A DNA stretch of 59,183 nt, counting the filler. It is 8 parts of 8 records of this genome, joined end to end, with 100 filler letters (N's around TTAATTAATTAA, not from the genome) between each part and the next. Parts side by side here need not be neighbours in the genome. Positions count along the whole stretch, not along the records: positions 9,256 to 19,691 come from SRR31147125_63922; 7 more parts are not named here. One strand, written 5' to 3'. Positions 1-59,183 of the stretch are shown here, in pieces. The notes below the pieces were generated by a model. The model was not told where the DNA came from and did no database searches. It worked only from the letters and a program-made list of their open reading frames with translations. Position 1 is the stretch's first letter; each line of letters opens with the position of its first letter. A program made the translations under genes and the position numbers.

Positions 1-1
1 G

Positions 2-1243
2 AAAGATAAAAGATTTGATTTTACGGATCAAACAAAAGTGGACTGCCTTGTCTGCCACGAAACCACAGGCACCTATAAAAAATTTCCCTCCGGTGCCGGA
101 CACCCTGCAGAAAAGACCAAAGTCTTCAAAGGAAACAAGAAAACTTATCATCCCCCCGATTGGAATAAAGTGGCCCAAAGCGTCCATCGGCCGGAACGAC
201 AAAACTGCGGTAGCTGTCATTTTTACGGAGGAGGTGGCGATGGCGTAAAACATGGAGATTTGGATTCTTCCCTCATCAAACCGGATAAAAATCTGGATGT
301 CCATATGGGGTTGGACGGGCAGAATTTCAACTGCACCCGATGCCACTCTACTACGGAACATCACATTGCAGGCCGAGTTTACACCATGCCGGCAGTCGAT
401 GAGAAGAAGTCCTTGATCGAAGACGATCTCACCTCAAAAATCACCTGTGTTTCATGTCATGGAAGGGAACCCCACAAAGAAAACGCAAAGGCCAACGACC
501 ACACGGATCGGGTCGCTTGCCAAAGTTGTCATATACCTGAATTTGCCCGGATCAACCCGACAAAAATGTCCTGGGACTGGTCTGTTGCCGGGAAAAAGAA
601 AAATGGCAAATCCTATACGGAAAAGGACGAGCTGGGAAAGCCATCCTACGTGACAAAGAAAGGGGCCTTTGAGTGGAAAAAAAATGTAGTACCCGAATAC
701 TTTTGGTACAATGGATCCATTGATCATCTCACCTTGAAAGATACCATCGACCCGTCAGGTGTGGTTGCCATCAGCCGCCCCGCCGGAAACATCATGGACG
801 AAAAGTCAAGAATTTTCCCCTTCAAAGTTCATCGGGCCAAAACACCTTACGATAAAATCCAGAAGAAACTGGTTGCCCCCCACCTCTTTCCCAAAAACAA
901 AGCTGATAAGGCCGCTTACTGGAAAGGGTTTGATTGGAACGCCTCCATCAAGTTTGGTCAAGAGTACTTGGGACTTCCCTATTCCGGTGAGTATGATTTC
1001 GTCGATACCACCTATGTATTTCCCATTACCCATATGGTCGCCCCTAGAGACAATGTTCTTTCATGTACCGAATGCCACATCAAAGAGAGCGGTCGCCTGG
1101 CCAATCTTTCCGGATTTTACATGCCGGGTCGGGATCAATTTGCCCTGTTGGACTGGGGCGGTTGGATTTTGGTTATCGGTTCACTTGCCGGCGTCACCCT
1201 TCATGGATTGGGACGATTCTTTACCAGAAACGGAAAAAAATAG
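2..1243 (+). CDS. Multiheme cytochrome c, octaheme tetrathionate reductase (OTR)-like, 5'-truncated
   Basis: Frame open from base 2; six CxxCH motifs (CLVCH, CGSCH, CTRCH, CVSCH, CQSCH, CTECH); HFYGGGGDGVKHGDLD and ITHMVAP are OTR-like; C-terminal TM helix. Confidence 0.85.
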   Translation, partial: KDKRFDFTDQTKVDCLVCHETTGTYKKFPSGAGHPAEKTKVFKGNKKTYHPPDWNKVAQSVHRPERQNCGSCHFYGGGGDGVKHGDLDSSLIKPDKNLDVHMGLDGQNFNCTRCHSTTEHHIAGRVYTMPAVDEKKSLIEDDLTSKITCVSCHGREPHKENAKANDHTDRVACQSCHIPEFARINPTKMSWDWSVAGKKKNGKSYTEKDELGKPSYVTKKGAFEWKKNVVPEYFWYNGSIDHLTLKDTIDPSGVVAISRPAGNIMDEKSRIFPFKVHRAKTPYDKIQKKLVAPHLFPKNKADKAAYWKGFDWNASIKFGQEYLGLPYSGEYDFVDTTYVFPITHMVAPRDNVLSCTECHIKESGRLANLSGFYMPGRDQFALLDWGGWILVIGSLAGVTLHGLGRFFTRNGKK

Positions 1244-1261
1244 AGATAAGGAGCGGCAATC

Positions 1262-1909
1262 ATGGATCAAAAAAAGATCGTTAAAATCTATCTGTACACC
1301 CGGTTCGAAAGATTCTGGCATTGGCTCCAGGGAGTCATGATTATCTTTCTCATGATCACCGGTTTTGAAATCCACGGCACTTACACCTTGATGGGGTACG
1401 AAACTGCCGTTAACACTCATAATTTTGTGGGTCTCGCCTGGCTGGTGCTTTTTGCATTTTTTGTTTTCTGGCTTTTTACCACCGGTGAATGGCGACAATA
1501 CATTCCCACGACTAAAAAGCTGATTGACGTCATTCTCTACTACTCATTTGGCATTTTCCAAGGGAAACCCCACCCGGTGGAAAAATCACCCGGTGCCAAG
1601 CACAACCCCCTTCAACGCCTTACGTACCTTGCGCTTTCCGCATTGATGTTGCCGGTACAGATGCTTTCTGGCCTGCTGTATTACACCTGGAACATGTGGG
1701 GAGGCATCACCTTTTCGTTGGCACCTGTGGCACTGATTCATACCTTGCTGGCCTTTTTCCTGCTTTCCTTTCTACTGGTTCATATTTATATGACGACAAC
1801 GGGACATTCGATTTTCAGCCACATTTCAGGCATGATCACCGGATGGGAAGAAATATACGAAACCACCACCATTCAAGATTGGGAAGTGGCGGACAAAAGT
1901 CGCTCCTGA
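1262..1909 (+). CDS. Cytochrome b/b6-domain membrane protein, partner of the multiheme cytochrome
   Basis: RBS AAGGAG; ERFWHWLQ, HNFVG, HNPLQRLTY, IHTLLA and VHIYM His-bearing helices. Confidence 0.88.
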   Translation: MDQKKIVKIYLYTRFERFWHWLQGVMIIFLMITGFEIHGTYTLMGYETAVNTHNFVGLAWLVLFAFFVFWLFTTGEWRQYIPTTKKLIDVILYYSFGIFQGKPHPVEKSPGAKHNPLQRLTYLALSALMLPVQMLSGLLYYTWNMWGGITFSLAPVALIHTLLAFFLLSFLLVHIYMTTTGHSIFSHISGMITGWEEIYETTTIQDWEVADKSRS

Positions 1910-1945
1910 TTCAACCAGAACGCATCCAAGTGTACGGCTAACCCC

Positions 1946-2003
1946 AAACGGCCATGGCGGAGAAATCGGACAAGCCGACCTTTATCTGCCATGGCCGTTT
2001 TGT
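1946..2003 (+). terminator. Intrinsic terminator-like hairpin between convergent genes
   Basis: AAACGGCCATGGC...GCCATGGCCGTTTT inverted repeat after cyt b stop; second hairpin TAAATTAAGGA/TCCTTAATTTA at about 2015-2046. Confidence 0.65.
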
Positions 2004-2090
2004 TCAATGAACCCTAAATTAAGGAATTGGCGGCATCCTTAATTTAATACCGATTCCTTAACGAGTTCCCTGCTTTCTCCCCTCTATCAA

Positions 2091-4043
2091 TCAAGAGAGG
2101 ATAGGTCCATCCCACTGATGTTTTTGAGGGTGAACACTCTTTTCCTTTTGATCTTGAAGCTGTTGGGCATGTAAATCAAGCTTGTCTGCAGCAAACCCAA
2201 GATCCAGTGACTCCAGCAGATGTCTATGGGGCATACCATCCTCTCCATACCCTCCCTCATGATAGTATTGCTTCACAAGGTTCCAGTGCATTTCTCGCTC
2301 TTTTTCCCCTTCGACCGTAGCTGCAAACCAGGGGTTCTGAGGAATGCTGTCATCACGCGATGTAATTCCGCACAACGCATTGAACGCCCGCTCCAGGGCA
2401 TTGACCCGTTTTCCCACCTGTTGAAGATCCTCTTCGGTAAATTCCTCTCCGGTAGCTGTCGAAGCCAACTGAGCCAGCCCTTGAAAGATCGGATATTTCC
2501 AAATTAACGGCACTGCCGCCGTCCAGGTGTTGACGGCCCCTTTGCAACGGCCGAAACAATCGGCCAGTGTGGTGGCATACTCGGCAACGAGAAGGGACGT
2601 AACGGGATTGGAGGATACAATCCCCTTTTCCACCAGCATACCCAAAACGGCTTCGTCGGAGTTGTCCCCGGCAGCCCAGCTTCTCCCCCGCAGATGATCG
2701 GCCCCGCGGGTGGCCACGGCATGGGAAAGGGAGAAAAGTCCTGCCGGATGAAGTCCCCGACTGAGCCCCTTGACATGATAGCAGTAATCCATGGCATTTT
2801 TTCCGATCTTTTTCGCCATGGAGAACATCCCCTCTCCCACCATGCGACCAAACCCTTCTCCCATGGCGGTCCGGCGCACAAGCTCCACCTGATCTTCGGC
2901 ATTCTGCCATGACAAATCCAACCCGCCGGTATCTCTCTTATCGATGATGCCCCGATTGAAAAGATCTTTGGCAAAGGCAACGGCATTACCAAGGGCCACC
3001 ACATCCATGCCGTGCATATCCGAAAGGTTCTCCATCTCCATCAATGCCACGGGATCATCGATACCGCAATTGGTGCCGAGGCAGTAGACACATTCATACT
3101 CCAGTCCCTCTCCTTTTTCCCCTTTGCGCTTGCCCGATGGAATCTCATAGACATTTTTACACTTCACCGTGCAATTTTGACACCCCACCCGGCCGGTCTC
3201 GTACAGCTTCCATGCCTCCGGGGTCAAGGATTCCGGGATGTCGTGAGCTTCCAAGGCTTTTTCCGAATTTTGAAACCCGGGATACCAATGGGTGATGCCG
3301 TAATGCGATCCGTAGACCGATGCCACCTCTCTTTGAACCCCATCCTTTGCCAAGAACCTGCCGTCATCACCGGCCAACTTCAGAAATGCGTTTCTATCGT
3401 GAAGGCCGACGTTTGAGCGCCCCCGAACAACAATTGCCTTCAATCGCTTCGATCCCCAGACTGCGCCGCTGCCCCTGGCGGCAGAGGCGTATTTGTCCAC
3501 CATGGTGGATGCCACCCGCACCAATCGCTCTCCGGCAATACCGATACCGGCGACACTGATATCTTCGCCATGGCGCTCTTTTAACCAATCCGTCATCTCC
3601 CACACATCTTTCTCCCAGAGATCCGATGCATCGCAAAGGGAGACATCACCGTCATCGATCACCAGATAATGTGGCTTTGAGGCATGCCCACGGATCACCA
3701 CCTGATCGAATCCCGCTTTTTTCAGCCGATGGGCAAAGGCTCCCCCGACACTGCCGTCCCCCACAATTCCTGTGAGACTGGAGAGGGTCGTGACATGGAG
3801 TCGGCTGGACATGCCAAGGGGCGTTCCGCTGAATAATCCCGGGGCCAGACAGAGCAGATTTGACGATGCAAAAGGATTGATGCGAGGTGTTTTCATATCA
3901 AACAGACGCCTGATATTGAGTCCTCTGCCTCCGATAAAGAGTTTGGCATCATCGACATTCAAATTAATGATCTCGATTTGGTTCCGGTCAAGATCGACAC
4001 CCAACACTTTTCCGCACCATCCATGCATCTTGACATCTCTCAT
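2091..4043 (-). CDS. aor: Aldehyde:ferredoxin oxidoreductase family (W/Mo-pterin, 4Fe-4S)
   Basis: HGWCGKVLGVDL start, FIGGRGL, GAVWGSKRLKAIVVRG, GCQNCTVKC, EGLEYEC, RGADHLRG, DCFGRC. Confidence 0.9.
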   Translation of the reverse strand: MRDVKMHGWCGKVLGVDLDRNQIEIINLNVDDAKLFIGGRGLNIRRLFDMKTPRINPFASSNLLCLAPGLFSGTPLGMSSRLHVTTLSSLTGIVGDGSVGGAFAHRLKKAGFDQVVIRGHASKPHYLVIDDGDVSLCDASDLWEKDVWEMTDWLKERHGEDISVAGIGIAGERLVRVASTMVDKYASAARGSGAVWGSKRLKAIVVRGRSNVGLHDRNAFLKLAGDDGRFLAKDGVQREVASVYGSHYGITHWYPGFQNSEKALEAHDIPESLTPEAWKLYETGRVGCQNCTVKCKNVYEIPSGKRKGEKGEGLEYECVYCLGTNCGIDDPVALMEMENLSDMHGMDVVALGNAVAFAKDLFNRGIIDKRDTGGLDLSWQNAEDQVELVRRTAMGEGFGRMVGEGMFSMAKKIGKNAMDYCYHVKGLSRGLHPAGLFSLSHAVATRGADHLRGRSWAAGDNSDEAVLGMLVEKGIVSSNPVTSLLVAEYATTLADCFGRCKGAVNTWTAAVPLIWKYPIFQGLAQLASTATGEEFTEEDLQQVGKRVNALERAFNALCGITSRDDSIPQNPWFAATVEGEKEREMHWNLVKQYYHEGGYGEDGMPHRHLLESLDLGFAADKLDLHAQQLQDQKEKSVHPQKHQWDGPILS

Positions 4044-5041
4044 TGGGATTGCTCATCCTCGACCGGCTGACGCACTGCAAGTACCGGACAAGGGGATTGA
4101 CGAATGACCCGATCCGTAGTGGAACCGATCATCAACCGCTCCCATAGGGTATGCCCATGGATCCCCAGGACAATCATATCAATCTTTTCGTCTGCCGCAT
4201 ATTTAAGCAATTCTTTGTAAGGTTCCCCATCCAGCAGAACCGTTTTGGGCTGACACCAGTTTCGAGACTCTTCCGGCACCATGAAAAAAAGCTGTTGTTG
4301 CAGTTGCCCTCTCAGCTCCAGCGTCCTCTCCCGCCGCTGTTCCATCATCTTTTTTTGCATCTCGAAGTAGTCGGATGAGCGCCAGCTGACATAATCCCCC
4401 GGCTCGACCTCAATATAATCGGAAGATTTCAATTCAATGTGCTCTGTGGGTTTAATCACATGGAGCAAATGGAGTTCTGCTTGAAATTCCTGGGCCAAAC
4501 TGAGGCCGTAATCGAATGCGATTTTTGAATCGGGAGAAAAATCACACCCCACTAGAATCCGATCCAACTTCAACTCGGTCTGCGTCGGAGAGATAAAATC
4601 GTGTTCGGTCGTATGGAGGGCCAACACCGGGCAATGGGCAAGTTTCAACAATTTCGCCGTCACCGAACCGATGAGCAGACGCCTGACCCCGGATTTACCA
4701 TGGGTGGCGGTGATGATAAGATCAATGTCGTTCTCCAGTGCCAGACGTCTGATATTTTCAGAGGGATCCCCTTGGGTAATGAGAATGTCGTGCGCCACCG
4801 GTAGTTCCTTCCCGATGGTTTCCAGGTGCTCTCTTGCACTCTCGATATGACTCATCTGAAGTCCATTCACATCCAGAGCCACTTCGCTTCGGATCAAAAG
4901 GGTGCTGACATCCACCACCACATGGGCCAGGTAGAGCTTTGCATCGAACTCTTTACACATTCCAACACTGTAGGCCAGAACGTTCTCTGTGAAATCGGAA
5001 AAGTCGACGGCACACATGATCTTTTTGGGTTCTACTCTCAT
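4040..5041 (-). CDS. Universal stress protein with tandem USP domains
   Basis: Two USP repeats (AVDFS...ATHGKSG...IGSVT; GCDFS...GIHG...IGSTT); RBS AAGGAGG before ATG at 5041; 4-bp overlap with aor. Confidence 0.9.
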   Translation of the reverse strand: MRVEPKKIMCAVDFSDFTENVLAYSVGMCKEFDAKLYLAHVVVDVSTLLIRSEVALDVNGLQMSHIESAREHLETIGKELPVAHDILITQGDPSENIRRLALENDIDLIITATHGKSGVRRLLIGSVTAKLLKLAHCPVLALHTTEHDFISPTQTELKLDRILVGCDFSPDSKIAFDYGLSLAQEFQAELHLLHVIKPTEHIELKSSDYIEVEPGDYVSWRSSDYFEMQKKMMEQRRERTLELRGQLQQQLFFMVPEESRNWCQPKTVLLDGEPYKELLKYAADEKIDMIVLGIHGHTLWERLMIGSTTDRVIRQSPCPVLAVRQPVEDEQSQ

Positions 5042-5321
5042 GATATCCTCCTTTGTCAAACACGTTACAGGTTTTGATTTTCAGGAAAATAGCTTGAAAC
5101 AGTAGTCGACGGATGATGCCTAGCGCTGCAACAGATGCGTGGAGAGAAGAAGAAAAATTGAATCTAAAAACAGGAATGAACCGAATTTTTCCGGCTCAAA
5201 AACGGATTGAAAGGGAAATGGCCGGTACAAAATCAAATGAAATATCAATCAAAGATCGCGACGATGAGAAACGAAGCGCTCGTTTAAGTTTCCTGATTCG
5301 GCTTTGAAACTCAAATTCAGT

Positions 5322-6278
5322 TTATTCTTCCCCATCGCCTCTGTCAAGAGAATATCCGCTACCGCTCCCCCGTTTATACGGTTCTCCAAGCTGCGCAGGC
5401 GCATTTAGACGTCGAGGGTCTTTGAAGCTCATGGCAAGCAGGATCAAGAGGGTTGCCCCGTAGGGAAGCATGGCAAGAAAATTCGGGGAGATACCAAGGG
5501 GTTGTAGAAGATATTGAAGAACGAAGATGCCGCCGAACAAAAACGAACCCCAGATGGCCTTCCCCGGATTCCAAAGGGCAAAGATGGTCAAGGCAATCAC
5601 GATCCAGCCTCGACCGGCGGTCATGCCCTCTATCCACGATTTACTGTAAGATGTGGAGAGATGGGCACCGGCCATGGCGGAAAAGCCGCCACCGATCATG
5701 ACACACGCATATCGAACCAAACCGACGTTGACGCCTTGGGTCTCCGTCGCTCTGGGATTCTCTCCGGTCGAGCGTACTTTTATACCGAGACGGGTCCGCT
5801 CCAGGAAAAACCACGCCCCCAATGCCAGGAAAATGGCCATGTAAAAGTATGGCGTCTGCCTAAAGAACACCGGCCCGATAAAGGGGATATCCGACAACCA
5901 GGGGATGGCCACATCGTTCATTTTTTCAGCAAGGGGCTTGCCGACATAGGGTTTACCCAGCATGCCGGAAAGACCAAGCCCGATCATGGTCAGGGCAAGA
6001 CCTGAGACCACTTGATTGGCCTGAAGGGTCACCGATGCAAAGGCGTGAAGAATGGAGATGAGCATTCCGGCGGCAACGGCAGCCAACAGCCCCAACCAGG
6101 GATTGCCGGTTGTGTATGTTACGATGAAAGCCACCACCGCCCCCACAGACATCACCCCCTCGACGCCGAGATTCAAAATACCGGAACGCTCGCAGATCAC
6201 CTCGCCGACCGTTCCCAAAAGCAACGGCGTTCCCGCCACCATGGTCCGCTGTACCACTGAAACGACCACATCATCCAT
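5322..6278 (-). CDS. ABC transporter permease (nucleoside/simple-sugar, BPD_transp_2)
   Basis: ERSGILNLGVEG, RSTGENP, MTAGRGWIVIAL; highly hydrophobic. Confidence 0.9.
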   Translation of the reverse strand: MDDVVVSVVQRTMVAGTPLLLGTVGEVICERSGILNLGVEGVMSVGAVVAFIVTYTTGNPWLGLLAAVAAGMLISILHAFASVTLQANQVVSGLALTMIGLGLSGMLGKPYVGKPLAEKMNDVAIPWLSDIPFIGPVFFRQTPYFYMAIFLALGAWFFLERTRLGIKVRSTGENPRATETQGVNVGLVRYACVMIGGGFSAMAGAHLSTSYSKSWIEGMTAGRGWIVIALTIFALWNPGKAIWGSFLFGGIFVLQYLLQPLGISPNFLAMLPYGATLLILLAMSFKDPRRLNAPAQLGEPYKRGSGSGYSLDRGDGEE

Positions 6279-6337
6279 TGATAAAAATCCTCAACTAAAC
6301 AATTAACCCCAATCGACCCAACCGAACCACCGCTCTT

Positions 6338-7420
6338 TTACGCATGACGATGCCAAATCAAACGAACCCGGTGTTTCAGAAAATATTCGCCCATAATCAA
6401 GAAAACCAGCAAAATCCCGTTGACGATCTGTACGGTTGCCGCAGGTAATCCCAATGAGATCTGAATGGCATCCCCGCCCACCAGAATTCCGGCAAAGAAG
6501 AGTGCCGAGATTACGGAAAGAAAGGGATTGAGTTTGGCCAGCCATGCTACGATAATGGCGGTAAATCCATATCCCGAAGAGACCGAAGCCGGATACCCCA
6601 GGTATTGATGAATCCCGGCAACCTCTCCCACGCCGGCAAATCCGGCAAGGCCTCCGCTGATGGCCATGATGATGAGGGATGTCTTGAAAAAGTCGATCCC
6701 GGCATATCGCCCCGCTTCGGGATTCTCTCCGATGACTCGAACTTCATATCCGAACCGGGTTCGATAGACGATGATACCCAATATCACAATGGAGATCAGC
6801 GCCAGTATCAGGGTCACGTAGTGGATTCTCGAACCGGGAATCGTGTTTAAAATCGCCGCTTCCGGTAGATTATCCGTCCCTGGGAATCCGAACCGCATCT
6901 TCCCTTTCCATGGGCCTACGATGAGCATGGTGATGAACTCGGCACAGATGTAGTTGAGCATCAACGTGGAGATGACCTCGTTAATGGAAAACTTGATTTT
7001 CAATATGGCCGGAATCATCCCGCACAGCGCGCCGCCGATAAATCCTGCGGTAAACATGGCCGGAATCAAAAGAAATGAGGGAAGTATCTCTCCATATGCA
7101 AGGCCCACCCAAGTGCCCATGAGTGCCCCCATGAGAAGCTGCCCCTCTGCTCCGATGTTCCAAAATTTTGCCCGGAACGCAATGGTCAATCCGGCGCCGA
7201 TAAGAATCAGGGGAATGGCTTTGGTCACCGTCTCTTTAACCCCGTACATGGAGCCGAATGAGCCCATGAACATCTGAGAAACGGCATACAACGGGCTCAC
7301 TTCACACGCCAAAAATACACCGCTGACGACAATCAAGGCCGCAAACAGGGCGCCCATATTGGTCAAGAGGGAACGAAGCGGGGTGATGGCTTCTCTATCA
7401 CTGACTTTGATCATTAACAT
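6338..7420 (-). CDS. ABC transporter permease (nucleoside/simple-sugar)
   Basis: WNIGAEGQ, NEVISTLMLNY, GYEVRVIGENP, GYGFTAIIVAWLA. Confidence 0.9.
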   Translation of the reverse strand: MLMIKVSDREAITPLRSLLTNMGALFAALIVVSGVFLACEVSPLYAVSQMFMGSFGSMYGVKETVTKAIPLILIGAGLTIAFRAKFWNIGAEGQLLMGALMGTWVGLAYGEILPSFLLIPAMFTAGFIGGALCGMIPAILKIKFSINEVISTLMLNYICAEFITMLIVGPWKGKMRFGFPGTDNLPEAAILNTIPGSRIHYVTLILALISIVILGIIVYRTRFGYEVRVIGENPEAGRYAGIDFFKTSLIIMAISGGLAGFAGVGEVAGIHQYLGYPASVSSGYGFTAIIVAWLAKLNPFLSVISALFFAGILVGGDAIQISLGLPAATVQIVNGILLVFLIMGEYFLKHRVRLIWHRHA

Positions 7421-7453
7421 TACTCAACACCTCTCAATATCCAATCCTCGTGA

Positions 7454-8967
7454 TCAATACCGGACCGATCCGGCCATCATCAAACCGATATCCGCCAGTT
7501 TTTCATCATCCGATGCATCCACGATTCCCATAAACTCCCCTTCAAACATAACGGCGATACGATCACACAATTCAAATATTTCCTCAAGATCTTCGGAAAA
7601 GAGCAGTACTGCCCCCGTCTCTTCTGCGGATGAGAAGCTGTTCCCTCAGATATTCCGTGGCCCCCACATCCAATCCATAGGTAGGATGGGATGCCACCAG
7701 CAAGGATGGTTTTTCACTGATCTCTCTTCCCAGGATCAACTTCTGAATATTACCGCCGGACAGATTCTTGATCTCCACATCGATGGAGTGAGTAGCGACG
7801 TTGTAGTTATCGATCAAAGAGCGGGTATGTTTTTTTATTCTTCCATATTCCAGAAAAACGTTTTTGGAAAACTTTTCCAAATGATGCTGCTTTAAAATCG
7901 CATTGTCATAGAGAAACAGCCCCGGAGCAATCCCGAATTTGATGCGCTCTTCCGGTACATGGGAGACCCCGTGATCGTAAATCTTTCGGGGAGAGAGGTT
8001 GGTGATGTTTTTACTGCCTGCGGTCACGGTTCCGGAATCGATTTTCCGGATTCCCGTAATTGCTTCGGCCAACTCCCGCTGACCGTTTCCGGCAACGCCC
8101 GCAATTCCGAAGATCTCACTGCCGAAAATCTCGAACGAGACATCTTTGACTGCCGAAATCCCCTTATCACCAAGCACATGGAGGTTGGAAACCTTCAGTA
8201 CCCGATCCCCTTTTGGAAGCGTTTCCCGATTGACATTGAACAGCACATCTCGACCGATCATCATACGGGCCAAGGACTTTTTGTCCATGCCTTCGGTCTT
8301 TGTATCCCCCACAATCTCTCCCTTTCGGAGCACCGTCACCCGATCGCAGATCTCCATGATTTCATCGAGTTTATGGGTAATGATGATCACCATGTGGCCT
8401 TGCGCTTTCATATCTTTGAGGATACGAAACAGCTCTTCGATCTCCTGAGGGGTAAGAACGGAGGTCGGCTCGTCCAAAATCAAAAGATCGGCCCCATTGA
8501 GAAGCGCTTTAATGATCTCGACCCGTTGCTGCTCCCCGGCCGAGAGCTGCCACACTTTTCTCCCGGGATCAATGGAAAAATTAAACTTCCTTGAAAATTC
8601 AAGTACTTTCTCACGAAGGCGCACTTTCGGAAAAAAACGGTGTCTCTTCATACCCCAAGGCAATATTTTCGATCACCGAATGGTTCTGGATCAGCATAAA
8701 ATGCTGATGAACCATACCGATCCCTTGATGAATGGATTCCAGGGGAGATGAGATGTTCACCGGCTTACCGTTGATTCGAATTTCTCCACCATCCGGCTGA
8801 TACAGCCCGTAGAGAATGTTCATCAATGTGGTCTTGCCTGCACCATTTTCTCCGAGCAGTCCCAGAATTTCACCGGAACGGACATACAGGTCAATCGCTT
8901 TATTTGCAAAAAATCCTTTAAAGGACTTTGAAATATTGACCATCTCAAGTTTTTCAATTTTTCTCAT
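7454..8967 (-). CDS. ABC transporter ATP-binding protein (double ABC domain), two apparent frameshifts
   Basis: GENGAGKTT, LSAGEQQ, LILDEPT, LSGGNIQK; frames join at the A7 run near 8631-8637 and the C5 run near 7612-7616, continuing AVLLFSEDLEE...MAGSVRY to a stop at 7454. Confidence 0.85.
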
Positions 8968-9035
8968 AACGGCATATTCCGTTCCAACGTTTCTTCATGG
9001 GAATTTTTCAGCAAGCCAGCTGTAAGGAAGGACGT

Positions 9036-9117
9036 TGAAAGGGCTCACGAATGTCGACGCGAGCCCTTTCATTCTGGTTATGGGGTCGCCCACGGCAGTG
9101 AATCCGCCATGGGCGAC
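9036..9117. terminator. Two adjacent stem-loops upstream of the ABC ATPase (terminator or mRNA-stabilising)
   Basis: TGAAAGGGCTC/GAGCCCTTTCA (9036-9071) and GTCGCCCACGGC/GCCATGGGCGAC (9085-9117). Confidence 0.5.
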
Positions 9118-9155
9118 ACTTTTATATAACGGCCATGGCAGGCCACCTGCCACAA

Positions 9156-9255
9156 NNNNNNNNNNNNNNNNNNNNNNNNNNNNNNNNNNNNNNNNNNNNT
9201 TAATTAATTAANNNNNNNNNNNNNNNNNNNNNNNNNNNNNNNNNNNNNNNNNNNN
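9156..9255. other. Artificial contig spacer
   Basis: N-run, TTAATTAATTAA (stops in all six frames), N-run; 100 bp. Confidence 0.98.
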
Positions 9256-10227
9256 TTTTCCCTTCGGAGTGGCGTCCGGAGCCTTTCTCTCGACCCGCGG
9301 AAGCGCTGCAGAAGGAGGGGCAGTAGCAAGCGAGTTTTGTCTGCCATGACTGAATGGTGCAATGAATTTATGGAGTTCTGAAGGATTGAAGGAGCGGGTG
9401 AGAAGAAAAGATAGGACTGACTCACTGAGCTCAGCCACCTGCTCGTCGCTGCCGTAGAGCAGCTCCAGTGACGGTACCCGGCGGGCCATGGCCGCAACGC
9501 GGGGAGGCTTGCAGCACCGAGAGCCGGTCCGTTGGCCAGGCTCTCCGTCAGTTTGAGGGCCGTCTGGGCAGTGGACAGGCATGACATCGAAGCGGGTGAA
9601 CCGGGTATGAACCGCGCGAATACGAACAGCCCGATGGGCCAGGTTGCGGGGCTCGTCACCATTGTCGGGAACACTGATAAAACGATAATGCGAGGATCTG
9701 GCGACTTCTTCCCTCACCGTTTCGGGAGAGCTGCCGGGATCGTCGGAATGCTCAATTCGCAGTGGACTGCCGAAGTAGGAACTGGTCACACCTTCCGATT
9801 CTACCGAGGTGATCTCGGAGGTAAAAAAGGACCACCCGCAGGCAATCAGGTGTGCGGCCAGTCGGTTACGTGTTTGATGCAGCGGCGCGGCAATAACGAT
9901 GCTTTTACCGTTTTTCCCAACTGCAGCCGAATGAAATATGCACTGGGCATCTGCGGAATAGGTGATCTCGGATGTGATCATGTCGAGCAGGGTGGAGGCC
10001 ACTTCTTCTTCTGTGGTACGAACCTCGAGATCTCTCTGGGATGAGGTTATCAGGTAGGCGGATGTGCTTTCTGCGGAAATTGTAATTTCATCGGATGCAT
10101 TCTGCCCGCAGGTGATGGCGTGCTTTCCGCACAGGGACTGAATAAGAGAGTTCAGTTCGATAGGGTAGTGAATCGAGACGGAGACCCCGCCGAACCTAAT
10201 GGTAATGTTCCCCTGGTGTGTGTCCAT
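9256..10227 (-). CDS. HPr-kinase-like protein with degenerate P-loop, 3'-truncated by contig end
   Basis: IFHSAAVGKNGKSIVIAA...LIACGWSFFTSEI parallels the 11299 kinase (LHGAAV...GSSGAGKST...GYGYLTDE) but lacks GKS/T and DE. Confidence 0.65.
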
Positions 10228-10251
10228 TACTTATAGCTGTTGAGTATTCAT

Positions 10252-10282
10252 AAAAAAAGGCACCGTGATGAATCACGGTGCC
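10252..10282 (-). terminator. Intrinsic terminator after the Tat-exported Ser/Thr-rich gene
   Basis: GGCACCGTGAT/ATCACGGTGCC stem followed by T7 on the minus strand. Confidence 0.85.
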
Positions 10283-10350
10283 CCTACAGGATTTCGAGTA
10301 TGCCTAGTATCGTGTTACAGGTATGCAACTGAATGCACAGCGTATAACCC

Positions 10351-10977
10351 TTAAGGCAGAAATGTTGATGATGTCGGCGGCAAGAAAGTTGAACTCGTCG
10401 GCGGTAGCGTGGGGCCTTCGGTGGTCGGAGTTTCCGTTGAGGAGACTGTTGTTGTAGGGTCGGGTTCCTCACCCTCGGCGGGGATCTTGACCGAGCAATT
10501 ACCGGTGTTAACCGCACCTTCAACCTGGACCACAAGCGCAACAGCGGTGATGCCCGGACCGCCGGCAATGGTGATGGTGGCTCCGTACCTGCCCTCTGAG
10601 TTCGTGGTAGTGGTGACCGTCACCGGGGATCCGGCCCCCGCCGGTGTCGCAGTGATTGTCGTGGTAAGACCGGATACTGAGGGAGTGACGAATCCATCAA
10701 CCCTTACTGATACCGAGCTTGTCGACCTGTCTCCCCCAGCGAGGCTGGACGTACAGGGGTCGTAGATGGTCAGGCCGCTGGTGGCGGCGTGGGCCGGGAT
10801 GAATACCTGCTTGATGATCGGTGTCGACCAATTGTTTGGAACAACGTGGTAGGCCGTGACTGCACCAACAAGGCCGGCGATTGTCTTTACGGCTTTTCTC
10901 CTTGATGAGTTCTGAGGATCTTGCCCCTGGATTTCTTCGCTATTGCAGATCTCTGTTTCTTTCGTCATGTGTCTCAC
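10351..10977 (-). CDS. Putative Tat-exported protein: WxxP...PAHA leader, small beta-rich domain, Ser/Thr/Pro-rich repeat tail (alternative ATG at 10968)
   Basis: SRRKAVK twin-arginine motif, hydrophobic stretch, WSTPIIKQVFIPAHA-ATS; two Cys in the mature part; tail ...TLPPTSSTFLPPTSSTFLP. Confidence 0.8.
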   Translation of the reverse strand: MRHMTKETEICNSEEIQGQDPQNSSRRKAVKTIAGLVGAVTAYHVVPNNWSTPIIKQVFIPAHAATSGLTIYDPCTSSLAGGDRSTSSVSVRVDGFVTPSVSGLTTTITATPAGAGSPVTVTTTTNSEGRYGATITIAGGPGITAVALVVQVEGAVNTGNCSVKIPAEGEEPDPTTTVSSTETPTTEGPTLPPTSSTFLPPTSSTFLP

Positions 10978-11298
10978 CCTGTAGCCTCAAATTGATACTA
11001 TTTTTATGGTATGAAGCGCTCTATGGTTGTCTTTTTTAGTTTCCTCAATACTCCTAGCAAAATGATCGGGTTAATTCAAGAATTTGTTTGTCTGGCTGGA
11101 AAGGAGGGGATAAGAAAACGTGAACATTTCAGAATGGATCGAGGCATGTAGAGGTTACTATTATTGATGAAAAGTGTGTATTTCATGGTAGCCTGAGGCA
11201 GGTGGACAGCAAGCGGGGAGACGATCCCCTGGCATCGCTATTCGTTGGGCCAGCAGAAACAGAAGCACAGAGCGAAAAGAGATTGTGTAAGGGGAGTA

Positions 11299-12144
11299 AT
11301 GAGACGATTCTATAGATTTGGGTTCAGCAGCCAGTCGTTCGAAATTGAGATCAATAATGACCAATCCTACGGTCTTGCCGAGTTTCTTTTCCGGGACCTG
11401 CCATCGGTTGCCGGGAGGAAAGCCCCGGAAAGGTATGCAATCATCGCGGCCGGTGCGCCAGCGAAATGGTCGCTGTGGCGCGAACAGCAACTGCTCTATT
11501 TCGGTGAGTCGAAACACGAGCTGGCGTGCATGTTGATGAGCGAGGTTGTGTATAGGTCGGTGGAAGGAACAGACACGCAGATAGCGCTGCATGGGGCCGC
11601 GGTGTATCGCGGTGACTCGTGCGTTATCCTGCCTGGAAGTAGCGGGGCCGGGAAAAGCACTCTGGCTTCTTGGCTTATTTCACACGGCTATGGGTATCTC
11701 ACCGACGAATTGGTCCTGCTCTCCCCGGAGGGGACTGTGACTCCCTTTACCCGTCCCATAAGTCTCAATGTGCTGCCAGGCCATCTCGCCTGGGGACTTG
11801 AGCCCGGTCTTGAAGAGCATGTGGTACTGGGGGACGGGGAAAACCCCGGTGCTCTGGTACCGCACCGCCTGCTCAATGGTGGCTTCAGACCTGTCAGGCC
11901 GATCGTCACCCACTTGGTTTTCCCTGAATTCTCATCCGGTGTCCAGCCGCGGTGCAAAGAGTTGACTTCGGCCGAGAGCCTGCTGTTCCTGTTGCAATCC
12001 CATGTCAATGTGAGGATTCTGCCGGATCACGGCATGCCCTCTCTCTCGGCACTGGTCAAAAGATGTCGCTCCTACCATCTTGTTTATGGGAGTTTTGATG
12101 GCATGGATCAAATCTTCAAATCCCTGCTTGCAACCAGCCCATGA
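11299..12144 (+). CDS. HPr kinase-related serine/threonine kinase (lasso-peptide kinase-like)
   Basis: LHGAAV, Walker A GSSGAGKST, YLTDE, PFTRPI; RBS AAGGGGAG before ATG 11299. Confidence 0.8.
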   Translation: MRRFYRFGFSSQSFEIEINNDQSYGLAEFLFRDLPSVAGRKAPERYAIIAAGAPAKWSLWREQQLLYFGESKHELACMLMSEVVYRSVEGTDTQIALHGAAVYRGDSCVILPGSSGAGKSTLASWLISHGYGYLTDELVLLSPEGTVTPFTRPISLNVLPGHLAWGLEPGLEEHVVLGDGENPGALVPHRLLNGGFRPVRPIVTHLVFPEFSSGVQPRCKELTSAESLLFLLQSHVNVRILPDHGMPSLSALVKRCRSYHLVYGSFDGMDQIFKSLLATSP

Positions 12145-13286
12145 ATCGTATCCCCCTGCTTGATATGTGTGCGCGGATAGAAGGGCACGACGTGCAGCAT
12201 CGTCTTCTCCGCCAACAATGTGGCGAGGTGTCAGACTGGAAACACCTCATTGCCAGGGCTGAGTTGGAAGGGATGGGCCCGCTCGTCAAAAAACACTTGG
12301 AAGAATCCGGGTGCCCGGTCCCCGTCCATGCCCGTCGCAGCTTGACCATGCTCCTGCGGCGTCACCAGCGCGAGGCGGAGGTTCGCTCCGATGTGCTCAG
12401 GGAAATACTGAAAACCCTTGGTGAACACGACCTGACCCCGATCCTCATCAAAGGGGCGGCGCTCGCGGTTACCACCTATCCTTGCCCATCACTGCGACCG
12501 ATGCGTGACATCGACCTGCTGCTACGCCACTCCGACGTCGACGCTGCCCAGCAGCTCATGCGGGAGATGGGTTTTGTCCAGCCCAATGCACCGATTCCAC
12601 CCGGTCACTACCACCTGCCTTCACTCAGCAGGAACGTTGAAGGTGTACCGATCTGTATAGAACTGCACCGTGGCATTTATCCGGACTGTCCACCGTGGTA
12701 TCCGGGGATCGATTTTGACCGGCTTCTCGCGTCTGCCAAACACATCGAACTGGAGGATAGGGAGGTGGCGACCCTGGGAGATCTGGATACCCTCGACTAC
12801 CTCTATCAGCACGGTTTCAGAGCTCCGCTCACGTACGAGACTTACCGTCTGATCAACGCTGCAGACCTGATCGGTTTCGTTGAAAAAAACTGTCACGAAC
12901 TGGATTTCGGCCAGATCCGCACCCGGTATCCTTCCCTCTATCGGGCATTGCCGTTCATGCACTATCTTACCCCGTGGGATGAATCCATCGTTGAAGATTC
13001 ATTTGCGATCCCGCCTTCTGGCCCAACCATGCTCCCGCTACCTTTCAGCGGTTGGCCACAGCGCAGGCTCAAACGATTCCAGGCTGATGGGCAGAAAATA
13101 CACCATATCCTCGCATCCACCTTTCTTCCGCCACGATGGTGGCTGTCTATCTATTACGGAGCAACCTCTCCTCTCCAGCGCCTCGGATGCCTCTGCTGGG
13201 CACATCCCCGCCATGTGCTGTGGTGGGCGAGATTGCTTTTCTCGGTGGCTCGGGAAAAAGAGCGGAGAAGCGATGGGGTAGGGTGA
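12141..13286 (+). CDS. Nucleotidyltransferase family protein (NTP_transf_5-like)
   Basis: LIKGAALA...YP...RPMRDIDLL, IELH; 4-bp overlap with the kinase. Confidence 0.85.
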   Translation: MNRIPLLDMCARIEGHDVQHRLLRQQCGEVSDWKHLIARAELEGMGPLVKKHLEESGCPVPVHARRSLTMLLRRHQREAEVRSDVLREILKTLGEHDLTPILIKGAALAVTTYPCPSLRPMRDIDLLLRHSDVDAAQQLMREMGFVQPNAPIPPGHYHLPSLSRNVEGVPICIELHRGIYPDCPPWYPGIDFDRLLASAKHIELEDREVATLGDLDTLDYLYQHGFRAPLTYETYRLINAADLIGFVEKNCHELDFGQIRTRYPSLYRALPFMHYLTPWDESIVEDSFAIPPSGPTMLPLPFSGWPQRRLKRFQADGQKIHHILASTFLPPRWWLSIYYGATSPLQRLGCLCWAHPRHVLWWARLLFSVAREKERRSDGVG

Positions 13287-13308
13287 GGCGGTTGACGATC
13301 GGGAAAGG

Positions 13309-13887
13309 TTAAAAATACCTCTCCAACAGGTCGTAGTCGGTCGAGTAGAGGGCTTGTATCCGCTCTCTATCCTGGCCGGTCAATTCGATATAGATGGTGT
13401 CGGACTTGTTGATCTGAGGTAGTCTCACTTGCGGATAGCCACAACTCCTCAGCATGGTGTTAAGGTTTTGTTCCAGGTTGGTAGTTCCCAGGATGAGGTG
13501 TACTTTTTGAATTCTGTGGTCAAACAGCCAGGTATGCTGAGCATGCCAGCTGAGGTGTCTGAGCTTACGATGTTCCTGAGGCTTTTCCAGGTCATCGAGG
13601 ATTTCAGGGATTGTCATATCCTGTAATGCTTCTCGGTCCTGGTGAGGGTGATGCTTGAAGTCATGCCAATAGGTTCTTTCAGATTTCGCAAATTTTACAG
13701 ACGACAGGAAGCGATCGATGGGGTCCCTGACTACTGCAAAAGAGATATAGCCATCCGGTACATCCCTCCACGTTACATGCTGACTGCTGCTAATCTGGAG
13801 GTTGAGTGCAATACACAGTGAGGTACCTGCCGTTTTGGGGACATGTACCAGAAAGAGCTTTTGGTTTTTATTCAGTGAAATGGGCAT
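13309..13887 (-). CDS. Sulfotransferase family 2 protein
   Basis: PAPS motifs VHVPKTAGTS and VRDPIDRFLS. Confidence 0.85.
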   Translation of the reverse strand: MPISLNKNQKLFLVHVPKTAGTSLCIALNLQISSSQHVTWRDVPDGYISFAVVRDPIDRFLSSVKFAKSERTYWHDFKHHPHQDREALQDMTIPEILDDLEKPQEHRKLRHLSWHAQHTWLFDHRIQKVHLILGTTNLEQNLNTMLRSCGYPQVRLPQINKSDTIYIELTGQDRERIQALYSTDYDLLERYF

Positions 13888-14015
13888 TTGTGCACTCAGC
13901 TGATTCTATCTGCAATAAAACCGCTGTTCGAAGGTATAAGTATCTCAAGGAATGAGAAAGATGAGGTTCCCATAATAATGTACTGGATTGTGAAAGAGAC
14001 CGAACTGATGTCTCT

Positions 14016-14714
14016 TCATGCGAAATCATAATTGAATATGCTGATATCTCTATGGTAGATGGCTGCAACTTCGTCTATCAACCTGTCAGTGTAGTAGTCC
14101 TGGTAGTTATCTTTTTTCTTCGACGGATTTCTGTGAAATTCAATGAAGTCGATACCGATGGTTTGGGTAACGTGCAGTAGGTCTTCGTCAAAATTCTCGA
14201 ATCTTCCGATGAAATCAACTTCATTGAGATCTATCAGCTTCGACTGAAGTCTCAGGTGGTGGTCGCAGTGCCGTATATCCTTCTGTTTCAAGAACTCGAC
14301 GAAGTTATCGAATGACTGCATCTGGAGTAACTCATCATCGGTAAACTTGAAGTAATTGTTGTTGACCACTTTGTTGTGCCAGCAGGATACAAGTCTGTCC
14401 CATGGATTCCTGACGAATGAAAACTTGAAGTAGCTATCGTAGGATTGTGGGGAGTAGTGGCAGAACATTGGATGCGCTGCATCGAGAAACAGGTTGTTTT
14501 TTTTCAATATACTGAGAATGCTTCGTGATCCCACCTTGGCTACCCGATACCACAGAAACTTCTTTTCTTCGCACGTCGTAATGTTGTAACTATACCGGGT
14601 GGGGAGATGGGGGAAATGGTTCTGCAGGGTTTGTGAAAAACGCTGGTATAAACGGTTTGCTCCATTCAACCTCATCGGAGAGCCTTGTTCAGTTCTGAGT
14701 AAAACCATCGTCAA
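14016..14714 (-). CDS. Sulfotransferase family 2 protein (start uncertain)
   Basis: WYRVAKVGSRS, FVRNPWDRLVS, FIGRFENF, IYHRDISIFNY. Confidence 0.85.
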   Translation of the reverse strand: MTMVLLRTEQGSPMRLNGANRLYQRFSQTLQNHFPHLPTRYSYNITTCEEKKFLWYRVAKVGSRSILSILKKNNLFLDAAHPMFCHYSPQSYDSYFKFSFVRNPWDRLVSCWHNKVVNNNYFKFTDDELLQMQSFDNFVEFLKQKDIRHCDHHLRLQSKLIDLNEVDFIGRFENFDEDLLHVTQTIGIDFIEFHRNPSKKKDNYQDYYTDRLIDEVAAIYHRDISIFNYDFA

Positions 14715-14954
14715 TCACTGTGGATACATCATTGATGCGTAAAAGGCAGCGGGATCATTCATCTGCGATACTGGCAAATTGTCACAGGTTGCCGCATAAT
14801 GCAAGGCGGTAATTTCTCCTGGCTAGAAACGAAACCTGGCAATTATACTGAGGGCAAAACAAAATATATATGCTTGCGGCACAATTTCCACACGCGTCTT
14901 TATTTTGATCCAAAACCAGATTTGTTCATGGTTTCTGTAGGGTTTCCTTTATCG

Positions 14955-15704
14955 CTATTCAAATGTATAATTAAAATTCGCTATGTCAGAACTGTAGTAT
15001 TGAGCAACAAAGTCTCTACACTCCAGATCGTAATAGTTCTGGTATGTATTGTAACGGGGAATTGATCTGTAGCGACGATTCTTTTTAATGGAGGTAGCGA
15101 ATTTTATCGGATTAAGGCTGAATTTCGGAGCTTTTTTAAGGGGACTGGAATTTATATGAGGTATTTGAACAGGCGATAGTCCAATCCTCTTGCATACAAA
15201 GTCAAAGCTGTCCTGCAGTTGCTCGAACCGGCCGACATAATCGACCAGCAACTCTCCATTGTCATTGAACAGAAATTCTGTTTGTGGACAGATGAACCAA
15301 TACTTTTCAGTAGTGAGGTTGTTCTTAAATTCGCGAAAAAGAAATGTTTTGAAATCATATTCTGAGTCATACCCCAGATATTTGTAAAAGGACACCACAC
15401 GGCTCCATGGATTCCTGACAAAACTGAATTTAAAATAGCTCTCAAACATGTCCTGAGGCATATATTTATAACGAACATACTCCGTTGCTTTCAGATGAGC
15501 GAGTCGTGGAGGGCCGAGTTCAGGTCGATTATTATATCTGAGAAGGAGTGGGGCGCGATTCTCCCAACTCAGGTCAAGGAGCTTGAGGAATACATGTTCA
15601 ATGCTCATGCCCGCATTTTTGGGAATATGAATGAACACGCACTTATAGTGATGACAAAGCATGTGTTTTTTCCTGAATGTGATGCAAGTGGTTCCGATTC
15701 GCAA
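14955..15704 (-). CDS. Sulfotransferase family 2 protein (likely start ATG near 15662)
   Basis: FIHIPKNAGMS, FVRNPWSRVVS, YVGRFEQL, YSSDIANFNY. Confidence 0.88.
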   Translation of the reverse strand: MRIGTTCITFRKKHMLCHHYKCVFIHIPKNAGMSIEHVFLKLLDLSWENRAPLLLRYNNRPELGPPRLAHLKATEYVRYKYMPQDMFESYFKFSFVRNPWSRVVSFYKYLGYDSEYDFKTFLFREFKNNLTTEKYWFICPQTEFLFNDNGELLVDYVGRFEQLQDSFDFVCKRIGLSPVQIPHINSSPLKKAPKFSLNPIKFATSIKKNRRYRSIPRYNTYQNYYDLECRDFVAQYYSSDIANFNYTFE

Positions 15705-15721
15705 TCAAGGTAGCCTTAAGA

Positions 15722-16624
15722 CTATTTTGATTGCAATGTGGAACAACTCACCGATTTAAGTATTTCATCTAGGACAATATTGGTATCGTATTTGTTAAAA
15801 TAGTCCATGGTTCCTCGGGGACCGTTTTTAAAGAAAGTCGCTGCGGAGGGACGGTGCATCTTTATGTTCTGGTAATAGTCACGCGACATGGTTCGATAGT
15901 GGTTGATTGCCAGGCTCATGGTTGGGATATGAGACTCCCTAAAATAGAGACAATAGGGTAGTGGCTCCCCCAGGAGTTTGAGGTTGTCGGGTTCGCAGGA
16001 CGGGCGTAATTTTCTTCCATTCTTTAACCGATGATTGTGGATGCCCAACACGAAATGCTTCCATGATTTCTGGTTATCCGTCGGCCGTTCTGCAAGCGCT
16101 TTTGTCCTGACGATGGTCTTGAAGCTTGTCCAGCCTTTCTTGTCATAGTCATCACGATAAACAAATGAATGGACGATACTCTTTGGTTGTTCGACCAAAC
16201 CACTCGAACCAAAAGACAGCCAGGGTACAGCCAGGGCATCTATATCCTCGTATCGTTCAAGCACGGCCTTGATATCGTCGCTGCCATCTCGCGGATAAAG
16301 GTATTCGTCAATGTCGATGATCGCGACCCACCGACTCTCGTGCCGAAGGGTCTCGAGATACCATTTGTCATAGGCAAACCATTGACGGAAATTACCAGGT
16401 TCGTCCATTACATCCACTAGTCCGCAGGCTCTATACGGTGCCAAGATTTCCTGGTAATTATCGCTGCTTTCGTTGTTGATCAGGTAAAAATGTTGGCATC
16501 CAAAGCGAAGATGATGGTCGATCCACTCTTTGAGCGTTGGCGCTTCATTTCTGAAGATTGCGCAGACACTCAGTTCATATTGTGGGGTATGGGGAGATTT
16601 TCGAGTCATGGTATAACATTTCAC
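15722..16624 (-). CDS. GT-A glycosyltransferase (GT92/GT2-like)
   Basis: VCAIFRNEAPTLKEWIDHH, FYLINNESSD, DxD motif DIDEYL, INHY. Confidence 0.82.
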   Translation of the reverse strand: MKCYTMTRKSPHTPQYELSVCAIFRNEAPTLKEWIDHHLRFGCQHFYLINNESSDNYQEILAPYRACGLVDVMDEPGNFRQWFAYDKWYLETLRHESRWVAIIDIDEYLYPRDGSDDIKAVLERYEDIDALAVPWLSFGSSGLVEQPKSIVHSFVYRDDYDKKGWTSFKTIVRTKALAERPTDNQKSWKHFVLGIHNHRLKNGRKLRPSCEPDNLKLLGEPLPYCLYFRESHIPTMSLAINHYRTMSRDYYQNIKMHRPSAATFFKNGPRGTMDYFNKYDTNIVLDEILKSVSCSTLQSK

Positions 16625-16893
16625 GTGTTTGTCGGTTTCATCGGTGCTGCCAAATCCAGGATTATAAATTTATCACGATGCCATCTGATTCCAACTCGCA
16701 ATCAAGAAGACTTTAAAATCAAATCTCATCCAGTTAGATCCTTTTTCGGTAACCTCTTATAGCAGTACAGAGAGCGATCACTCTTGTGTGTCACCTGATC
16801 CACAACGCTATACACAAAAACCTTGGATTTCTTAACCATTTTTCAATGGTTGGCCCTTGTGGAAAAATCCTGCAGCGCATACATCCGATCATC

Positions 16894-18345
16894 TCACAGA
16901 ATCGGTGACGTCAAATTGGCAAACCTGACAAGCACCCAGAACCAGAGCGGTTTCTCATCGAGCTCTCGCTCGTCCATGAGCCTGGAGTTGGCAAAATCTT
17001 CTTCAAACATTTGCTCAACCTGCTGATTGAAGTCCCGGTCGTTTACTAATGCGGTGATCTCAAAGTTCAGTCGGAATGATCTGTTGTCGAAATTTGCCGT
17101 TCCGATTCCGGCAACGGTGTCATCTACGAGAACCGCTTTCTGGTGCATGAAGCCTTTGGTGTAGCGGTAAAACTGAACACCGCTTCCGGCCACCTGTCTG
17201 AAGTAGGAGTAAGCCGCAAGGTAAACGATGAGATGATCCGGGTCATCAGGGATCAGTATGCGCACATCGACACCTCGCATGCGTGCGAGGTGCAGCGACG
17301 TCATAATGCTTTCATCGGGGACAAAATAGGGGCTTGCTATCCAGACCCTGCTCCTGGCGGAGTTGATGGCATGGGCGAACATCAACCCGGCGGTATCATT
17401 AGTATCCGCCGGGCCGCTCGGGACGATCAGTACTTCACGGGAACCTCGCGGCTCCAGTGATTTCTGCCAGTTGAGCTCGAGAATCGAGTCCGTTGCCCAG
17501 TTCCAGTCTTCCAGAAACGACAGCTGTAAGGGGAGGCATGCCGGTCCTTCTATTTTGAGGTGTGTGTCACGCCAGAACCCGAATTCCGGATCTTTTCCCA
17601 TGTATTCATCACCAACGTTATGTCCGCCGAGCCAGCCTGTTTTGCCGTCGACGATGACAACTTTCCGGTGATTTCTGAAGTTAATCTGGAAACGATTTCT
17701 GGGACCCTTTCGGGAGTGGAAGCTCGAGACATGAATACCCTCGGTTGTCATGTCCTCGATGTAGGACGACGGTAATTTGTAGCTCCCGATTTCATCGTAG
17801 AGAAAAAAGACGTCAACACCCTGTTTTGATTTGGAGATCAGGCGGGATTTCAATTCTCTGCCAAGCTCGTCATCTTTGATGATATAAAACTGGACGAGGA
17901 TATAGTCCCGGGCCTGCTCAATTCCGTCGAATAGAGATGCGAAGGTGGCTTCTCCATTGAGGAGTAACTCCGTCGCGTTACCGGTCAGCATGGGAACCTT
18001 GGCGAGTCGTTCGGCAGCCATTGCTATCTGGCTGGCGTTGCTTGCCGGGGAGATAAAACGCCTCTTCTCCTCCGTTAGCTGTCGTGCAAGAGATGCAAGA
18101 TCCGAGTCTTCGATCTGCCTTGACAGTATGTACCCCTCGAACTTGCTTCGTCCCAGCACCCAGTATGCAGGCAGGGCAACGAGAGGAAATGTGTTGAGCG
18201 ACACGACCCACGCGATTGCGCCCTGCGAGGTTCTTGTCTTCATAACCGCGTCGATTGACGAGATAAAACCAACGGCATGAAGAATCAGGAAAATGAGGGA
18301 TAGGTAGGTGCTTTTTTTAATGAAAGCCTTTGTTTTGGTCAGCAT
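16894..18345 (-). CDS. cls: Cardiolipin synthase
   Basis: Two HKD motifs (NHRKVVIVD, MHQKAVLVD), N-terminal TM helices, SPYFVPD. Confidence 0.93.
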   Translation of the reverse strand: MLTKTKAFIKKSTYLSLIFLILHAVGFISSIDAVMKTRTSQGAIAWVVSLNTFPLVALPAYWVLGRSKFEGYILSRQIEDSDLASLARQLTEEKRRFISPASNASQIAMAAERLAKVPMLTGNATELLLNGEATFASLFDGIEQARDYILVQFYIIKDDELGRELKSRLISKSKQGVDVFFLYDEIGSYKLPSSYIEDMTTEGIHVSSFHSRKGPRNRFQINFRNHRKVVIVDGKTGWLGGHNVGDEYMGKDPEFGFWRDTHLKIEGPACLPLQLSFLEDWNWATDSILELNWQKSLEPRGSREVLIVPSGPADTNDTAGLMFAHAINSARSRVWIASPYFVPDESIMTSLHLARMRGVDVRILIPDDPDHLIVYLAAYSYFRQVAGSGVQFYRYTKGFMHQKAVLVDDTVAGIGTANFDNRSFRLNFEITALVNDRDFNQQVEQMFEEDFANSRLMDERELDEKPLWFWVLVRFANLTSPIL

Positions 18346-18360
18346 GTCGTTTCGGTAACG

Positions 18361-19456
18361 CTACCTGGGGTTGTCTGGAGTCAGGAACCAGTATGGAAGC
18401 GTGTCTTTGAATAATTGGTTAAGTTGTGATCGTTGAGATGCCGGTCTGCCCGTATGCAGTAGCTCGGTGAGATCCCCAATCACCTCGGGGTTAAAAAGAT
18501 GGTAGAGGTGACCGGACAACCGCCTGTTGCTGATGCCTGACAGGTCGACCGTCTCAACTCCTTCGAATATCGTCAGGTTCGTTCCGGCCTGACCGAGCCG
18601 TGGATAGCCATGCACTTCCTCGGATAACCTCAGTGCCCTGTCATTTTCTGAGACATAGACGGTGATGCGCCCAACGATACTGCTGAGTTTCTCGAGATCC
18701 TGGTGGAACACGCCGGTATCAATATCAGGTGCGATCAGTATCAGCTCATCGACCAGCTTGTCCGAACCATATTTATAGGAGAGACGTACGAGTGACTGGA
18801 CAACTCCCCGTGCACCGAGACTATGAGCCACCACATCTATTCCACCATTCCCGGTCAATGAAACGACTTCTTCAAGAAATGCGGCCATATGCGGGACACT
18901 CCACACCAGATCGGATTCGTCCCACGTGTACTTCAGCATATTGCCGTCTGCGGGCCAGCTGAACAGCAGCAGCTTGTCCTGAAGACCAAGCGCCCTCTGA
19001 AAAGAGCTGTGCGCCGGCAGCTTTTTTCAAAATCGATGTTATATCCGTGCACGTAGAAGACCAGGTTGCCATCGTTTTGAGTGGTCTGAGATTGAATACC
19101 GTCTGAGAGGTCAGATAGGGGAACCTCCTGTATGCTCGTCAATTCAATTTTTTCATCAGGAATATAGAAGGGGACCGATTCGGCAATATCTCCGACCCCC
19201 CAGATTGGAGAGAAACGCACTGAACACACCCCTGCACGTAATTCGCCACGGTTCCCTCCAAAATAGTCTGAAGGGGCTGGCTGTCCTGTTTTGTTTCTGA
19301 GTGTTACATAGGGGACTGAGATCAAAGGAGCCTGCAGGTCTCCCCTTCCGTTCTTCTCTGATCAAACTGTGATTTCTGTGTACTTTCTGCCGATGGAACC
19401 CAGCAGCCAGCCAGGAGGATTGTTCCAAAGATGATACACAGCAGTTTTTTGTGCAT
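18361..19456 (-). CDS. DUF900-type alpha/beta hydrolase lipoprotein, two apparent frameshifts
   Basis: MHKKLLCIIFGTILLAGC lipobox at 19456; YVHGYN; FSWPADG after a shift at the A4 run near 19000; nucleophile AHSLG; APDID; second shift near 19345. Confidence 0.75.
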
Positions 19457-19691
19457 GATTGCTCTTTGTGTGAGTTCGAGAATCGATGGTATGAAGCGTC
19501 AATTTCCTGCACTCCGTAATCTACTCACCCAGAGTAATCTAAAATTGCAATGGATGCGAACAGGGGAAGATAAGAGAGAGTCAGAGAAAAAAACCGGTTC
19601 GCGTGAGGGAGAATTCAGATGTGTATATTCGTCATATTATAGTATACTATGCGATTCGTCTTAACTAGTTTCGATCCGAAAACGATCATTT

Positions 19692-19791
19692 NNNNNNNNN
19701 NNNNNNNNNNNNNNNNNNNNNNNNNNNNNNNNNNNTTAATTAATTAANNNNNNNNNNNNNNNNNNNNNNNNNNNNNNNNNNNNNNNNNNNN
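19692..19791. other. Artificial contig spacer
   Basis: N-TTAATTAATTAA-N, 100 bp. Confidence 0.98.
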
Positions 19792-19797
19792 AATTCT

Positions 19798-20043
19798 TCA
19801 GGGCTTATACCAATTTCTCCACTCTAGTCCTTCTTGTCTGTATTTCAAAACTCTTTCCATGTCTTCATCTGTCCAGTTCCTATACTTGCGACAGCTTCCA
19901 TCAGCTTTTGTGTAACCATCTTTACCAGTACCAGAGTTCATAGAAGCTAATGCCTTGGGTATAGACAGCTTATCATTCAAAATCCAAGCAAGTAACGCAT
20001 ACCAATTACATACTGTGGTATAATACTCTTCCATTATGTCCAC
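19798..20043 (-). CDS. Small hypothetical, possibly phage-type protein with HTH-like C-terminus
   Basis: RBS GAGGTGG before GTG; WTDEDMERVLKYRQEGLEW resembles an HTH start. Confidence 0.35.
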   Translation of the reverse strand: MDIMEEYYTTVCNWYALLAWILNDKLSIPKALASMNSGTGKDGYTKADGSCRKYRNWTDEDMERVLKYRQEGLEWRNWYKP

Positions 20044-20370
20044 ACAACCACCTCAAGTATTCTTCAATAGCCTTTATAGTTGATTCAACACTCCTGCATT
20101 CCAGAAGAATATTTTGACAAAGAGTACAGCGAAATATACGTAGGTGATGAACTAGTAGGTAGTGTAAACATTTCAGATGCTTTGACAGAAAATTGCACAA
20201 TAACTTTGTATTTAGTCAATAGCAACTACAAATTCTTCTTTGTTAACATAGAAGAAGGTAAAGTTATAAACTACGGTGTTTCTGAGCAGCTAAACTAAAA
20301 GTCTATTCATAAGTTGGCAAATAAATTCATAATAAATAATATCAGCAATTATAAAAAAGAGGTGTTATTT

Positions 20371-21810
20371 ATGAATGAATATATGACCACCAGCCAAGGA
20401 AAACCCGTTACAGATGATACTAATTCTTTAACAGCAGGTAAAACCGGTCCTGTATTATTAGAAGATATACATTTGGTCGAGAAATTAGCCCATTTCCATA
20501 GAGAGCGTATCCCAGAACGTGTAGTGCATGCCAACGGTGCAGGAGCGCTAGGGTATTTTGAATGTTTTCGCTCTATGACAAAGTTTACTAGTGCCGACTT
20601 TTTATCAGAAGCAGGTAAAAAAACTGACGTATTAGTTAGGTTTTCTACTGTTATCGGCTCCAAAGGCTCTGCTGACACTTTGCGAGACCCTAGAGGTTTT
20701 GCAGTAAAATTTTATACAGATGCAGGAAATTATGATCTAGTAGGTAATAATCTTCCTGTGTTTTTTATTAGGGATGCAATTAAATTTCCTGATTTAATTC
20801 ATGCTTTTAAGCCCTCGCCTGATAGTAATATTCCTGATAAAAATAGGTTTTGGGATTTCATATCACTAATGCCCGAATCAACCCATATGATTTTATGGCT
20901 TTTTTCAGATAGAGGCACAATCAAATCCTTTAGAAAGATGGAAGGCTTTGGTGTAAATACTTATATGTTTGTAAACAAAGAAGGAGATTATTGCTATGTA
21001 AAATTCCACTGGAAACCTATGCTTGGAGTAGAGACAATAACTCGTCAAGAAGCAACTTTGCTTGCGGGAACTAATCCAGACGTTGCAAAAGAGGACTTAT
21101 TTAATACTATAGCAAATGGCGGTGAGGTAGTATACGATTTAAAGGTGCAGATTTTAGATAAGGAAAAAGTCAATGACTTTTCCTTTAATCCCTTTGATGC
21201 AACTAAAGTATGGCCTGAAGATATATTGCCCTTATTCCCTGTTGGTAGAATGATACTAAATAAAAACCCGGATAATGCATTTGCTCAAATAGAACAGGCT
21301 GCCTTTTGTCCTGCAACTTTGGTAGAAGGCATTCAGCCGTCTCATGATAAGATGCTACAAGGAAGATTGTTTAGCTATGCAGATGCACAACGGTATAGAA
21401 TAGGAACAAATTATCTGCAATTGCCTACAAATAAAGCTCAAGCTGAAGTAAACAATAATCAGCGTGATGGGCAAATGGATTATCGTATCATTCCTGGTAA
21501 AGTCAACTACAGCCCAAATACATTAGCTAATGGTAATCCTAAAGAAGCTGTTACAGGCAATACGCCGCCTAAAGTACCAGTTGATGGATGTATCGGACGT
21601 ACACCTATTGATAAAGAAGACAATTACACACAAGCAGGAGAATTCTACAACTCACTTGAAGTAACTCAGCAAAATCATCTGGTTGACAATCTTGTTTATG
21701 ACTTAAAAAACGTAAAAAAAGATATTCAAGAAAGGCAAGTAGAACACTTCTTACAGGCAGACAGACAGCTAGGTACAAAGGTTGCAAGAGGATTAGGATA
21801 TAATATCTGA
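20371..21810 (+). CDS. katA: Monofunctional heme catalase
   Basis: FHRERIPERVVHANG, RFSTV, RDPRGFAVKFYT, VGNN, RLFSYADAQRYR; RBS GAGGTG before ATG 20371. Confidence 0.95.
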   Translation: MNEYMTTSQGKPVTDDTNSLTAGKTGPVLLEDIHLVEKLAHFHRERIPERVVHANGAGALGYFECFRSMTKFTSADFLSEAGKKTDVLVRFSTVIGSKGSADTLRDPRGFAVKFYTDAGNYDLVGNNLPVFFIRDAIKFPDLIHAFKPSPDSNIPDKNRFWDFISLMPESTHMILWLFSDRGTIKSFRKMEGFGVNTYMFVNKEGDYCYVKFHWKPMLGVETITRQEATLLAGTNPDVAKEDLFNTIANGGEVVYDLKVQILDKEKVNDFSFNPFDATKVWPEDILPLFPVGRMILNKNPDNAFAQIEQAAFCPATLVEGIQPSHDKMLQGRLFSYADAQRYRIGTNYLQLPTNKAQAEVNNNQRDGQMDYRIIPGKVNYSPNTLANGNPKEAVTGNTPPKVPVDGCIGRTPIDKEDNYTQAGEFYNSLEVTQQNHLVDNLVYDLKNVKKDIQERQVEHFLQADRQLGTKVARGLGYNI

Positions 21811-21837
21811 TATATTCATTGTATAATTAATAGCTTG

Positions 21838-21865
21838 ATATCTAGGATATATTTATCCTAGATAT
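21838..21865. terminator. Hairpin between convergent katA and GT39 genes
   Basis: ATATCTAGGATA/TATCCTAGATAT inverted repeat. Confidence 0.65.
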
Positions 21866-21878
21866 TTGTCATTATTCT

Positions 21879-23849
21879 CTAGTTAAGTTTATAAACTGTA
21901 AAGTTTCCTCTTGTTTTGCCATATTCCGAAGCATCAACAATCTCTGTGTTTCTTTTTATCCAGTTATAGATTTCTGCATTCGAATTTCTATTATTACTAT
22001 TGCTGACTACTGCATATCTGACTTCATTATTTTTTACCATTTTAATAAACTCATCAATTGTTATAATATTGTCGCCACCATTAAATCCACCTAAAGCCAT
22101 AACAGCTTCGCCAGACTGCAGTATTAGTTCAGCACCCATATCCATCGAACTTGGAGTCATTGCTAAATAAGTTGCTCCATTTTTATTTTTCTCGAGATAT
22201 TTAATCAAATTAGATAAATCCTGTTCGTTATCAAATTTATCATCTGGTGTTACTAAATCAGGTCCTGTAATAGGTAGCTGCGAATTATCATTGTAAATCA
22301 TTGGCGTAGCTGACCACACGGCAGGTAAAATTAACAATGTGCTAAGTAGTATAGCAAATATTCCTTGTTTTGCTTTCTTTACTACAGCCACAATCATAGT
22401 AACTGATGATATAATAAATATTACGCTGCACAAAGGTATTAAGAAACCATACCACCCCTTATACAAGTTTTGAATATATATCTGAACTATGCAAATAGGA
22501 ATAAATACTATGGGTATCCAGTATCTTTCGCCTTTCATTAGGTGATAATATCCTACGGCGACCAGTCCAGCTATAAATGGTGCAAGTGTTGCGAAATAGT
22601 ACCTATGGGCTAACCCACTGGAAAAGCTAAAATATATAAATATTGGAACAAAACTTAATGCAAAAAACAGCAATGTAATATTTTTAGGGTTGAATCTAAA
22701 ATTTTTCCTTACAACTAAAATAATCAATAAAATGCAAGTAAATATAGAGGGTAATAAAAACCAAGAAATCTGACCTGCATTCTGTTCATTATATAATCTA
22801 AATATGCCTGATTCTCCTGACTCGCCACCAGTTTTCCTATTTGTAGAGATATTGCTGTTATTATTAAATGGAAGTGTGTTCTGCCTATAATCATTTAATC
22901 TGTTTTGATTGTTGTTGTTTGGTCTCTGTCGTGTATTATTAGGCATATTATCGCTAGAATCATTATTTGGATTAATATTTTGCTGATTAGGCAATACTTT
23001 ATCATTATTTTTATCCCCGATACCAGTGCTGCCTCCTCCTATTATTCTGTTTAATCCATTATAGCCAATAGCCAAATCCAAAGCACTGTTACTATCACTG
23101 CTTCCCACGTATGGTCTATTATCTTCTGGAGTAATGTCTACAGCAATTACCCAAGATAGTGAAATTACTAACATTATAATAAATGAAATAGTACAAACCA
23201 AAACTTTCTTTAAAAACTTTTGTTTTGCAAGAATTAAATAAGTTAAATATATCGCAGGTACTATCACAAAAGCTTGCAGCATTTTTACACTGAATCCTAG
23301 CCCGATAAAAACTCCCGCCAAGACTAAATGTTTTGTACTAGCTTTTTCAGTTGCTAACAGTGCTTGTTGGCTTGCTAATACTAACAACAATATTAAAATA
23401 CCATCTATTGTATTATTTCTAGCTACTGCTACAAAAATTGGAGTCAGTGCTAATATTGCAGCAGCAACTAAGCCCGCGCCTTTTGAAAAACGCTTTTTAA
23501 TAATACAATATATCAAATAAACGGATGTAACTGATGCAATTGCCTGCGGTAAAATTAGTGCAGTACCGTTAAAACCAAACAATTTTGTAAAAAGCACTTG
23601 TATCCAAAAACCTAACGGCGGCTTATCTATTGTTACAAATCCTACAGAATCCAATGAATTATAAAAGAATGCATGCATATTCTGCCCCATAGAATATACG
23701 CCGGCTGCGTAATATTCATTTGCAAATCCTAACTTCCATATCATAAAAATGTTTAAAAAGGCTGAAATCAAAAGTATAAGTATAATAGGCATATTATCTT
23801 TAAACCTATATCGTTTTATATTTTCATTAGTTATTATTTCTCTATTCAT
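21879..23849 (-). CDS. GT39/ArnT-like (PMT family, YkcB-like) membrane glycosyltransferase
   Basis: NEYYAAGV, IDKPPLG, RNNTID, VKMLQAF, RPYVGSS, GGFNGGD; many TM helices; Asn-rich loop. Confidence 0.88.
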   Translation of the reverse strand: MNREIITNENIKRYRFKDNMPIILILLISAFLNIFMIWKLGFANEYYAAGVYSMGQNMHAFFYNSLDSVGFVTIDKPPLGFWIQVLFTKLFGFNGTALILPQAIASVTSVYLIYCIIKKRFSKGAGLVAAAILALTPIFVAVARNNTIDGILILLLVLASQQALLATEKASTKHLVLAGVFIGLGFSVKMLQAFVIVPAIYLTYLILAKQKFLKKVLVCTISFIIMLVISLSWVIAVDITPEDNRPYVGSSDSNSALDLAIGYNGLNRIIGGGSTGIGDKNNDKVLPNQQNINPNNDSSDNMPNNTRQRPNNNNQNRLNDYRQNTLPFNNNSNISTNRKTGGESGESGIFRLYNEQNAGQISWFLLPSIFTCILLIILVVRKNFRFNPKNITLLFFALSFVPIFIYFSFSSGLAHRYYFATLAPFIAGLVAVGYYHLMKGERYWIPIVFIPICIVQIYIQNLYKGWYGFLIPLCSVIFIISSVTMIVAVVKKAKQGIFAILLSTLLILPAVWSATPMIYNDNSQLPITGPDLVTPDDKFDNEQDLSNLIKYLEKNKNGATYLAMTPSSMDMGAELILQSGEAVMALGGFNGGDNIITIDEFIKMVKNNEVRYAVVSNSNNRNSNAEIYNWIKRNTEIVDASEYGKTRGNFTVYKLN

Positions 23850-24125
23850 TAATACTCCTTCAAAAATCCTTATTAAGATTTATTTAATTTATCCAACAGT
23901 CATTTAACATATTTAACCATATAAATGTCACATCTATTTTACACATACATTTAGAGACTACTGATTAACTGATAACATCCTTGGATAATAATTACATTGC
24001 AGCACCTAATTAATTATACACAATAATAATTTTGACATTAATCATACTAATTAAACATTGAAATTATATTGTTTACCTATAATTCACGTAATCTTTGTGC
24101 TATAATTATATTAAGGTGACAACAT

Positions 24126-24953
24126 ATGAAAATTATAAGTTTAGTTGATGATATAAGCACAAATAGTAATTTAATTAGTGAGCATGGTCTTTCATTTTAT
24201 ATTGAAGCAGCTTCAAAGAAATACCTTTTCGATACGGGAGCTTCCGATGCCTTTTTACACAATGCAAATTCAATTGGATTAAACATCAAAGAAATTGATG
24301 CTTTGTTTTTGTCCCACAACCATTACGATCATATAGGCGGTCTATTACACTTTATGGATATAAATAAAAAGGCAAAAATATATATTAAAGAAGATGCAGT
24401 TTATGAGACATTCTATCAAGTAAACGACTTTAAATGCTATGTTGGTCAATACCATAAAGAATTATTATTATCAAATAGAATTGTATTCGTCAAAAATAGT
24501 ATGCGGGTTAACAATATCTATCTTGTCTCAGACACTACAGGCAAAAAAGATTATTTTTGCCAAGGCAGCACATTCTATATTGATAAAAACAATGAAATTA
24601 AAAAAGATAATTTTACTCATGAAATGTTTCTAGTTTATATTAAGGATAATAAAGTAAATATTATCTCCGCTTGCAGCCACCGCGGCATAGTAAATATAAT
24701 AGAAACAACAAAGACAAAATTCAATCTTCCTATAAATAGTATAATTGCTGGCTTTCATTTATCTGCAAAAGGCGGTAAATCAATAAATTGTACTAATGAA
24801 TATTATGAAAGATTAGTTGAGTATTTTAAGGATAATAATCTAAAGAATCTTTATACATGCCACTGTACAGGTAAGTATCCATATGAAAAACTAAAGCATG
24901 ATTTAAATGATAATATTAATTATTTCTACATAGGTAATGAAGTAAATATATAA
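24126..24953 (+). CDS. MBL-fold metallo-hydrolase
   Basis: EHGLSF, FDTG, SHNHYDHIGG, CSHRG, GFHL, HCTG. Confidence 0.9.
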   Translation: MKIISLVDDISTNSNLISEHGLSFYIEAASKKYLFDTGASDAFLHNANSIGLNIKEIDALFLSHNHYDHIGGLLHFMDINKKAKIYIKEDAVYETFYQVNDFKCYVGQYHKELLLSNRIVFVKNSMRVNNIYLVSDTTGKKDYFCQGSTFYIDKNNEIKKDNFTHEMFLVYIKDNKVNIISACSHRGIVNIIETTKTKFNLPINSIIAGFHLSAKGGKSINCTNEYYERLVEYFKDNNLKNLYTCHCTGKYPYEKLKHDLNDNINYFYIGNEVNI

Positions 24954-24972
24954 ATGGTATAAGGAGAATGTT

Positions 24973-25533
24973 ATGAGTAAAACCGTTTCACAGCTTACAG
25001 ATGAAGAGCGCGCAAAACTCTTCCCTATTATTTTAGAGGAGTATAATCCTGAGTGGAAGCAATGGTATAAGGAAGAGAAAGAAAATATACTTAGTAACAT
25101 TATAGATATTGCTAACATTTATCATTACGGCAGTACATCAATCCCAAATATTATGGCTAAACCTACTGTAGATATTTTAGTTGAGATAGAAAAATCAACA
25201 GATTTAAAAAAATTAAAAAATTCATTTATAAACTTAGGCTATAATTATATAAATTTCGGCAAATCACCATCTATGACATTTGTCAAGGGATATACCATTA
25301 ATGGGTTTGCAGAAAAAGTTTTCCATGTTCATATACACTACAAAGGTCTTCAAGAGGAATTATTGTTTAGAGATTATTTAATAAACCACCCTAATTTAGC
25401 AAAAGAATATGAACAACTAAAGCTTAGCTTGTTAGAAAAATATGAATATGATAGAGATAGATATACTTATGCAAAGTCAGAATTTGTAAGTAATACTACT
25501 GATAAGGCAATAAACGCCCTTATAAAGGAATGA
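24973..25533 (+). CDS. GrpB family protein
   Basis: HYGSTSIP, AKPTVDILV, FHVH, FRDYL, YTYAKSEFV. Confidence 0.88.
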   Translation: MSKTVSQLTDEERAKLFPIILEEYNPEWKQWYKEEKENILSNIIDIANIYHYGSTSIPNIMAKPTVDILVEIEKSTDLKKLKNSFINLGYNYINFGKSPSMTFVKGYTINGFAEKVFHVHIHYKGLQEELLFRDYLINHPNLAKEYEQLKLSLLEKYEYDRDRYTYAKSEFVSNTTDKAINALIKE

Positions 25534-25589
25534 TATATGAAACTTATCTACTTATTCTTTAGGGACTGTTGAAAAATTTCTATTTTTCA

Positions 25590-25689
25590 NNNNNNNNNNN
25601 NNNNNNNNNNNNNNNNNNNNNNNNNNNNNNNNNTTAATTAATTAANNNNNNNNNNNNNNNNNNNNNNNNNNNNNNNNNNNNNNNNNNNN
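25590..25689. other. Artificial contig spacer
   Basis: N-TTAATTAATTAA-N, 100 bp. Confidence 0.98.
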
Positions 25690-25691
25690 CC

Positions 25692-26426
25692 CTGCTCCAT
25701 GCCGTGGCCGTGGTCAAGGTGGGGGTATTCTCCATTGTCCGGGTGATCACAGGCATTTTCGGGGTGGACCTGCTTTCGTCATTTAACCTGGGGGTGGTCA
25801 TCATGTCCATTGCCGCGGTCACCATCCTGGTGGCCTCCTGCATTGCCCTGTCCCAGGATGAACTCAAACGGCGGCTGGCCTATTCCACCATTTCCCAGCT
25901 TTCCTATATTGTATTCGGCGTGGCCCTGCTCTCCCCTCTGGGGCTCCAGGGCGGGGTGGTCCACATCCTCATGCACGCCTTTGGCAAGATCACGCTCTTT
26001 TTCTGCGCCGGCGCCATTTTTGTGGCCACGGGCAAAAAATACATCAGCCAGATGAAAGGTTTAGGCAAAAAAATGCCTATTACGTTCGCAGCCTTTTTCA
26101 TCGGTTCTCTGGGGGTCATCGGCCTGCCCCCCTCAGGCGGATTCTACTCTAAGTGGAACCTGATCCTGGGCACCCTGGAGTCCGGGCACACCATTTTCAT
26201 GGTGGTGCTTTTGCTCTCCTCTTTTCTCAATGCCTTTTATTTTCTGCCCATTGTCTACCAGGGCTTTTTCGGCACAAGCGAGGTGCCCGAAGATAATGAG
26301 CCGGGTGTGAAAGAGGCCAACCTCTGCTGTGTGGTCCCTCTGGCCATCACTGCTATTGTGTCAATCGTACTATTCTTTTTCCCGGATATGTTTATGGATT
26401 TGATTAAACTGGGTCTGGGACTGTAA
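25692..26426 (+). CDS. mrpD: Mrp antiporter subunit D-like protein, 5'-truncated
   Basis: LHAVAVVKVG, LKRRLAYSTISQL, HAFGKITLFFCAG, IGLPP...FYSK. Confidence 0.85.
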   Translation: MLHAVAVVKVGVFSIVRVITGIFGVDLLSSFNLGVVIMSIAAVTILVASCIALSQDELKRRLAYSTISQLSYIVFGVALLSPLGLQGGVVHILMHAFGKITLFFCAGAIFVATGKKYISQMKGLGKKMPITFAAFFIGSLGVIGLPPSGGFYSKWNLILGTLESGHTIFMVVLLLSSFLNAFYFLPIVYQGFFGTSEVPEDNEPGVKEANLCCVVPLAITAIVSIVLFFFPDMFMDLIKLGLGL

Positions 26427-26437
26427 GGAGACGCCAT

Positions 26438-26584
26438 ATGAGCGGAATCAGAAAGAAAAAATTCGGCAAACACGAGTATGAAATCCTGGACCACGACGCG
26501 GTGCCCGGATACAAAAGGGCCTTCCACATTGTTATCACTGTGGCTGTGGTCTATTTTATCTATATTTTTTCAACTGCCCATTAG
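26438..26584 (+). CDS. 48-aa single-TM protein not in the ORF track
   Basis: RBS AAGGAG, ATG 26438, MSGIRKKKFGKHEYEILDHDAVPGYKRAFHIVITVAVVYFIYIFSTAH, TAG 26584; fills the operon gap. Confidence 0.7.
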   Translation: MSGIRKKKFGKHEYEILDHDAVPGYKRAFHIVITVAVVYFIYIFSTAH

Positions 26585-26602
26585 AATTCCAAGGAATATA
26601 GA

Positions 26603-26848
26603 ATGAAAAAGGAACTGACGATATTTGACAATCCAAAGAATGTCAAACGGCTCCGCAGGGGGTTTTACCTGGCCCTGGTCCTGGTGCTGGTGGCGGAATT
26701 CTTTGTGGATATGCACGGGGAATTCCATGTGGAGCATTATTTTGGCTTTTATGCGGTATACGGGTTTATCTCCTATGTGCTGCTGATTTTTGTGGCCAAA
26801 TTCTTAAGAACTATTCTCATGCGCAAAGAGGACTATTATGATCGCTAA
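26603..26848 (+). CDS. Small two-TM protein in the Mrp-type operon
   Basis: FDNPKNVKRL...GFYAVYGF...LMRKEDYY; overlaps the next gene. Confidence 0.75.
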   Translation: MKKELTIFDNPKNVKRLRRGFYLALVLVLVAEFFVDMHGEFHVEHYFGFYAVYGFISYVLLIFVAKFLRTILMRKEDYYDR

Positions 26849-28610
26849 TCTTATTCCCCCTGCATTTATTCTGGTACTGGGCGCCGCCCTGATTCCCTTT
26901 TTGCGCGGGAACGCCAAAAAAATATGGATGCTGGCCCTGCCTGCCCTGGCCTTTGTCGCCATGGTCAACCTGCCCAACGGGTCCTATTGGACCGTGGATT
27001 TCTGGGGGTATGAACTGATCCTGGGGCGGGTGGACAAGCTGTCCCGCATCTTTATCTATGTATTCACCATCATGGCCTTTTTAGGGGTGCTTTTTGCCCT
27101 CCAGGTCAAGGACAACCTCCAGCATGTGGCAGGCCTGGTATATGCCGGCTCCACCCTGGGCGTGGTTCTGGCAGGGGATTTTCTCTCCCTTTACCTCTTC
27201 TGGGAAGTCATGGCGGTCTCCTCCACCTTTCTGGTCATTGCCGGCAGGACCAAGGACGCCAGGGAGGCAGGGTTCCGTTATATCCTGGTCCATCTGGTGG
27301 GCGGGCTTTTCCTTTTGGCGGGCATTGTGCTCTACGCCCAGAAAACAGGCACGTTTAAGTTCGGGTATATCGGCCTGGACGGGCTGGATTCCTGGCTCAT
27401 CCTCATCGGCATCGCCCTGAACGCCGCAGCCTTTCCTCTCCACGCCTGGCTGCCCGACGCCTACCCCATGGGCACCCCGACCTCAACGGTCTTTTTGAGC
27501 GCTTTTACCACAAAATCAGCGGTTTACCTGCTCATTAGAACCTTTCCCGGCACTGAGCTGCTCATTGTCATCGGCGGGATCATGGTTTCTCTGCCCATTT
27601 TTTACGCCGTACTTGAAAATAATATCCGGCGTGTGCTTTCATACAGTCTTATGAACCAGGTCGGTTTCATGATGGTGGGCATCGGCATCGGCACTGAACT
27701 GGCCCTGAACGGGGCCGTGGCCCATGCTTTCTGCCACATCATCTATAAGGCCCTGCTCTTTATGGCGGCAGGCTCCGTGCTCCAGCAGACCGGCAAGATC
27801 AACTGCACCGAGATCGGCGGGCTGTACAAGACCATGCCCCTGACCTGTCTCTTCTGCATGGTCGGGGCGGCCTCCATATCGGCCTTCCCCTTCTTTTCAG
27901 GCTTTGTCTCCAAATCCATGATTGTTTCGGCCTCGGCCAGTGAACAGATCTTTTTGCTCTGGCTGGTGCTCCAGTTCGCCTCCACAGGGGTGGTTGACCA
28001 TGCCGGGATCAAGGTGCCGTTTTTTACCTTTTTCGGCCACGACTCAGGCATCCGTGCCAAGGAACCCCCCTTGAACATGCTCCTGGCCATGGGCATTGCC
28101 GCAGCCCTCTGCGTGGGCCTGGGCGTCTTTTACCAGCCCCTGTACAATCTTTTGCCCTTTCCGGTCCATTATGAGCCTTATACCGGCGCCCATGTGGTTA
28201 CACAGCTCCAGCTGCTCCTGTTCGGCGCCCTGGCCTTTACCCTGCTCATCCTTTCCGGGTACTATGTGCCCGAGGTCAGATCCAAAAACCTGGATGCCGA
28301 CTGGACTTACAGGATGCTGGGCAGAAAGGTCTATGCCTTTTTGGACAAGGGCCTGAACGGGCTGAACCGGTTCAGTGAGACCGTGCTCATCTCTACGGTC
28401 AAAGGGGTGACCACCTTTTTCCGTACCCTTGTGGTCCATATCTCTTTGTTCGCGGCGGTGAACATCTGGCTGATCCAGGGAGACCGGGACAAGCGCCTGG
28501 CCATTAAGAAACAGCGGCTTTACGCTGACATGATGGAAGGGACCGTGCCCATCGGCATCGGAGCGGCCGCAGCGGTTTCCTTTATTCTCCTGGTATTTAT
28601 TTTGACCTAA
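26838..28610 (+). CDS. Na+/H+ antiporter subunit D-like protein
   Basis: FWEVMA, PLHAWLPDAYP, FTTKSAVY, RRVLSYS, HIIYKALLFM, GFVSK. Confidence 0.9.
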   Translation: MIANLIPPAFILVLGAALIPFLRGNAKKIWMLALPALAFVAMVNLPNGSYWTVDFWGYELILGRVDKLSRIFIYVFTIMAFLGVLFALQVKDNLQHVAGLVYAGSTLGVVLAGDFLSLYLFWEVMAVSSTFLVIAGRTKDAREAGFRYILVHLVGGLFLLAGIVLYAQKTGTFKFGYIGLDGLDSWLILIGIALNAAAFPLHAWLPDAYPMGTPTSTVFLSAFTTKSAVYLLIRTFPGTELLIVIGGIMVSLPIFYAVLENNIRRVLSYSLMNQVGFMMVGIGIGTELALNGAVAHAFCHIIYKALLFMAAGSVLQQTGKINCTEIGGLYKTMPLTCLFCMVGAASISAFPFFSGFVSKSMIVSASASEQIFLLWLVLQFASTGVVDHAGIKVPFFTFFGHDSGIRAKEPPLNMLLAMGIAAALCVGLGVFYQPLYNLLPFPVHYEPYTGAHVVTQLQLLLFGALAFTLLILSGYYVPEVRSKNLDADWTYRMLGRKVYAFLDKGLNGLNRFSETVLISTVKGVTTFFRTLVVHISLFAAVNIWLIQGDRDKRLAIKKQRLYADMMEGTVPIGIGAAAAVSFILLVFILT

Positions 28611-28660
28611 AGGTCAGACCTAACTTAAACTAAAGGTCATAAAGGACTTAGATATAAAAG

Positions 28661-29167
28661 ATGGTAAAAATAGAAGACCTTAAACGGATCAACATGCTTA
28701 AAGCCGTGCCGGATCACCTCCTTGGGATTATCAGCCGGGAGGCCCAGCTCAACATCTACGGCACCCGAACCCAATTGTTCTCCCTGGGGGATAAAATCGA
28801 TACCTTTTACATGATGGTCATGGGCCAGGTGGCTTTAACGGTCGCATTGAACGAGGAGGTCGACGTCATCCTGGACAATCTCCAGTCCGGCGGTTCCTTT
28901 GGCTCCGCCGCCCTCATGACCGAGGCCATTGCCTCCTATACGGCGGTCTGCCAGGAACCCTGTGAGGTGATCACCCTTAACGGTCCCAGGATGCAGGCGC
29001 AGTTCCAAACCAACCCGGAGCTGGCATATCATCTTATGACCGGTGTGGCAGGGCAATATAAACGGACCATGGATGAACGGGCCCGGATGATCATGAAAAC
29101 CCTGGAAGAGCGCCCTGAACTGCGCCAGAGCATACGTGACATCAATGAGCTGACCCCGGTCTACTAG
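28661..29167 (+). CDS. Stand-alone cyclic nucleotide-binding domain protein
   Basis: LFSLGD, FYMMVMGQV, GGSFGSAAL, YTAVC; no HTH. Confidence 0.8.
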   Translation: MVKIEDLKRINMLKAVPDHLLGIISREAQLNIYGTRTQLFSLGDKIDTFYMMVMGQVALTVALNEEVDVILDNLQSGGSFGSAALMTEAIASYTAVCQEPCEVITLNGPRMQAQFQTNPELAYHLMTGVAGQYKRTMDERARMIMKTLEERPELRQSIRDINELTPVY

Positions 29168-29210
29168 GCCGTAAACTTAAGTGAAAAGGCCTTAATTAAA
29201 GGATACGCAA

Positions 29211-29699
29211 ATGGTTGAAATCGAGGATCTTAAACATATACATTTTATCAATTCCCTGCCCGACGAGGTGCTGGCCAAAATTGCCACGGTGGCCCAGATG
29301 GAACGCTTTGAGGAAGAAGAGGTGCTCGTCCGCCAGGACCAGGCCCAGCATCAGATTTACATGCTGGTCTCAGGGCGGGTCTTTCTCAATTGCCGGGCCA
29401 ATGGCGGCAAGGTTTTGACCCTGGATGAACTTTCCCCTGGCCAGACCTTCGGGGTTTCGGCCCTCCTGGAAAATTCCCCGGCCACCTATACGGCCATCTG
29501 TGCCGAGCAAAGCGTCATGATCACCCTGGCATCGGCCCAGATGATCCAATTGTTCAAGTCGGATTACGTCATTGGACACACGGTGATGCAGAAGGTGGTG
29601 GAAAAATTTAAAAACCGGCTGAACCGGCATACCAAGCAGTTCCTTTATTCCCTTGCCAATCATCCGGATTTGGCAGTCGGACCCGGGGCCAAGCAATAG
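29211..29699 (+). CDS. Stand-alone cyclic nucleotide-binding domain protein, paralog of the preceding gene
   Basis: IYMLVSGRV, PGQTFGVSAL, YTAIC; N-terminus MVEIEDLK versus MVKIEDLK. Confidence 0.82.
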   Translation: MVEIEDLKHIHFINSLPDEVLAKIATVAQMERFEEEEVLVRQDQAQHQIYMLVSGRVFLNCRANGGKVLTLDELSPGQTFGVSALLENSPATYTAICAEQSVMITLASAQMIQLFKSDYVIGHTVMQKVVEKFKNRLNRHTKQFLYSLANHPDLAVGPGAKQ

Positions 29700-29723
29700 A
29701 AGGTAGCTCTCATCCTTTATTTT

Positions 29724-29765
29724 CAGCGCCCATGGGTCTTACTTGCCCATGGGCGCTGTTTTTTT
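29724..29765 (+). terminator. Intrinsic terminator ending the mrp-cNMP operon
   Basis: CAGCGCCCATGGG/CCCATGGGCGCTG followed by T7. Confidence 0.88.
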
Positions 29766-29800
29766 GGGGATCCTTAACCCGATAGATCAGAAGGGAACAG

Positions 29801-30559
29801 ATGGAAAAAAATGACCTGACCATCAGTCTGGCCCAGATCCGGATCCGGGATGGCAGAATTGAGGAAAATCTCCAGGACCACATTTTCGCCGCTGGGGCTT
29901 CAGCCTGCCACGGCGCCCAGGTGGTGGTCTTTCCCGAACTCTCCCTGACCGGTTACGCCCTTGACCTGGCCGGGGCGCTGGCCCTGGATTGGGATAATGG
30001 GGTTATCCCTTCCCTGTCAGATACCGCAGTGGCCCAAAACATCATTATCATTGCCGGCTGCCCGGTCAAGCACCCCGGCGCCAAGCCCTGTATCGGGGCG
30101 TTCATCTTTTTCCCGGACGGGACAACCCGGGTCTATCAAAAGCAGCACCTCCACGAAGGGGAGGGGGCCTATTGTTCCCCGGGCCAGAAAGATTTCAGGT
30201 TTGACTGCCGGGGGTATACCATTTCCCTTGCCATCTGCGCCGATTTCACCCATTTCTCCCATCCCTTGTCAGCCAAAAAGGCAGGTGCTGATATTTATCT
30301 GGTCTCTGCCCTGGTTTCGGAAAACGGGTATGGAACGGATGCCGGGATCCTTTCTAAAATCGCCCGGACCCATAATTTTCCGGTTTTGCTCTCAAACCAT
30401 ATTTCCCGGACCGGAGGGTGGAATACCTGTGGCAAAAGCTGCGCCTGGGACAGTTCAGGTGAGATTGTCATATCCGCCAGGGCCAGGGAGACCGGGCTGG
30501 TCCTCTGCACCTTGACCCGGGGAGGTCTGGGAGGGAAGTGGGTCCCTCTGGCGGATTGA
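29801..30559 (+). CDS. Carbon-nitrogen hydrolase (nitrilase superfamily)
   Basis: Glu-Lys-Cys triad: FPELSLTGY, YQKQHL, ICAD. Confidence 0.9.
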   Translation: MEKNDLTISLAQIRIRDGRIEENLQDHIFAAGASACHGAQVVVFPELSLTGYALDLAGALALDWDNGVIPSLSDTAVAQNIIIIAGCPVKHPGAKPCIGAFIFFPDGTTRVYQKQHLHEGEGAYCSPGQKDFRFDCRGYTISLAICADFTHFSHPLSAKKAGADIYLVSALVSENGYGTDAGILSKIARTHNFPVLLSNHISRTGGWNTCGKSCAWDSSGEIVISARARETGLVLCTLTRGGLGGKWVPLAD

Positions 30560-30624
30560 TATGCAATACCCCCTTTATCTGTTTTTACGTCTTTTGGGGC
30601 GGGTATATCCGGGATGCGCATGTA

Positions 30625-30653
30625 TTGACACGCCCTATCTGTTTTCCTATACA
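30625..30653 (+). promoter_or_regulatory. Sigma70-type promoter candidate
   Basis: TTGACA-17-TATACA about 40 bp upstream of ATG 30694. Confidence 0.5.
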
Positions 30654-30693
30654 TGGGCTGGAATTTAACCTTAACCTTTTTGGGAAGGAAATC

Positions 30694-31017
30694 ATGAAAT
30701 CGATTCAAATTCTTGTGGCGGCTGTTCTGGCCTTTCTCCTGTCCGTCTGTCCGGCCCAGGCCGGTATGCGCTGCGGCAACGATATCATCTCCGAGGGGGA
30801 TACCAAGATGACGGTAAGGGTCAAAATTCAGAAATGCGGTGAGATTTTGGAAAGGGATACCTATACCAAAGTAACGGCCCAGGATGATTCTGTAACGGAG
30901 AAATTGATCGAACAATGGTATATCCGGATCAAGGAGAGGGGGAGTCATTATTGCTATCCATTGGAATTTGAAGAGGGCAGGCTGACGACCATCGGTCAAT
31001 GGACCCGGTGCGATTAG
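30694..31017 (+). CDS. Small secreted protein, DUF2845-like
   Basis: RBS AAGGA; signal peptide ending AQA; MRCGNDIISEGD...KCG...EQWY...FEEGRL. Confidence 0.7.
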   Translation: MKSIQILVAAVLAFLLSVCPAQAGMRCGNDIISEGDTKMTVRVKIQKCGEILERDTYTKVTAQDDSVTEKLIEQWYIRIKERGSHYCYPLEFEEGRLTTIGQWTRCD

Positions 31018-31071
31018 GCCATGTTCTGAAGCTCACAGGGATGCCCCCAATGGAACCCTTTTTTACCCGGA

Positions 31072-31890
31072 TCATTTTTTCCAGAATTCAGGCACAAGGA
31101 GAATAATCACGGTATAAAGCTCCAGGCGGCCGGCCAGCATACACCAGGACAACAGCCATTTGCCGGCGCCGGGCAGGTGGGCGAAGTTTTCTGTGGGTCC
31201 CACAGTGCCGAATCCCGGGCCGATATTGCCGATGCATGAGGCCGTGGCCCCGATGGCTGTGAGCATGTCCACACCCATGCCGGCCAAAAGGATGGAGGCC
31301 ATTACGAATACCAGGATGTACAGGCCTAAAAATCCCATGATGGACCGGAGCAGGTCTTCGGAGATGATGGCCTTGTTGACCCGGATATGGCTGACGCTCC
31401 TGGGATGGATCAGCTTGAATAATTCCCTGTAGGCAGATTTACAGCAGACCATGATCCGGGCAAACTTCATCCCCCCGCCCGTGGATCCGGCGCAGGCCCC
31501 CATGAACATGCAAAAAAAGATGATCACCTGGGAAAGGCCGGGAAACAGCTCGTAATCCGCCGTGGCAAAGCCTGTGGTGGTGATGATGGAGGCCACCTGG
31601 AAGGCGGCGAACCTGAAGGCCTCTGAAAAGCTGTTGAATACCGGGCCAAGGGTGTTGAAGGTGATGATTAGGGTGATGGCCAGTACCGCACCCAGGAAAA
31701 ATCTGCATTCACTGTCCTGCCAAAGGGCCAGGGCGCGTCCCCTGAGCATCTGAAAATGGAGGGAAAAATTGACACCGGCCAGGAGCATGAAGATGGTGAG
31801 GACATAATCAAAATAGGCGGAATCGTAATGGGCAATGGAACTGTTTTTCGGGGAGAATCCGCCTGTGGGCAGGGTGGTCAGGGCATGGCA
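31072..31890 (-). CDS. trkH: TrkH potassium uptake protein, 5'-truncated
   Basis: TLPTGGF, TTTGFATAD, GSTGGGMK, GNIGPG, GRLELYT. Confidence 0.92.
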   Translation of the reverse strand, partial: CHALTTLPTGGFSPKNSSIAHYDSAYFDYVLTIFMLLAGVNFSLHFQMLRGRALALWQDSECRFFLGAVLAITLIITFNTLGPVFNSFSEAFRFAAFQVASIITTTGFATADYELFPGLSQVIIFFCMFMGACAGSTGGGMKFARIMVCCKSAYRELFKLIHPRSVSHIRVNKAIISEDLLRSIMGFLGLYILVFVMASILLAGMGVDMLTAIGATASCIGNIGPGFGTVGPTENFAHLPGAGKWLLSWCMLAGRLELYTVIILLVPEFWKK

Positions 31891-31891
31891 G

Positions 31892-31991
31892 NNNNNNNNN
31901 NNNNNNNNNNNNNNNNNNNNNNNNNNNNNNNNNNNTTAATTAATTAANNNNNNNNNNNNNNNNNNNNNNNNNNNNNNNNNNNNNNNNNNNN
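31892..31991. other. Artificial contig spacer
   Basis: N-TTAATTAATTAA-N, 100 bp. Confidence 0.98.
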
Positions 31992-32032
31992 TATGTTTTT
32001 ATAAAGCAACACAGAAAGGGTATTTTCTGATT

Positions 32033-33373
32033 ATGGCAAAAAGAACAACGCAGTTTGTCTGTTCCAATTGTGGATGTGTCCAATCTAGATGGTCTGGTCA
32101 GTGTCCTGATTGCTCAAGCTGGAACACATTAGAAGAGCATGCTATAACTAGTGCAAAAACCAAATCAGCAAAAGCCTCAAATTCTGTTTTAGATTTGGAT
32201 AAAATATCAACAAACAATAGCCAAAGAGTTTCTTCTGGATTTTTAGAACTCAACAGAGTTTTAGGCGGCGGTATCGTTAAAGGAAGCGTAGTTTTAGCCG
32301 GCGGTGAACCAGGAATAGGTAAATCCACTTTGTTTTTAAAGGTTGTAGATAACATTGCATATGAAGGCAAAAAAGTTCTTTATATCAGTGCCGAAGAATC
32401 TGATTCTCAAATTAAAATGAGAGCTGATAGGATTGGTATTAGCTCTGGCAATATAAAGCTTTTGTGCGAAACAGAAATGGATACGATTTTAGCTACAATT
32501 GAAAGTTTAAACCCAGACTATATTATAGTTGATTCAATACAAACTATCTACGATCCAAAGCTATCAAGTATGCCAGGAAGCGTCAGTCAAGTTAAAGAAT
32601 GTAGTCTAAATTTTACAAGATACGCAAAGAAAAACGATTGTGCAATATTTATTATAGGCCATGTAACCAAAGAAGGGTCTATTGCTGGTCCTAAAGTTTT
32701 GGAACACATTGTGGATACAGTTTTATATTTTGAAGGTGAAAAAAACGGTACACTTAGAATACTACGATGTGTAAAAAATCGTTTTGGAAGTGCAAATGAG
32801 ATTGGAATCTTTGATATGCAAAGCAGTGGAATGGTTGAAGTATTAAACCCTTCTGGCATACTGTTATCCGATATAGATGAAAAAAGCTCTGGCTCTTGTG
32901 TCTATTGTGCTATAGAGGGAACAAGGCCCGTGCTCATAGAGGTCCAGGCGCTTGTCAGTACAACTGCTTTGGCTGTTCCAAGGCGTGTTGTTACTGGTGC
33001 TGATTATAACAGAGTCAATATGATTGTTGCTGTTTTAGAAAAAAAACTAGGGCTTAAGCTTTATAATCAAGATATATTTGTAAACATAGCAGGCGGTATA
33101 AAGATTTCTGACCCCTCGGCAGATCTTGCAATAGCTGCTTGTATAGTTTCGTCCTTTAGATCTAAACCTTGCAACAAAAGCATGGTTATTGTTGGTGAAA
33201 TCGGTCTTACAGGAGAAGTCAGAGCCGTTTCTATGCCTACAAAGCGAATAAACGAAGCAGAAAAACTAGGTTTTGATAGAATAGTGCTTCCTCAGAAAAA
33301 CTCTGATGAAGATTGTAAAATAAAAAAATGTAAAGTCAAAGATATTTGGCAAGCATTGGAGTATATTATTTAA
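32033..33373 (+). CDS. radA: DNA repair protein RadA/Sms
   Basis: C4 zinc finger, GEPGIGKSTL, KNRFG, Lon-like C-terminus GEIGLTGEVR. Confidence 0.97.
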   Translation: MAKRTTQFVCSNCGCVQSRWSGQCPDCSSWNTLEEHAITSAKTKSAKASNSVLDLDKISTNNSQRVSSGFLELNRVLGGGIVKGSVVLAGGEPGIGKSTLFLKVVDNIAYEGKKVLYISAEESDSQIKMRADRIGISSGNIKLLCETEMDTILATIESLNPDYIIVDSIQTIYDPKLSSMPGSVSQVKECSLNFTRYAKKNDCAIFIIGHVTKEGSIAGPKVLEHIVDTVLYFEGEKNGTLRILRCVKNRFGSANEIGIFDMQSSGMVEVLNPSGILLSDIDEKSSGSCVYCAIEGTRPVLIEVQALVSTTALAVPRRVVTGADYNRVNMIVAVLEKKLGLKLYNQDIFVNIAGGIKISDPSADLAIAACIVSSFRSKPCNKSMVIVGEIGLTGEVRAVSMPTKRINEAEKLGFDRIVLPQKNSDEDCKIKKCKVKDIWQALEYII

Positions 33374-33484
33374 TATGCTACAAAAAAACACTAAAATAAA
33401 TATAGTTTTTAATTAAAAAACATATTACTTTATAGATAGATAAAAAATAATTTATATAAGTTTATACATAAAAAGGAGTATACT

Positions 33485-34396
33485 ATGGTTTATGATGTTT
33501 TAATTATTGGTGCAGGTCCTGCTGGTCTTAGTGCAGGTATTTATGCAGCAAGAGCAGGCTTTAGTTGTTTGGTTTTCGAAAAATTGTTCCCTGGCGGTCA
33601 AGCTGCAAAGACAGACGTAATAGAGAATTATCCTGGAATAAGCTCTATAACAGGAATAGAGTTTGCTATGCAAATGCAGCAGCACGCAGTAGCATCTGGT
33701 GTTAAAATTGAAACAGGAGACATTACTAAGCTTGTTACTGATGGTGATATAAAAGAAGTTCACACTGGCGATAGTGTTTACAAATGCAAAACAATCATAA
33801 TTGCAACTGGTGCTGTTCCAAGAAAATTGGGTTTAGAATCTGAATTAAGGCTTGCAGGAAAAGGCGTTTCTTATTGTGCTACATGTGACGGTAACTTTTT
33901 TAGAGGCAAGGATATTGCGGTTATCGGAGGTGGGGATTCTGCTGTAGAAGAAGCACTGTATCTTTCGAATATCGCTAACAAGGTTTATATAGTTCATAGA
34001 AGAGATCAGTTTAGGGCAAAGCAATATTTAGTAGATAAGATTAAAGCAAATGAAAAAGTCGAAATTATATGGGATTCTAACTTAGCAGAAATAAAAGGTG
34101 AAGCTAATGTTACATCTTTTGTTGTCAAAAATAAAAATACTGATGAGTTAAGAGAAATTCCTGTCAGCGCAGTTTTTGTTTCTGTTGGGGTTTTACCTGA
34201 AAGTAATTTTGTTAAAGACATTTTAAAAGTTAATGAAGGTGGCTATATTATTACAGACGAAAGCCTACAAACAAGCATACCGGGCGTTTTTGCTGCTGGT
34301 GATGTTAGAAAAAAATCATTAAGACAAATTGTAACTGCGGCTTCTGATGGCGCTATTTGTGTAACGTCAGTAGAGCACTACTTAAATCAGCAATAA
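33485..34396 (+). CDS. trxB: Thioredoxin-disulfide reductase
   Basis: GAGPAG, CATCDG, GGGDSAVEEA, FAAGDV. Confidence 0.96.
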   Translation: MVYDVLIIGAGPAGLSAGIYAARAGFSCLVFEKLFPGGQAAKTDVIENYPGISSITGIEFAMQMQQHAVASGVKIETGDITKLVTDGDIKEVHTGDSVYKCKTIIIATGAVPRKLGLESELRLAGKGVSYCATCDGNFFRGKDIAVIGGGDSAVEEALYLSNIANKVYIVHRRDQFRAKQYLVDKIKANEKVEIIWDSNLAEIKGEANVTSFVVKNKNTDELREIPVSAVFVSVGVLPESNFVKDILKVNEGGYIITDESLQTSIPGVFAAGDVRKKSLRQIVTAASDGAICVTSVEHYLNQQ

Positions 34397-34402
34397 TAAT
34401 GG

Positions 34403-34430
34403 ACTATACCAGTTTGCAAATTGGTATAGT
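34403..34430. terminator. Near-perfect 28-bp palindrome after trxB (terminator or operator)
   Basis: ACTATACCAGTTTGCAAATTGGTATAGT. Confidence 0.5.
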
Positions 34431-34509
34431 TTATAATATAATCGTGTTGCAAAATAGCTGAAAATATAAATATAACAATGCAACGAAGCATTTTTGGAGG
34501 TATTAAATT

Positions 34510-35852
34510 ATGGGGCGTTTATTTGGAACAGATGGAGTTAGAGGAGTTGCTAACCAAAAACTAACTTGCGATCTTGCGTTCAAACTCGGTCAGGCTGGTG
34601 CTCTTGTTTTAACTAACGAAGTACATAAGGCAAAAATTCTTATAGGTAAAGATACAAGATTATCCGGAGATATGCTTGAATCTGCAATGATTGCAGGAAT
34701 ATGCTCTGTAGGTGCAGAAGCTATGATTACTGGTGTAATACCCACTCCTGCTATAGCGCATCTTACAAAAAAATATGGTGCAGACGCTGGTGTTATGATA
34801 TCCGCTTCACACAATACTGTAGAATATAACGGAATCAAGTTTTTTTCATCAAAAGGATTAAAGCTTGAAGACCATATAGAGGACAAAATTGAAGAAATAA
34901 TATTTAGTGATACACCTATACAGTTACCTACAGGAATAGAAGTAGGTAGAAAGGTTGTTATACGAAACGCAGCAGAACAATACAGAGATTTTTTACATTA
35001 TTCAACAGATCAAAGATTTCACGGTCTTAAAATAGTTTTAGACTGTGCTCACGGCTCAGCATCAAATATCGCTCCAGCAGTTTTTGGAAGGCTAGGAGGA
35101 GAGATTGTTGCCTATTACAACACACCCGATGGAACCAATATAAATGATAATTGTGGATCAACCCATCCATCAACACTCTGCAGTTTAGTGCAAGAACTTG
35201 GAGCAGATGTTGGTTTGGCTTTTGATGGCGATGCCGACAGGCTTATTGCTGTTGATGAAAACGGTATTTTAGTTGATGGCGATACTATCATGGCTATTTG
35301 TGCTATGGATATGAAAAAACGTGATCTTTTAAACAAGGATACAATTGTAGCAACAGTTATGAGCAACTTAGGGTTAAAGCTTGGTATGAAAAAACAAGGC
35401 ATTAATATTGTTGAAACTAAAGTTGGCGACAGATACGTTTTAGAAGAGATTATAAAAGAGGGTTATAATTTTGGCGGAGAACAATCTGGTCATATAATTT
35501 TTTCTGATTTTAACACAACTGGTGACGGTGTTTTATCTGGCATACAACTCATAAGCGTAATGCGAAGAGAACATAAACCACTTAGCAAGCTTGCTAAGTG
35601 TATAGATATATTGCCTCAGGTTTTAGTTAATGCAAAAGTTGCAGAAGAAAACAAATCCTTATATCTTGAAGATAAAGAGATTCAAGATATGATTGAAAAA
35701 CTAGATAAAGAGTTTTCTGGTAAAGGCAGAGTTTTAATAAGACCATCTGGAACCGAACCACTCGTTAGAGTTATGTTAGAGGGGAAAACCAATCTTACAT
35801 TGAAAAGAAAGCTTATACCTTAGCAAAGCTTATAGAAGAAAAAAGCGTTTAA
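34510..35852 (+). CDS. glmM: Phosphoglucosamine mutase; apparent frameshift in the last ~25 codons
   Basis: FGTDGVRG, ISASHN, DGDADR, GGEQSGH, RPSGTEP; shift at GGGGAAAA near 35781-35788, the other frame ending LAKLIEEKSV. Confidence 0.93.
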
Positions 35853-35881
35853 TTATTTTAGACTAAAGGAGTTTTAATACT

Positions 35882-37705
35882 ATGTGTGGTATTGTAGGTT
35901 ATGTTGGACAAAAGGATTTAAAAGAGGTTTTGATAAGCGGTTTATCAAAATTGGAATATAGAGGATATGATAGTGCTGGTATTGCGTACAACCAAAAAGG
36001 CACTATGAATGTTATTAAAACAAAAGGTAGATTAAAAGATTTAGACACAATTGTAAACGATATCGGAGAAAATACATTTGGCGGTATTGGTCATACAAGA
36101 TGGGCAACGCATGGTGAACCGTCAAACGTAAATTCCCATCCGCATACGAATGAAAGCAACGACATTGCTGTTGTTCATAATGGTATTATCGAAAATTATC
36201 TTGAAATTAAAGAATGGCTACAAGAAAAGGGCATGGTTTTTCTTTCTGAGACAGATACAGAGGTAATTGTTCATTTAGTAGAGTATTACTATAAGGGTGA
36301 TCTTCATGATGCTGTTACCGAGGCTGCTAAGACCCTTAGAGGCTCTTATGCGCTTGGAGTTATATCTTTGAATCATCCTGATGAAATTGTTGCATTAAAA
36401 AAAGATAGTCCTCTTATTATTGGTGTAGGTCAAGATGAAAATTATATAGCATCTGATATACCAGCCATTTTGAATTACACAAATAAATCGTACCTTTTGC
36501 AAGATGGCGAATCAGCAATTATTAAAAGAGACAGTGTGCAGATTTTTGATGAATACGGCGAGCCGTGTGAAAAAGAAATCTTCGAATATACTTGGGATAT
36601 CGCTTCTGCTCAAAAAGGCGGATTTGAACACTTTATGATAAAAGAGATCCACGAACAGCCAAAAGCTGTAAGAGATACTTTGATGCCTAGGATTGTTGAT
36701 GGAAGATTGAATATCCCTGAGTTGGAAATGGATGAGGCTTTCGTTAAGAACATCAATAAAATTCACGTTGTTGCATGTGGAACAGCATATCATTCATGTG
36801 TTATGGGTAAATATTTGATAGAAAAGCATGCAAGAATACCTGTTGAAGCAAGCATCGCTTCTGAATTTAGGTACAAAGACCCAATACTGTGTAAAAACGA
36901 TGTTTTAATAATTGTATCGCAGTCTGGTGAAACAGCAGATACTATTGCTGCTATGCGTGAAGCTAGGAAAAACGGACTAAGAGTAATAGCTATTACAAAT
37001 GTTGTTGGGAGCACCATAGCAAGAGAAGCGGATAACGTAATCATCACGCATGCAGGCCCTGAAATTGCTGTTGCTTCTACTAAAGCGTATCTTACACAAA
37101 TACTTTGTTACTATATGATAGCTATAAACCTTTCATATTTAAACAAAAAGATGGATGAAAAAACATATGACAAATATGTTTCAGCACTTACAAAAATACC
37201 AGAATCGATTGAAAAGATTTTGGATCAAAAAAATGTGTTACAGAAGCTTGCAACAAAACAATTTAATCAACCTAGCGTTTTCTTTTTAGGCAGAGGTTTA
37301 GATTATGCAATATCATTAGAAGCCTCTTTAAAACTAAAAGAAATCTCATATATTCACTCAGAAGCATATGCGGCTGGTGAATTGAAGCATGGAACTATTG
37401 CGCTGATTGAAGATAATACTTTGGTTATTGCCTCATTAACGCAATCCGATTTGTACGAAAAAACAATAAGCAATGTTAAAGAGGTTAAAGCAAGAGGTGC
37501 ATATACTGTTGGTGTTGCACTAGAATCTAACAAGGATGCAGAAAAACATTTGGATGAAGTTGTATATGTTCCCGATTGCCCTGATATGTTAGCACCTCTT
37601 TTAACCATCGTTCCAATGCAGCTTTTTGCTTACTATATGTCTGTAGAAAAAGGTTGCGACGTAGATAAACCAAGAAATCTTGCAAAATCCGTCACAGTAG
37701 AGTAA
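35882..37705 (+). CDS. glmS: Glutamine-fructose-6-phosphate transaminase
   Basis: MCGIVG, GHTRWATHG, SQSGETADT, PRNLAKSVTVE. Confidence 0.98.
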   Translation: MCGIVGYVGQKDLKEVLISGLSKLEYRGYDSAGIAYNQKGTMNVIKTKGRLKDLDTIVNDIGENTFGGIGHTRWATHGEPSNVNSHPHTNESNDIAVVHNGIIENYLEIKEWLQEKGMVFLSETDTEVIVHLVEYYYKGDLHDAVTEAAKTLRGSYALGVISLNHPDEIVALKKDSPLIIGVGQDENYIASDIPAILNYTNKSYLLQDGESAIIKRDSVQIFDEYGEPCEKEIFEYTWDIASAQKGGFEHFMIKEIHEQPKAVRDTLMPRIVDGRLNIPELEMDEAFVKNINKIHVVACGTAYHSCVMGKYLIEKHARIPVEASIASEFRYKDPILCKNDVLIIVSQSGETADTIAAMREARKNGLRVIAITNVVGSTIAREADNVIITHAGPEIAVASTKAYLTQILCYYMIAINLSYLNKKMDEKTYDKYVSALTKIPESIEKILDQKNVLQKLATKQFNQPSVFFLGRGLDYAISLEASLKLKEISYIHSEAYAAGELKHGTIALIEDNTLVIASLTQSDLYEKTISNVKEVKARGAYTVGVALESNKDAEKHLDEVVYVPDCPDMLAPLLTIVPMQLFAYYMSVEKGCDVDKPRNLAKSVTVE

Positions 37706-37728
37706 TATAATTAAGGTATAAATATTAG

Positions 37729-37767
37729 CTGTATGTGTAATAATTTTTATTATACATACAGTTTTTT
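37729..37767 (+). terminator. Intrinsic terminator after glmS
   Basis: CTGTATGTGTAATAA/TTATTATACATACAG followed by T6. Confidence 0.8.
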
Positions 37768-37796
37768 ATTTACAAATATGCAGATAGGAGAAACCC

Positions 37797-38306
37797 ATGA
37801 CAAAGCAATTATTGCCTGAAAAAGATATGTATGATCTTGCGCTTAGTGTTGCTAAAAAGGCTCATAAAAATCAAGTCGACAAAACAGGTAACGCTTATAT
37901 AAACCATCCAATCGCGGTTGCTGGTATGCTAAAAACTTATCTTTACAAAACAGTTGGGCTTTTGCACGATGTCGTTGAAGATAGCGATTATTCTTTAAAC
38001 GACCTTGAGAATCTTGGGTTTACAAACGAGATAATAGATGCAGTTGATGCTCTTACAAAAAAGAAAGACGAAGAGAGAGAACATTACATTGAAAGAGTAA
38101 AGCAAAATAAAATTGCTTTGATCGTTAAAATTGCTGATGCTACACATAACAGCAATGTAACCAGATACAAAACACCTACAAAAGAGCAAATTGAGAAATC
38201 AAAACAGTACTTTGATTTAGCGCAAAATTTAAGACAACATTTAAAATCTATATTACCGAAAAGTGAAAACATTCAATACCCTACACTGAAAGATGAAAGT
38301 GAGTAA
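37797..38306 (+). CDS. HD-domain protein, RelA/SpoT hydrolase-like (small alarmone hydrolase type)
   Basis: AHKNQVDKTGNAYINHP, LLHDVVEDS, ALTK, VKIAD. Confidence 0.8.
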   Translation: MTKQLLPEKDMYDLALSVAKKAHKNQVDKTGNAYINHPIAVAGMLKTYLYKTVGLLHDVVEDSDYSLNDLENLGFTNEIIDAVDALTKKKDEEREHYIERVKQNKIALIVKIADATHNSNVTRYKTPTKEQIEKSKQYFDLAQNLRQHLKSILPKSENIQYPTLKDESE

Positions 38307-38312
38307 AGTTCA

Positions 38313-38945
38313 ATGCAAATTATCACTGTTGCCGAGTTTATTGGTACAATAGCTTTTGCAATTTCTGGTGCAATGGTTGCTATAGAAAAAAATTTGGATT
38401 ACTACGGAGTGGTTGTACTATCAATATTAACTGCTCTTGGCGGTGGCATAATAAGAGATATTATAATAGGACAAACTCCACCTTTTGCTTTTGTAAACCC
38501 AATATATACGATCATAAGCATAGTAACTGCCTTTTTTGCAATCAAGTTCGATTATATCCTTCATAAGTTTTCCACTCTTTTTAAGCTTTTTGATACATTA
38601 GGGTTAGCCGCATTTGCGGTTATTGGCGCAAGAGTTTCTATAGAGTTTGGATTTGATACTTTTTTTATGATTGTTGCCATAACAATTATAACAAGCACTG
38701 GTGGCGGAATTATGCGTGATATATGTGCAAAAGAAATTCCTGCAGTATTAAGAAAAGGCGAAGTATACACAATTGCCGTAATAGTTGGAGCTTCATTTTA
38801 TGCATTAACATATAAATTGCTATTAACCAATGTTGTAGAGCTTTTAACCTTTTTAATTACGTTTACCATAAGGTTTTATTGTTCCTATAAAAACGTCAAA
38901 ATTCATATTGCAAAATCATCGTATTTCCCTACTGACAAAGAATAG
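38313..38945 (+). CDS. Trimeric intracellular cation channel (UPF0126) family protein
   Basis: GTIAFAISGA, TALGGGIIRD, DTLGLAAF, TGGGIMRD. Confidence 0.9.
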   Translation: MQIITVAEFIGTIAFAISGAMVAIEKNLDYYGVVVLSILTALGGGIIRDIIIGQTPPFAFVNPIYTIISIVTAFFAIKFDYILHKFSTLFKLFDTLGLAAFAVIGARVSIEFGFDTFFMIVAITIITSTGGGIMRDICAKEIPAVLRKGEVYTIAVIVGASFYALTYKLLLTNVVELLTFLITFTIRFYCSYKNVKIHIAKSSYFPTDKE

Positions 38946-39092
38946 TTTTTATAGGCTTTTATACTTTTTAAACTGATTTTTGCATACAAAAACTATAAAA
39001 ACCCTGTTAAAACAGCACTTTTTTATGTTATAATCAATTGCTATTTGAACTAAAATTAGTACTAACTTTAAATTAGTATAAGGGAGAGGTAA

Positions 39093-40760
39093 ATGAGTTA
39101 TAAATCGGATATTGAAATTGCTCAAAATGCACAAATCAAAGATATCTATGATATTTCTAATGCACTCGGCATTGATGAAAATTATATTGAAAAATACGGT
39201 AACCACAAAGCAAAGATTAAGCTTAAAGCTTTAACAGGTAAGAAAAAAGCAAAGCTAATACTTACAACAGCAATAAACCCAACTCCAGCAGGCGAAGGTA
39301 AAACAACAACAACAATCGGGCTTTCTGATGCACTTTGTGCCGTTGGTAAAAACGCTATAAGTGTTATAAGAGAACCATCTCTTGGTCCTGTTTTTGGTAT
39401 AAAAGGCGGAGCTGCTGGCGGCGGATATGCTCAAGTTATCCCTATGGAAGATATCAACCTGCATTTCACTGGCGATATCCACGCGATAAGTGCCGCTAAT
39501 AACCTTTTATCAGCAATGCTAGATAACCATATACATCAAGGAAACGATTTAAATATAGACACAAGAGACATATCGTGGCGTAGAGCAATTGATATGAATG
39601 AAAGACAGCTTAGAAACATAATAGGCGGTCTTGGAACAAAGTCTAATGGGTTTCCAAGGCAATGTGGTTTTGATATTACTGCAGCTTCTGAGGTTATGGC
39701 AGTTCTTTGCCTTGCAAAAGATGTTATAGACCTTAAAAGAAGACTTGGTAACATTGTTGTAGGTTACAATTTAGAAGGTAACCCTGTAACTGCAAAAGAT
39801 TTAAAAGCAGAAGGTGCTATGAGTGCTCTTTTAAAGGATGCAATAAAGCCAAATCTTGTTCAAACTCTAGAAAACAACCCAGCTATCGTGCACGGCGGGC
39901 CTTTTGCTAATATCGCACATGGTTGTAATTCTGCTATTGCTACAAGGCTTGGTATGGATTATGCAGATTATGTTGTGACAGAGGCTGGTTTCGGTGCTGA
40001 CCTTGGCGCAGAAAAGTTTTTAGATATTAAATGTAGAAAAACGGATATTGCACCAGATGCTGTAGTCTTGGTGACAACAGTTAGGGCTTTAAAATACAAC
40101 GGCGGTATTAAAAAGAAAGAACTCGACACAGAAAATATTGAAGCAGTTATAGCTGGTACAGCAAACTTAAAAAAACATCTTTCAAACTTAATTAACGAAT
40201 TCGGTATGAATGTTGTTGTTGCTATAAACAAGTTTCCAAACGATACTCAAAACGAGATTAACGCAATAGAAGATGAGTGTAAAAAACTTGGTGCAAACGT
40301 TGTTTTATCCGACGTTTGGGCAAAGGGTTCTAAAGGCGGTATAGAGCTTGCTAAAGAAGTTATAAGACTTTGCGATTTACCATCTAAACTGACTCATCCA
40401 TACGAGCTAACAGACTCCATTGAAAACAAAATTGAAGCAGTTGCAAAAAAAATCTATGGTGCGGGCAGTGTTGGTATTCTTTCCGGTGCTATGAGAAAGA
40501 TTAAGAAACTAGAAGAATTAGGATATGGTGATTTACCTGTATGTATTGCTAAAACTCAATATTCGCTTTCTGATAACCCAGAACTATTAGGGCGTCCTGA
40601 AGGGTATGAGTTTTTTATTAGAGACATAACACTAAGCGCAGGAGCTGGTTTTTTAGTTGCTTTATCAGGAAACATAATGAAAATGCCTGGACTTCCAAAA
40701 GTACCTAGCGCTGAACTTATTGATATTGATAAAGACGGTAATATTAGTGGATTGTTCTAA
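39093..40760 (+). CDS. fhs: Formate-tetrahydrofolate ligase
   Basis: [50 protein letters not shown]. Confidence 0.98.
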
Positions 40761-40880
40761 AGCGTAAGATTATATAAAAAACAAACAACATCGAGCTTGA
40801 TATAATAGAGTGTCGAAAAACTGTTTGAGTTAGCAGACCGTAGAGAAAGTGTACAAGACAAGGAAAATAATTTCTCGCAA

Positions 40881-40980
40881 NNNNNNNNNNNNNNNNNNNN
40901 NNNNNNNNNNNNNNNNNNNNNNNNTTAATTAATTAANNNNNNNNNNNNNNNNNNNNNNNNNNNNNNNNNNNNNNNNNNNN
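40881..40980. other. Artificial contig spacer
   Basis: N-TTAATTAATTAA-N, 100 bp. Confidence 0.98.
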
Positions 40981-42274
40981 TCTTCGTAAGTTTTGCATTC
41001 AATTGAGATGATAAGCGTTCTGTAAATCTCCGGTGTCGGTTCGGGAGCAGGACTTACAGGTGTCGTACTTGTATTGGGAGTAGGCGTAGGATCAGGCTCT
41101 ATTTCTTCCTCGATGATCTCATGCGAAATGATGTTCATATTCCAAAAAACATCTTTCAAGTCGCCTACCTGTCTGTCTTCCATGTATACCAAAGGGATAG
41201 GTTCTTCATCGCTGGATGTAACAGTTGACTCCACGCAAAACATGCCGATCACATCTATCCAGTTACCCACATGGAATTCGCTGCTGGCCGATTCGCCTTC
41301 TATGATAATTTCATCCACTTCCCCGGCATTCGTGATTATATTTGTTATTGTGTTTGTATACTCTCCATTCATTTGCTGTACGACCTCTGATATGGTCGGT
41401 GTTGTGCCGTCTGTATCGTTTGCGAAGATTGCAAGCGGCCATGATATAATAGCAGCGATTACAGCAATGATGATGATAATCACCACCACAAACCATCCTC
41501 CTGCCGCTATGATAGCTATTAATCCCTTTATTGCAGCAACGGCTGCTTTTACTACTAAAATGATGGCTTTGACAGTTAATTTGGCAGTCTTCGCCACCAC
41601 CACAGCCACTTTCTTTGCGATAATAGCGGCTCTTTTCGCCGCCTGAGCAGTACGTTTTGCAGCTTTACCGGCTGTTTTTACGCCTTTTCGTGTAGCCTTA
41701 ACTGCTTTTTTGGTATTCTTAACGCTTTTCTTAGCGGTCTTAACAGTACGGTTCGTTCTTTTGCCGGTATGGATAGCGCTCTTAACGGTTTGTTTTCCGC
41801 CCTGTGTATGCCTGATTTTAGATGATTGTATGGCGGTCTGCTTTGCCGTTTGAGCGGTCTTTTTAGCTTGATTTTGGGTATGTGCTCCTGCTTTGGTTTT
41901 AGCCTGTGATTGTGCTTCTTTTCTTACATCGTTGCCAAACCGCTTCTCAAACTTATCCCGCTGCTTGATCTGACGATGTTCCCGAATTTTCTCATATCCT
42001 TTTTTTCCGGCTTTTTTGCACCATTTATCGTTTTGCCACCAACCTTACGGGTTGTGTATTTCCCTGTTTCTGTTAATTGATCTGTTGCATAGCTTTCAGG
42101 CTTATCATATCTCTGGTCATCAGGGATTTGCTTTTTCAAAGCTTCATTCGCTTTACCCACTTTATGAATCTTATCTATAGATTTATTCAGACTTGTTTTA
42201 ACACCTTTTGCGGTACGAATGCTTCGCTTTAATGTCTTTGGCGGGGATTTGGGTTTGGTTTTAGGCTCTTTCAT
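40981..42274 (-). CDS. Conjugative-element cell-wall-hydrolase-type protein (CD1108-like N-terminus), frameshift near 42012-42017, 3'-truncated
   Basis: RBS AAGGAG; PESYATDQL; long Lys/Ala/Thr-rich region; AIKGLIAIIAAGGW TM segment; LKDVFWNMN; the two ORFs join with one base added in a T6 run. Confidence 0.65.
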
Positions 42275-42310
42275 GTGGCGCTCCTTTCTTTTCGCATATT
42301 ATAAAAGGGC

Positions 42311-42550
42311 CTGTCCCACATAAAAGCGAGAACAGCCTCTAAAATCACACCCAATAGGGCGTCTGACCGGTTCAAGAGGCCGCTGGTTGACACGCGTGTC
42401 TTCAATCCTGTCACCCATACCACGTCTTGCGGCGGGCACTGTTTAGCGAATTACCTTTGGGAACAGTGTTTTTGTTTTCTCGCGTCATTACAACTATACG
42501 CCCTTGGGCTTTTTTATGTGGCGCAGTTTGTTAAGCACGCTTGACCGCGC
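42311..42550 (-). ncRNA. Putative highly structured leader RNA (multi-helix, two pseudoknots)
   Basis: At least seven complementary segment pairs in 240 nt of non-coding DNA; G-U pairs favour the minus strand. Confidence 0.6.
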
Positions 42551-42697
42551 ATTTCTTTTATGTTGAATATTCTCCAGAAACTCCGATTTGTATTTATGCA
42601 GTTTTATTCATTAATTATTCATTGTTGTCAAGGTGCTAAGAGGAAGTACTAAGAGTTATTGCCTTGGTACTAATCCCTTTTTAAACCGCTATGATTT

Positions 42698-42895
42698 TTA
42701 TTGCCCCGTTTTTCTCCGAATGATCTTTTGAAAAGATTCCAAATTGAATATGGAATTCAATGCTTCGCCTGCTCTTAGTCTGACTTTTATCGTATCGTGA
42801 GCATAATGCATCGTGGTATCAAGGTCTGCAAGGCGGAGCCATGATTGAGTTTCCTGCAAGAATCTTCGTATACTTTTATCATTTCTTATAAGATG
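42698..42895 (-). pseudogene. C-terminal remnant of a tyrosine recombinase/integrase
   Basis: Frame without a proper start, HLIRNDKSIRRFLQETQSWLRLADLDTTMHYAH...; matches box II LGH-x3-TT-x2-Y-x-H with GH changed to RL; in-frame TGA upstream. Confidence 0.6.
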
Positions 42896-43096
42896 TCAGG
42901 GAAGAGGGTCCACCTTGAGCCTCAAAATTATACTCTGTAGAGCATTTGGAAATTGGATTGTAATTTATAGTTAAAAAAATTATAATTAAATGCTATCATT
43001 ATTTCCGCCTATCTTACCATTCAAGACGTGATAAGAAAACGGTAAATAGGGGCGGCATAACGCGCCCTGTTTATGCAGGTTAAAGTGTTTTTATCA

Positions 43097-44476
43097 TTAT
43101 GTCTTGCTTTTATTTTTTCCTTCCCTCAATTTTTTAAATTCTTTAATAAACAAAATAATTGCTATCATCGTTACAACTATATCTACCGCTGTAGAACCAA
43201 AATATATCCACCTTATACCAAAAATTCCAGGTAGTATGAGCATTATAGGTACAAATAATATAAGATGTCTCATCACCCCAAAATAGAATGCAAGTTTCCC
43301 ATTATTGATTGCCGGGAAAAAAGCCATCGCCAGATACGGGATAGGTAAGATCGGCAGTAATCCGACAAACACTCTAAAACAAAGCAAGCTATTCAAATCG
43401 TATGTTGTATTTGAAATCATTGTAGATAATATTGCTTGTGGTGTAAGAAGTAACAATATCCATATTGGCAACAGCAATAATGCACCGCTAATAATAAAAG
43501 CCTTGACACTTTTAATTACTCTGTCACTATTCCCCGCACCAAAATTGATGCCCACAATGGGTTGCAGCGCTCTCATCATACCTATCACGGGCGTTTTTAC
43601 TAGCGTAAATATCCGAAATGAGACACCATAAAAAGCAATATCAACAACTGTACCCAAACCGGATAATACATTAAATACGATTGCCGCCTGTACCAAATTC
43701 ATTACCGACGTGAAAAAAGAAGAAGCTCCCATTGAAAGAATTGTCTTTATCACTTTTTTATCACACTTGATCATAAATGGACGTGCTTCAAATGAGGCCT
43801 TGCCCTGCGAAAAATATATTAGGCCAAACAACGTATAAACCAACATACCTATGTTTGTTCCCCAGGCAGCTCCCATTACGCCGAAATTTAACACTCCCAC
43901 TAATATATAATTAGAAAAAATGTTTACCGCTAGGCCCACTCCCATGATCATCGCCGCCGACTTCATCTTTCCTTCAGCCCTCACGATCATATTCACAGAT
44001 AATCCATATATCGAAAAAATCGCCCCAATGGCTGTTACTTTTAAATACTGCGTTCCAAACCGCAACGCTTCTCCTTGCCCTCCCATTAACTCCACTAATG
44101 TTTCCGCAAAGAACCAGACAACCACACTATAAAAGACACCTATGGCAATCGCAAGAACATTAACATTTGATAATAGCTTTCTCTGTATATTCCTATCATT
44201 TGATCCAAGTGTAATAGACATCATCGAGCCCGCCCCGACTCCGATCAAAGATCCAATACCTAATGTCATCTGTGAAAGCGGATATGCGATAGAAACGCCA
44301 GCCAATGCAGTCTCCCCAACATAACGTCCCACAAATATGGCATCAAATACAGAATTCAATCCATAAAGAACTAACGCAATAATTGCAGGCCAAGATACCT
44401 TGCATACCACTTTCCATAGTTTTTCATGTAAAATCATCTGTTTCTGTTTTTGCTTATCAGGTTGATTACCGCTCAT
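43097..44476 (-). CDS. MATE family efflux transporter
   Basis: DAIFVGRYVG, ALAGVSIAYP, RAEG, GVMGAAWGT, QPIVGINFGAG. Confidence 0.92.
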   Translation of the reverse strand: MSGNQPDKQKQKQMILHEKLWKVVCKVSWPAIIALVLYGLNSVFDAIFVGRYVGETALAGVSIAYPLSQMTLGIGSLIGVGAGSMMSITLGSNDRNIQRKLLSNVNVLAIAIGVFYSVVVWFFAETLVELMGGQGEALRFGTQYLKVTAIGAIFSIYGLSVNMIVRAEGKMKSAAMIMGVGLAVNIFSNYILVGVLNFGVMGAAWGTNIGMLVYTLFGLIYFSQGKASFEARPFMIKCDKKVIKTILSMGASSFFTSVMNLVQAAIVFNVLSGLGTVVDIAFYGVSFRIFTLVKTPVIGMMRALQPIVGINFGAGNSDRVIKSVKAFIISGALLLLPIWILLLLTPQAILSTMISNTTYDLNSLLCFRVFVGLLPILPIPYLAMAFFPAINNGKLAFYFGVMRHLILFVPIMLILPGIFGIRWIYFGSTAVDIVVTMIAIILFIKEFKKLREGKNKSKT

Positions 44477-44537
44477 ATTCCGATCTCCATTTATTTACTA
44501 TATTTATTAGACCATATAAAAAACCTGATGTTATACT

Positions 44538-46502
44538 TTAACTTAGAAACAATGGTGCAAACACCAATGCAACGATACCCATAATTTTAATGAGAATATT
44601 TATCGATGGCCCGGCCGTATCTTTCAACGGATCGCCAACCGTATCACCAATAACCGCAGCCTTATGTGCGTCTGAGGCTTTGCCTTTATATGCCCCACCT
44701 TCAATATACTTTTTTGCATTATCCCATGCACCGCCACTATTCGCCATATTGATAGCGAGCACAACACCTGTCGCCGTTGCTCCTACCAGCAACCCTGCCA
44801 GAGCACCTTTGCCAAGCAACAAGCCAACGAGAATTGGCGCAGCAAGAGCAATAATACCCGGCACAATCATTTGTGTTAACGCGGCAGTCGTCGATATATC
44901 TATGCACTTTGAATATTCGGGTTCGGCATTGCCTTCCATGATGCCGCTAATCTCCCGAAATTGGCGCCGCACCTCTACGATCATCTTCTTAGCCGCTTTT
45001 GATACTGCTTCAATGGTCAGTGCCGAGAACAGATACGGTAGCATGCTACCAAGTAGTACCCCTACAATAACACGCGGCTCGAGCACGTTGACCACATCCA
45101 ACTCAACCACATTTGCATACGTTGTAAAAAGCGCCAGTGCTGTCAAAGCTGCAGACCCAATTGAAAAACCCTTTCCAATTGCAGCTGTTGTATTGCCGAT
45201 TGCGTCGAGCTGGTCTGTCACCTTCCGTACTTCTTGATTCTGACGTGACATTTGAGCGATTCCTCCGGCATTATCAGCAATGGGTCCATACGCGTCTACC
45301 GAGACAACCATTCCCACTGTCGCGAGCATTCCTAACGCCGCCAAAGCCACACCAAACAGGCCGGCTGTAAAATATGATACCAGTAACGCAAGTGCAATGA
45401 GCACAACAGGTGCTGCAGTGCTGCGCATCCCTACTGCCATGCCTGAAAGAATATTTGTTGCTGCACCGCTAGTACTCTGATGTGCAATATTCTTAACAGG
45501 ACGGTACGACGCAGACGTATAATACTCAGTGATCTGTCCGATACCAACGCCGGTAATAATCCCCATCAGAACAGCATAAAACAAATCAAGACTACCAAAA
45601 ATCCATATGTTCACCCCAGCGGCAACCATAACAAATAATCCTGAGCTAATAAATGTACCGATATGCAACGCCGTATGAGCGTTTTTACTTCTAATAATTT
45701 TTGTAGCAAATATACCAACCAATGACGAAGCAATACCACCGGCGGTCAGTAATAGTACAAACAAAATACCATTATCTTTTAACAGATTGTAACCAAGCAA
45801 TAGCGAAGAGATTATAGCTCCTGCATAGCTTTCAAATATATCTGAACCCATTCCGGCAACATCGCCTACGTTATCACCCACATTATCGGCAATAACCGCA
45901 GGGTTTCTAGGATCGTCTTCTGGAATGCCCGCTTCTACCTTACCAACAAGATCGGCGCCAATATCTGCCGCTTTGGTGAATATACCCCCACCCACACGAC
46001 AAAATAATGCGATTGAGCTTGCACCCAAACTGAATCCCTCTAACACCTTTATATCTCGAAAAACTAAATACAATATCCCAAGTCCAAATGCTGCAAACCC
46101 AACAACCAGCATTCCTGTTACGGCACCACCCGAGAACGCAATGTTCAACGCAGTAAACATACCTTTTTTTGCCGCCTGCGCAGTGCGAAGATTCGCAACA
46201 ACTGCGATGCGCATACCAAGATATCCTGCCAATGCAGATAAAAACGCTCCGAATATAAAGCAAATCATGACCTTCCATCCAAGCATGGGTATCATGAGAA
46301 GCACAATACTCATCACCGCCACGAATACCAATATAACTGCGTATTGACGTTTGAGATACGTCATCGCCCCCTGCTGGATATATCCGGCAATTCGCCTCAT
46401 ATCCGAATCATGCACCTCTATTTTATTAATCTTTTTCCCTGTAACAAACGCCAAAACAATAGCAAAAACCGAAATTAGTACAATTATCCACTCCATTAGC
46501 AA
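44538..46502 (-). CDS. hppA: Membrane-bound pyrophosphatase, K+-dependent type (probably Na+-translocating)
   Basis: [35 protein letters not shown] (Ala marks K+ dependence), [19 protein letters not shown]. Confidence 0.95.
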
Positions 46503-46764
46503 TAAATCTCCTTTTCAAATCAACATTTCTACAGAGTCATTATTAAAAGATACATAGGCTCTGCATTTTAACTTATTATTCAATTCTTCCGGAAACTCGC
46601 GAGCAGAACGTACTCGCAAAAATAAGAGCTAATCATTCCCGCAAAATGCGTACAAATTATAAGTGGTCAAATATTTATCTATATTTGGTATGAGGTCAGA
46701 CCAATTAAAATGCAAAACACTTCTTAAGCTCCCACTTTTCAATATTCAACAGTATTCAGTGGCC

Positions 46765-47628
46765 CTATCTAGTATTTCTTTTTTCCAAAGCTTTCTCCAC
46801 ACTTCGGAATCCATTAACCGCGCTTTTTCGTTTCATCGCTATTATGGTGTAAATGGTATCTATAATTACGATTTGAGCAATACGAGACGAAAGCGCTACA
46901 ATCCTATACTTTGTTTCTTTTGAAGCTGTGTGTAAGTTGATATCCGCAATTTTGCTTAGTGGCGTTGTTCCAATATTAGTTAGTGCTATCAAAGCAGCCC
47001 CATTATCTTTAGCCAGCTTTGCATTTTCCACCGTGTCTTTCGAACTGCCCGAATGGCTTATTGCAAAAACTACATCAGACTTATCTACATAAGCAGCTGC
47101 GATCGCTGCCATATGTGGATCAGTATAAGCGGTAGCTTCACACCCCAATCGCATAAGCTTATGCTGAAGATCTACAGCGATCGCATGTGAATTTCCCAAA
47201 CCAAGGATAATTATTTTTCGCGCACTCATAATCGCTTGTGCCGCCATTTCCAGCATTCGATCCTGCAGTATATCGCGCGTAAAAGTAAGCGCATGTATCG
47301 TGCTTTGAAACACCTTATCTGCAACTGTCTTGATGCTATCATCTTCCAATACCTCTTCATGTATACTTTGCAAAGGAGAGACCAAATCCTGTGCCAACGT
47401 GACCTTTAATTCCTGGTAACCGCTAAGACCGATTTTTTGGCATGTTCGAACCACTGTCGGATCGCTAACATTACTATTTTGGGCTAACTCCGCTACCGAA
47501 AGATATATTACTTTATTAGGAGACTTAATTATAAAATCGGCTACTTTCTGTTCCGATTTGCTTAGACTTTCCCGTAACGTTTGCATTTTGAGTATAATTG
47601 CAGGAATTGCGTTTTTTTTATTCTCCAC
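46765..47628 (-). CDS. MurR/RpiR family transcriptional regulator (start probably GTG 47628)
   Basis: HTH LSKSEQKVA...SDPTVVRTCQKIGLSGY; SIS domain GLGNS, ISHSGSS, SSRIAQ. Confidence 0.92.
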   Translation of the reverse strand: MENKKNAIPAIILKMQTLRESLSKSEQKVADFIIKSPNKVIYLSVAELAQNSNVSDPTVVRTCQKIGLSGYQELKVTLAQDLVSPLQSIHEEVLEDDSIKTVADKVFQSTIHALTFTRDILQDRMLEMAAQAIMSARKIIILGLGNSHAIAVDLQHKLMRLGCEATAYTDPHMAAIAAAYVDKSDVVFAISHSGSSKDTVENAKLAKDNGAALIALTNIGTTPLSKIADINLHTASKETKYRIVALSSRIAQIVIIDTIYTIIAMKRKSAVNGFRSVEKALEKRNTR

Positions 47629-47698
47629 TCTCGCCTTGCCTCCTTTGGCAAATTTCAAAATAATAGTATCAGATTTCTAGTGTTATAGCAATAGTTTT

Positions 47699-47759
47699 TG
47701 TAACTTTATTTCATATATTTATTTTTTCTATTGTAATTCTATTACACCCCTGTTATAAT
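47699..47759 (+). promoter_or_regulatory. Divergent sigmaA promoter with overlapping palindromic operator(s)
   Basis: TTGTAA(47731)-17-TATAAT(47754) with extended TG; palindrome TGTAAT-TCT-ATTACA 47732-47746 and TGTAAC-TTT-ATTTCA 47699-47713; RBS AAGGGAG at contig end. Confidence 0.7.
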
Positions 47760-47807
47760 CATTCCTGTAATATAATAAATACATTTGCTATTTAAAGGGA
47801 GTAAAAA

Positions 47808-47907
47808 NNNNNNNNNNNNNNNNNNNNNNNNNNNNNNNNNNNNNNNNNNNNTTAATTAATTAANNNNNNNNNNNNNNNNNNNNNNNNNNNNNNNNNNNNN
47901 NNNNNNN
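47808..47907. other. Artificial contig spacer
   Basis: N-TTAATTAATTAA-N, 100 bp. Confidence 0.98.
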
Positions 47908-47951
47908 TTTTGCAACTTTCGTTCACCCCAATAATTCTGATGAGGATAGAG

Positions 47952-49151
47952 ATGATTAAAGCAGCGCTGGAAATGATAAAGCTGTTCAGAAATACCGGAT
48001 ACAGGGATCTGGTTGATGAATGGAAAACAGAAAAGATGCGGGCCCTCAACCGGACCTCCGGTGACCGCATTGTCAAATGGGAACCCGACGGAATATACAA
48101 GATCCTGGAAAACAACGGCAAAAGGATTACCGACACCAATCCATATGTACATATGGTGGATACGGAAGAGTTTGATCTGGCAGTCGAGAATGAGCCCTAC
48201 CCGATTGCCCCTCCGCCGATGATGATGGGAAAATCAAAAAAAGGCCTTGGACGGGGTGCCAAGCTATTCATGCTGATGCACAAGGAGATAACCGGCAGTC
48301 CCCTGTACTACATGAAGGACCTGAAAAAATCAGGCGACCGGATCAAGAAAGAGGCATCGGGAAAGAGAGTCCCGGCCCCGGCCGTCCACCGTGAGGAAGA
48401 TCTTCAGAAACTGAAAGACCGGATTTCCAAATTCGCGAAGGATCTGGGATTTGCCAGCATCGGAGTCACAAAGGTTGATAAAAGATACGTATCCAACGGA
48501 GTGGAAGATGAAATTGTCTTCGATACCATGATTCTTCTGGGTTATGAAATGCCCCGTGACGTCCTGCAGAGATATCCGGAACCCAGTGAAGAGCTGGGAG
48601 CCTTCGGAGCCTATACGGGCTGTGCCCGGAATGTGCACAAAGTGGCCGATTTTATCCGTTCCAAAGGGTATGACTGCCGGGCCAGGGGGTGGGACGGGGC
48701 CATAAAATACCCGCCCCATGCTGTGAATGCCGGTCTGGGGAATTATTCAACCTACGGCGTCTGTGTCACTCCCGAAGCCGGCACAAGACTCAAGTACTGC
48801 TCCATCCTGATTGATGCGGAACTGCCTCTGGACAAGCCGGCAGATTTCAATATCGAGGAGTTCTGTTCCCGGTGCCGGATGTGCCAGAAGTCCTGCCCGA
48901 GCCGCACGATTCCGAAAGAAGAGAAGGTCCGGAAAGGAGCTCTCAAGAGACAGACACGGTTTACAACCTGCCTTGAGCTCATGAGTACCCAGCAGGAGTG
49001 TCTGAAGTGTGTACGGGTCTGTCCCTTCAGCATGATCGGCTACGACCGGTGCATGGATTCCCTGCCCCAGTATTACACCTACAACCGGGATTACGGCAGT
49101 CTGGATACCAGATTTTTATTATCAAAGAGGATCGACGGGAACAATGACTAA
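47952..49151 (+). CDS. Reductive dehalogenase/QueG-superfamily cobalamin and 2x[4Fe-4S] protein, no Tat signal
   Basis: AKDLGFASIGVT, VADFIRSKGY, AVNAGLGNYS...VTPEAGTRLK, CX2CX2CX3CP and CX9CX2CX3CP. Confidence 0.78.
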   Translation: MIKAALEMIKLFRNTGYRDLVDEWKTEKMRALNRTSGDRIVKWEPDGIYKILENNGKRITDTNPYVHMVDTEEFDLAVENEPYPIAPPPMMMGKSKKGLGRGAKLFMLMHKEITGSPLYYMKDLKKSGDRIKKEASGKRVPAPAVHREEDLQKLKDRISKFAKDLGFASIGVTKVDKRYVSNGVEDEIVFDTMILLGYEMPRDVLQRYPEPSEELGAFGAYTGCARNVHKVADFIRSKGYDCRARGWDGAIKYPPHAVNAGLGNYSTYGVCVTPEAGTRLKYCSILIDAELPLDKPADFNIEEFCSRCRMCQKSCPSRTIPKEEKVRKGALKRQTRFTTCLELMSTQQECLKCVRVCPFSMIGYDRCMDSLPQYYTYNRDYGSLDTRFLLSKRIDGNND

Positions 49152-51089
49152 TCAATACCAGATAATTGGCGATGTGAATAACAGAGGAACATTCGAGGTG
49201 TCACAGGAGACGTCCGTCAGGGAGATTCTGGAGGAGCACGCCGGAGGAATGAAAAACAGGAGACCGGTCAAACTGGTCCAGATCGGAGGAGTCCTCGGTA
49301 AACATCTGCGGGGCAGGGAACTCAATGAGACACCCGCCGGTTTTACGGAGCATATCCATGAAAAGACAATCCTGTTCCTGAACGACCGTCTCTGCCCGGT
49401 GGACTATCTGAGGTTTCTCACCCGGTTCACCATAAGAGAGCTGGGAATAGACAATGACCATACAAGACGGCTGAATTGCCTGATAGAAGGTATTGCCCAA
49501 GGAAAGGGCTCCGAAACAACTCTGAATCAGATTATTGATGAAGTGAAGAAAGAGGCGGAAACCAACGGGGAACAGAGACTTCACGAAATTTTCCTGTACA
49601 TCATCGGTGAATTCAAGGAGGAATTCTCAGGAGCACATCAGTCTGAAGAAATGCAGGAACGGCATCTGCCGTGGTCTTTTCAAGGCACAATGCATCAATG
49701 CCTGTCCGGCAGAGGTCTATATTCCGGGATATATAGAGCTGATGAAACAGAACAGGGAAGAGGACGCTTACCGTTTGATGAGACAGAACAATCCCCTCTC
49801 CTTTGTCTGCGGAAGCGTCTGCGCCCGGCCCTGTGAAGATCGATGCAGGAGAGGAGAAATCGAAAGCTCCGTCGGAGTCAGGGCCCTGAAACGGTATGCC
49901 TCCGCCATGTCTGTCATGAACAGTGATTTCAGGGAAGACAGACTCGGGAGCAACAGTTCCCGGGTTGCCATTGTGGGATCCGGACCGGCAGGACTGACAG
50001 CAGCATACTATCTGGCCAGGACCGGATACAGTGTGGATATTTATGAAGCGGAAAAAGTCGCCGGCGGCATGCTGGCCATGGGAATCCCGGAGTACCGGCT
50101 GTCACAGGCAGCAATAGACAGGGAAGTGGAACTGATTGAAAACCTGGGAGTGAAGATACGGACATCCACAAAAATCGGCAAGGAGATCCAACTGGATGAG
50201 CTGAGAAAACAGTATGATGCCGTCCTCCTTGCCACAGGATGCCATATCGGCAACAGAATCGGCCCGGAAACAGGACAGAGTGAAACAGCCGTAGACTTTC
50301 TCAGGGAAGTCAGGGTTCACGGCCGCAGGCAGGTCGGAGATAAAGTACTGGTAGTGGGAGGCGGAGATGTAGCCATCGATGCGGCACGAACAGCTGTCAG
50401 GCTGGGAGCCGAAAATGTGTCTGTTGCGTCACTGGAAACATTCGACAGGATGCCTGCCAGTCTGGAGGAAAAAACGGGAGCCCTTGAAGAGGGTGTTGAG
50501 TTCATCGATGCCTGGGGAATCGGGGAAATCCTGTTTCAGGAGAATCGAATCCATGGTGTCCGGCTCCGGAAATGCACGTCCCTCCTTGACGATGACGGAA
50601 AGTTTTCTCCGGTCTATGATGACTCCCTCACAATGGAAACAGGTATCTCTCATATTATATTTGCGATGGGTCAGAAACCCGATATGGACTACCTGAGCAG
50701 GGATATCGGACTCAATCAGTACGGATGGATAGATATCGATCCCTGCACCCGGAAAACCAGCGCAGACAACGTGTTCGCCGCCGGAGACATGATCCGGCCG
50801 GGGATCGCTATCGAAGCGATCGCCCAGGGCAGGAGTGCGGCAGAATCCATTGACAGGTTTCTCAAGGGCAGCGGGATCTATCTGGGTAATGACATTGAGA
50901 TTCCGGAACAGCAGCTGAACTGTACAATGTGGGACATAGAAAAGTTGGAGAGGCCCATTTGAAACCATCGTTCAGAACGGCGAATTCAAATCCGTGACCA
51001 GCGTGTTTTCCAGGGAAGAAGCCATGCGGGAAGCATCCCGATGCATGCGATGCGACAGGAATTCAATCCAACCGCTCTATCTGAAGTGA
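49144..51089 (+). CDS. NuoF-C-terminal (SLBB) plus GltD-like FAD/NAD(P)H Fe-S oxidoreductase, two apparent frameshifts
   Basis: GDVNNRGTFEV...VQIGG; CINACP, CGSVCARPCEDRCRR, GSGPAG, GGGDVAIDAAR, FAAGD; shifts near 49627 and 50959; final frame EASRCMRCD to TGA 51089. Confidence 0.8.
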
Positions 51090-51095
51090 CAGTTT

Positions 51096-52685
51096 TCAGG
51101 TAACGGTCAGTTCGTCATGCCCTGTATTGAAAAAACCGACTATCTCCTGCAGCATCCGGGCCTGGGAGGTCAGTTCCTCCGCGGTGGAAGCCATCTCCTC
51201 GGAAACCGACGCATTCTGCTGGATCACATGATCCAGCTGCTGAAGGGCCAGGTTAATCTGTTCCGTTCCGGCATTCTGCTCCTTGCTGGAAGCACTGATC
51301 TCCTGGACCTGTTCTGCGGTACTCTGAATATCCGGAACCAGCTGTTTAAGCATTTCAACGGCCTTCCGGGCCGACTCCAGGTTGGACGAGGACATTTCGG
51401 AGATTTCGGCCGCCGCCTTCTGACTGTTCTCGGCAAGCTTGCGCACCTCGGATGCGACGACCGCAAAGCCCTTGCCGAATTCGCCGGCCCGGGCCGCTTC
51501 AATGGCCGCATTGAGAGCCAGAAGATTTGTCTGCCGGGAGATCTCCTCGATGATAGAGGTTTTTACGGCGATCTCTTTCATCGAGTCCATAACCTGTTCC
51601 ACCGCCCGGCCGGTCTCGCCTGCATCGGCTGAAGCTTTGACGGCAACTTTCTCTGTCTGAGCGGAATTATCGGTATTCTGCTGGATGGAGGATCTCATCT
51701 CCTCCATCGAGGCGGAGGTTTCTTCAACCGAACTGGCCTGCACCGAGGCTCCCTTGGCCACTTCCTGGGAGGTCGTGCTGAGCTGCAGACTCCCTGACGC
51801 GACATTGGAAGAAACACCCTTGATGTCGCCCACAATCTCCCGGAGTTTTTTAATCATACTGCCCATGGTATCCAAAAGCTGTCCGGTCTCATCCCGGCTT
51901 CTTCCCTGAATGTCCATGGAGAGATCTCCTTCGGACAGACGCAGGGAGACCCCCATAACTTCCCTCAGGGCAGAGAGGATACTGCGGATGATGAAGTAGG
52001 CGATTGTTCCTCCGGTGACGAGAGAAAACAGCAGAATGACAAAGATAGCGACAACCGCCCTCTGTTCGTCATGTTCGGCCTTCAGAAGAGAGTCATGGGT
52101 GAATTTTTCCACCTTGATCAGCAGTTCCTCCAGTTCATGGTCCAGTTCTTCTTCCAGCAGTTCGGTTTCCTTCGCCAGAACCTTTCCTTCCGCGAGATTC
52201 CCCTGTCTGTAGAAATCAAACACCTCATGGACATGGGACTCGTATTCCGCGTGTTCGTGTTCGATCACGATCAGAGATGCAGCCACCTCTTCTGCCTCAT
52301 TCCGGATCCTTTCGGTATGGGCAAGGGCGACCAGTTCCTCCGCCAGATGTTCCCCTTCCAGTATCTCCTCATCCACCATTTCGGACAGTTCGTCGAAGTG
52401 AACCACAGCCGCTTCGAAATCCAGAGCCGCTTCTTCATCGCTCAGTATCTCATCCGCCGACACCAGCGCCCGCTCAAACCAGATAGCCTGTTCCAGCTGA
52501 TGAATTGTGATCTCCGTAATGATTTCAATCAGAGGCATGTCTTCCTCGGCCAGCTCTTTAAGTTCCCGGCCGATATTCTGCATATTCCTTATTCCTGTCC
52601 AGCCGACAAAAACCATCAATAACAGCAAAAGGGCCACCATTGAATAGATCTTGGTGCCCAGTTTCATATTCAGTAAAAGGTTCAT
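51096..52685 (-). CDS. Methyl-accepting chemotaxis protein (four-helix sensor, HAMP, MA domain)
   Basis: Two TM helices, [45 protein letters not shown]. Confidence 0.95.
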
Positions 52686-52854
52686 AATCTGCTCCTTTAC
52701 TTCATCATTAATTATAGGATATTTTCCGGGATATCAGCGGAAAATCGCTCCCATGGCCCCCTTTTTACAAACAGAGAACACGCCTTACAGGAAATAACGC
52801 ATGACATCAATCCACTTCTCATTAATAGACAATATAAAGAATCTCTATTCTTTA

Positions 52855-52883
52855 TTGAAACCAATCATCCGGGGCTGTATAAT
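52855..52883 (+). promoter_or_regulatory. Sigma70-type promoter candidate
   Basis: TTGAAA-17-TATAAT upstream of ATG 52920. Confidence 0.6.
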
Positions 52884-52919
52884 GATCGAAATTTATTTTT
52901 TACAGAGGACTTATTCACC

Positions 52920-53124
52920 ATGAAAAAACATTCCATTCTCATTCTGTCTTGTATCTTTCTTCTATCTATTCTGTCAGGCTGCGAGGAGCAAGTGACCATC
53001 GATTCCCCCGAGTGGGCCATCGGAACCTGGTACTGTGACTATGGCTATGGTGCTTTCCAGAAACTGACAATTGAAAAAAGCGACATATATATCCGCAACA
53101 ACGCCGCCGGTGCGTATATCTCCA
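52920..53124 (+). CDS. Lipoprotein, 3'-truncated
   Basis: MKK, hydrophobic stretch, lipobox LSGC; PEWAIGTW. Confidence 0.7.
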
Positions 53125-53224
53125 NNNNNNNNNNNNNNNNNNNNNNNNNNNNNNNNNNNNNNNNNNNNTTAATTAATTAANNNNNNNNNNNNNNNNNNNN
53201 NNNNNNNNNNNNNNNNNNNNNNNN
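53125..53224. other. Artificial contig spacer
   Basis: N-TTAATTAATTAA-N, 100 bp. Confidence 0.98.
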
Positions 53225-53225
53225 A

Positions 53226-53474
53226 AGAGGCAACCGCACCCTTCTTGAGTATCTCCTCCGAAACGGAGCAGACCTCCGCGCCAGAGACAAACTAGGTAAC
53301 ACAGCAATGCATTATGCGGCAAGAAATGGCCGCAGAAAAGTAATCGACGAACTATTACCACTCATCAACAGGCGCAATAATGCCGGTCAGACTCCCCTTG
53401 ATGTTGCTAACCTTGCCGGTAAGCGTGACTTTGTTACCCAGCTGCTTGCAGCAGGCGGCAAAACTGGTAAATAA
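53226..53474 (+). CDS. Ankyrin-repeat protein C-terminus, 5'-truncated, not in the ORF track
   Basis: LLEYLLRNGADLRARDKLGNTAMHYAARNG...GQTPLDVA...LLAAGG. Confidence 0.85.
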   Translation, partial: RGNRTLLEYLLRNGADLRARDKLGNTAMHYAARNGRRKVIDELLPLINRRNNAGQTPLDVANLAGKRDFVTQLLAAGGKTGK

Positions 53475-53507
53475 CTCTACTTACCTACAAATTTTGATTT
53501 CTACTGA

Positions 53508-54191
53508 ATGAATGCATCTATGAAATTCCGCACACTTTTAGACATATCACTGCTTCTTATTTTTCTTCTCGGTGCAGGGTACGCTGCAAGTATCTATTTA
53601 GGAGAAGATAAAGTTCCTGAGGAGCTGCAGCTCCCAGACACACCATTAAAAAATGTAACTCCTAACTCTGTGGGAGATTCCGTTATATTACGCAAACTAT
53701 TGCAGACTATAGAGGATACCCGCCCGGGAGACACCGCAGATAACTGGTATCCGGAAGTACTCTCCAATCGCTGGAAGTACATCGATATCTATCAGAACAA
53801 CCAGCTATCAGGCAACATTAAGTCTCTTCAGGCCGAGTTCCCAAATAAAGAATTGCCAGCTTCAGCAGACTTTCATTTTATAGTCAATAATGGCTTTGGC
53901 GGAGAAGATGGAAGTGTTACAGTTACCGACCTATGGCTGCAGCAGAGAGACTCCACCCTTACAGCAGACAGAGAAAAGAATCATCAAAATATCAGGATAT
54001 GCCTCATCGGCGACTTTACCTCCCAGCCGCCGACACCAAAGCAGGTAGCCAGCCTCAAAGCACTGCTCAACTACCTCTATTCCTCAACAGCAATCAAGAC
54101 TTACAACACAAAATACCGTTCCCTTAATGCAAATAAAGAGACAGAACCTGTATATCTACCCCTGGCGAAGATAATAAAAACACGCTTCTAA
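53508..54191 (+). CDS. Membrane-anchored Amidase_2/PGRP-like protein, catalytically degenerate
   Basis: N-terminal TM; RWKYI, FHFIVNNG..GEDG, ICLIGDF...PTPKQVASL. Confidence 0.65.
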   Translation: MNASMKFRTLLDISLLLIFLLGAGYAASIYLGEDKVPEELQLPDTPLKNVTPNSVGDSVILRKLLQTIEDTRPGDTADNWYPEVLSNRWKYIDIYQNNQLSGNIKSLQAEFPNKELPASADFHFIVNNGFGGEDGSVTVTDLWLQQRDSTLTADREKNHQNIRICLIGDFTSQPPTPKQVASLKALLNYLYSSTAIKTYNTKYRSLNANKETEPVYLPLAKIIKTRF

Positions 54192-54349
54192 AGGGTACAA
54201 CGCAGTTTTCATATCTGACTCAGCTATGAAATTACAGCAGGCAGTTGCATAACCCTGCCAATATCAGATCAGCAACAGAGAAAGTGCAGTCGTAGAAACC
54301 CTTTCATGCATGTATACCCTACCTGATTATACTAATATAAACCTTTAAA

Positions 54350-55837
54350 CTATAACCAGCTTTTGAGAGCCGTGATACCATACTCCAATAACCATTCGGC
54401 TCTATCCTCACAATCTGCCTCTACATAACAGCGCAACTCCGGAGCATTACCACTCGGTCTGAAATGAACTATATCAGAACTTTCAAATGTCATACGCAAC
54501 CCGTCAGTAGTATCAATATCAGCCAGACGCCCGAGCTCTGGCAGGAAGTCTTCCATAGCCGCAGAACCACCCGCAGTAAGAGCAGCAATCTGCTGGCTGC
54601 TTATCTCAGTCGCCACACCCTGCAGTCGATCACTCCTGCTTATCCTCTGCGGCAGCATTGTTAACAACTCAGAAATCCTCACACCTTTCTTCTTTGCCAG
54701 CCCGAGTACTGCCAAGTGGACAACAACAGGATCACGAGTAGGCAGAGGAGCAAGTTCATTATTAAACAACATAAGCGGCGACATCTGCAGAAAACCGCCA
54801 TTGGCTTCATAACCGACAACTTTGCTGCTGGTATCACCATCATAAAGGCGCTGTAAGACTGCAATAACAAAGGGTGAGCCGATTCTGGTACGCTCAACAA
54901 TAGAAAACATCCCGCACTTTTCCACAGCAGTATTACTGCTTACCGGAGTAACAACAGAATCAGCTTTTAAAAATTCTGCAGTGAGTATCCCAGCGATATC
55001 ACCACGCAGCCATATTCCATTTTCATCACTGACAAGCGGCCTGTCACTATCTCCATCTGTAGAAACAATTGCAGTCAGATTTTTCTCCAACGACACCTTA
55101 CGCGCTAGATCAACATCTTCCTGACGTACAGCTTCTGTATCAACGGGAATAAATTTCTCACTCCTCCCAAAAGCAACAACCTCAGCCCCAAGCGCAGAGT
55201 ATAATTCACACATAATATCTCTACCAACAGCAGAGTGCTGATACACGCCAAGCCTGACACCAGCAAGAAAATCTGCAGGAAAGACCTCAAGCCAGCGCTT
55301 GAGATACAATTCTCTGGCAGCAGAACTCTCTTGCGGCACAACAGCAGGATTACTGAAATACCCGTCTATGAAGATATCTTCAGCAATCTCTACAACCTGT
55401 TCTTTGATACCTGCTTCGTCTTCTTTGAGAATCTCCCCTAACGGAGTATTATATTTTATCCCATTCCTGTCATCTGGAATATGACTCCCTGTCACCATTA
55501 CAGCAGGTATTTTCTCAGCCATTCCGTATAATGCTACAGCTGATGAAGGAATCCTGCCACAGTTGACGACTCCAAGCCCTTCCGCCTTAGCAGCCTCCAT
55601 TACTGCCAGCATAATCCTCTCAGTACTCGGCCTCAAGTCACCTGCAACAGCTATCTTCTCAAGCGGCTCTGCCTGTTTTTCAGCAACCCATTTATCTTTT
55701 AAATACTTGATAAATCCCAGAGTATAAGCATAACAGACCCTGTCAGTCATATCACTGACAAGCCCTCTAGCTCCGCTCGTACCAAACTTTACCCCTGATG
55801 ACTCCATCAGCTCTGCTATCTTTACACTTGCTTTCAT
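54350..55837 (-). CDS. manB: Phosphomannomutase
   Basis: KFGTSGARG, VTGSHIP, DGDSDR, GYEANGG, RPSGNAPELR; likely start ATG 55837. Confidence 0.9.
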   Translation of the reverse strand: MKASVKIAELMESSGVKFGTSGARGLVSDMTDRVCYAYTLGFIKYLKDKWVAEKQAEPLEKIAVAGDLRPSTERIMLAVMEAAKAEGLGVVNCGRIPSSAVALYGMAEKIPAVMVTGSHIPDDRNGIKYNTPLGEILKEDEAGIKEQVVEIAEDIFIDGYFSNPAVVPQESSAARELYLKRWLEVFPADFLAGVRLGVYQHSAVGRDIMCELYSALGAEVVAFGRSEKFIPVDTEAVRQEDVDLARKVSLEKNLTAIVSTDGDSDRPLVSDENGIWLRGDIAGILTAEFLKADSVVTPVSSNTAVEKCGMFSIVERTRIGSPFVIAVLQRLYDGDTSSKVVGYEANGGFLQMSPLMLFNNELAPLPTRDPVVVHLAVLGLAKKKGVRISELLTMLPQRISRSDRLQGVATEISSQQIAALTAGGSAAMEDFLPELGRLADIDTTDGLRMTFESSDIVHFRPSGNAPELRCYVEADCEDRAEWLLEYGITALKSWL

Positions 55838-56068
55838 TACTCTCTCCGCTTTGTTATTCTCAGACAATTCAATATTTAATAATATTATCCAAATATACAG
55901 GGTATAAATCAAGGACAGATATAAAGATATTACCATTCTATAAACTCGGAAAAATCGTAATATTAAGACTTTTTTACTTTGCATCATTACAGATAAAACA
56001 GTATATTAAATTTGTGGGACGATCCCACTAATAAGTTCAATTTATACTCTAACTAGAAAGGCGAACTT

Positions 56069-57397
56069 ATGAAAAAAACCTTCGTACTAGACACCAATGT
56101 ATTACTGCATAACCCTGAGTCACTCAGCCTCTTTGAAGAGAATACTATTGTACTCCCTATTACAGTTATTGAAGAACTCGACAAATTCAAGACTCATAAT
56201 GATGAACTGGGCAGGAACTCACGTCATGTAATCAGAGAACTGGATAGGCTCCGAAAGACTGGCGACCTCAGTAAAGGAGTAGAGACAGAACGTGGAGGTC
56301 TTATCATTATTACTCTGGAAAACTCATTCCTAGAAGACAAAGGATTCAGCAGGATCACTGCCGATAATAAAATCATCGGTGTAGCGTATCATATTCTAAA
56401 ATCATACGAAAAGGATAATCGTGATGAACCGGTAGTCTTTGTCTCAAAAGACCTCAATTGCCGTATAAAAGCCTCCGTTCTCGGTATTGAGACTCAGGAT
56501 TTTGAGAGCCAGAAGGTAAATTTCGACGAGCTGTATTCAGGTCTGCGTACTGTTACAACCACTGCAGAAATGATCGACAAACTTCATCACGAACACACGC
56601 TGCAACTGGAGGAAGAGGAACTCCTACCAAATGAATTTGTTATGCTCAAAGACGAAATTAATGATCATCACACGACTCTCGCCAGACATACAGAGAACGG
56701 AGTAATTACCCCTCTTTCCAATAAGAGCAAGAAATGCTATACTATATCCTCACGAAGTAAAGAACAGCAGATGGCTCTGGATTTACTCCTTGACCCAAAT
56801 ATCCAGCTGATTACCCTTGTCGGCAAAGCAGGCAGCGGCAAGACCCTGCTTGCCCTTGCTGCAGGCATGGAGATGGTTATCGAGCAGAGCCAGTATGACA
56901 AGATATCAGTCTCCCGCCCGATAATCCCTATGGGTAAGGATATTGGTTTTCTTCCAGGAACAAAAGACGACAAGCTCAATCAGTGGATGCAGCCTATCTT
57001 TGATAACCTGTCGTACCTGATAAGCTCTAAAGAATTCGATAAAGACACTATCGGAGCGCACAATAAAGTCGACAAATATATAACTGATGGTGATATAGAG
57101 CTTGAAGCCCTCACCTATATCAGAGGGCGCTCTATACCAAGACAATATGTAGTTATTGACGAAGCACAGAACCTGACACCACATGAAGTAAAGACGATTA
57201 TCAGCCGTGCCGGAGAAGGCACCAAGATGGTACTGACCGGTGACCCGTACCAGATTGACAGTCCTTACCTTGACGCAGAGAGCAATGGTCTGACTTATGC
57301 AGTGGAAAGGCTCAAGCACTCCAAGCTTCATGGTCATATCACCCTGAGAAAAAGTGAGAGAAGCCCGCTTTCCGAAGCTGCTGCAGAATTATTATAA
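56069..57397 (+). CDS. PhoH family protein with N-terminal PIN domain (PhoH2-type)
   Basis: VLDTNVLLH, SKDLNCRIKA, GKAGSGKT, IRGRS, IDEAQN, GDPYQID. Confidence 0.93.
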   Translation: MKKTFVLDTNVLLHNPESLSLFEENTIVLPITVIEELDKFKTHNDELGRNSRHVIRELDRLRKTGDLSKGVETERGGLIIITLENSFLEDKGFSRITADNKIIGVAYHILKSYEKDNRDEPVVFVSKDLNCRIKASVLGIETQDFESQKVNFDELYSGLRTVTTTAEMIDKLHHEHTLQLEEEELLPNEFVMLKDEINDHHTTLARHTENGVITPLSNKSKKCYTISSRSKEQQMALDLLLDPNIQLITLVGKAGSGKTLLALAAGMEMVIEQSQYDKISVSRPIIPMGKDIGFLPGTKDDKLNQWMQPIFDNLSYLISSKEFDKDTIGAHNKVDKYITDGDIELEALTYIRGRSIPRQYVVIDEAQNLTPHEVKTIISRAGEGTKMVLTGDPYQIDSPYLDAESNGLTYAVERLKHSKLHGHITLRKSERSPLSEAAAELL

Positions 57398-57415
57398 TTA
57401 TAATGACCCCATACT

Positions 57416-57448
57416 ACTGAAAAGCCTGATTCAAGGGCTTTTCAGTTT
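57416..57448 (+). terminator. Intrinsic terminator after the PhoH gene
   Basis: ACTGAAAAGCC/GGCTTTTCAGT followed by TT. Confidence 0.7.
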
Positions 57449-57553
57449 ATAATAATTACTCCATATCATCTAAAATATTTGCTTGACAAAAATGACTCCT
57501 TATGCGAATATTGAGAAATATGTTATGCAAAAATTATACTATAAGGAAATAAT

Positions 57554-58116
57554 ATGCAGGCTACTCAAGGTAAAATCGGCAGAGTCTTTGTGCTCCGTCT
57601 CAATGATGATGATGAACTCCCTACCTGTATCGAGGATTTTGCCAGAGAACAGGGAATCAACACAGGCTATGTTAATTTTATTGGCTGTATAAAAACAGGG
57701 AGAATTGTATCCGAGTTGCACAAGATGCAGGTGCAAGACCAGTAAAGACAATTGATATCGATATAGACAGTACTCATGAGACAGCTGCAATGGGTCTGCT
57801 TGCCCCAGATACTGAAGGCAACCCGATACTCCATATTCATGGTGTTTTAGGCAGAGATAACAATGTTGTCAGTGGCTGTATGCGTAAAGGAGTACAAGTC
57901 TGGATGACTGGCGAAGCCATTCTCTATGAAATATCAGAAGTAAGCTGTGTACGCAAACTCGAAGAAGAATCAGGTTTCCAGTTACTTCAGCTTAATGATA
58001 GAAAATCAAAACTTCCAGAAGAGGTAGAACAACCAGCATTCGCAGCCTCACAGGCAATAGATATTCACGATGGTCACAGCCATATTATCCATCTATTCAA
58101 TGCCTCAGTAAATTAA
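57554..58116 (+). CDS. PPC/DUF296 domain protein, apparent frameshift near 57712
   Basis: GRVFVLRL...IEDFA; adding one G gives IVSGVAQD...HETAAMG...PILHIHGVLGR. Confidence 0.8.
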
Positions 58117-58142
58117 TCTAATAATTTCAAATCAAATTAAAG

Positions 58143-58174
58143 AGAGCTTCTATAACAACATGTCATAGAAGCTC
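58143..58174. terminator. Hairpin between convergent genes
   Basis: GAGCTTCTAT/ATAGAAGCTC inverted repeat. Confidence 0.6.
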
Positions 58175-58211
58175 CCTTTAGTTATTCACTGTAAAATAAA
58201 ACAGAAACGCA

Positions 58212-59183
58212 CTATAAAATCGGGGCATCAGCAAGGACTTCCGCAATCCATTCTCTGAGTTGTGGCACACCAGCAACCCGCAAATCAACCCCAAGAACAA
58301 AGATATCCTGCTTATACCCTTCTGAAAGCACCTTACTCAGCTTTACTGCGTCTTTCTCAGTTATAACAGGCACGAGTGAACTATCAACTCTTGAAAGTGC
58401 TTTAGTGAACGAACCTGCAGAATATTCATTATGGTCAGAGAATTCTATAACATCCTGCACATCCGCACCAAGCTCACGCAGAGTCTGTGCAAATGCTTCC
58501 GGCTGCCCTATGCCGCTTACCGCCACAACCCGCATCCCCTGCAGAAAATCCAGATTATGCGTCTTGCCTGTCATATCATAAAAACGCGATGGGCGGTGAA
58601 CACTCTGCATAACTGCAACATTCGGAGAAATTTCTCTCAGCCTCTGCTGCGTCTTCTCAATCTCAGCAACAGTCACCTGATCAGCTCTTGTGAGTATGAA
58701 GAGATCAGCCCTTGTCAACGCCTTGAGCGGCTCACGCAACATCCCTCCCGGAAGAGTCCTGTTCCCACCAAAGGGCAGGTTGAATCAAGTAATACAATAT
58801 CCATATCCCGCATAAGTTTGAGATGCTGAAAACCGTCATCAAGCACCAGCACTTCGACCCCATCCTCTACCGCCTCAAAAGCAGAAAGCACTCTATTCTT
58901 CCCCGGATAAACCTTGACCTCAGGGAGTAAATTGCGATACAGAGTGACCTCATCTGATTCCTCAGGATTCTTACTGCCATACCCGCGAATCATAATTCCC
59001 GGTTTGATATTCATACTCTTGAGAAGCCTGCAGAGCATTATCACAAAAGGTGTTTTCCCTGTTCCTCCAACCGATATATTACCAACACTGATAACCGGCA
59101 CAGGCGGCCTGCAACGACAGATCAGGTTCTTCTCATATATCTTTTCTCTGCAGACCATCGCCAGCGAATAAAGACATGAAAAA
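58212..59183 (-). CDS. lpxK: Tetraacyldisaccharide 4'-kinase, 5'-truncated, apparent frameshift near 58770
   Basis: VISVGNISVGGTGKTP, RGYG, SDE, LDDGFQH, LREP, SGIGQP, FSDH, ITEKDAVK; one added T gives CPFGGNRTLPGGMLREP. Confidence 0.92.

Follow-up and report, generated by a model that had tools for sequence, protein, structure and literature searches.

A probable Desulfobulbales-type relative of the linear polyphosphorylated peptide pathway with a Tat-like leader on whole exported proteins

Judging from sequence comparison, the locus described here is probably related to the linear polyphosphorylated peptide (LPP) pathway, but comes from a Gram-negative, Desulfobulbales-type lineage, carries a Tat-like signal and acts on whole exported proteins. 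Its gene content, the conservation of the leader, and the co-occurrence and adjacency of leader and enzyme genes were observed directly. Until now, this serine-kinase and sugar-adding enzyme set had been described solely for small Gram-positive peptides; here it is linked to whole exported proteins. The system had originally been predicted to be undescribed, which holds only in part: the LPP pathway of Bacillota (LppA/K/B/S/D/N), composed of an RRE, an HprK kinase and an NTP transferase in the sections of the paper used here, was published in 2026 (Popov et al., Nat Commun 2026, PMC13381572), and the present system differs from it in, among other things, the Tat-like extension of the leader, the protein substrates and the lineage outside Bacillota.

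The window, i.e., the whole stretch of 59,183 nucleotides that was analysed, consists of eight contigs with spacers (N44-TTAATTAATTAA-N44) between them, and the locus under study sits on a 10.4-kb contig of sulfate-reducer type (9256-19691). The gene content in the original prediction (leader protein, terminator, kinase, NTP_transf_5 enzyme, three sulfotransferases and GT-A glycosyltransferase within 7.4 kb) was confirmed, as listed below.

9256-10227, minus strand: HprK-like ORF, assigned as the N-terminal part of a kinase-like/GT2 fusion gene (KGT); TIGR04352, E = 6e-5; open at the contig end
10256-10285, minus strand: strong intrinsic terminator 3' of the precursor gene; 13-bp stem (7 GC), 4-nt loop, T-run
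10351-10977, minus strand: precursor gene for a 208-aa RR-leader protein (leader, Ig-like beta-sandwich, Thr/Ser/Pro-rich tail); ORF call, 57 relatives, AlphaFold2 model
10786-10968, minus strand: leader; RR at 10897-10902, WxxP at 10819-10830, AHA at 10786-10794, Gly/Ala-rich hydrophobic stretch
10777-10779, minus strand: codon of the invariant Ser, +3 after AHA, candidate phosphorylation site (conservation and LPP register)
10477-10773, minus strand: Ig-like beta-sandwich domain with a conserved Cys pair (AlphaFold2 pLDDT)
10354-10476, minus strand: Thr/Ser/Pro-rich disordered tail (composition; low pLDDT)
11245-12144, plus strand: HprK-like Ser kinase (LppK-like); TIGR04352, E = 2.7e-25, 89 bits
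12141-13286, plus strand: NTP_transf_5 nucleotidyltransferase (LppN/PsmN-like); PF14907, E = 3.2e-35
13309-13887, minus strand: sulfotransferase 1 (accessory, Sulfotransfer_2); PF03567, E = 9.7e-13; PKTAGTS and RDPIDR motifs; GC 0.475
14016-14714, minus strand: sulfotransferase 2 (accessory, Sulfotransfer_2); PF03567, E = 3.7e-21; RNPWDR motif; GC 0.433
14955-15704, minus strand: sulfotransferase 3 (accessory, Sulfotransfer_2); PF03567, E = 4.5e-14; PKNAGMS and RNPWSR motifs; GC 0.405
15722-16624, minus strand: GT-A glycosyltransferase (accessory, Glyco_tranf_2_4 / GT92); E = 4.9e-18 and 1.1e-17

A cardiolipin synthase gene comes after the sulfotransferase/GT92 block. The longest ORF of the precursor begins at GTG 10977, and the likely start is ATG 10968, with GGGTGAG in front; for the kinase, the likely start is ATG 11299, with AGGGGAG in front.

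The leader was compared in 58 sequences (57 relatives and the 208-aa protein), and 136 further representatives were examined separately. The order of its elements is RR, hydrophobic stretch, WxxP, nine residues, (A)HA, two variable residues and Ser. The columns R26, R27, A29, P47, W50, P53, P61, H63 and S67 are invariant among the 58 sequences, and the distance from W..P to H is nine residues in 136/136 of the further representatives. The residue at +3 after AHA, the predicted signal-peptidase site, is Ser in 58/58 sequences and in all but one of the further representatives (135 Ser, one Thr); the mature parts behind the leader of these 136 are mutually unrelated. In the AlphaFold2 model the leader of the precursor is disordered and residues 71-170 have a pLDDT of 90-98 (means of 10-residue blocks), with PDB matches to a generic beta-sandwich only. 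The tail on which the original prediction was centred does exist, with 18 S/T and 9 P among the final 41 residues and Pro at the end, but is not a family trait, since it was found in 5/58 family members and 3/136 further representatives; a Thr/Ser/Pro-rich tail is present in 4/4 of the precursors directly upstream of a KGT gene.

The precursor had also been called a Tat substrate. Its RR-x-A-V-K motif and Gly/Ala-rich hydrophobic stretch point to a Tat-like signal, and the leader resembles Tat signal peptides in having RR-x-hydrophobic-hydrophobic-K, an extended n-region and a Gly/Ala-rich stretch of weak hydrophobicity, but differs from them in about 20 invariant residues between the hydrophobic stretch and AHA. 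Profile support was weak: Pfam TAT_signal was not among the 25 of 28 families listed for the 58 members, and therefore matched at most one of them, and TIGR01409 matched 10/58 members at E<=10 (best E, 0.057). TatC was present in 5/5 of the relatives' genomes, with three TatC genes in each. TorD/DmsD-type proteins are dedicated chaperones that bind Tat leaders; as in that case, a cytoplasmic protein is predicted here to bind the leader before export, although here that binder would be a RiPP recognition protein of the PqqD type.

The kinase keeps the GSSGAGKS and LTDEL motifs and the NTP_transf_5 enzyme has a DID motif (motif scan); their genes overlap by ATGA and are translationally coupled. 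The kinase is 44% identical to that of a related locus (L001), whose gene is preceded by a PqqD gene. Linkage to PqqD/RRE genes, for which the original prediction had proposed a test, was found in the relatives, which carry a PqqD-type peptide-recognition gene beside the kinase gene, but not on the contig studied: the profile search of 9256-19691 gave no PqqD, Asn_synthase or Transglut_core3, nor did that of 41 ORFs on the seven remaining contigs (E<=1e-5), and the gap at 10977-11245 is too small to hold a PqqD gene. By synteny with the relatives, this gene is probably beyond the contig break. Among named families, TIGR04352 (HprK-related kinase A) of the NCBIfam 'HPr-rel-A system' scored best for the kinases, and that system has the same trio of PqqD, kinase and nucleotidyltransferase (TIGR04353 is the PqqD family peptide chaperone), but the scores were far under the curated cut-offs: the kinases reached about 75-100 bits where the cut-off is 200, and the relatives' PqqDs no more than 21 bits where it is 35. 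In the literature searched, no paper naming either family was found. The PqqD profile matched 9x8z_B (E = 7.6e-5) and 9x90_B (E = 1e-4), which are PDB chains deposited as PqqD-family proteins, and the lasso protein TbiB1 (E = 1.4e-5), being no closer to the first two.

Co-occurrence was examined in 201 genomes of the order, of which 18 had the leader family and 49 had PF14907. PF14907 was present in 18/18 leader-positive versus 31/183 leader-negative genomes (Fisher, 5.7e-13) and the kinase (E<=1e-15) in 16/18 versus 9/183 (Fisher, 1.5e-15), both statistics ignoring shared ancestry; the kinases of those nine leader-negative genomes are of a longer subtype (open frames of about 350-430 aa). A PF14907 gene lay within 10 kb of a leader gene in 13/18 genomes and for 17/41 leader genes. 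Leader genes adjoin and diverge from PqqD-HprK-NTase in L017, L027 and L023, lie less than 10 kb from cassette genes in L004, L016, L019 and L028, adjoin PqqD-HprK in L038 and, in a single case, directly follow an NTase gene in L040, and a likewise adjacent arrangement was found in an Acidobacteriota MAG (L003); the cassettes of L033 and L034 have no adjoining leader gene. In Desulforhopalus vacuolatus, the sole leader gene found abuts the sole PqqD-HprK-NTase set found. By co-occurrence and by adjacency, the link between the leader and the HprK-like kinase and NTP_transf_5 genes goes far beyond chance, and the co-occurrence test proposed with the original prediction gave a positive result. 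Leader genes stood apart from the enzymes in 16/23 loci of one set and for 24/41 leader genes in the 201-genome sample; therefore, action in trans must be assumed. The leader had 1 to 11 matches per genome, heading many unrelated exported proteins, which makes it probable that a single enzyme set has many substrates.

In the sections of PMC13381572 used here, LPP precursors have 35-200 aa and the motif YxxPxVLxHQxIxFETxxS, are cut after T-1 and are phosphorylated at Ser3 (S3A in LppA abolishes phosphorylation); the recognition protein tolerates W, which those of paeninodin prefer, deletion of the NTP transferase was without effect in a heterologous host, and the authors call the pathway restricted to Bacillota. 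As far as those sections go, the present system shares with LPP the discrete PqqD-type recognition protein (in the relatives), the HprK-like kinase, the NTP transferase and the lack of a cyclase, a precursor of up to 200 aa with a conserved N-terminus and a variable C-terminus, the order of [Y/W]xxP docking motif, cleavage site and Ser +3, and a position among glycan genes. It differs in having W for Y, an AxA-type site for F-E-T, and 17 residues from W to Ser instead of 18 from Y to Ser; the substrates are folded proteins, scattered and many per genome; a kinase-like/GT2 fusion, GT92 and sulfotransferases are added; and the lineage is Desulfobulbales-type plus one Acidobacteriota MAG. The leader here is longer upstream, with its RR and hydrophobic Tat-like signal ('twin-arginine' and 'signal peptide' gave 0 matches in the text of PMC13381572). 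The SipW-like peptidase (LppS) and MsbA-like exporter (LppD), core genes of LPP, were not detected at this or the related loci searched. Because the leader layout equals that of the LPP precursor, whose Ser3 is phosphorylated, the likely target of phosphorylation is the invariant Ser +3 and not the variable Ser/Thr tail, which the original prediction had regarded as the enzymes' target. The original interpretation is thus supported in part: the leader protein and the enzymes are linked, but the conserved candidate target lies outside the tail.

The scheme that follows is inferred throughout, from the chemistry to the route of export and the cleavage. The composite leader would combine a twin-arginine Tat-like signal, a WxxP docking motif, an A-H-A signal-peptidase site and the invariant Ser +3. 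The recognition protein (PqqD-type; gene probably past the contig break) would bind the WxxP segment in the cytoplasm and so offer the Ser for phosphorylation, possibly several times, by the HprK-like kinase, and the coupled NTP_transf_5 enzyme would extend the phosphate with a sugar or nucleotide-derived group. In this subclass, the kinase-like/GT2 fusion, GT92 and the three sulfotransferases may attach further glycan and sulfate to that group, to the Thr/Ser-rich tail or to both. The folded, modified protein would exit via Tat, and the housekeeping signal peptidase would cut after AHA.

The HprK-like domain at 9256-10227, predicted as a degenerate kinase paralog, has indeed lost Walker A and the TDE motif (motif scan), but it is colinear with three fusions (L004:10208-12022, L016:5451-7760 and L039:4329-6068) and stops where their GT2 domain starts. 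This comparison identifies it as the N-terminal domain of such a fusion, the 3' part with GT2 being cut off by the contig end, and the DNA past the break should, by synteny, carry that GT2 half and the PqqD gene. The sulfotransferase/GT92 block has a GC of 0.41-0.48 versus 0.55-0.57 in the core genes and may have been acquired separately, as a glycan islet. Since 4/4 KGT-adjacent precursors have the Thr/Ser/Pro-rich tail, glycosylation of the tail is plausible as a second layer.

If the enzymes instead decorated the C-terminal tail with phosphate, sugars and sulfate, giving a mucin-like anionic glycoprotein whose leader is an export signal only, the enrichment of tails upstream of KGT genes over the family-wide frequency would be accounted for. 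A GT92 homologue (51% identical), present in 1/5 of the relatives' genomes, stands between two leader genes next to the KGT gene in Desulfofustis glycolicus, and sulfotransferase genes are in or beside L004 and L003 and adjoin a leader gene in G003. We consider this unlikely: most leader proteins are tail-less, the kinase and NTase track the leader and not the tail, the invariant Ser +3 and WxxP would be left without explanation, and known HprK-type peptide kinases hit one defined Ser in the reports cited here, i.e., LPP Ser3 or the C-terminal Ser of paeninodin, while the precursor ends in Pro. The latter type of cluster, as far as described in the portions of PMC8498205 used, has an HprK-type Ser kinase (PadeK in paeninodin, acting on the C-terminal Ser; PsmK in pseudomycoidin) and a nucleotidyltransferase (PsmN) adding hexose to the phosphate, and some phosphorylated or phosphoglycosylated lasso clusters have sulfotransferase genes; the kinase, nucleotidyltransferase, occasional sulfotransferases and WxxP in the leader are thus shared with the present system, which differs in having no lasso cyclase, B2 peptidase or short precursor, and a conserved Ser that is N-terminal. 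That the enzymes belong, as its tailoring half, to an ordinary lasso cluster, with cyclase, peptidase and short precursor past the contig break, fits these shared genes and the contig stopping at 9256 within a gene (KGT), but is very improbable. The original prediction noted no cyclase or peptidase at the locus, and complete related loci are also without both (no Asn_synthase or Transglut_core3 in uninterrupted loci, up to 10 kb each side); Transglut_core3 had no match in 2/5 of the relatives' genomes, the one strong match (G001 C67, a clear lasso B2) is far from leader loci and beside its own PqqD, and synteny predicts other genes past the break.

Two further readings have little probability in our view. 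The kinase, NTase, sulfotransferases and glycosyltransferases could serve to assemble or modify a polysaccharide or lipid-linked glycan, with the exported protein as an unrelated neighbour; LPP and paeninodin clusters are located inside capsular polysaccharide loci (PMC13381572, sections used here), L001, L016 and L019 have further glycosyltransferases, and the deviating GC of the sulfotransferase/GT92 block and the cardiolipin synthase gene behind it are in line with this. However, compact modules such as L027 (PqqD-HprK-NTase with a leader gene, flanked by dehydroquinase and prismane genes) are free of glycan genes, glycan synthesis has no use for a PqqD-type peptide-recognition protein, and the leader family co-occurs with and adjoins the cassette. 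The leader could also be a sorting or quality-control signal, with the PqqD-like protein as a Tat-leader chaperone or the Ser as an anchoring site, and the kinase and NTase acting elsewhere than on that Ser. A c-region that is invariant throughout despite unrelated cargo, the three TatC genes per relative's genome and the number of leader proteins per genome would suit such a signal; against it, the register equals that of the experimentally phosphorylated Ser3 of LPP in the published sections used, and the kinase gene is tied to the leader as tightly as the PqqD gene.

The 59,183-base window is composed of eight contigs joined by N44-TTAATTAATTAA-N44 spacers (9156-9255, 19692-19791, 25590-25689, 31892-31991, 40881-40980, 47808-47907 and 53125-53224) and is not one genomic stretch; GC content ranges between contigs from about 0.31 to 0.54 (2-kb windows), so that the bin may combine DNA of several organisms or islands. 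The genes named in the original prediction were all identified, by open reading frames and family matches, on the contig spanning 9256-19691, as follows.

9256-10227, minus strand: HprK-like ORF running off the contig end (TIGR04352, E 6e-5)
10351-10977, minus strand: 208-aa leader protein (the precursor), without any Pfam or NCBIfam family
11245-12144, plus strand: HprK-like kinase (TIGR04352, E 2.7e-25, 89 bits against a cut-off of 200), Walker A and TDE intact
12141-13286, plus strand: NTP_transf_5 nucleotidyltransferase (PF14907, E 3.2e-35)
13309-16624: block of three Sulfotransfer_2 genes (minus strand), then a GT92 / Glyco_tranf_2_4 glycosyltransferase gene
Beyond the GT92 gene on the same contig: cardiolipin synthase gene and DUF900 hydrolase gene

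The kinase and nucleotidyltransferase (NTase) genes are coupled by an ATGA overlap, and a terminator with a 13-bp stem lies 3' of the 208-aa gene. In a motif scan, the intact kinase retained GSSGAGKS and LTDEL, both of which were missing from the truncated paralogue at the contig end. PqqD, an asparagine-synthase-like cyclase and Transglut_core3 were found neither on this contig nor among the 41 ORFs of the other seven contigs, and no small ORF or PqqD relic was found between 10977 and 11245. The DUF900 alpha/beta-hydrolase gene (18361-19325, minus strand) is split by a frameshift or sequencing error into two overlapping ORFs (18933-19325 and 18361-18939).

A sequence search with the 208-aa protein recovered 57 relatives at E<=0.01. 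In the alignment of the 58 sequences, the invariant columns (R26, R27, A29, P47, W50, P53, P61, H63 and S67) all lie within the N-terminal 67 residues, and the mature parts beyond them diverge and are mutually unrelated. The conserved part (the leader) reads S-R-R-K-A-V-K, a Gly/Ala-rich hydrophobic stretch, L-P-x-x-W-x-x-P, nine residues ending in P-A-H-A, and x-x-Ser, with Gly usually next after this Ser (+3). A profile of the leader alone (27 sequences, 49 columns) was searched against 1.84 billion representatives and matched 4117 proteins at E<=0.001, of which 1025 reached E<=1e-10. The best 150 matches of this exhaustive search contained 136 representatives not previously found; all 136 carried the leader at the N-terminus and kept the nine-residue spacing. 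At +3, 135 of them have Ser and one has Thr, with Gly as the next residue in 116, and the protein lengths were 67-404 aa. A word-based search found no shorter or longer leader proteins at E<=0.01. Some leader-gene matches contain an in-frame TGA; in the one case checked, this was the ordinary stop codon of a short-tail form and no read-through. The AlphaFold2 model of the window protein consists of a disordered leader, a confident beta-sandwich (pLDDT 90-98 as 10-residue block means, residues 71-170) and a disordered tail; the fold search with the mature domain returned generic beta-sandwich matches only (best E 6.8e-4) and thus gave no functional lead.

The layout of the leader is of the Tat type, with S-R-R-K-A-V-K followed by the Gly/Ala-rich stretch and then A-H-A, and the RR pair is invariant in 58/58 sequences in the form S-R-R-x-hydrophobic-hydrophobic-K. 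Profile support for a Tat signal is weak: of the 58, the TIGR01409 Tat profile matched 10 at E<=10, with 0.057 as the best value, and Pfam TAT_signal no more than one. TatC was found in all five relatives' genomes (G001-G005). The leader proteins would be exported by Tat and cleaved after AHA. Note that each of G001-G005 has three TatC genes, one of the three appearing as two match pieces.

The surroundings of the leader genes were compared for the presence of the cassette, that is, the PqqD, HprK-like kinase and NTase genes. Twenty-three leader-gene loci were fetched, of which all but one were titled as Desulfobulbales-type (Desulforhopalus, Desulfofustis, Desulfotalea, Desulfobulbaceae, 'delta proteobacterium' MAGs), the remaining one being labelled Gammaproteobacteria. 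Within the fetched DNA, cassette genes were present in six (L016, L017, L019, L023, L027 and L028), a weak cassette fragment in L015, and no cassette genes in the other 16. The leader gene divergently adjoins the PqqD gene that heads the cassette in L017, L027 and L023, the content being PqqD-HprK-NTase in L027, PqqD-NTase in L023 and, in L017, where the contig then ends, PqqD-HprK; since its flanks are housekeeping genes, the L027 module is self-contained. Among the loci obtained with the kinase as query, L004 has the order PqqD, kinase, PqqD-like fusion, sulfotransferase and NTase, then a kinase-like/GT2 fusion gene and a leader gene, and PqqD directly precedes the kinase in L001 and L002. 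Side-by-side PqqD and kinase genes were seen in L001, L002, L004, L017, L019, L027, L033-L036 and L038; there is no such PqqD on the window's contig, which is cut at 9256. In an Acidobacteriota MAG (L003:5964-12351), an RR...W..P...HA..S leader protein is encoded beside a JmjC-domain gene and two Sulfotransfer_3 genes, and the region also holds HprK-like kinase, PqqD and NTP_transf_5 genes; thus, the leader type reaches beyond Desulfobulbales. A regular-expression scan and small-ORF reading found no leader genes beside the 'orphan' cassettes L033-L037, including L033 and L034, two cassettes of one MAG.

The whole genomes of the five relatives gave 4, 1, 11, 9 and 8 leader matches, some of which are pieces of one gene, and PF14907, HprK-like and PqqD genes were present in 5/5. 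Desulforhopalus vacuolatus DSM 9700 has one leader gene, immediately next to its one cassette, the genes of which are divided between two contigs (loci L017 and L041); the 11 matches are those of D. singaporensis. For the co-occurrence analysis, 201 genomes of the order were used, of which 18 had the leader family and 49 had PF14907. The latter was present in 18/18 leader-positive versus 31/183 leader-negative genomes (one-sided Fisher p = 5.7e-13, a value that ignores shared ancestry). The kinase at E<=1e-15 was present in 25 genomes, 16/18 leader-positive versus 9/183 leader-negative (Fisher p = 1.5e-15, again ignoring shared ancestry), and the kinase of these nine is a different, higher-scoring HprK-related subtype with longer open frames (351-432 aa, 74-135 bits). 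At least one leader gene lay within 10 kb of a PF14907 gene in 13 of the 18 leader-positive genomes, as did 17 of the 41 leader genes when split matches of single genes were merged by hand. The co-occurrence check proposed with the original prediction therefore shows the leader to be linked to the kinase and nucleotidyltransferase, and the predicted action of RiPP-type machinery on an exported protein is supported by both co-occurrence and adjacency of the genes.

We then weighed to which known system these genes belong. Enzymes of these types are known from lasso peptide tailoring: in paeninodin-type precursors, the C-terminal Ser is the target of HprK-type kinases, and in pseudomycoidin the phosphate is extended with hexose by the nucleotidyltransferase (PMC8498205). 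Neither a lasso cyclase (Asn_synthase-like) nor a B2 peptidase (Transglut_core3) was found in the related loci, up to 10 kb each side; Transglut_core3 had no match in two of the five relatives' genomes and matched strongly only once, in Desulfofustis glycolicus, where the gene is on a different contig and has a PqqD of its own next to it. The lineage's PqqD profile matched TbiB1 (lasso B1) at E 1.4e-5, and 9x8z_B and 9x90_B, PDB chains deposited as PqqD-family proteins, at 7.6e-5 and 1e-4, by which it is about equally distant from the lasso B1 proteins and from these chains. NCBIfam HPr-rel-A is a further candidate; the kinases here score 89-99 bits against the TIGR04352 cut-off of 200 and the PqqDs at most 21 bits against the TIGR04353 cut-off of 35, and none of the 201 genomes of the order exceeded the HPr-rel-A kinase cut-off. 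The kinase had no match among solved structures, and the literature search found no publication naming HPr-rel-A, HprK-related kinase, TIGR04352 or TIGR04353.

The closest likeness is to the linear polyphosphorylated peptide (LPP) pathway (Popov et al. 2026, PMC13381572). According to that article, LPP clusters occur in Bacillota, to which the authors call LPP and paeninodins restricted, and their core genes encode the precursor LppA, the HprK-like kinase LppK, the discrete recognition protein LppB, the SipW-like peptidase LppS, the exporter LppD and the NTP transferase LppN, deletion of which was without effect in the heterologous host. The precursors are 35-200 aa long, with a conserved N-terminus (motif YxxPxVLxHQxIxFETxxS) and a variable C-terminus; the leader is cleaved after T-1, and core Ser3 takes one to four phosphates, S3A abolishing phosphorylation (PMC13381572). 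The window cluster shares with LPP the HprK-like kinase and the PF14907 NTP transferase, the order of elements (aromatic residue, x-x-Pro, hydrophobic stretch, small-residue cleavage site, Ser +3), and an invariant [Y/W]xxP...xxS N-terminus (here WxxP-9-HA-x-x-S) before unrelated mature parts. It differs in that W takes the place of the Y reported for LPP, that W-to-Ser spans 17 residues versus 18 for the reported Y-to-Ser, that is, one shorter, that the A-x-A site suits ordinary signal peptidase I, that RR and a hydrophobic segment lie upstream (PMC13381572 mentions neither 'twin-arginine' nor 'signal peptide'), and that full-size proteins, encoded at scattered places in the genome, are the substrates. 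For LppS, a SipW-like (archaeal-type) signal peptidase I, there was no counterpart, as no peptidase family matched on the contig or in the scanned related loci; an MsbA-like ABC exporter (LppD) was found neither in the window's module nor in L001, L004, L017, L019, L023, L027 or L028. Because LppS and LppD were not found, and lineage, leader architecture and substrate class differ, the window system is better classed as a variant of the LPP kind than as an LPP member. By analogy with LPP Ser3, the primary target is most likely the invariant Ser behind the leader, and not the tail that the original prediction had taken as the site of modification; all chemistry of the system is inferred. The literature search found no paper describing the leader/cassette system (the supplements of PMC13381572, which lay outside the search, may hold non-Bacillota or signal-bearing examples), and no relevant paper, by titles and abstract starts, combining twin-arginine with a RiPP recognition element or HPr kinase.

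The tail may nevertheless belong to a further layer. The window's truncated kinase gene, predicted as a degenerate paralogue, has indeed lost Walker A and TDE, but in alignment it corresponds, over its full length, to the N-terminal domain and linker of 600-770-aa kinase-like/GT2 fusion proteins of relatives, the contig end falling exactly where their GT2 domain begins; it is thus rather the N-terminal domain of a cut fusion. Among the fusion proteins, that of L004 retains a complete P-loop and that of L039 part of it, and none is left in L016 and the window. In the window, L004, L016 and L039/L042, a leader gene directly precedes the fusion gene or, in L042, is separated from it by one 144-codon ORF; a PqqD gene follows the fusion gene in L042. 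By this synteny, the window's PqqD may lie just beyond the contig break. All four precursors preceding a fusion gene have, behind the leader, an Ig-like domain containing a Cys pair and then a short tail rich in Thr, Ser and Pro, and such tails occur in only 5/58 family members and 3/136 of the further representatives (from the best 150 profile matches). No tandem repeat was found in the tail-coding DNA at score >=30.

As for the accessory enzymes, a GT92 homologue 51% identical to the window's was found in one of the five relatives' genomes, between two leader genes and adjoining the fusion gene. A sulfotransferase gene lies inside the L004 operon, and another is separated from a D. singaporensis leader gene by about 200 bp; two other Sulfotransfer_2 genes in relatives are not near leader genes, and those beside the L003 leader gene belong to another sulfotransferase family. 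The GC content of the window's sulfotransferase/GT92 block (13309-16624) is 0.41-0.48 versus 0.55-0.57 for the precursor, kinase, NTase and fusion genes, which suggests separate acquisition of the block. Given the shared tail build beside fusion genes and the recurring accessory enzymes, it is plausible that, in this subclass, the tail is glycosylated and sulfated as a second layer, but the case is weaker than for the core link. In L004, the 327-aa protein between kinase and sulfotransferase (L004:7134-8117) has a PqqD-like N-terminal part (tblastn versus PqqD, E 1e-6), which by sequence gives this operon a fused recognition domain in addition to its PqqD; the rest of the protein had no family match.

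If the LPP-like reading is true, leader-guided machinery of small peptides serves as general post-translational tagging of full-size proteins, export signal and enzyme-docking motif are combined within one leader, which bears on the ordering of cytoplasmic modification before Tat export, and the LPP kinase/nucleotidyltransferase gains a testable substrate outside Bacillota with a concrete site, Ser +3. A bolder joint reading, which we regard as rather improbable in its entirety, is that the leader with x-x-Ser-Gly would be a general protein-sorting tag, that one PqqD/kinase/nucleotidyltransferase set would read it on dozens of unrelated Tat-exported proteins, and that a phosphate-linked glycan at the new N-terminus would tether the protein to the envelope or to a sulfated matrix polysaccharide. 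Sortase and exosortase systems would then have an N-terminal counterpart derived from RiPPs, with RiPP recognition machinery working on whole proteomes of folded proteins. Cultured strains with such systems are Desulforhopalus vacuolatus, D. singaporensis and Desulfofustis glycolicus.

In Desulfofustis glycolicus, the leader protein L040:5263-6105, of which the gene is directly 3' of the NTase gene, reads A-H-A-I-T-T, a rare form in which the +3 position holds Thr and not Ser. Four branched-chain-type ABC transporter genes lie at the right end of contig 1 (5322-8967). Their homologues adjoin leader genes in two relatives (L017:4946-8963 and L019:2787-6266); identity is about 40-45% between the permeases, of which there are two, and in partial alignments of the two ATPases it is 35-46% (35-37% in L017). 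Thus, contig 1 may adjoin the cut left end of the contig at 9256-19691.
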